From Gemmatimonadota bacterium (GTDB lineage: Bacteria; Gemmatimonadota; Gemmatimonadetes; Gemmatimonadales; GWC2-71-9), in contig JAZDCY010000079.1 in NCBI GenBank assembly GCA_036679645.1, positions 1 through 22,127 of the forward strand: DNA of 22,127 nucleotides, read 5' to 3'. Shown in pieces: positions 1 through 22,127 of the stretch. Positions within the stretch are counted from its first letter, which is position 1, and the number at the start of each line of letters is the position of its first letter. Below the pieces are notes generated by a model. It was given only the letters and a program-made list of their open reading frames with translations, made no database searches and was not told the DNA's origin. A program made the position numbers and the translations under genes.

Positions 1-466
1 AGCGCGACCCGTCGTTGAGCAACTGGATGCTGTTGATCCCACGCACGAACGGATCCTCTTCCGGATCCCGTCGCGACTCGTACGTGCTGAACGCGTGGAC
101 CAGGTTGCCGTATTCCGCCACGTGGCGGTGCGCCTCAACCTCATAAAACGCATTGCTGCTGAACCACTGGGCCGCTTGCTCCGAGTACTGCTCGGGAGTC
201 CACACGCGCGATCCCCACATCCCGTCCTCACTGCGACCGGTCGGGATCAGGCGCGCGCCCGGCGCGAACAGCGAGTGAAACCGGTCCCAATCCCGCGGTC
301 CCGCGGGTCCGGAGATCACGTCGTACAGCGCGTGAATGATGGCATCGAGACTCTCGACGTCGGCCGCGTCGGCCGCGGCAGGCGCGGCGGGTTCAGCGGC
401 CTGTTGAGCGGACAGCGGCGTTGCGGCGAGCGACACCACGAATAGCGCGGCGAGCAACCTTCGCAC
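1..466 (-). CDS. Secreted NTF2/SnoaL-like hypothetical protein (3' end outside window)
   Basis: Not in ORF track because it runs off the edge. GTG at 466 with GGAG 7 nt upstream; translates as MRRLLAALFVVSLAATPLSAQQ (signal peptide)...DVESLDAIIHALYDVISGPAGPRDWDRFHSLFAPGARL...HAFSTYESR...RGINSIQL, a pattern I recognise from a conserved NTF2-like family. Confidence 0.8.
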   Translation of the reverse strand, partial: MRRLLAALFVVSLAATPLSAQQAAEPAAPAAADAADVESLDAIIHALYDVISGPAGPRDWDRFHSLFAPGARLIPTGRSEDGMWGSRVWTPEQYSEQAAQWFSSNAFYEVEAHRHVAEYGNLVHAFSTYESRRDPEEDPFVRGINSIQLLNDGSR

Positions 467-535
467 GGCATGACTCCGGTGTTCGGGTGATTTGTGAACT
501 TCGCTCCTCGGGAGAGCCGGCGCTAGATTTCCGCC

Positions 536-931
536 GTGCTCGGCATTGAATACCTACGAGAGGAGCGAGAAGTTCAGCTCACCGGCTACAGCGGCCGGAG
601 CACGACGGCAACCGCGGAACTGGTCACGTTCGATCGGCGGCAGCGTATGCGCCGTGCGTGGTTTGGCCTGGCAACGTGGTGGGCGCTGTCCACCGTGTCG
701 ATTCTCATACCCATCGCACATTTCGCGCTGGTTCCGGGGTTCTTCTTGTTTGGGATGTACTCGTTCGTGCGGCGGCGCGGTACGGCGGAAGTGGCCGTCT
801 CAATCCACGGAGCCTGCCCCGACTGCGACCACGAACAGGCATTCGATCCACCGGACCGGTGGACCGCCCGCCCGAACTTCACGTGCAGTAACTGTCACCG
901 AAGTCTGAGGGGATCAGCAGTCGCCGGTTAA
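536..931 (+). CDS. Membrane protein with C-terminal zinc ribbon
   Basis: Two hydrophobic segments followed by CPDC...CSNC; TAGATT 6 nt before the GTG. Confidence 0.7.
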   Translation: MLGIEYLREEREVQLTGYSGRSTTATAELVTFDRRQRMRRAWFGLATWWALSTVSILIPIAHFALVPGFFLFGMYSFVRRRGTAEVAVSIHGACPDCDHEQAFDPPDRWTARPNFTCSNCHRSLRGSAVAG

Positions 932-948
932 GCACCAACTCCTGGCGT

Positions 949-1470
949 TCAATCAACACTCCCGAGATCGGTTCGAATGATCGGTGTGGTATGCCTGCGC
1001 GGCCGATGTGCCGCCTCCCGCTTGGCCTGCCGCCAGGCAAAGACACCAAACCAGATCAGCGACGCCGCGACGGCCAGGTGCTTGAACATCGCCTTGATGC
1101 TCCCGACGTCCATCGGTCCGACCGCCTCAGGAGGCGCGCTCGCGCGCATTTGAAGCCAATCGAGGACGAACAGCGGTAGCGCGAGGACGAGGATCGCGGC
1201 CAGCGCCACGCTCAGGAAGGCGATCACGCGCTGCACGGCGGTGAGTTCGAGCAATGAAGCGGCCAGCAGGGCGCCAAATATTCCCAGCAGTGGAGTCAGG
1301 GTAAAGCCCGCGAGCAATCCGATGGCGCCGAAGCGCCACTGCACGTCGCCGAACCGAAGCGGCCAAACGTTGGTAGTGAAATCGACTGCCGGCAGCACGA
1401 TCAACAGCACGGCGAAGTACAGCCCGGGTCGGGCAATGGCGCGCAACAACTCCGACATGCGCTCGTTCAT
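949..1470 (-). CDS. Hypothetical integral membrane protein (~4 TM helices)
   Basis: 173 aa with four hydrophobic stretches and a basic C-terminal tail. Confidence 0.75.
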   Translation of the reverse strand: MNERMSELLRAIARPGLYFAVLLIVLPAVDFTTNVWPLRFGDVQWRFGAIGLLAGFTLTPLLGIFGALLAASLLELTAVQRVIAFLSVALAAILVLALPLFVLDWLQMRASAPPEAVGPMDVGSIKAMFKHLAVAASLIWFGVFAWRQAKREAAHRPRRHTTPIIRTDLGSVD

Positions 1471-1525
1471 CGGTTGGCCTCGATGTGGACGGTTTCGGGA
1501 AGCGATCTGTAGCGTCGAATCTTAC

Positions 1526-1559
1526 AAAAAACGGGCCGAGCCGTACATGGCTCAGCCCG
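1526..1559 (-). terminator. Rho-independent terminator of the PEP-CTERM gene
   Basis: Minus strand CGGGCTGAGCC-ATGTAC-GGCTCGGCCCG followed by TTTTTT, ~24 nt after the stop. Confidence 0.85.
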
Positions 1560-1582
1560 CTGGAAGGTAGGGCTTGCCGACT

Positions 1583-2257
1583 CTAGACGGGCATCCCTCT
1601 CTTGTAGTAGAAGATCAAGCCCAGCGCCAACAGGCCAGATCCCAGCAGCACCAACGTCTCGGGCTCCGGCACGACATTGCGCACCAGGTATTCCTGATTG
1701 ACCCCTGTATAGTCGGTGATGACTGTCCACTCGTTCAGGTTGATGTTCTGCCAATCGTTGCCGCCGAGAGCGGTGATCCACGACGAGCTGGCTCCTCCGA
1801 CTGTGGTGCCGTTCCACTGACTGGCGGTTCCGTTACTCATCGTATACCAAATGGCGCCGTGAATGGCACCCCACTCATTCATGTTGTCCGGCCTGAATTG
1901 TGTGGCCAGCCACGCCGCCTTCATGTACCGCTCGCGGACCATCTGCTCGGAGTAACCGCTGAAGAACCCGGTCGCGCCGGTGGCGGCGGCGCCGTACGTG
2001 TTGCTCAGGTTCCCCGCCAGGCTCGTCTCAAACACCTGCCAGGTGCTCGCCGTCACGTAGTGGAGGTAGTCAACGCAGAACACATCTACCGTTGGTGAGC
2101 CAGGGCCGACCATGCCGCGATATGGGCCAACCCGCGCCCCCCATGCCGCCGGGGCACCAGGAGTGGTTCCCTGGAACCAGAAGTCGGTCTGCGCCACCGC
2201 CGGCGTCGATACGAACGCCAACAGAGACAGGATTGCGAGTGGACTGAAGCGTTTCAT
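1583..2257 (-). CDS. PEP-CTERM sorting-domain protein
   Basis: Start reassigned to ATG 2257 (MKRFSPLAILSLLAFVSTPAVA-Q signal peptide); C-terminus VPEPETLVLLGSGLLALGLIFYYKRG = PEP motif + TM helix + basic residues. Confidence 0.9.
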   Translation of the reverse strand: MKRFSPLAILSLLAFVSTPAVAQTDFWFQGTTPGAPAAWGARVGPYRGMVGPGSPTVDVFCVDYLHYVTASTWQVFETSLAGNLSNTYGAAATGATGFFSGYSEQMVRERYMKAAWLATQFRPDNMNEWGAIHGAIWYTMSNGTASQWNGTTVGGASSSWITALGGNDWQNINLNEWTVITDYTGVNQEYLVRNVVPEPETLVLLGSGLLALGLIFYYKRGMPV

Positions 2258-2293
2258 AAGCGGTTCTGGCCGTTTGAGTTCGCCGCAATGTGA

Positions 2294-2309
2294 CGCAGGA
2301 GACATGCCG
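2294..2309 (-). promoter_or_regulatory. Putative sigma54 (-24/-12) promoter of the PEP-CTERM gene
   Basis: Minus strand CGGCATGTCTCCTGCG = GG-N10-GC, resembling TGGCACG-N4-TTGC, ~37 nt upstream of the ATG; PEP-CTERM genes commonly have sigma54 promoters. Confidence 0.55.
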
Positions 2310-2561
2310 CGCAAGGCTTCGTCCAATTGACCTCACCGGCCAATTACTCCCACATTGTGCATTTATCACCCTAAGACGTTGTTATATAGTACGTTATGCG
2401 ACCGGCGCCGTGACACCCACATGGGTCCCGGTGTACCCTGATGAGGACAGTGAGCAGAGTTTCCGCCTCGTCCGGGCAACACTCGTGTGATCGCCACAAT
2501 GGCCGGGTTGCGGCGTCAGGAGGCTTTCCACAAATGGTGTCGGAAACGAGCTTCAAAGACG

Positions 2562-3134
2562 ATGAGATTTCGGACACGATCGGGATTGGTTTTCGCTATC
2601 CTGGTGGAGGGCGGCCTGCTGGGCTTGGCCGTGCTGCTGGGCCAGGTGCTTGGCCTTCCCACGCTCGAACGGCTGCGCGTCCAGCCGATGTCGGTGATCC
2701 TGGGCACGCTCGCGACCGTACCGCTACTTGCCGTCCTCACGTTCCTGCTGCAATCACGGGCCCCCGCGTTGCGCCGGCTGATCGCGGCCGCAGAATCGCT
2801 GCTCGGGCCGTTCTTCAAGTCGTGCTCGTTCGTCGAACTGGCAATCGTCGCCGCGCTCGCCGGCGTGGGTGAAGAGGCCCTCTTTCGCGGCGTCCTGCAG
2901 ACGTGGGGAACGGAGGCACTGGGCCCCGCGCTCGGCATTGGTCTCACGAGCATCGTGTTTGGGCTCGCGCATTTCGTAACACCACTTTATGCCTTCCTGG
3001 CGGCGGCAATCGGCACGTATATCGGCGTGTTGTACTACGTGAGCGGTGACCTCCTTGCCGTAATGCTCGTGCACGGACTCTACGACCTGGTGGCCCTCGA
3101 GATTCTCGTCCGTCGCGTCCGGGTGCGGATGTAA
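2562..3134 (+). CDS. CPBP (CAAX protease-like) intramembrane glutamic endopeptidase
   Basis: Motifs EEALFRG, FGLAH and HGLYD in a multi-TM protein; start set at ATG 2562, uncertain. Confidence 0.9.
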   Translation: MRFRTRSGLVFAILVEGGLLGLAVLLGQVLGLPTLERLRVQPMSVILGTLATVPLLAVLTFLLQSRAPALRRLIAAAESLLGPFFKSCSFVELAIVAALAGVGEEALFRGVLQTWGTEALGPALGIGLTSIVFGLAHFVTPLYAFLAAAIGTYIGVLYYVSGDLLAVMLVHGLYDLVALEILVRRVRVRM

Positions 3135-3202
3135 GGCAGGTCACGGTCGTACGCCGTCTAAGGCGCGACGTTCGGCTCGATCCAACCGCGCGGAGTCGCA
3201 CC

Positions 3203-3580
3203 ATGCCTAAGGCACTAGCCTGGGCCCGGCCCTGGGCCGCAGCCAGCCCGACGACACGACCCATGCTCCGGAACGGCGCGTGGTATCCTGTGGTCGGCGA
3301 AGAGACGGCCGACACGTTAGTCCTGGAAGTACAGCACCGCGATGTCCTGGTGCCGCGCCGGCTGCTGGAACTGCGTGGGCAGCGACCGGGAAAGTTCACT
3401 CTTGTGTACCGCACAGCGCGCGACCCTAACCCGGCACGGGGGTCCGATCGTGACCTGGGCCGGACCTACATTGTCTGTCCGGCCTCCGGTCATCGCCTGC
3501 CGATCACCGGCCGTCCAACGACGATGGAATGCCCGGGTTGCGGCTACTGGGGCTCCATCGCGTGGGGCGAAACCGGCTGA
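3203..3580 (+). CDS. Hypothetical protein with C-terminal zinc-ribbon-like motif
   Basis: GGAG RBS before the ATG; CPAS...CPGC near the C-terminus. Confidence 0.7.
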   Translation: MPKALAWARPWAAASPTTRPMLRNGAWYPVVGEETADTLVLEVQHRDVLVPRRLLELRGQRPGKFTLVYRTARDPNPARGSDRDLGRTYIVCPASGHRLPITGRPTTMECPGCGYWGSIAWGETG

Positions 3581-3637
3581 AGGCAGACCCCTCTTGCGCA
3601 CCGCCTGCCCGCATCCGACTCTCCGTCGGAGGTCAGA

Positions 3638-3850
3638 ATGCTCAAGGCAATCACCAAGCTGATTCGGGCGATCGTCATCTTCGCCGCCGGCGTCGTCGTG
3701 GGCTACGTGCTGCGCGACAGAGGGGCGGATCAAGACCTCGATCGGGCCGTGCAGACGGTGCGCACCGAGATGGAGAACGCGGCCCGTGATGCGGCCGATC
3801 GGGCGCGCCGAGCGGGGGAGGAGCTGGTGGGGAGGGAGCGAGGGCAATGA
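3638..3850 (+). CDS. Small membrane-anchored helical protein (YtxH-like architecture)
   Basis: GGAGG RBS; N-terminal TM (IVIFAAGVVVGYVL) followed by an Ala/Arg/Glu-rich helix. Confidence 0.7.
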   Translation: MLKAITKLIRAIVIFAAGVVVGYVLRDRGADQDLDRAVQTVRTEMENAARDAADRARRAGEELVGRERGQ

Positions 3851-3920
3851 AAGGGCGATGGTGGGGCGATGAAGGGGCGATGATTGGGGCGATGAAGGGG
3901 CGATGATTGGGGGCGCTGAT
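3842..3920. repeat. Tandem array of ~7 units of 10-12 bp, consensus GGGGCGATGA(A/TT)
   Basis: gggcaatgaaa|gggcgatggt|ggggcgatgaa|ggggcgatgatt|ggggcgatgaa|ggggcgatgatt|gggggcgctgat, between convergent stop codons. Confidence 0.9.
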
Positions 3921-3923
3921 CAG

Positions 3924-4277
3924 TTAGTCGGCGGCGCTCCGCTCGAACTCCTCCGCCAGCCGCAGGCCTCGTTCCAGCCTGCGCTCGAACTCATCGAGAT
4001 GCTTCGACCGACTCGACTCGAGTAGCTCCCGCAGGCGACGGGTCAGCTCGTCCTTCTCGAGCGGCGGGTTTGTCGCGATTGACTCCTGCCAGAGCTTCTC
4101 CGCCGCATCGTGGAACGCGACGACTTCGTCGATGAGTTCGTCGTCGAATCGCTTGCGGACGATCTCTTCCCGTACATCGGAAACCACGCGCCCGAGAATC
4201 ACCTGGATCGCTTCGCGGGCTCCCCACCCCACCGTGGAGAGCCGGCGCACAAAATCGGATCGGCGTGTGTCACTCAT
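3924..4277 (-). CDS. Hypothetical alpha-helical protein
   Basis: 117 aa charged helical composition; fills the gap between flanking genes. Confidence 0.65.
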   Translation of the reverse strand: MSDTRRSDFVRRLSTVGWGAREAIQVILGRVVSDVREEIVRKRFDDELIDEVVAFHDAAEKLWQESIATNPPLEKDELTRRLRELLESSRSKHLDEFERRLERGLRLAEEFERSAAD

Positions 4278-4370
4278 CGTTAGCTCCCGCGAGTCCTAGC
4301 GAAGCTAACCCCAGAGTGGGCCGCGCGAAAAGCACCCCGGGGGCACTTGGCGGTGTAGATTTGACGCACC

Positions 4371-5012
4371 ATGGCCTTCATCAAGTGCCCCGAATGCGGG
4401 CACACCGCGCTTTCGGTCGCCTCGACGTGCCCGAGTTGCGGCCACCTCCTCGTGCAGAACCCAATGCAGGGCCGTCGGCTGGGAATGGTCGCCTGCCGCA
4501 GCTGTCAGAAACAGGTCTCGGGCGCCGAGTCTGTCTGCCCCTATTGCGGTCACCAAATTCGCCGATGGCGTTCGATCCGCTTGGCCGCGTGGTCGGCGCT
4601 CGCGGTGGTACTGGTCATCGGCGGCGTCGTGCTGTTCAGCGCCGCCCGGAAAGCCAGTCGGCCGCCGGTCACGTCCCCTGTGCTCCCAGTTGAACCGGCA
4701 CCTGAAGCACAACCCGTCGCGGTCACCGCGCCTCCGCCCCAGGTTGCAACCGCCGTGACCGAGCCGCAGCACCCGGGTCCAGAGACACCATCGGCTACAC
4801 CCAAGACCCAGGCTCGCTGGACCGCCAACTGGGTCAACGTGAGGGAATCCCCAGGAACCGGCGGCGCGATCGTAGGTGTCCTCCGACCCGGCACCGCCGT
4901 TGGTGTCGGCGAGTTCCGCCGCGGGTGGTGGGCCGTGTACACCGACGGCCGTCTTCTGGGCTGGGCGGCTGGCGATCTGCTCGTGCGCGCGCGCCCCGAC
5001 ACGACCCCGTAG
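4371..5012 (+). CDS. Double zinc ribbon - TM - Pro-rich linker - SH3b domain protein
   Basis: CPEC/CPSC/CRSC/CPYC; TM helix; PVEPAPEAQP linker; SH3b-like VNVRESPG...IVGVLRPG...GWWAV...GW. Confidence 0.85.
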   Translation: MAFIKCPECGHTALSVASTCPSCGHLLVQNPMQGRRLGMVACRSCQKQVSGAESVCPYCGHQIRRWRSIRLAAWSALAVVLVIGGVVLFSAARKASRPPVTSPVLPVEPAPEAQPVAVTAPPPQVATAVTEPQHPGPETPSATPKTQARWTANWVNVRESPGTGGAIVGVLRPGTAVGVGEFRRGWWAVYTDGRLLGWAAGDLLVRARPDTTP

Positions 5013-5347
5013 ACCCCCCCGGGACCCCGGGCTCGCGCCCGGGGTTTGGTCGAGGGGGTTCAGCTCCCGGTCGCCCACCGGTACCGCGGACCCCCGGGCT
5101 GACGCCCGATGACCCCCGGGCTGACGCCCGGGGTTTGGTCGAGGGGATTCGGCTCCCGGTCGCCCCCGGGGCTAACGCCCGGGGTTTGGTCGAGGAGGTT
5201 CAGCTCCCGGTCGCCCACCGGTACCGCGGACCCCCGGGCTGACGCCCGGGGTTTGGTCGAGGGGGTTCGGCTCCCGGTCGCCACCGGTACCGCGGGACCC
5301 CCGGGACCCCCGGGACCCCCGGGCTGACGCCCGGGGTTTGGTCGAGG
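5013..5347. repeat. REP/BIME-like array of palindromic units (~67-bp period)
   Basis: Five copies of CCCCGGG-CT(GA)CG-CCCGGGG-TTTGGTCGAGG starting near 5025, 5114, 5164, 5232 and 5317, plus one partial copy near 5092; near-identical linkers; internal (GGGACCCCC)x3. Confidence 0.9.
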
Positions 5348-5447
5348 CAAATACCCACATAGTGGCGAGAGCGCCCCGCATGGTTTGACATTCGCCATCG
5401 CACGCGTGTGAATTGGACGACTGCAACGTCTCGCATGGAGCGTCCGC

Positions 5448-5684
5448 ATGGCCTCAGACCAGACTCCGCCCCCGCCCCCACCCCCAGGTGTTGCCGATCG
5501 TCGCGGTGGGCGACCACGACTCCGCGAGCTCGTCGATGCGCTCCTCGATATGGTGCGCGACCTGGATGACCAGGTCGATACGCTCTCGGCAGACGAGATC
5601 GAACAGACCCGTATCCGGTTCAACGCGACGGGCGAGTTGATCTGGGCCGCACTCCTGCACGAGGTGCGCAAAAACGGTGGATAG
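5448..5684 (+). CDS. Small hypothetical protein
   Basis: GGAG RBS before the ATG; poly-Pro N-terminus then amphipathic helices. Confidence 0.6.
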   Translation: MASDQTPPPPPPPGVADRRGGRPRLRELVDALLDMVRDLDDQVDTLSADEIEQTRIRFNATGELIWAALLHEVRKNGG

Positions 5685-5768
5685 CGCGTTGTGCGCTGCA
5701 TCACGGTGGCGACTACCGAAAGACGCGACTATGCTACTCCTCCAAGAAAAGGGCATGGCTGGCGGCAG

Positions 5769-6233
5769 ATGCGTTCCCGGAGTTCACTTCCTTCGCTAGT
5801 GCTGAACGTGCCGGCTATAGCACGCCGGTCGCCGGACGCTGTGCAACTCCTGCTCGGATCGCCTGATACGGCCGATGGACCGCAGGTTTCTCTCCAAGTC
5901 AAGCGCACGTATCAACGTGGTCGGGTCGAAGTGGTTTTCGTGGATAATCACGTGAGATGGATCAAGCTGTACGACTGTCGCGGCCTTACCTTTAACCAAG
6001 ATGCTTTGCCGAAACTCGGCCTACCAGCGTCGCGTCCGACGTACCGGAACCCAGATCACGTGATGAGTTGGCAGAACATCCCACGCCTACAGGAAGTCAG
6101 TATCTATGCAGGTACGGCTGGGAAAGTCTCGTCGGTGTTGGTGTGCGTCGAGACAGCGCCGCAGGAAAAGAAAAAGGCCCCGCGCTCGTCGGGCGCGTTC
6201 TGGGTTCGGCGCCGCACTCCCACACCCGCATAG
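5769..6233 (+). CDS. Hypothetical protein
   Basis: Globular-looking ORF converging on the DUF411 gene; start uncertain (5691 or 5769). Confidence 0.55.
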   Translation: MRSRSSLPSLVLNVPAIARRSPDAVQLLLGSPDTADGPQVSLQVKRTYQRGRVEVVFVDNHVRWIKLYDCRGLTFNQDALPKLGLPASRPTYRNPDHVMSWQNIPRLQEVSIYAGTAGKVSSVLVCVETAPQEKKKAPRSSGAFWVRRRTPTPA

Positions 6234-6327
6234 CGGCACCGGTCGGGTTCGGTACCCGACGCACTGCTCCAGCACACTCCCACAACGCGTTGGTATCTCG
6301 CTGGATCGAGAACTGAGCGTCCGTTCG

Positions 6328-6792
6328 CTAGTGGCGCTCGTACACGCTCGCGCTACCAGTTGAGTCAACTGCAAACACGTCGTAGTGCTCGGGGTTGGGA
6401 CCTTCCATGCCGGGTGATCCCGCAGGCATCCCAGGCACAACCAGTCCTACGATGGATGGGCGGTCCTTGAGCATCCGGCGGATCGCGCTCGCGGGCACAT
6501 GGCCCTCTACGACGTATCCGTCAATCACCGCCGTGTGACAGCCCGCGAGGTCGGCCGGAACCCCGTGCTCGGTACGAATGGTCGCCAGCGCATCCCAGCC
6601 ATCCACATCGTGCGTCTCGACCACGAAACCGTTTTCCTGTAGGTGAACCACCCACTGAGAGCAGCAGCCTCAGGTAGGTGTCTTGTAAACGGTCGCGGTC
6701 GGTTGGGCACCCGCCGGCTGAGTGACCACAAACCCTACAGTCACCGCAGCGATTGCCACCGCGCCCGCCAACCCGATCTTCCAATACCGCAT
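6328..6792 (-). CDS. DUF411 family exported metal-binding/thioredoxin-like protein; candidate selenoprotein (Sec41, UGCC)
   Basis: GGGAGG RBS, ATG 6792, signal peptide MRYWKIGLAGAVAIAAVTVGFVV, then VYKTPT-TGA(6672-6670)-GCCSQWVVHL in frame with CHTAVIDGYVVEGHVPA and VPGMPAGSPGME; 154 aa with read-through. Confidence 0.85.
6637..6669 (-). promoter_or_regulatory. Putative bacterial SECIS element
   Basis: After the UGA: GGCUGCUGCUCUCAG-UGGGUG-GUU-CACCUA-CAG; 6-bp stem, apical loop begins with G, 21 nt from the UGA. Confidence 0.6.
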
Positions 6793-6937
6793 GGTCAGCC
6801 TCCCAATGGTACGATCCGTCCCGGTGCTTTCCCGGGCTGAAGCACCCCGGCTCGGCGCGCTACGCGCGGAATACCTCGAGGGGTGTCCCCGTCGCCCGCG
6901 CCTGCATGGTGCGCCGCGAAGCGCCGGGCGCGTGTCT

Positions 6938-8170
6938 TCAACGCGCGAACCGCTCGCCGAGCAACTCCTCTACCAGCTCCGCAAATCCTCGCCGCAGCGC
7001 CTCGTGGGCGGCGACCAACGCCGGCCCGTAGAAGCCCGCGTGCACGCGCCGCACCGCGCCCGATCGATCGATGAAGACGGTGGTGGGAAACGCGATCGGT
7101 CCCGAGAGTTGTGGCTGCGTGGTACTGGGCGAGTCGCCGTCGTTCACGCCGGCCAGCAGTAACGGGAACTCGATCCCGTACTTCTCGCGATAGCGCCGCA
7201 GCAGCGCTCCATCCACCGCCGAGTCGCCCGTCACCTCGTAGGCCAGCCCCACGATCTCGAGCCCACGGTCGTGGTAACGCCGATAGAGATCGACCAGCGT
7301 CGGAGCGGCGTCGTGACAGGTCGGGCACCACGTGCCGAAGATGTCCACGATCACGACCTTGCCACGGAAGCGCGCGTCGGTATTCGTGACCATCTCCCCG
7401 TCGATTGACGGAAAGGCAAACTGAAAGGGGCCGCTGGTATCCACCCGCACGAGTTCCGTGGGTGGTGTCAGGTGCGGCCGACCAGTGGATCGCACGGCCA
7501 CGAACGGCGTTTGGGTGCGTAGCCCCGCGTGGAAGAGGCCGCGTAGCGTGTCGCCGTCGAGCCGGCCCGTGAGCATATAGACGAAAGATCCGTCGAAGTG
7601 CGCCATAGCGAAGCTGTCCGCCTGCGCGCCTCCCCAGAAGAGACCGTAGTCGCCCGAATTGGAGATGATGGTCCCCTCCAGCCCCAGCCCCGTGCGCCGC
7701 AAGTCAATCACGCGCGGGCTGGGACGCTCCTCCGGACGGAAGATCGCATCCCACTTCCCGGCGAGCACGCCGCCCGGCAGTTCGACAGGCCAATTGCCCC
7801 GAGAAGCGCGAAACGGAATCGTGCGCGGGCCCCGGTTGCCCACGTTGCGATAAAAGCCCACGAGGGAGTCGCCGCGCACGCTCGCGCGAATGGCGGCAGC
7901 GTAGTCGGCAATGCCTAGCAGAATCGAGTCGCCCTCGAGCGGCGTGACCTCCGAGAACGCGTCACACTTGGTCGCGTTGCAGAGCTGGCCCTCCACCGGT
8001 CCGCCCTCCGCGGTCAACACGATCTGAAAACGCAACGGCCCACCCGCGATGTCGAGCGCGGCACGCCACGATCCGACGAGCCGGTCGGAAACGCGTCGCT
8101 GCGCGTACGCGGTTTGGGCCGTGAGCGTCACGCAGATGAGCGCGGCCACCGTACCCATCCTTGCGATCAT
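6938..8170 (-). CDS. TlpA-family disulfide reductase with N-terminal beta-rich domains, exported
   Basis: FRGKVVIVDIFGTWCPTC and cis-Pro region FPTTVFIDRSG; ATG 8170 overlaps the upstream stop (ATGA); signal peptide ending AYA-Q. Confidence 0.9.
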   Translation of the reverse strand: MIARMGTVAALICVTLTAQTAYAQRRVSDRLVGSWRAALDIAGGPLRFQIVLTAEGGPVEGQLCNATKCDAFSEVTPLEGDSILLGIADYAAAIRASVRGDSLVGFYRNVGNRGPRTIPFRASRGNWPVELPGGVLAGKWDAIFRPEERPSPRVIDLRRTGLGLEGTIISNSGDYGLFWGGAQADSFAMAHFDGSFVYMLTGRLDGDTLRGLFHAGLRTQTPFVAVRSTGRPHLTPPTELVRVDTSGPFQFAFPSIDGEMVTNTDARFRGKVVIVDIFGTWCPTCHDAAPTLVDLYRRYHDRGLEIVGLAYEVTGDSAVDGALLRRYREKYGIEFPLLLAGVNDGDSPSTTQPQLSGPIAFPTTVFIDRSGAVRRVHAGFYGPALVAAHEALRRGFAELVEELLGERFAR

Positions 8171-8988
8171 GGCTCCGTCTCCTGCGACGCCGAGTGGTAC
8201 AGCTCGCCCGCCTCGACGGCGGACTCGATGGCGTTGCCGCGCCAAGGAAGCGGGCAGGGAAACACGCCATTGTAGGCGCAAAACGGGTTGCGCGCCCGGT
8301 TGAAGTCAGCACGATAGCGGCGGCCGCCCAGGGGAACGAGCGCGAGAAACCGGCCGGCGGGATACGTCCCGTGTCCATTGGTACCGTCACGGAAGAAGAT
8401 GTTCAGCTCCGACTCCTCGGATCCCGGCTCGGGCATGCTGTAGACGATGAGGCGAATTTGCTCGCCGGCCAACTCGCCTACGAACGTGCCGGCGAGCGTT
8501 GCCTCGATCTCGACACCGTCCAGACCGAGCATGCGGCGCCGCTCCCTGCGCTCCGGCGGTTCCAGCGTGCCACTCACGATCAGGGCTGGCTCGTATGGGT
8601 ACCATCCTGGGGCGTGCGTCTCCTCGAGCGGGCCGAACACCGTGACGACACCGTGGCGGCGGTTGCCACTCACGCGGACGTGCCATTCCCCGAACGCAAC
8701 GGCGCGGTTCCGAGGCACGGTTCGCTCGCCCTCTTCAGTCCGCAGCCTGAGTCGAAACCGTCCCCGGTGTAGCGTCGCGGCGGGTAGCTCCTCGAGCCCG
8801 GGCGCGCCGCCAGGCCCGAAGACCAACTCATCTTCCAGCGGTTGATGATAGATGGCAGCCGCCGGCGAGAGCGGCGAGGTCTCGAGCCAATGGGCGAAGT
8901 CGGTCCGTTCCGCCTGAACACCAGGCGGGGTCTGGGCGGCGAGCGTGGCAGCGCCGAGGGACGACCCGAGAAGCAACCAGATACGCAC
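8167..8988 (-). CDS. DUF1684 domain protein, exported
   Basis: FRDGTNGHGTYPAGRFL and DFNRARNPFCAYNGVFPCPLP motifs; GTG 8988 gives a signal peptide. Confidence 0.85.
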   Translation of the reverse strand: MRIWLLLGSSLGAATLAAQTPPGVQAERTDFAHWLETSPLSPAAAIYHQPLEDELVFGPGGAPGLEELPAATLHRGRFRLRLRTEEGERTVPRNRAVAFGEWHVRVSGNRRHGVVTVFGPLEETHAPGWYPYEPALIVSGTLEPPERRERRRMLGLDGVEIEATLAGTFVGELAGEQIRLIVYSMPEPGSEESELNIFFRDGTNGHGTYPAGRFLALVPLGGRRYRADFNRARNPFCAYNGVFPCPLPWRGNAIESAVEAGELYHSASQETEP

Positions 8989-9196
8989 GGGCGGTACGAT
9001 ACTACAGTTGTGCTGTAGGAGCGAGGGCATGTCGTCGATGGAACGCAGCGAACGCACATTGGGTTCCGCGTGTCATAGAGAACCAATCACAGACACCGCC
9101 CAGTCGCTGGTAATAGGGCTCGCCACCCTGCGATCAAGAGCCCATGGCACGTACCTGAGCTCCGCGGCCCACTTTCGCCTCCTTGGCGACACTACA

Positions 9197-11839
9197 CTAG
9201 ATGCCCAGCCAGTACGACAGCTTGACGGCAACGACATTCTCCGACGGCGCCCCGAGCAACGCGTCGAAGTCGCGCCCAAACGAGAAATCGGATACGCCCA
9301 CCCTGAAGTCCTGGCGGTTCTGCTGCCAGATGAGGAAAATCGTCGAACCGGGTCGGTACTCCCACCGCAGCACCGCGTTCCCGCGCAGCGACCGGAAGTT
9401 GAAGTCGCGCTCGGCGACGAAGAAATCCGCGCCGCCGTCACCGGGCGTCACGGTCACACCGCCGCCGGATTCGACGACGGCTCCCCGGTCCACACCGTAC
9501 TCCACAAAATCGAAAGTCCGCGCGGCCTCCAACTCCTTTGGACCCCCGAAGTTGACGGCCGAGATGAGCGGCTGGAGATAGAGCTGAAGGCTGAGACGCG
9601 GCGTGAACGTCCATTCAATACGGGCGACCATCGATACCTCGGTCCGATCGAGTCTCGCAAACACGTACCGCGCACCGAACGTCGAGGCGATGGGATCGGG
9701 AACCGTCTGGACATACTGAGCGACCGTACGTGACCGATCGAACCGCGGCCCGATGCTGATACTGGCTGCCGCCGTCGGACGCAGGCTGAGTGAGAGGCCG
9801 TAGGAACCGGTGAAGCCATCCTCGACATCCCACCGGTAGAAGAAATCGCCGGAGAGTCGAGTAGTGCTGCGGGAATCGGTCGACAAACTGCCCACCACGT
9901 CCATCTGGCTCGGTCGCCGAGCGAGTGGCCCCCCGCGTGTCAGCCGATCGTCGTTCACCTCGGGCAGAACATCGAAACGGACAAACCAACTCCAGAAGTT
10001 GGTGAACGTACCCGACGCCAGCGTAGCGTAGCCCTGAAACAGGAGATCACCGTCCGAGTTCCAGATGAGATTGGCAAAGGGGAGCACCCGTACCGAACGG
10101 AAGATCTTCCCCGGGCGCGTCTCCTGATATCCACCCAGCCACGACAGACCGCGGCGTCCCGCCGAGGTCTCGAACCCAAGGTCGTTTACTTCGAACTCGG
10201 GGCTGACCTCCTGGTAGGTGAGCGAGCCGATCCAGTGACGGCCCGAGTTTTTCGAGAGCGACAGTTGGTAGGCATACCCCGAGAGGGATGTGCGCGCAGG
10301 ATCGAATCGCACCTCGTCCTGATCGGGCCGCTGAAAGTACCGCGCGCTTGACAGTTGCGTCCGCCCGATTGCTTCCGCCGATCCGCGAACGTGACTGAAC
10401 GCAATGGCGCCATCGAATGACCACATCCGATTAGCCCACGAGTTGGCGAAATCGATACCACCCATATACGCATCCGACCGAAGCACCGGCTGAAACCGCG
10501 CCGCGCTCAGCCGGCGATTCACGGCAGTGACCATGGCTCCAACGGTGTTGTTGCCCGATCGAAATTCCCTGCGCACGCGGCCAACGAAGTAGTTAGTGAG
10601 GGGCTCGACCGGCGCGGTCTGCCGGACGCCCGCCCCGTCGAGATAGCGTGCCTCTTCCTCGGCCGTGAGCGCTTCGATCATACCGATCGACCAGCCGCCC
10701 GCGGTCCGACCGCTCAGCTTGGTCGCGCCCAGGATCGTGGTCTGCGTCGGCGTGTCGGGGAAGTTGACGTCAGGACCGCCAACGCCCAGCTGCGGCTGTC
10801 GGCCAATGCGACGCGAGAAGAAGAAGGTCGGGAAACCGGTGCTGTTGAAGCTGCGAATGCTGCCAAACCGAAAAACGTCGGCGCCTTCGACGAAGAACGG
10901 CCGCTTCTCGGGGAAAAAAGTCTCGAAGGCCGAGAGGTTGACGACGGCGGGGTCCACCTCGACCTGCCCAAAATCGGGATTGAAGCTCGCGTCGAGGGTG
11001 AGATCGCTGGTAATACCGTACTTGAGATCCAGGCCAGCTTCCCCGAAGAGATCACTCCCGTCCCGGAACGGATTGTCGGAGGCGACGTCGCGAAATTCGC
11101 CCCGGCCCAACGAGTACGGCATGACCTCGAGCTGGCGCTGCGGCTCGACGCGGCCGAGCCCGACGATGTGGGCGAACCGGTTCACCCCAAAGGTCTCTGT
11201 CTTCGGGATGTAGTTGAGCCAAGCAATCTCGCCTTTGCGGAAGATGAGGCGTCCTGCCTGAATGCCCCAAACAGCATCATCCTCGGAGTTGTAGCGCAGC
11301 TGTGAGAGCGGAATGCGCAACTCCGCAGTCCATCCGAGTGAATCGATGCGCGTCGCGTAGTCCCACACCGGATCCCACGAGGCATCGGAACCGCCCGACG
11401 ACCCCTGTACGGCATCCCGGATTGCACCACCGGCCGTGATCCGGAACCGCACCGCGCTCAGGTGGTCGTGATAGGCGTCGATGAAGAACTCGATCATGTC
11501 GGCGGAGACTGGCGCGTCACGTCGAGCCAGGATTGCCTTGATAGCCGCCGGGTCGCTGTCGAACATCCGGGCACCGATGTAGATCGAGTGGTCGTCGATC
11601 AGGATACGGAGTTCCGTCGGCTCTGACGCCGGCTCGCCCTCATTCGGATCCGTCTGGATGAACTCCGTCGCCGGCACGGCAGCCCGCCAATCGGGCTCGT
11701 CGAGGCGACCATCGATACTGATGGATCCGGTAACTCGCCGGGCCTGGACGGTCGGCACGGAGGCGTGCGGGTCTGTGGCCTGAACGGGGCCCGTCGATTG
11801 GAGAGCAGCGAGCAGCATGACCGGGCCAGCGAGCGACAT
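9197..11839 (-). CDS. CBM9-like + DUF5916 domain protein (probable outer-membrane protein)
   Basis: IDGRLDEPDW, WTAELRIPLSQLRY, NPDFGQVEVD, ETFFPEKRPFFVEG, FFSRRIGR; barrel-like C-terminus VKLSYWL. Confidence 0.88.
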   Translation of the reverse strand: MSLAGPVMLLAALQSTGPVQATDPHASVPTVQARRVTGSISIDGRLDEPDWRAAVPATEFIQTDPNEGEPASEPTELRILIDDHSIYIGARMFDSDPAAIKAILARRDAPVSADMIEFFIDAYHDHLSAVRFRITAGGAIRDAVQGSSGGSDASWDPVWDYATRIDSLGWTAELRIPLSQLRYNSEDDAVWGIQAGRLIFRKGEIAWLNYIPKTETFGVNRFAHIVGLGRVEPQRQLEVMPYSLGRGEFRDVASDNPFRDGSDLFGEAGLDLKYGITSDLTLDASFNPDFGQVEVDPAVVNLSAFETFFPEKRPFFVEGADVFRFGSIRSFNSTGFPTFFFSRRIGRQPQLGVGGPDVNFPDTPTQTTILGATKLSGRTAGGWSIGMIEALTAEEEARYLDGAGVRQTAPVEPLTNYFVGRVRREFRSGNNTVGAMVTAVNRRLSAARFQPVLRSDAYMGGIDFANSWANRMWSFDGAIAFSHVRGSAEAIGRTQLSSARYFQRPDQDEVRFDPARTSLSGYAYQLSLSKNSGRHWIGSLTYQEVSPEFEVNDLGFETSAGRRGLSWLGGYQETRPGKIFRSVRVLPFANLIWNSDGDLLFQGYATLASGTFTNFWSWFVRFDVLPEVNDDRLTRGGPLARRPSQMDVVGSLSTDSRSTTRLSGDFFYRWDVEDGFTGSYGLSLSLRPTAAASISIGPRFDRSRTVAQYVQTVPDPIASTFGARYVFARLDRTEVSMVARIEWTFTPRLSLQLYLQPLISAVNFGGPKELEAARTFDFVEYGVDRGAVVESGGGVTVTPGDGGADFFVAERDFNFRSLRGNAVLRWEYRPGSTIFLIWQQNRQDFRVGVSDFSFGRDFDALLGAPSENVVAVKLSYWLGI

Positions 11840-11955
11840 ACCGTTCCTCCCGCAGGGGGTGAGCGACGATTCTCAAATCGGCCTGCAGTGAATCAGACGC
11901 CTATACCGGGACAAAGGTTGCAGTGCGTCTGCCACCGCTCCAAACGCAAGCAGAC

Positions 11956-11984
11956 TTGCATATAGTAGCACTATTTGCCATTCT
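11956..11984 (+). promoter_or_regulatory. Putative sigma70 promoter with overlapping palindromic operator
   Basis: TTGCAT-17 bp-CATTCT with TGn extension, 8 nt before ATG 11993; inverted repeat GCATATAGT-AGC-ACTATTTGC (11958-11978) spans the spacer. Confidence 0.5.
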
Positions 11985-11992
11985 ACTGGCGT

Positions 11993-13102
11993 ATGGTACG
12001 GAGACGATTCTGGATCAAACAGGTCGAGCAGGCGTGGAGAGAGAGATCGGTGATCTGGCTCTCCGGCGTGCGGCGCGTAGGCAAGACCTTCTTGTGCAAA
12101 GCGCTGCCGCGCGTCGCCTACTTCGACTGCGAGCTGCCACGGATTCGGAGGGAGCTACAGGATCCTGAGGCGTTCCTGGCCGGCGTCGCGGGCAAGCGCG
12201 TTGTCCTGGACGAGATCCACCGTCTTCCGCATCCGACCGAGTTGCTCAAGATCGCCGCGGACCATTTCCCGGATACCCGTATCATCGCCACCGGCTCCTC
12301 CACGCTGGGCGCCACGGCGAAGTTCCGCGATACGCTGACGGGACGGAAGCGCGACATCTGGTTGACCCCCATGGTCACTCATGACCTCATTGATTTTGGA
12401 CAGGACCAGTTGGAACACCGGTTCTTGCGCGGTGGCCTGCCTCCGTTTTTCCTCGCACGCACGTTCCCCGAACGAGACTTCCAGGAGTGGATGGACGCCT
12501 TCTGGGCAAAGGACATTCAGGAACTGTTCCGGCTCGAACGTCGCGGTGCCTTTCTCCGGTTCATCGAGCTGCTGCTCACCAACAGTGGCGGGATCTTCGA
12601 GGCCACTAAATACGCTCGCCCATGTGAAGTCTCCCGCACCACTATCACGAACTATCTGCACGTTCTTTCGGCGACACACGTTGCCCACGTCGTCCGGCCG
12701 TTCAGTCGGCACCGCGCAACCGAGATCGTTGCCGCCCCCAAGGTATACGGCTTCGATACTGGGTTCGTGGCGTACCATCGCGGATGGGACACTCTCAGGG
12801 CAGAGGACATGGGAGTCCTGTGGGAGCACTTCGTCCTCAATGAAATCCACGCGGTTCTGCAAGCCCGGCCGATCAATTACTGGCGGGACAAGCGAGGGCA
12901 CGAGGTCGACTTCGTCTATTTGAAACGGGGGGCGCCGCCGGCGGACTCGTTCGACCCAAGAAACCTGCTAGCGTTCCGAAGAAGATACGCTGCCGGCAAT
13001 AACTGCGTCGTGGCCCGGGACGTTGACCGCGCATACGTGCGGCGATTCTCGGGGCTAGCGGTGACGTTCCTCCCGCTCCCTGCGCTGCTCAAGAAGCTCT
13101 AG
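11993..13102 (+). CDS. AAA_14 ATPase with C-terminal DUF4143 domain
   Basis: Walker A GVRRVGKT, Walker B VVLDEIH, ATGSS, LTGR, GGLP, PKVYGFDTG, YWRDKRGHEVDFV. Confidence 0.9.
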   Translation: MVRRRFWIKQVEQAWRERSVIWLSGVRRVGKTFLCKALPRVAYFDCELPRIRRELQDPEAFLAGVAGKRVVLDEIHRLPHPTELLKIAADHFPDTRIIATGSSTLGATAKFRDTLTGRKRDIWLTPMVTHDLIDFGQDQLEHRFLRGGLPPFFLARTFPERDFQEWMDAFWAKDIQELFRLERRGAFLRFIELLLTNSGGIFEATKYARPCEVSRTTITNYLHVLSATHVAHVVRPFSRHRATEIVAAPKVYGFDTGFVAYHRGWDTLRAEDMGVLWEHFVLNEIHAVLQARPINYWRDKRGHEVDFVYLKRGAPPADSFDPRNLLAFRRRYAAGNNCVVARDVDRAYVRRFSGLAVTFLPLPALLKKL

Positions 13103-13121
13103 AGCGCCTTTGCGCTGCAAT

Positions 13122-13142
13122 GATATCGGAGGAGGGACTCGA
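13122..13142 (-). repeat. att-like copy of the tRNA-Met 3' end (distal boundary of islet)
   Basis: gatatcggaggagggactcga (13122-13142) versus gatagcggaggagggactcga (14512-14532): 20/21 identical; match starts in the T-loop. Confidence 0.85.
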
Positions 13143-13423
13143 TGCCGACGCCGAACCGAGCGAGTTCGCGGCGCGAACGACCCGAGGTGAGGCGGGAAGG
13201 CTTGCGGACGCAAGCCTTCAACCGAGCGAGTTCAACCGGCCACGGTGCTGCGCGGCGGGTGCTCTACAGCGCATTCTCGCAAGAATTGACGGCGGTGCGC
13301 GCAGGACATTCCGCTGAAGCCCGCGAGACTCCTAACCCGGACGATGTGTGCCGTGGTCAGATCGCGAAGCTGCTTTGAAATCACAGGTCGCCAGCTCAGT
13401 CTACTCGATCCTCGACCGAGACG

Positions 13424-14151
13424 TTAGAGCTTTACCAACTGTCCGGCCGTCTCTCTGTAGGAAACGTGGCCTGCTGCAAACACGCCGGGTAGCGGAGCAA
13501 GTGGCATGAGCGCGTTCGCGAGGCCTGAGTTCATCCAGCCTATGGTCTCAAGGACTTCTGTGTGCGCAGCAGCCATGTCACGATCCCAGATGGGTTCATG
13601 GTGCGAAACCCTGTTTCTCACTTCCCGCAACCGGTCGGCGCGGTGGTAGATCTGGGAGCGAGTTCGCTTTGCTTTCGGCAGGAAGGGAAACCCGGTGTTC
13701 AGCATCGCGGGCCACAGGGCGGGTCCGGAAGTGCGACCCTGCTCGTACGGCCGTTTGCAAAGACCGACCCAGAAGCCGAAGCCGAGCCTGCTATCAGGCG
13801 GCCCGGCGTAAGGGGCTTCTTTGTTCGTAGTAGCGTTTCCTTCGCCTCAGCTACGGCCCGAAGCTCTTTGTCTTCGAGGAGGGTTGGATCAGCATCAAGC
13901 CAGCAATCGACGTCGCGGAACTTCAGCTTCGACTCATCAATGAACTTCACGGAGTTATAGTAGATGTGATTGCGAAACGTGACTTCTAGCACATGTAGAA
14001 TGGGTTGCATGGCCGCGCCGAGGGCGAGATTCCATATGTAGCGCGCCACGGCGTCTCGGGAATCGCTATCCTCTTTTGTAGCATAGGCTTGGAGGCGCTC
14101 TTCAGAGAGCGCCCACTTAGGGCTGGCAAGGGAAATGGGTTGATTTTTCAA
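13424..14151 (-). pseudogene. Abi-like (Abi_2/AbiD-AbiF-related) HEPN protein, frameshifted
   Basis: N-half LSEERLQAY...RYIWNL...LEVTFRN; C-half LGFGFW...LWP...LREVRNRVSHHEPI (RxxxxH); the halves join at ATA GCA GG CTC GGC TTC (~13787) with one base missing. Confidence 0.85.
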
Positions 14152-14158
14152 GGACGAG

Positions 14159-14250
14159 GCCCGAGACTTAAGGTGTAATTCCCCGGATTGTCCTCTACTG
14201 CATTAAGCCCTCGGGCGCAGCACGACGCCGGGGTACGGGACCCCGGCTCA
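14159..14250 (-). ncRNA. Candidate structured leader or antitoxin RNA upstream of the Abi-like gene
   Basis: Nested stems CCCCGG/CCGGGG, GUC/GAC and UGCUGC/GCAGUA; loop GCCCGAGGGCUUA is complementary to downstream UAAGUCUCGGGC. Confidence 0.45.
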
Positions 14251-14285
14251 CTTACCATCGTGACCGGGGTCCTGTGTTTCTGCAA
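14238..14285 (-). promoter_or_regulatory. Putative sigma70 promoter of the Abi locus overlapped by an inverted repeat
   Basis: TTGCAG (14285-14280)-17 bp-CACGAT (14262-14257); inverted repeat GGACCCCGG-TCAC...GTGA-G-CCGGGGTCC at 14238-14272. Confidence 0.45.
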
Positions 14286-14464
14286 GGGTTTGCTTGTCCC
14301 ACATTCTGCCCCGAGCTGATCGACTCTCGCCGAACGTCCACAAGGTTCTCCGGGCGCACAACCCAACGACCCTCTTCTGAGACAAGCGCGCCCGCTGGCG
14401 ACGCGAGAGAGTGCAGTTGCGAGAACGAGCAAGCGCGGCGAAGCCGCGCGCACTACGCACGCCG

Positions 14465-14507
14465 AAACAACAAGGAGCCAGGCCGCCGAACCGACAGCCG
14501 GGCTCCT
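14465..14507 (-). terminator. Terminator-like hairpin downstream of tRNA-Met
   Basis: AGGAGCC-C-GGCTGTCG-GTT-CGGCGGCC-T-GGCTCCT followed by TGTTGTTT. Confidence 0.7.
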
Positions 14508-14513
14508 AGTCGA

Positions 14514-14587
14514 TAGCGGAGGAGGGACTCGAACCCCCGACACGCGGATTATGATTCCGCCGCTCTAACCAGCTGAGCTACTCCGCC
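14514..14587 (-). tRNA. tRNA-Met (CAT), probably elongator; CCA not encoded
   Basis: GGCGGAGTAGCTCAGCTGGTTAGAGCGGCGGAATCATAATCCGCGTGTCGGGGGTTCGAGTCCCTCCTCCGCTA folds as a cloverleaf; lacks initiator hallmarks (C1:A72 mismatch, GGG/CCC anticodon stem). Confidence 0.95.
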
Positions 14588-14608
14588 TTGCCTCCCCCCG
14601 GAAACCCG

Positions 14609-15166
14609 TCACTCCTTGAGCACCATGTCGATGCTCATCACCGCCGCCAGGATCAGCTGGCGTAGCCTGCTGTCTGATGGGACCTCCTCCGAGATCTCCA
14701 GGACGTAGTTGTCGGCGCTGGTGAACAACTCCTTACCAATCCCCGCCCACTTCTTGGTAACGTGCGCCAACTCGGTGTCGCCCGCCGTGAACCTGAAGTC
14801 CCAACCGGTCCACTTCCCCTGGAGCCGGCACAGCTCTTCGTCGTTCGGGCCCAGGACGGTGAAGGCTCCTCCCACCGACAGGAGTTTCTGCTGAAATGAG
14901 CCGATATGCTGATCGGCCTCGTCCAGCACCGCCACCTTCGAGCGAAACCATGTCCAGCCGCGCGTGACACGGACAATCGGTTCGCCCTGCGGTGTCGTGA
15001 TGTGAATGTCGAACGGCGTCTGGCCAATGCCGCTCAGTCCGGGTTCGCGACACAGCGCAATCCGCTCACCCGTGTGCGGGTCGAACACGTCGTACTCGTT
15101 CGCCGCCTTGAACATTCCCACATGTTCCTTGACGAGGAACACGTTGCGGTTCAGAACGTCAGCCAT
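14609..15166 (-). CDS. Phospholipid scramblase/LURP-one (Tubby C-terminal-like) family protein
   Basis: GAGGT RBS, ATG 15166; VKEHVGMFKAANEYDV, LQGKWTGWDF, VTKKWAGIGKELFTSADNYVL, IDMVLKE. Confidence 0.85.
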   Translation of the reverse strand: MADVLNRNVFLVKEHVGMFKAANEYDVFDPHTGERIALCREPGLSGIGQTPFDIHITTPQGEPIVRVTRGWTWFRSKVAVLDEADQHIGSFQQKLLSVGGAFTVLGPNDEELCRLQGKWTGWDFRFTAGDTELAHVTKKWAGIGKELFTSADNYVLEISEEVPSDSRLRQLILAAVMSIDMVLKE

Positions 15167-15201
15167 CGTGACACCTCGATGACGCTGCTCGCGCAGGTGT
15201 G

Positions 15202-16784
<1,583 letters not shown>

Positions 16785-16867
16785 TTAGAACACGGATCGA
16801 TCATATGGGGCGCAAGCTACGGGGCAGCGGGGCAAGGGTCAACGCACGCACGGGCCATGGACCCCAC

Positions 16868-16898
16868 AAAAAGAACCCCGGGATCTCTCCCGGGGCTC
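16868..16898 (-). terminator. Rho-independent terminator after the TolB-like gene
   Basis: Minus strand GAGCCCCGGG-AGAGAT-CCCGGGGTTC-TTTTT. Confidence 0.8.
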
Positions 16899-16922
16899 GT
16901 CAAACAACTCCCCCCCCCCCCC

Positions 16923-16964
16923 GCGCATTGCTCACTGCCTACCGCGGACTGCTCATTGCTCACG
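16923..16964. repeat. Degenerate heptamer tandem repeat (6 units)
   Basis: gcgcatt|gctcact|gcctacc|gcggact|gctcatt|gctcacg, adjacent to a C13 tract (16910-16922). Confidence 0.55.
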
Positions 16965-18846
16965 TTCCCCATTCAGCAGCGGCGCGACGTTCACGTTGAC
17001 GATCTGATTGCTGAAGTCGCCGAGCGTGAACACGATGGTGCGGCCATCCGGGGTCCACCTTCCCCCATACTCCGAAACCGACGGTGTCTCCGTCAGCATC
17101 CGGACGGGCCCGCCGTCCGCCGAGACCCGTGAGCTGTCGCTGGTTCCCGCCGTCCGCATCCATCACGAAGATGTCGAAGTTCCCACCACCTGAAGTCCCG
17201 ACGCCCTGGTACGCGATACGCGTTCCGTCGGGCGACCACTGTCCACTCCCGGACGCCATCCCCGCCTGGTGCGTCAGGCGGCGCCGCGCCCCGCCATCCG
17301 GCTGCACCACGTAGAGGTCGAACTCTATGCCCTCTTCACCCCTCCCATCTACGTACAGAACGGACTCTCCGTCCGGACTCCATTGCGGAGTGGTTGCACT
17401 GCCGTTGTGGGTGAGCCGGGTCGCGGTGCCGCCGCCGCTGGGGATGACGTAGATGTCCCGCGGTCCGTCCCGGTCCGACTGGAACGCGATCTGGGAGCCA
17501 TCGGGCGACCACTGCGCGTTGAAATCAGAGGCCGGGTGCGACGTGACATTCGTTGGTTCGCCGCCCTCGATCGGGATCGTGAAGATGTCGGGCCGGCCGT
17601 TCTCGGTAGAACCAAACGCGATCATACTCCCGTCCGGCGACCAGCGCGGCGCACCGTCGTCCACCGGCCGGTGAGTGAGTTGGCGTGGCTCTCCCCCGCC
17701 GATGGAGACGACAAAGATGTCGTCGTTCCCGGCCCCCTCGTCGCCGAACACAACCCACCGGCCGTCGGGGGAGACCCGGGCGCCGCCCTGATCGCTGCTC
17801 CCGAAGGTGAGTTGCGTCTGCTCACCCGTGGCGACGTCGATCTTCCACAGCAACGTGACCGTCTCGGAGTTGACGAACGTGAGGCCCTGTCCGTCGCGCG
17901 TCCACACAAGCCCGCCTTCCTCCGCGGGCGTGTCGGTGACGCGGATCGACTCCCCCCCGGCGGCCGGCACGATCCAGATATCGTCTTGCCCGCCGCGCTC
18001 CGACTGGTAGGCGATCCATTGCCCGTCAGGCGAGTACGTGGGATTCCAGTCGGACTTGATGTCGCGGGTGATCTGACGCGGTTCCCCGCCGCCCACAGGG
18101 ACGGTCCAGATGTCCGACAGACCGGTGCGGCGCGAGGTGTACGCGATCTCGGAGCCATCGGGCGACCATTCCTCAAACGACTCGTGACCCTCGCCGACCA
18201 GCTCGCGCGCCTCGCCGCCATCGAGGGCCTGGACCGACAGGATTCGCCGTCCCTCTTTGACCTGGAAATAGGCAAGCTGCGTCCCGTCGGGCGACCAGAA
18301 CCCTACCTCGACATCCGGCGTGGCCAGCTGCGTTCTGACCTGGCCGCCATCAGCATTCATCATCATGATGTCGGGTTGGCCGGAGCCGATTTCGACATAC
18401 ATGATGCGCGATCCGTCAGGCGACCATTGCGGAAGGACCGCCACACCGACGCCTTCTTGGGTCAGCAACACCTCATCCCCACCGGCCGCCGGGACCTTGG
18501 CGATGAACGGCGGCCCTCCCAGGTCTTTCGTGAAGGCAATCCACTCCCCGTCAGGCGACCAATCGATGTTGCCTACGTCGTCCACACTCGCCGATACCTG
18601 CGTGGCCCCACTCCCGTCGGTGCTGGTCACCCATACCGCTTCCGACGAACCGGGCCCGCGTCCGTACGCCAATCGCGTCCCGTCAGGTGAGTACTGCGGG
18701 TTCCAGTACTGGTCGGCCTCTGGTGTCAGAACGGTCCATTCCAACTCGTCGCCGTCGTCACCACCGCAAGCGACCATGACGGCGGCCGCCATGAGGATCG
18801 GAGCCAATCTCTTAGGCGAAACGGAGCCGCGACTCGTCGTCGTCAT
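16953..18846 (-). CDS. TolB-like PD40-repeat double beta-propeller lipoprotein with an out-of-frame deletion near the C-terminus (possible pseudogene)
   Basis: Lipobox-like VMVAC; 12 W/YSPDG-type repeats in the main frame; a further repeat (WTPDGRTIVF) lies in another frame after the junction at ~17127. Confidence 0.85.
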
Positions 18847-18850
18847 AAAA

Positions 18851-20251
18851 TCAATCCTTTTGTGTCAAAAGGGCGTTCAACGCCTGTCCCAACTCTTCGG
18901 CGATGACCTGAACCACCTCGTTCTGCACCGCCAGCACGTCGTCGACGTCCCGCTCGTACGTCTGGGTCCACAAATGTCGCAACGTGCCCGGGTCGACCAT
19001 CTGCACGTTGATACGCATGCGGTCGCCGTCCCGAAACACCGTCCCCTCCACGAGCGCCTGCACGCCCAGCTCGCGGGCAATATCCCCTGTCTTTTCGGTG
19101 GTCCCGCGATACCGCATCACGGCCGAGCGAGACACCACACCGACCACGTTGGCCTGTGCCAGCGCCGTGATCAGCGCATCGTGCATGGCGTCCACGAAAA
19201 CCTCATCGCTGCCCGATAGATCCTGAATTGGGAGTACCGCGATCTGCTCGATGGCGCCTCCGCCACCGGCACCACGCAGCAGCATCGTTCCGGCTCCCGC
19301 CAGCACGATGACGGCGGCCGCCGCCGAGCCGATGAACATGCGGCGTGAGTGCCTTCTCGCGATAGGTGTCGCCCTGATGGGCCGCGTGTCCGTCGGCGTC
19401 ATGCCACCGCTCGGCGTCGCACCGGTCTCCAGCATCGGCAGCATCTCTTCCGCCGTCTGCCAGCGGTCGGCCCTGTCCTTCTCGAGACAGCGCATGATCA
19501 GCTCGCCCAGCGCGGGCGACACGTGCGAACGCTTCTGGGTGATGTCTTCCGGCTGCTCCATGACATGCGCCGAGAGAATCGCCTGGGCGGTCTTCTTGTC
19601 GAACGGCGGCTCGCCGGTGAGCATCTCGTACGCGAGCGCTCCCACCGCATAGATGTCCGACCGGTGATCGATGTCCGCTTCGCCCATCGCCTGTTCGGGC
19701 GACATGTAGGAAGGCGTGCCGAGTGCGACACCGACGGTGGTGAGCTTTTCCCCACCCGCGGCGCTCACAGCCTTGGCGACGCCGAAGTCGGTCACCATTG
19801 CGTGGCGCCCACTCAGCATCACGTTGTCGGGCTTGATGTCGCGGTGCACGATGTTCCGCTCGTGCGCGTACGCGAGCGCGTCCACCACCTCCCGCAGAAT
19901 CCGCACGGCCTCACCGATGGGAAGCCGCCCCTCGCGCCGCAGCTTGTCACGCAGCGACTCACCCTCGACGAAGGGCATCACGTAGTAGAGAAACCCGCCT
20001 ACCTCGCCTGAATCGTGCAGCGGGAGGATGTGCGGATGCGACATCTGGGCGATGATGTGGATCTCGCGCGGGAACCGGTCGCCACCCAATGCGGCTGCCA
20101 GTTCCGGGCGCAGCACCTTCAGCGCGACCTGGCGATCGTGCTTGAGGTCCCGGGCGAGATAGACTGTCGCCATCCCGCCCTGACCGACCTCCCGGTCGAT
20201 CTCGTAGGACCCTGAGAATGCCTCGCGGACCCGATCGATGGTTTCCGACAC
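18851..20251 (-). CDS. Hanks-type Ser/Thr protein kinase with TM helix and C-terminal TolB-N-like domain
   Basis: GQGGMATVY, VALK, HRDIKPDN, DFG, GTPSYMSPE; TM FIGSAAAAVIVLAGAG; IAVLPIQDLS...LVEGTV...INVQMVD...LWTQTYER; start set at GTG 20251. Confidence 0.95.
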   Translation of the reverse strand: MSETIDRVREAFSGSYEIDREVGQGGMATVYLARDLKHDRQVALKVLRPELAAALGGDRFPREIHIIAQMSHPHILPLHDSGEVGGFLYYVMPFVEGESLRDKLRREGRLPIGEAVRILREVVDALAYAHERNIVHRDIKPDNVMLSGRHAMVTDFGVAKAVSAAGGEKLTTVGVALGTPSYMSPEQAMGEADIDHRSDIYAVGALAYEMLTGEPPFDKKTAQAILSAHVMEQPEDITQKRSHVSPALGELIMRCLEKDRADRWQTAEEMLPMLETGATPSGGMTPTDTRPIRATPIARRHSRRMFIGSAAAAVIVLAGAGTMLLRGAGGGGAIEQIAVLPIQDLSGSDEVFVDAMHDALITALAQANVVGVVSRSAVMRYRGTTEKTGDIARELGVQALVEGTVFRDGDRMRINVQMVDPGTLRHLWTQTYERDVDDVLAVQNEVVQVIAEELGQALNALLTQKD

Positions 20252-20311
20252 GGGCGTGAAGTTATCACCCCACCACCCCAAACGCGAGTGATCTAGTCGG
20301 AGATAATTCTC

Positions 20312-21100
20312 CTAGCGAATGGGCTCTTCGGTACCCGCAGGGGAGAGCGCCTCGGGCGCCCTGTCGAACTCGGCGTCTCCGGTTTGCGCACGCATCCCCT
20401 CGATGATCCCGCGCACGCGCTCCATCAACGCATGACGGTCCTCGTAGTCCATTCCCGCTGTGTCGATCGGGTCGGCAAACATGATGGTGATGGGCCGCGG
20501 CCTGAGCAGTAGCGACCCCTTGGGCAAGATGCCGAACGTCCCGGCACAATAGCACGGAACCACCGGCACCTGGGCCGCTATAGCGAGTACGAACGGTCCC
20601 TTCTTGAACGGCAACAGGCGCCCGGTACGCGACCGTGTTCCCTCCGCGAAAACGACGGTGCTGAGCCCGTCCCGGATCCACCCGGCGACATCCTCGTACG
20701 ACTCGATCGCCTTGGCGCGGTTCTGCCGATCGATGTAGATGTGACCCGCCGCTTTCATTGCCCGGCCCAGCAGCGGAATCTTCTGCATCTCCTTCTTGGC
20801 GACGAAGCGGAGCGTGCCGGGAATGGTTCCCGCAAGGGCGATGATGTCGAACCACGACTGGTGGTTCGAGATGTACACGACCGGGCGATCCTGGGGCACA
20901 CGCTCGAAGCCCACGTGCGTGACCGGGGTGCCCGCTGCCCTGAGTTGCGACTTGGACCAGTTCCGCGCCGCGCGATCGTAGATACCACCCGTGCGATGTC
21001 TGGTACCGAACAGCGCCGCGATCACGACGGCACTCGCCCAGTAGGCCGTGGAGAAAGGGACGGTGATGTAGAAGGCGATCGAACGGAGAAGTGACGTCAT
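20312..21100 (-). CDS. plsC: 1-acyl-sn-glycerol-3-phosphate acyltransferase (lysophospholipid acyltransferase family)
   Basis: NHQSWFD, FVAKKE, YIDR, FAEGTRS, PFKKG. Confidence 0.9.
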   Translation of the reverse strand: MTSLLRSIAFYITVPFSTAYWASAVVIAALFGTRHRTGGIYDRAARNWSKSQLRAAGTPVTHVGFERVPQDRPVVYISNHQSWFDIIALAGTIPGTLRFVAKKEMQKIPLLGRAMKAAGHIYIDRQNRAKAIESYEDVAGWIRDGLSTVVFAEGTRSRTGRLLPFKKGPFVLAIAAQVPVVPCYCAGTFGILPKGSLLLRPRPITIMFADPIDTAGMDYEDRHALMERVRGIIEGMRAQTGDAEFDRAPEALSPAGTEEPIR

Positions 21101-22051
21101 TCAGAAATGCGAAAACCCGTGCGGAGTTTCGACGATCTTCCCCTCTCGCTCGAGACGAACTCCGCTTCCCTGTTCCACTCTACCGATCCTCGTGAGGCCA
21201 AGCTCGAACTCCTCTTCAAAGACGCGCGTCCCTTCATCTTCAATAACTCCATTGGGAATCGCGACCAACAGCTCGTACTCTTCCCCGCTCGCGACTCCCG
21301 TCTGCCATGCAACACCGTCGATCAACGGTACTCGATCGACATCGATCGCGCAGCACACGCAGGATGCGGCGGCAATGTGCCCGGCGTCGCCGGCAAGTCC
21401 GTCGCTGATGTCGATCATCGCCGTGGCGCCGCGGTCGCGCAGCCACCGCGCTTCCCGTACACGCGGGACGGGATGAGCGAACCGATCGCGGTATGACGCA
21501 CCGGGCTCTTCTCCACGCTGCCACGCCTCGACGGCCGCCCGCGGGCCGCCGAGTTGGCCCGTCACGAAGAGTTCGTCTCCGGCGGAGGCATCAGAGCGGC
21601 GCACCGGTCGTTGCACACGCCCAACGCAAACGACGTCGAGCACGACTGAATCGCTCCGCACCAGATCCCCACCCCACACGACGGCCCCAACGCTCGCCGC
21701 CGCATCGGCAAGACCGGCCGAGATCTCCTGGAGGAACGCATCCGCATCGGCCGACGGGACACCGATACTCACGATGATGCCCGCCGGGTCCGCGGCGACT
21801 GCAGCGAGATCTGACAGCGCGCCGGCGCATGCACGCCAGCCAATCTCGACCGGTTCGAGCCACTCCCTCCGGAAATGTCGATCCTCGATTGCCATATCGG
21901 ACGTGAGCGCCACTTGCTCGCTTCCGAGCATCACGATTGCCGCATCATCACCGAGCCCGGCGCCGCGCTCGCCAATACGGCGCCAGATGGCGCGTAGACG
22001 GTCGGACTCCGCACCCGGCCCGAGCGGCGTGAACTTCTCGTGCGCATTCAT
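21101..22051 (-). CDS. thiL: Thiamine-monophosphate kinase
   Basis: GLGDDAA, LSDLAA, GGDL, AMIDISDGLAGD, GEEYELL, GFSHF. Confidence 0.95.
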   Translation of the reverse strand: MNAHEKFTPLGPGAESDRLRAIWRRIGERGAGLGDDAAIVMLGSEQVALTSDMAIEDRHFRREWLEPVEIGWRACAGALSDLAAVAADPAGIIVSIGVPSADADAFLQEISAGLADAAASVGAVVWGGDLVRSDSVVLDVVCVGRVQRPVRRSDASAGDELFVTGQLGGPRAAVEAWQRGEEPGASYRDRFAHPVPRVREARWLRDRGATAMIDISDGLAGDAGHIAAASCVCCAIDVDRVPLIDGVAWQTGVASGEEYELLVAIPNGVIEDEGTRVFEEEFELGLTRIGRVEQGSGVRLEREGKIVETPHGFSHF

Positions 22052-22127
22052 GGGATGAGCGCGTGGCGCGCAAACCGCGCGACGCCGGCCTCTGTAGCCA
22101 CCCAGAGGTACGGTCCGCTGACCGCGA
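22048..22127 (-). CDS. C-terminal end of an upstream gene, beta-propeller-like (partial)
   Basis: Reads AVSGPYLWVATEAGVARFARHALIP*, with the stop overlapping the thiL ATG (ATGA); LWVAT..GV..F resembles a propeller blade. Confidence 0.55.
   Translation of the reverse strand, partial: AVSGPYLWVATEAGVARFARHALIP

Follow-up and report, generated by a model that had tools for sequence, protein, structure and literature searches.

A gene of the CopG/DUF411 family in a Gemmatimonadota bacterium (GenBank assembly GCA_036679645.1) carries an in-frame TGA at the position of the first cysteine of the CxCC motif. From sequence evidence, this UGA (codon 41) is very likely decoded as selenocysteine (Sec). 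Taken as a whole, the gene very probably encodes a likely exported, 154-amino-acid thioredoxin-fold protein with a predicted CopG-type copper cluster in which selenium stands in for one sulfur. The window analyzed, i.e. the whole stretch of 22,127 nucleotides of contig JAZDCY010000079.1, contains the gene as a single frame of 154 codons on the minus strand (6792–6328), interrupted once, by the TGA. A sequence-only reading of the window had pointed to a ribosome-binding site, an ATG at 6792 and a frame continuing beyond the TGA to a complete C-terminus, and had observed that the list of open reading frames held only the downstream 107 amino acids. All of this was borne out (Table 1), the list entry covering only 6328..6651. 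The public protein record for the locus is a 98-amino-acid fragment (P0003) without signal peptide and without the CxCC motif. A contig of word depth 94, which is probably source data and not independent, spans the gene with zero differences and shows TGA.

The N-terminus was judged by eye to resemble a signal peptide, with a basic N-end, a hydrophobic core and an A-G-A sequence, and with neither a twin-arginine motif nor a lipobox cysteine; residues 1–30 had low pLDDT in an AlphaFold2 model. Cleavage would quite probably take place near residue 29 and deliver the protein to the periplasm. That the locus yields two products, a 40-amino-acid peptide and a re-started C-terminal protein of 98–107 amino acids, is extremely improbable: such fragments do stand in the protein database (P0003–P0005), but the fragment would be devoid of the signal peptide and of the entire CxCC motif, and a downstream re-start would leave unexplained the conservation of the in-frame G-C-C right after the TGA.

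Table 1. Features of the read-through gene and its surroundings (coordinates of the window)
Feature	Position	Strand	Basis
Read-through gene CopG/DUF411, 154 codons, one in-frame TGA	6328..6792	-	Sequence, PF04214, 6WIS match
Shine-Dalgarno-like GGGAGG, 6 nt spacer to ATG 6792	6799..6804	-	Sequence
Likely cleavable signal peptide, residues 1–29	6706..6792	-	By-eye reading and hydropathy
TGA codon 41, putative selenocysteine, first position of U-G-C-C, context YKTPT-TGA-GCCSQW	6670..6672	-	Alignment to 6WIS
SECIS-type hairpin GUGGGUG-GUU-CACCUAC, loop 6648-6646 (+22..+24)	6639..6655	-	Folding, four bSECIS criteria
Cys85-His86, equivalent to Cys54-His55 of 6WIS	6535..6540	-	Alignment; invariant among aligned homologues
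His98 (EGHVP), equivalent to His67 of 6WIS	6499..6501	-	Alignment
Met122-x6-Met129, CopG/CutG copper-binding methionine pair	6406..6429	-	Alignment; M-x6-M motif as given in PMC8456105
Stop codon TAG	6330-6328	-	Sequence
Terminator-like hairpin and T run, ~130 nt past the stop	6165..6197	-	Consensus match only

The read-through protein matched PF04214 with an E-value of 5.8e-26 (90.4 bits, above the gathering cut-off of 27), and its sole sequence match in the PDB was 6WIS/6WJE (E 2.7e-29), a structure titled copper resistance protein CopG. An AlphaFold2 model computed with Cys in place of Sec (pLDDT 86) superposed on 6WIS (Foldseek E 3.7e-15, TM 0.92 by target) and showed the same thioredoxin-like fold with a C-terminal extension. 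Thioredoxins and glutaredoxins were the next matches after CopG, thioredoxins scoring much weaker (TM about 0.45). The CxCC motif, the two methionines and the histidine ligands all align to 6WIS, codon 41 corresponding to C13, C43 to C15, C44 to C16, C85 to C54, H86 to H55, H98 to H67, M122 to M90 and M129 to M97; the placement of the TGA at the first conserved Cys of a DUF411 protein, as the sequence-only reading had it, was thereby confirmed. CopG is described as residing in the periplasm, where its CxCC motif and two methionines bind four coppers, and a role in oxidising copper or handing it on has been proposed (PMC7558416, PMC8456105). With CopG of Pseudomonas aeruginosa (DUF411, PF04214; 6WIS/6WJE; Hausrath et al. 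2020, as cited in PMC7558416, PMC8456105 and PMC8872213) the protein shares the fold (rmsd 1.3 Å), 42% identity, the motifs x-G-C-C, C-H, E-G-H and M-x6-M, and a likely N-terminal export signal. Unlike in the P. aeruginosa protein, the first motif Cys is here replaced by a UGA-encoded residue followed by a SECIS-type hairpin, and the gene lies outside any cop/cus cluster. CutG of Rhodobacter capsulatus, encoded in the cutFOG operon, is also similar, its C40-x-C42-C43 and M120-x6-M127 matching U41-G-C43-C44 and M122-x6-M129, but it is an all-Cys protein co-transcribed with a multicopper oxidase (PMC8456105), a neighbor found at 2 of 90 TGA loci. The protein database also holds a protein of 230 amino acids (P0002) that has a CACC motif and in which a DUF411-like repeat occurs twice in tandem.

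The TGA was surveyed in relatives of increasing distance. Among 61 close genomes the gene was found in 40, with one TGA in 10 of the 42 matches and a TAG in one weak partial match; at codon 41, the 30 loci retrieved from close genomes had TGA (9) or Cys (21). Of 301 genomes of the phylum, 236 carried the gene, and among the 150 matches listed, beyond which lay 107 more, 19 contained one TGA and none another stop. In species-level genomes, a TGA-anchored pattern returned TGA-form DUF411 genes in 118 of 120 matches, ca. 480 being estimated in total. TGA forms occurred in about ten phyla (Acidobacteriota, Chloroflexota, Gemmatimonadota, Rokubacteria/Methylomirabilota, Pseudomonadota, Myxococcota, Binatota and others), the closest named records being Gemmatimonadota MAGs. 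An open control by metagenome scan, in which TAA, TAG, TGA and TGG were all permitted, gave 113 homologous sequences in 120 matches, 112 of them with TGA and one with TGG, and none with TAA or TAG. Three matches on viral contigs, considered as possible phage copies, were chance matches and not DUF411.

After deduplication the set comprised 233 TGA genes and 68 Cys genes; some tallies take in the unpublished genomes G016, G099, G131 and G185, and one of the 68 Cys controls comes from G131, but none of the conclusions rests on these genomes. The TGA was always at the same codon in all 233 distinct homologous genes, and the second and third motif Cys were free of stops in all 301 genes, such stops being excluded by construction in the genes derived from the pattern. 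Where enough DNA was available, at least 30 open codons preceded the TGA in 222 of 223 TGA forms, and a hydrophobic segment was present upstream in 212 of 223. The methionine pair was kept in 223 of 225 full-length TGA forms, and the counts for the pair and both histidines span 223–225 of 225, the histidine motifs owing partly to the method of collection. In genome G032 (91% complete, selB found, selA not), the TGA-form gene (L298) appears out of frame near its C-terminus. A nonsense mutation or sequencing error in a pseudogene might be suggested by this copy, by TGA being one base away from TGC and TGT, and by UGA being the main stop in the genome. That explanation is effectively refuted by the 233 distinct genes with TGA at one codon, by frames intact on both sides of it, by the lack of stops at the other two motif cysteines, and by the 112 TGA against a single TGG, a codon equally one step away.

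A FastTree tree of 319 rows and 112 columns implied 23 changes between Sec and Cys, only two of which are forced by well-supported branches. Contrasts between Sec and Cys forms are contrasts among kin; supported branches give two independent pairs, which is not enough for a test. A candidate co-variation of Sec with a Ser-to-Gly/Ala change before Cys85 (18/21 TGA forms vs 11/68 Cys forms of the phylum) was unsupported, and the change is treated as a lineage trait because Ser is retained in 136 of the 233 TGA forms and there are not enough independent pairs. Two genomes, G001 (L007, L297) and G178 (L174, L305), each have DUF411 in both forms, one copy with TGA and one with Cys; next to the Cys copy of G178, but not next to its TGA copy, lie a sigma factor and a fragment resembling a P-type ATPase. 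Loci L163 (G092) and L167 (G127) are sister genes from one genus (support 98), one with Cys and one with TGA, the Cys gene retaining the stem with a GCC loop and the TGA gene having the loop GUC. They constitute a natural pair for studying gain or loss of Sec.

The sequence-only reading had described a hairpin with a G-initiated loop 21 nt after the UGA. The hairpin is present at +15..+31, with a 3-nt GUU loop at that distance and a stem of 7 bp, one more than had been drawn, and folds on its own with −7.5 kcal/mol. Bacterial SECIS elements, as summarized in Fig. 2A of PMC13188914, have a loop of 3–9 nt, a stem of 4–16 bp, a G in the first two loop positions, a spacing of 16–37 nt and a minimum free energy of −7.5 or lower; evaluated with a script of our own, the hairpin falls within all of these limits, in energy only just. 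Compared to dinucleotide shuffles, the folding energy was not beyond chance (z of −1.3 to −1.4 for three of four lengths and −0.2 for the longest). This test not being significant, it was replaced by a null model of synonymous recodings with the protein held fixed, together with a control of Cys forms; the peptide W-V-x-H-L by itself forces part of the stem, Cys forms included.

Only 0.9% of 2000 synonymous recodings reached −7.5 kcal/mol. TGA forms of the phylum had a mean hairpin energy of −5.96 versus −3.13 for their synonymous null, while Cys forms had −2.49 versus −2.48. Energies were below the null mean in 19/21 TGA forms of the phylum and in 84/114 and 86/98 TGA forms of the other sets, compared to 27/68 Cys forms. 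Six outer pairs with a G(G/U) loop at +22/23 were found in 19 of the 21 TGA forms of the phylum and in none of its 68 Cys forms. CTA, a Leu codon that is rare across the genome (3.5%), closes the stem in 11/21 TGA forms and in at most 2/68 Cys forms. At the loop codon, TGA forms of the phylum have Val or Gly replacing Asp or Glu; Val or Gly also occurs there in 9 of 117 Cys proteins of the database. The hairpin in the TGA forms of the phylum is under selection, and this selection, seen only in TGA forms, is a further argument against a pseudogene. The SECIS element is built inside a conserved helix, its cost to the protein in this phylum being the change from Asp/Glu to Val/Gly at the loop codon. 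This type of hairpin is not universal, being found in 111 of 233 TGA forms, among them 1 of 26 from Chloroflexota and 7 of 36 from Acidobacteriota. For the Chloroflexota TGA forms (among L038–L155), no consensus fold was found in +1..+60, and these may use another type of SECIS or another signal.

The genome, 92.7% complete, encodes the machinery for Sec insertion: selA (E 3.5e-144), selB (E 2.8e-107), selD, which itself carries an in-frame TGA, and tRNA-Sec, the sole UCA tRNA found (76 bits as tRNA-Sec). Genome-wide recoding of UGA was considered and rejected, since release factor RF2 is present, tRNA-Trp has the anticodon CCA and UGA is the commonest stop, ending 837 of 1535 long ORFs. Variants of tRNA that insert Cys at UGA are known in some bacteria, and UGA could in principle be read as Cys by such a SECIS-dependent tRNA, or as Cys, Trp or Gly through general recoding. 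Besides RF2, the use of UGA as a stop and the anticodon of tRNA-Trp, the identity of the only UCA tRNA found and the presence of selA and selD speak against this, leaving it very improbable. Decoding as Sec was supported, and with it the earlier proposal of a UxxC (UGCC) selenoprotein. Three findings had been named as contrary to that proposal, namely a genome devoid of Sec machinery, reads with TGC or TGT, and a TGA unique to the strain with no conserved hairpin. What was found instead were selA, selB, selD and tRNA-Sec, a sole covering contig with TGA, and 233 homologues sharing the TGA, with the hairpin in 19 of the 21 TGA forms of the phylum.

A loose filter combining motif and hairpin was passed by 82 UGA sites of the genome, mostly noise; of five looked into, four lie in catalogued selenoprotein families (two DUF3179, one SelW-like, one AhpC/TSA) and one has no family match. 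In these five genes the hairpin loop begins 17–22 nt past the UGA, one DUF3179 gene having the identical GUU triloop, and GUU, GGUCU or similar loops stand 3' of the UGA in the DUF3179, SelW-like and Prx-like genes. The other likely selenoprotein genes of this genome are two tandem DUF3179 genes, genes for SelW-like, AhpC/TSA and exported thioredoxin-like (APTUGGC, no family match) proteins, and selD; their loci are G000 C8:99779-102060 (L342), C58 near 50580 (L345), C32:5934-6578 (L344), C17:31616-32194 (L343) and, for selD, C5 (L004). In the 50 TGA-form genomes checked for sel genes, of 118 available, selB was found in 47 and selA in two of the remaining three, so that 49 of 50 had one or the other. 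The background is high, with selA in 54/61 relatives and selB in 54/61 genomes of the control class, and co-occurrence therefore says no more than that TGA forms belong to lineages that use Sec.

By Pfam, the neighbors of the gene are a TlpA-like thioredoxin, directly upstream, and DUF1684. The upstream genes on the same strand are 6938-8281 (-), for a TlpA/ResA-like thioredoxin (CPTC) whose N-terminal part is long, and 8167-9057 (-), with DUF1684. The TlpA-like neighbor is not kept in the two genomes of the same genus. Linkage to copA, cus or cueO, typical of CopG genes albeit not defining, was not found at the locus; copA and four multicopper-oxidase domains are on other contigs of the genome. 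A scan of the largest ORF per side within about 1–1.5 kb of 90 TGA loci (86 ORFs upstream and as many downstream) gave two clear metal-related neighbors, both multicopper oxidases, and up to five possible ones; among 65 of the 68 Cys loci, a P-type ATPase or RND neighbor was found in four, as possible metal genes. No conserved operon around DUF411 was seen among these 90 TGA and 65 Cys loci. Because metal neighbors are few at both, TGA and Cys forms are both considered mostly orphans in these phyla. In R. capsulatus, deletion of CutG is reported to cause only a mild copper phenotype (PMC8456105). The gene probably encodes a stand-alone housekeeping protein, not part of a resistance operon.

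Elsewhere in the window lie genes for a PEP-CTERM protein (1583-2326, -) and an AAA_14/DUF4143 ATPase (11975-13102, +), and a tRNA-Met (14514-14587, -) adjoining a short ORF (13699-14151) that looks Abi-like and has no Pfam match. At positions 5015-5350 a GC-rich palindrome with GGTTTGGTCGAGG after it occurs five times, at spacings of 51–89 nt, in what looks like a REP-type cluster; 25 near copies of this unit are spread over 13 contigs of the genome.

Judged from its fold and kept ligands, a CopG-like copper-cluster function is reasonably likely for the protein, the gene neighborhood lending nothing further to this reading. An alternative is that it is a selenoprotein acting as a periplasmic UxxC thiol/selenol-disulfide oxidoreductase, in which U41 attacks and C44 resolves, copper being secondary or absent. 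The thioredoxin fold, the thioredoxins and glutaredoxins as next structural matches, the TlpA-like gene directly upstream, and the peroxiredoxin, DsbA, MsrA or cytochrome c biogenesis genes that adjoin some TGA loci would all be compatible with such an enzyme, and among selenoprotein redox motifs in Table 1 of PMC13188914, UxxC with a leading Sec is the most frequent. However, the methionine pair and both histidines, needless in a plain thioredoxin, are kept in nearly all full-length TGA forms, the likeness to CopG is far above that to thioredoxins, and the TlpA-like neighbor is not kept in the two same-genus genomes, making the oxidoreductase alternative unlikely. The protein resembles thioredoxin-fold UxxC selenoproteins (Trx, Grx, Prx-like, DsbG-like and SaoT in that table) in its fold, in having Sec first in UxxC and in a SECIS within the coding region, but differs by the extra Cys of CopG (UGCC), the His and Met ligands and the C-terminal extension. 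Sec has been proposed as a heavy-metal ligand in other predicted metal-handling selenoproteins, namely the SO_0444 Cu/Zn efflux transporter, the TIGR01525 P-type ATPase, a CopZ-family (2Fe-2S)-binding protein and MbdU (PMC13188914); these are unrelated families, whereas for DUF411 the solved structure of a Cys homologue shows a multi-copper cluster at the motif carrying the Sec.

The mechanism favored for the CopG-like selenoprotein is as follows. SelB with Sec-tRNA would very probably bind the GUU-loop hairpin and put Sec at codon 41. In the periplasm, U41, C43/C44, H86, H98, M122 and M129 would, with fair likelihood, bind copper in the manner of CopG, with the protein interconverting Cu(I) and Cu(II) or handing them on. 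A selenolate is ionised at neutral pH and is a softer donor; Cu(I) capture or redox cycling would be faster with it.

DUF411/CopG is itself a known family, and its Sec form is apparently an uncatalogued selenoprotein family. DUF411, CopG and PF04214 are absent from the 119-family Table 1 of a May 2026 review (PMC13188914) and, by term searches, from the four supplements of deep-Sep (PMC12013277), where positive controls worked, and from the main texts of BSepDB, SelCysML and the Haft and Gwadz preprint. No NCBIfam model matched the protein. In the literature searched, which left subscription journals and the BSepDB family table outside its scope, no paper linked DUF411 with a selenoprotein, and selenocysteine together with CopG and copper led only to two unrelated genome papers; DUF411 as such is named in nine papers. 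On balance, and by a modest lean, the evidence favors a widespread uncatalogued selenoprotein family in hundreds of uncultured species, with Sec as a direct ligand of the predicted multi-copper cluster, repeated exchange of Sec and Cys, and one of each in some genomes. The finding adds to the bacterial selenoproteome a family that catalogues built on homology overlook and gene callers cut short, with ~480 stretches estimated in species-level genomes from a narrow pattern. If true, it would be a natural copper-selenolate cluster protein, and, as the copper-cluster structure of a Cys homologue is solved, a direct comparison of Sec and Cys forms could test selenium as a copper ligand.
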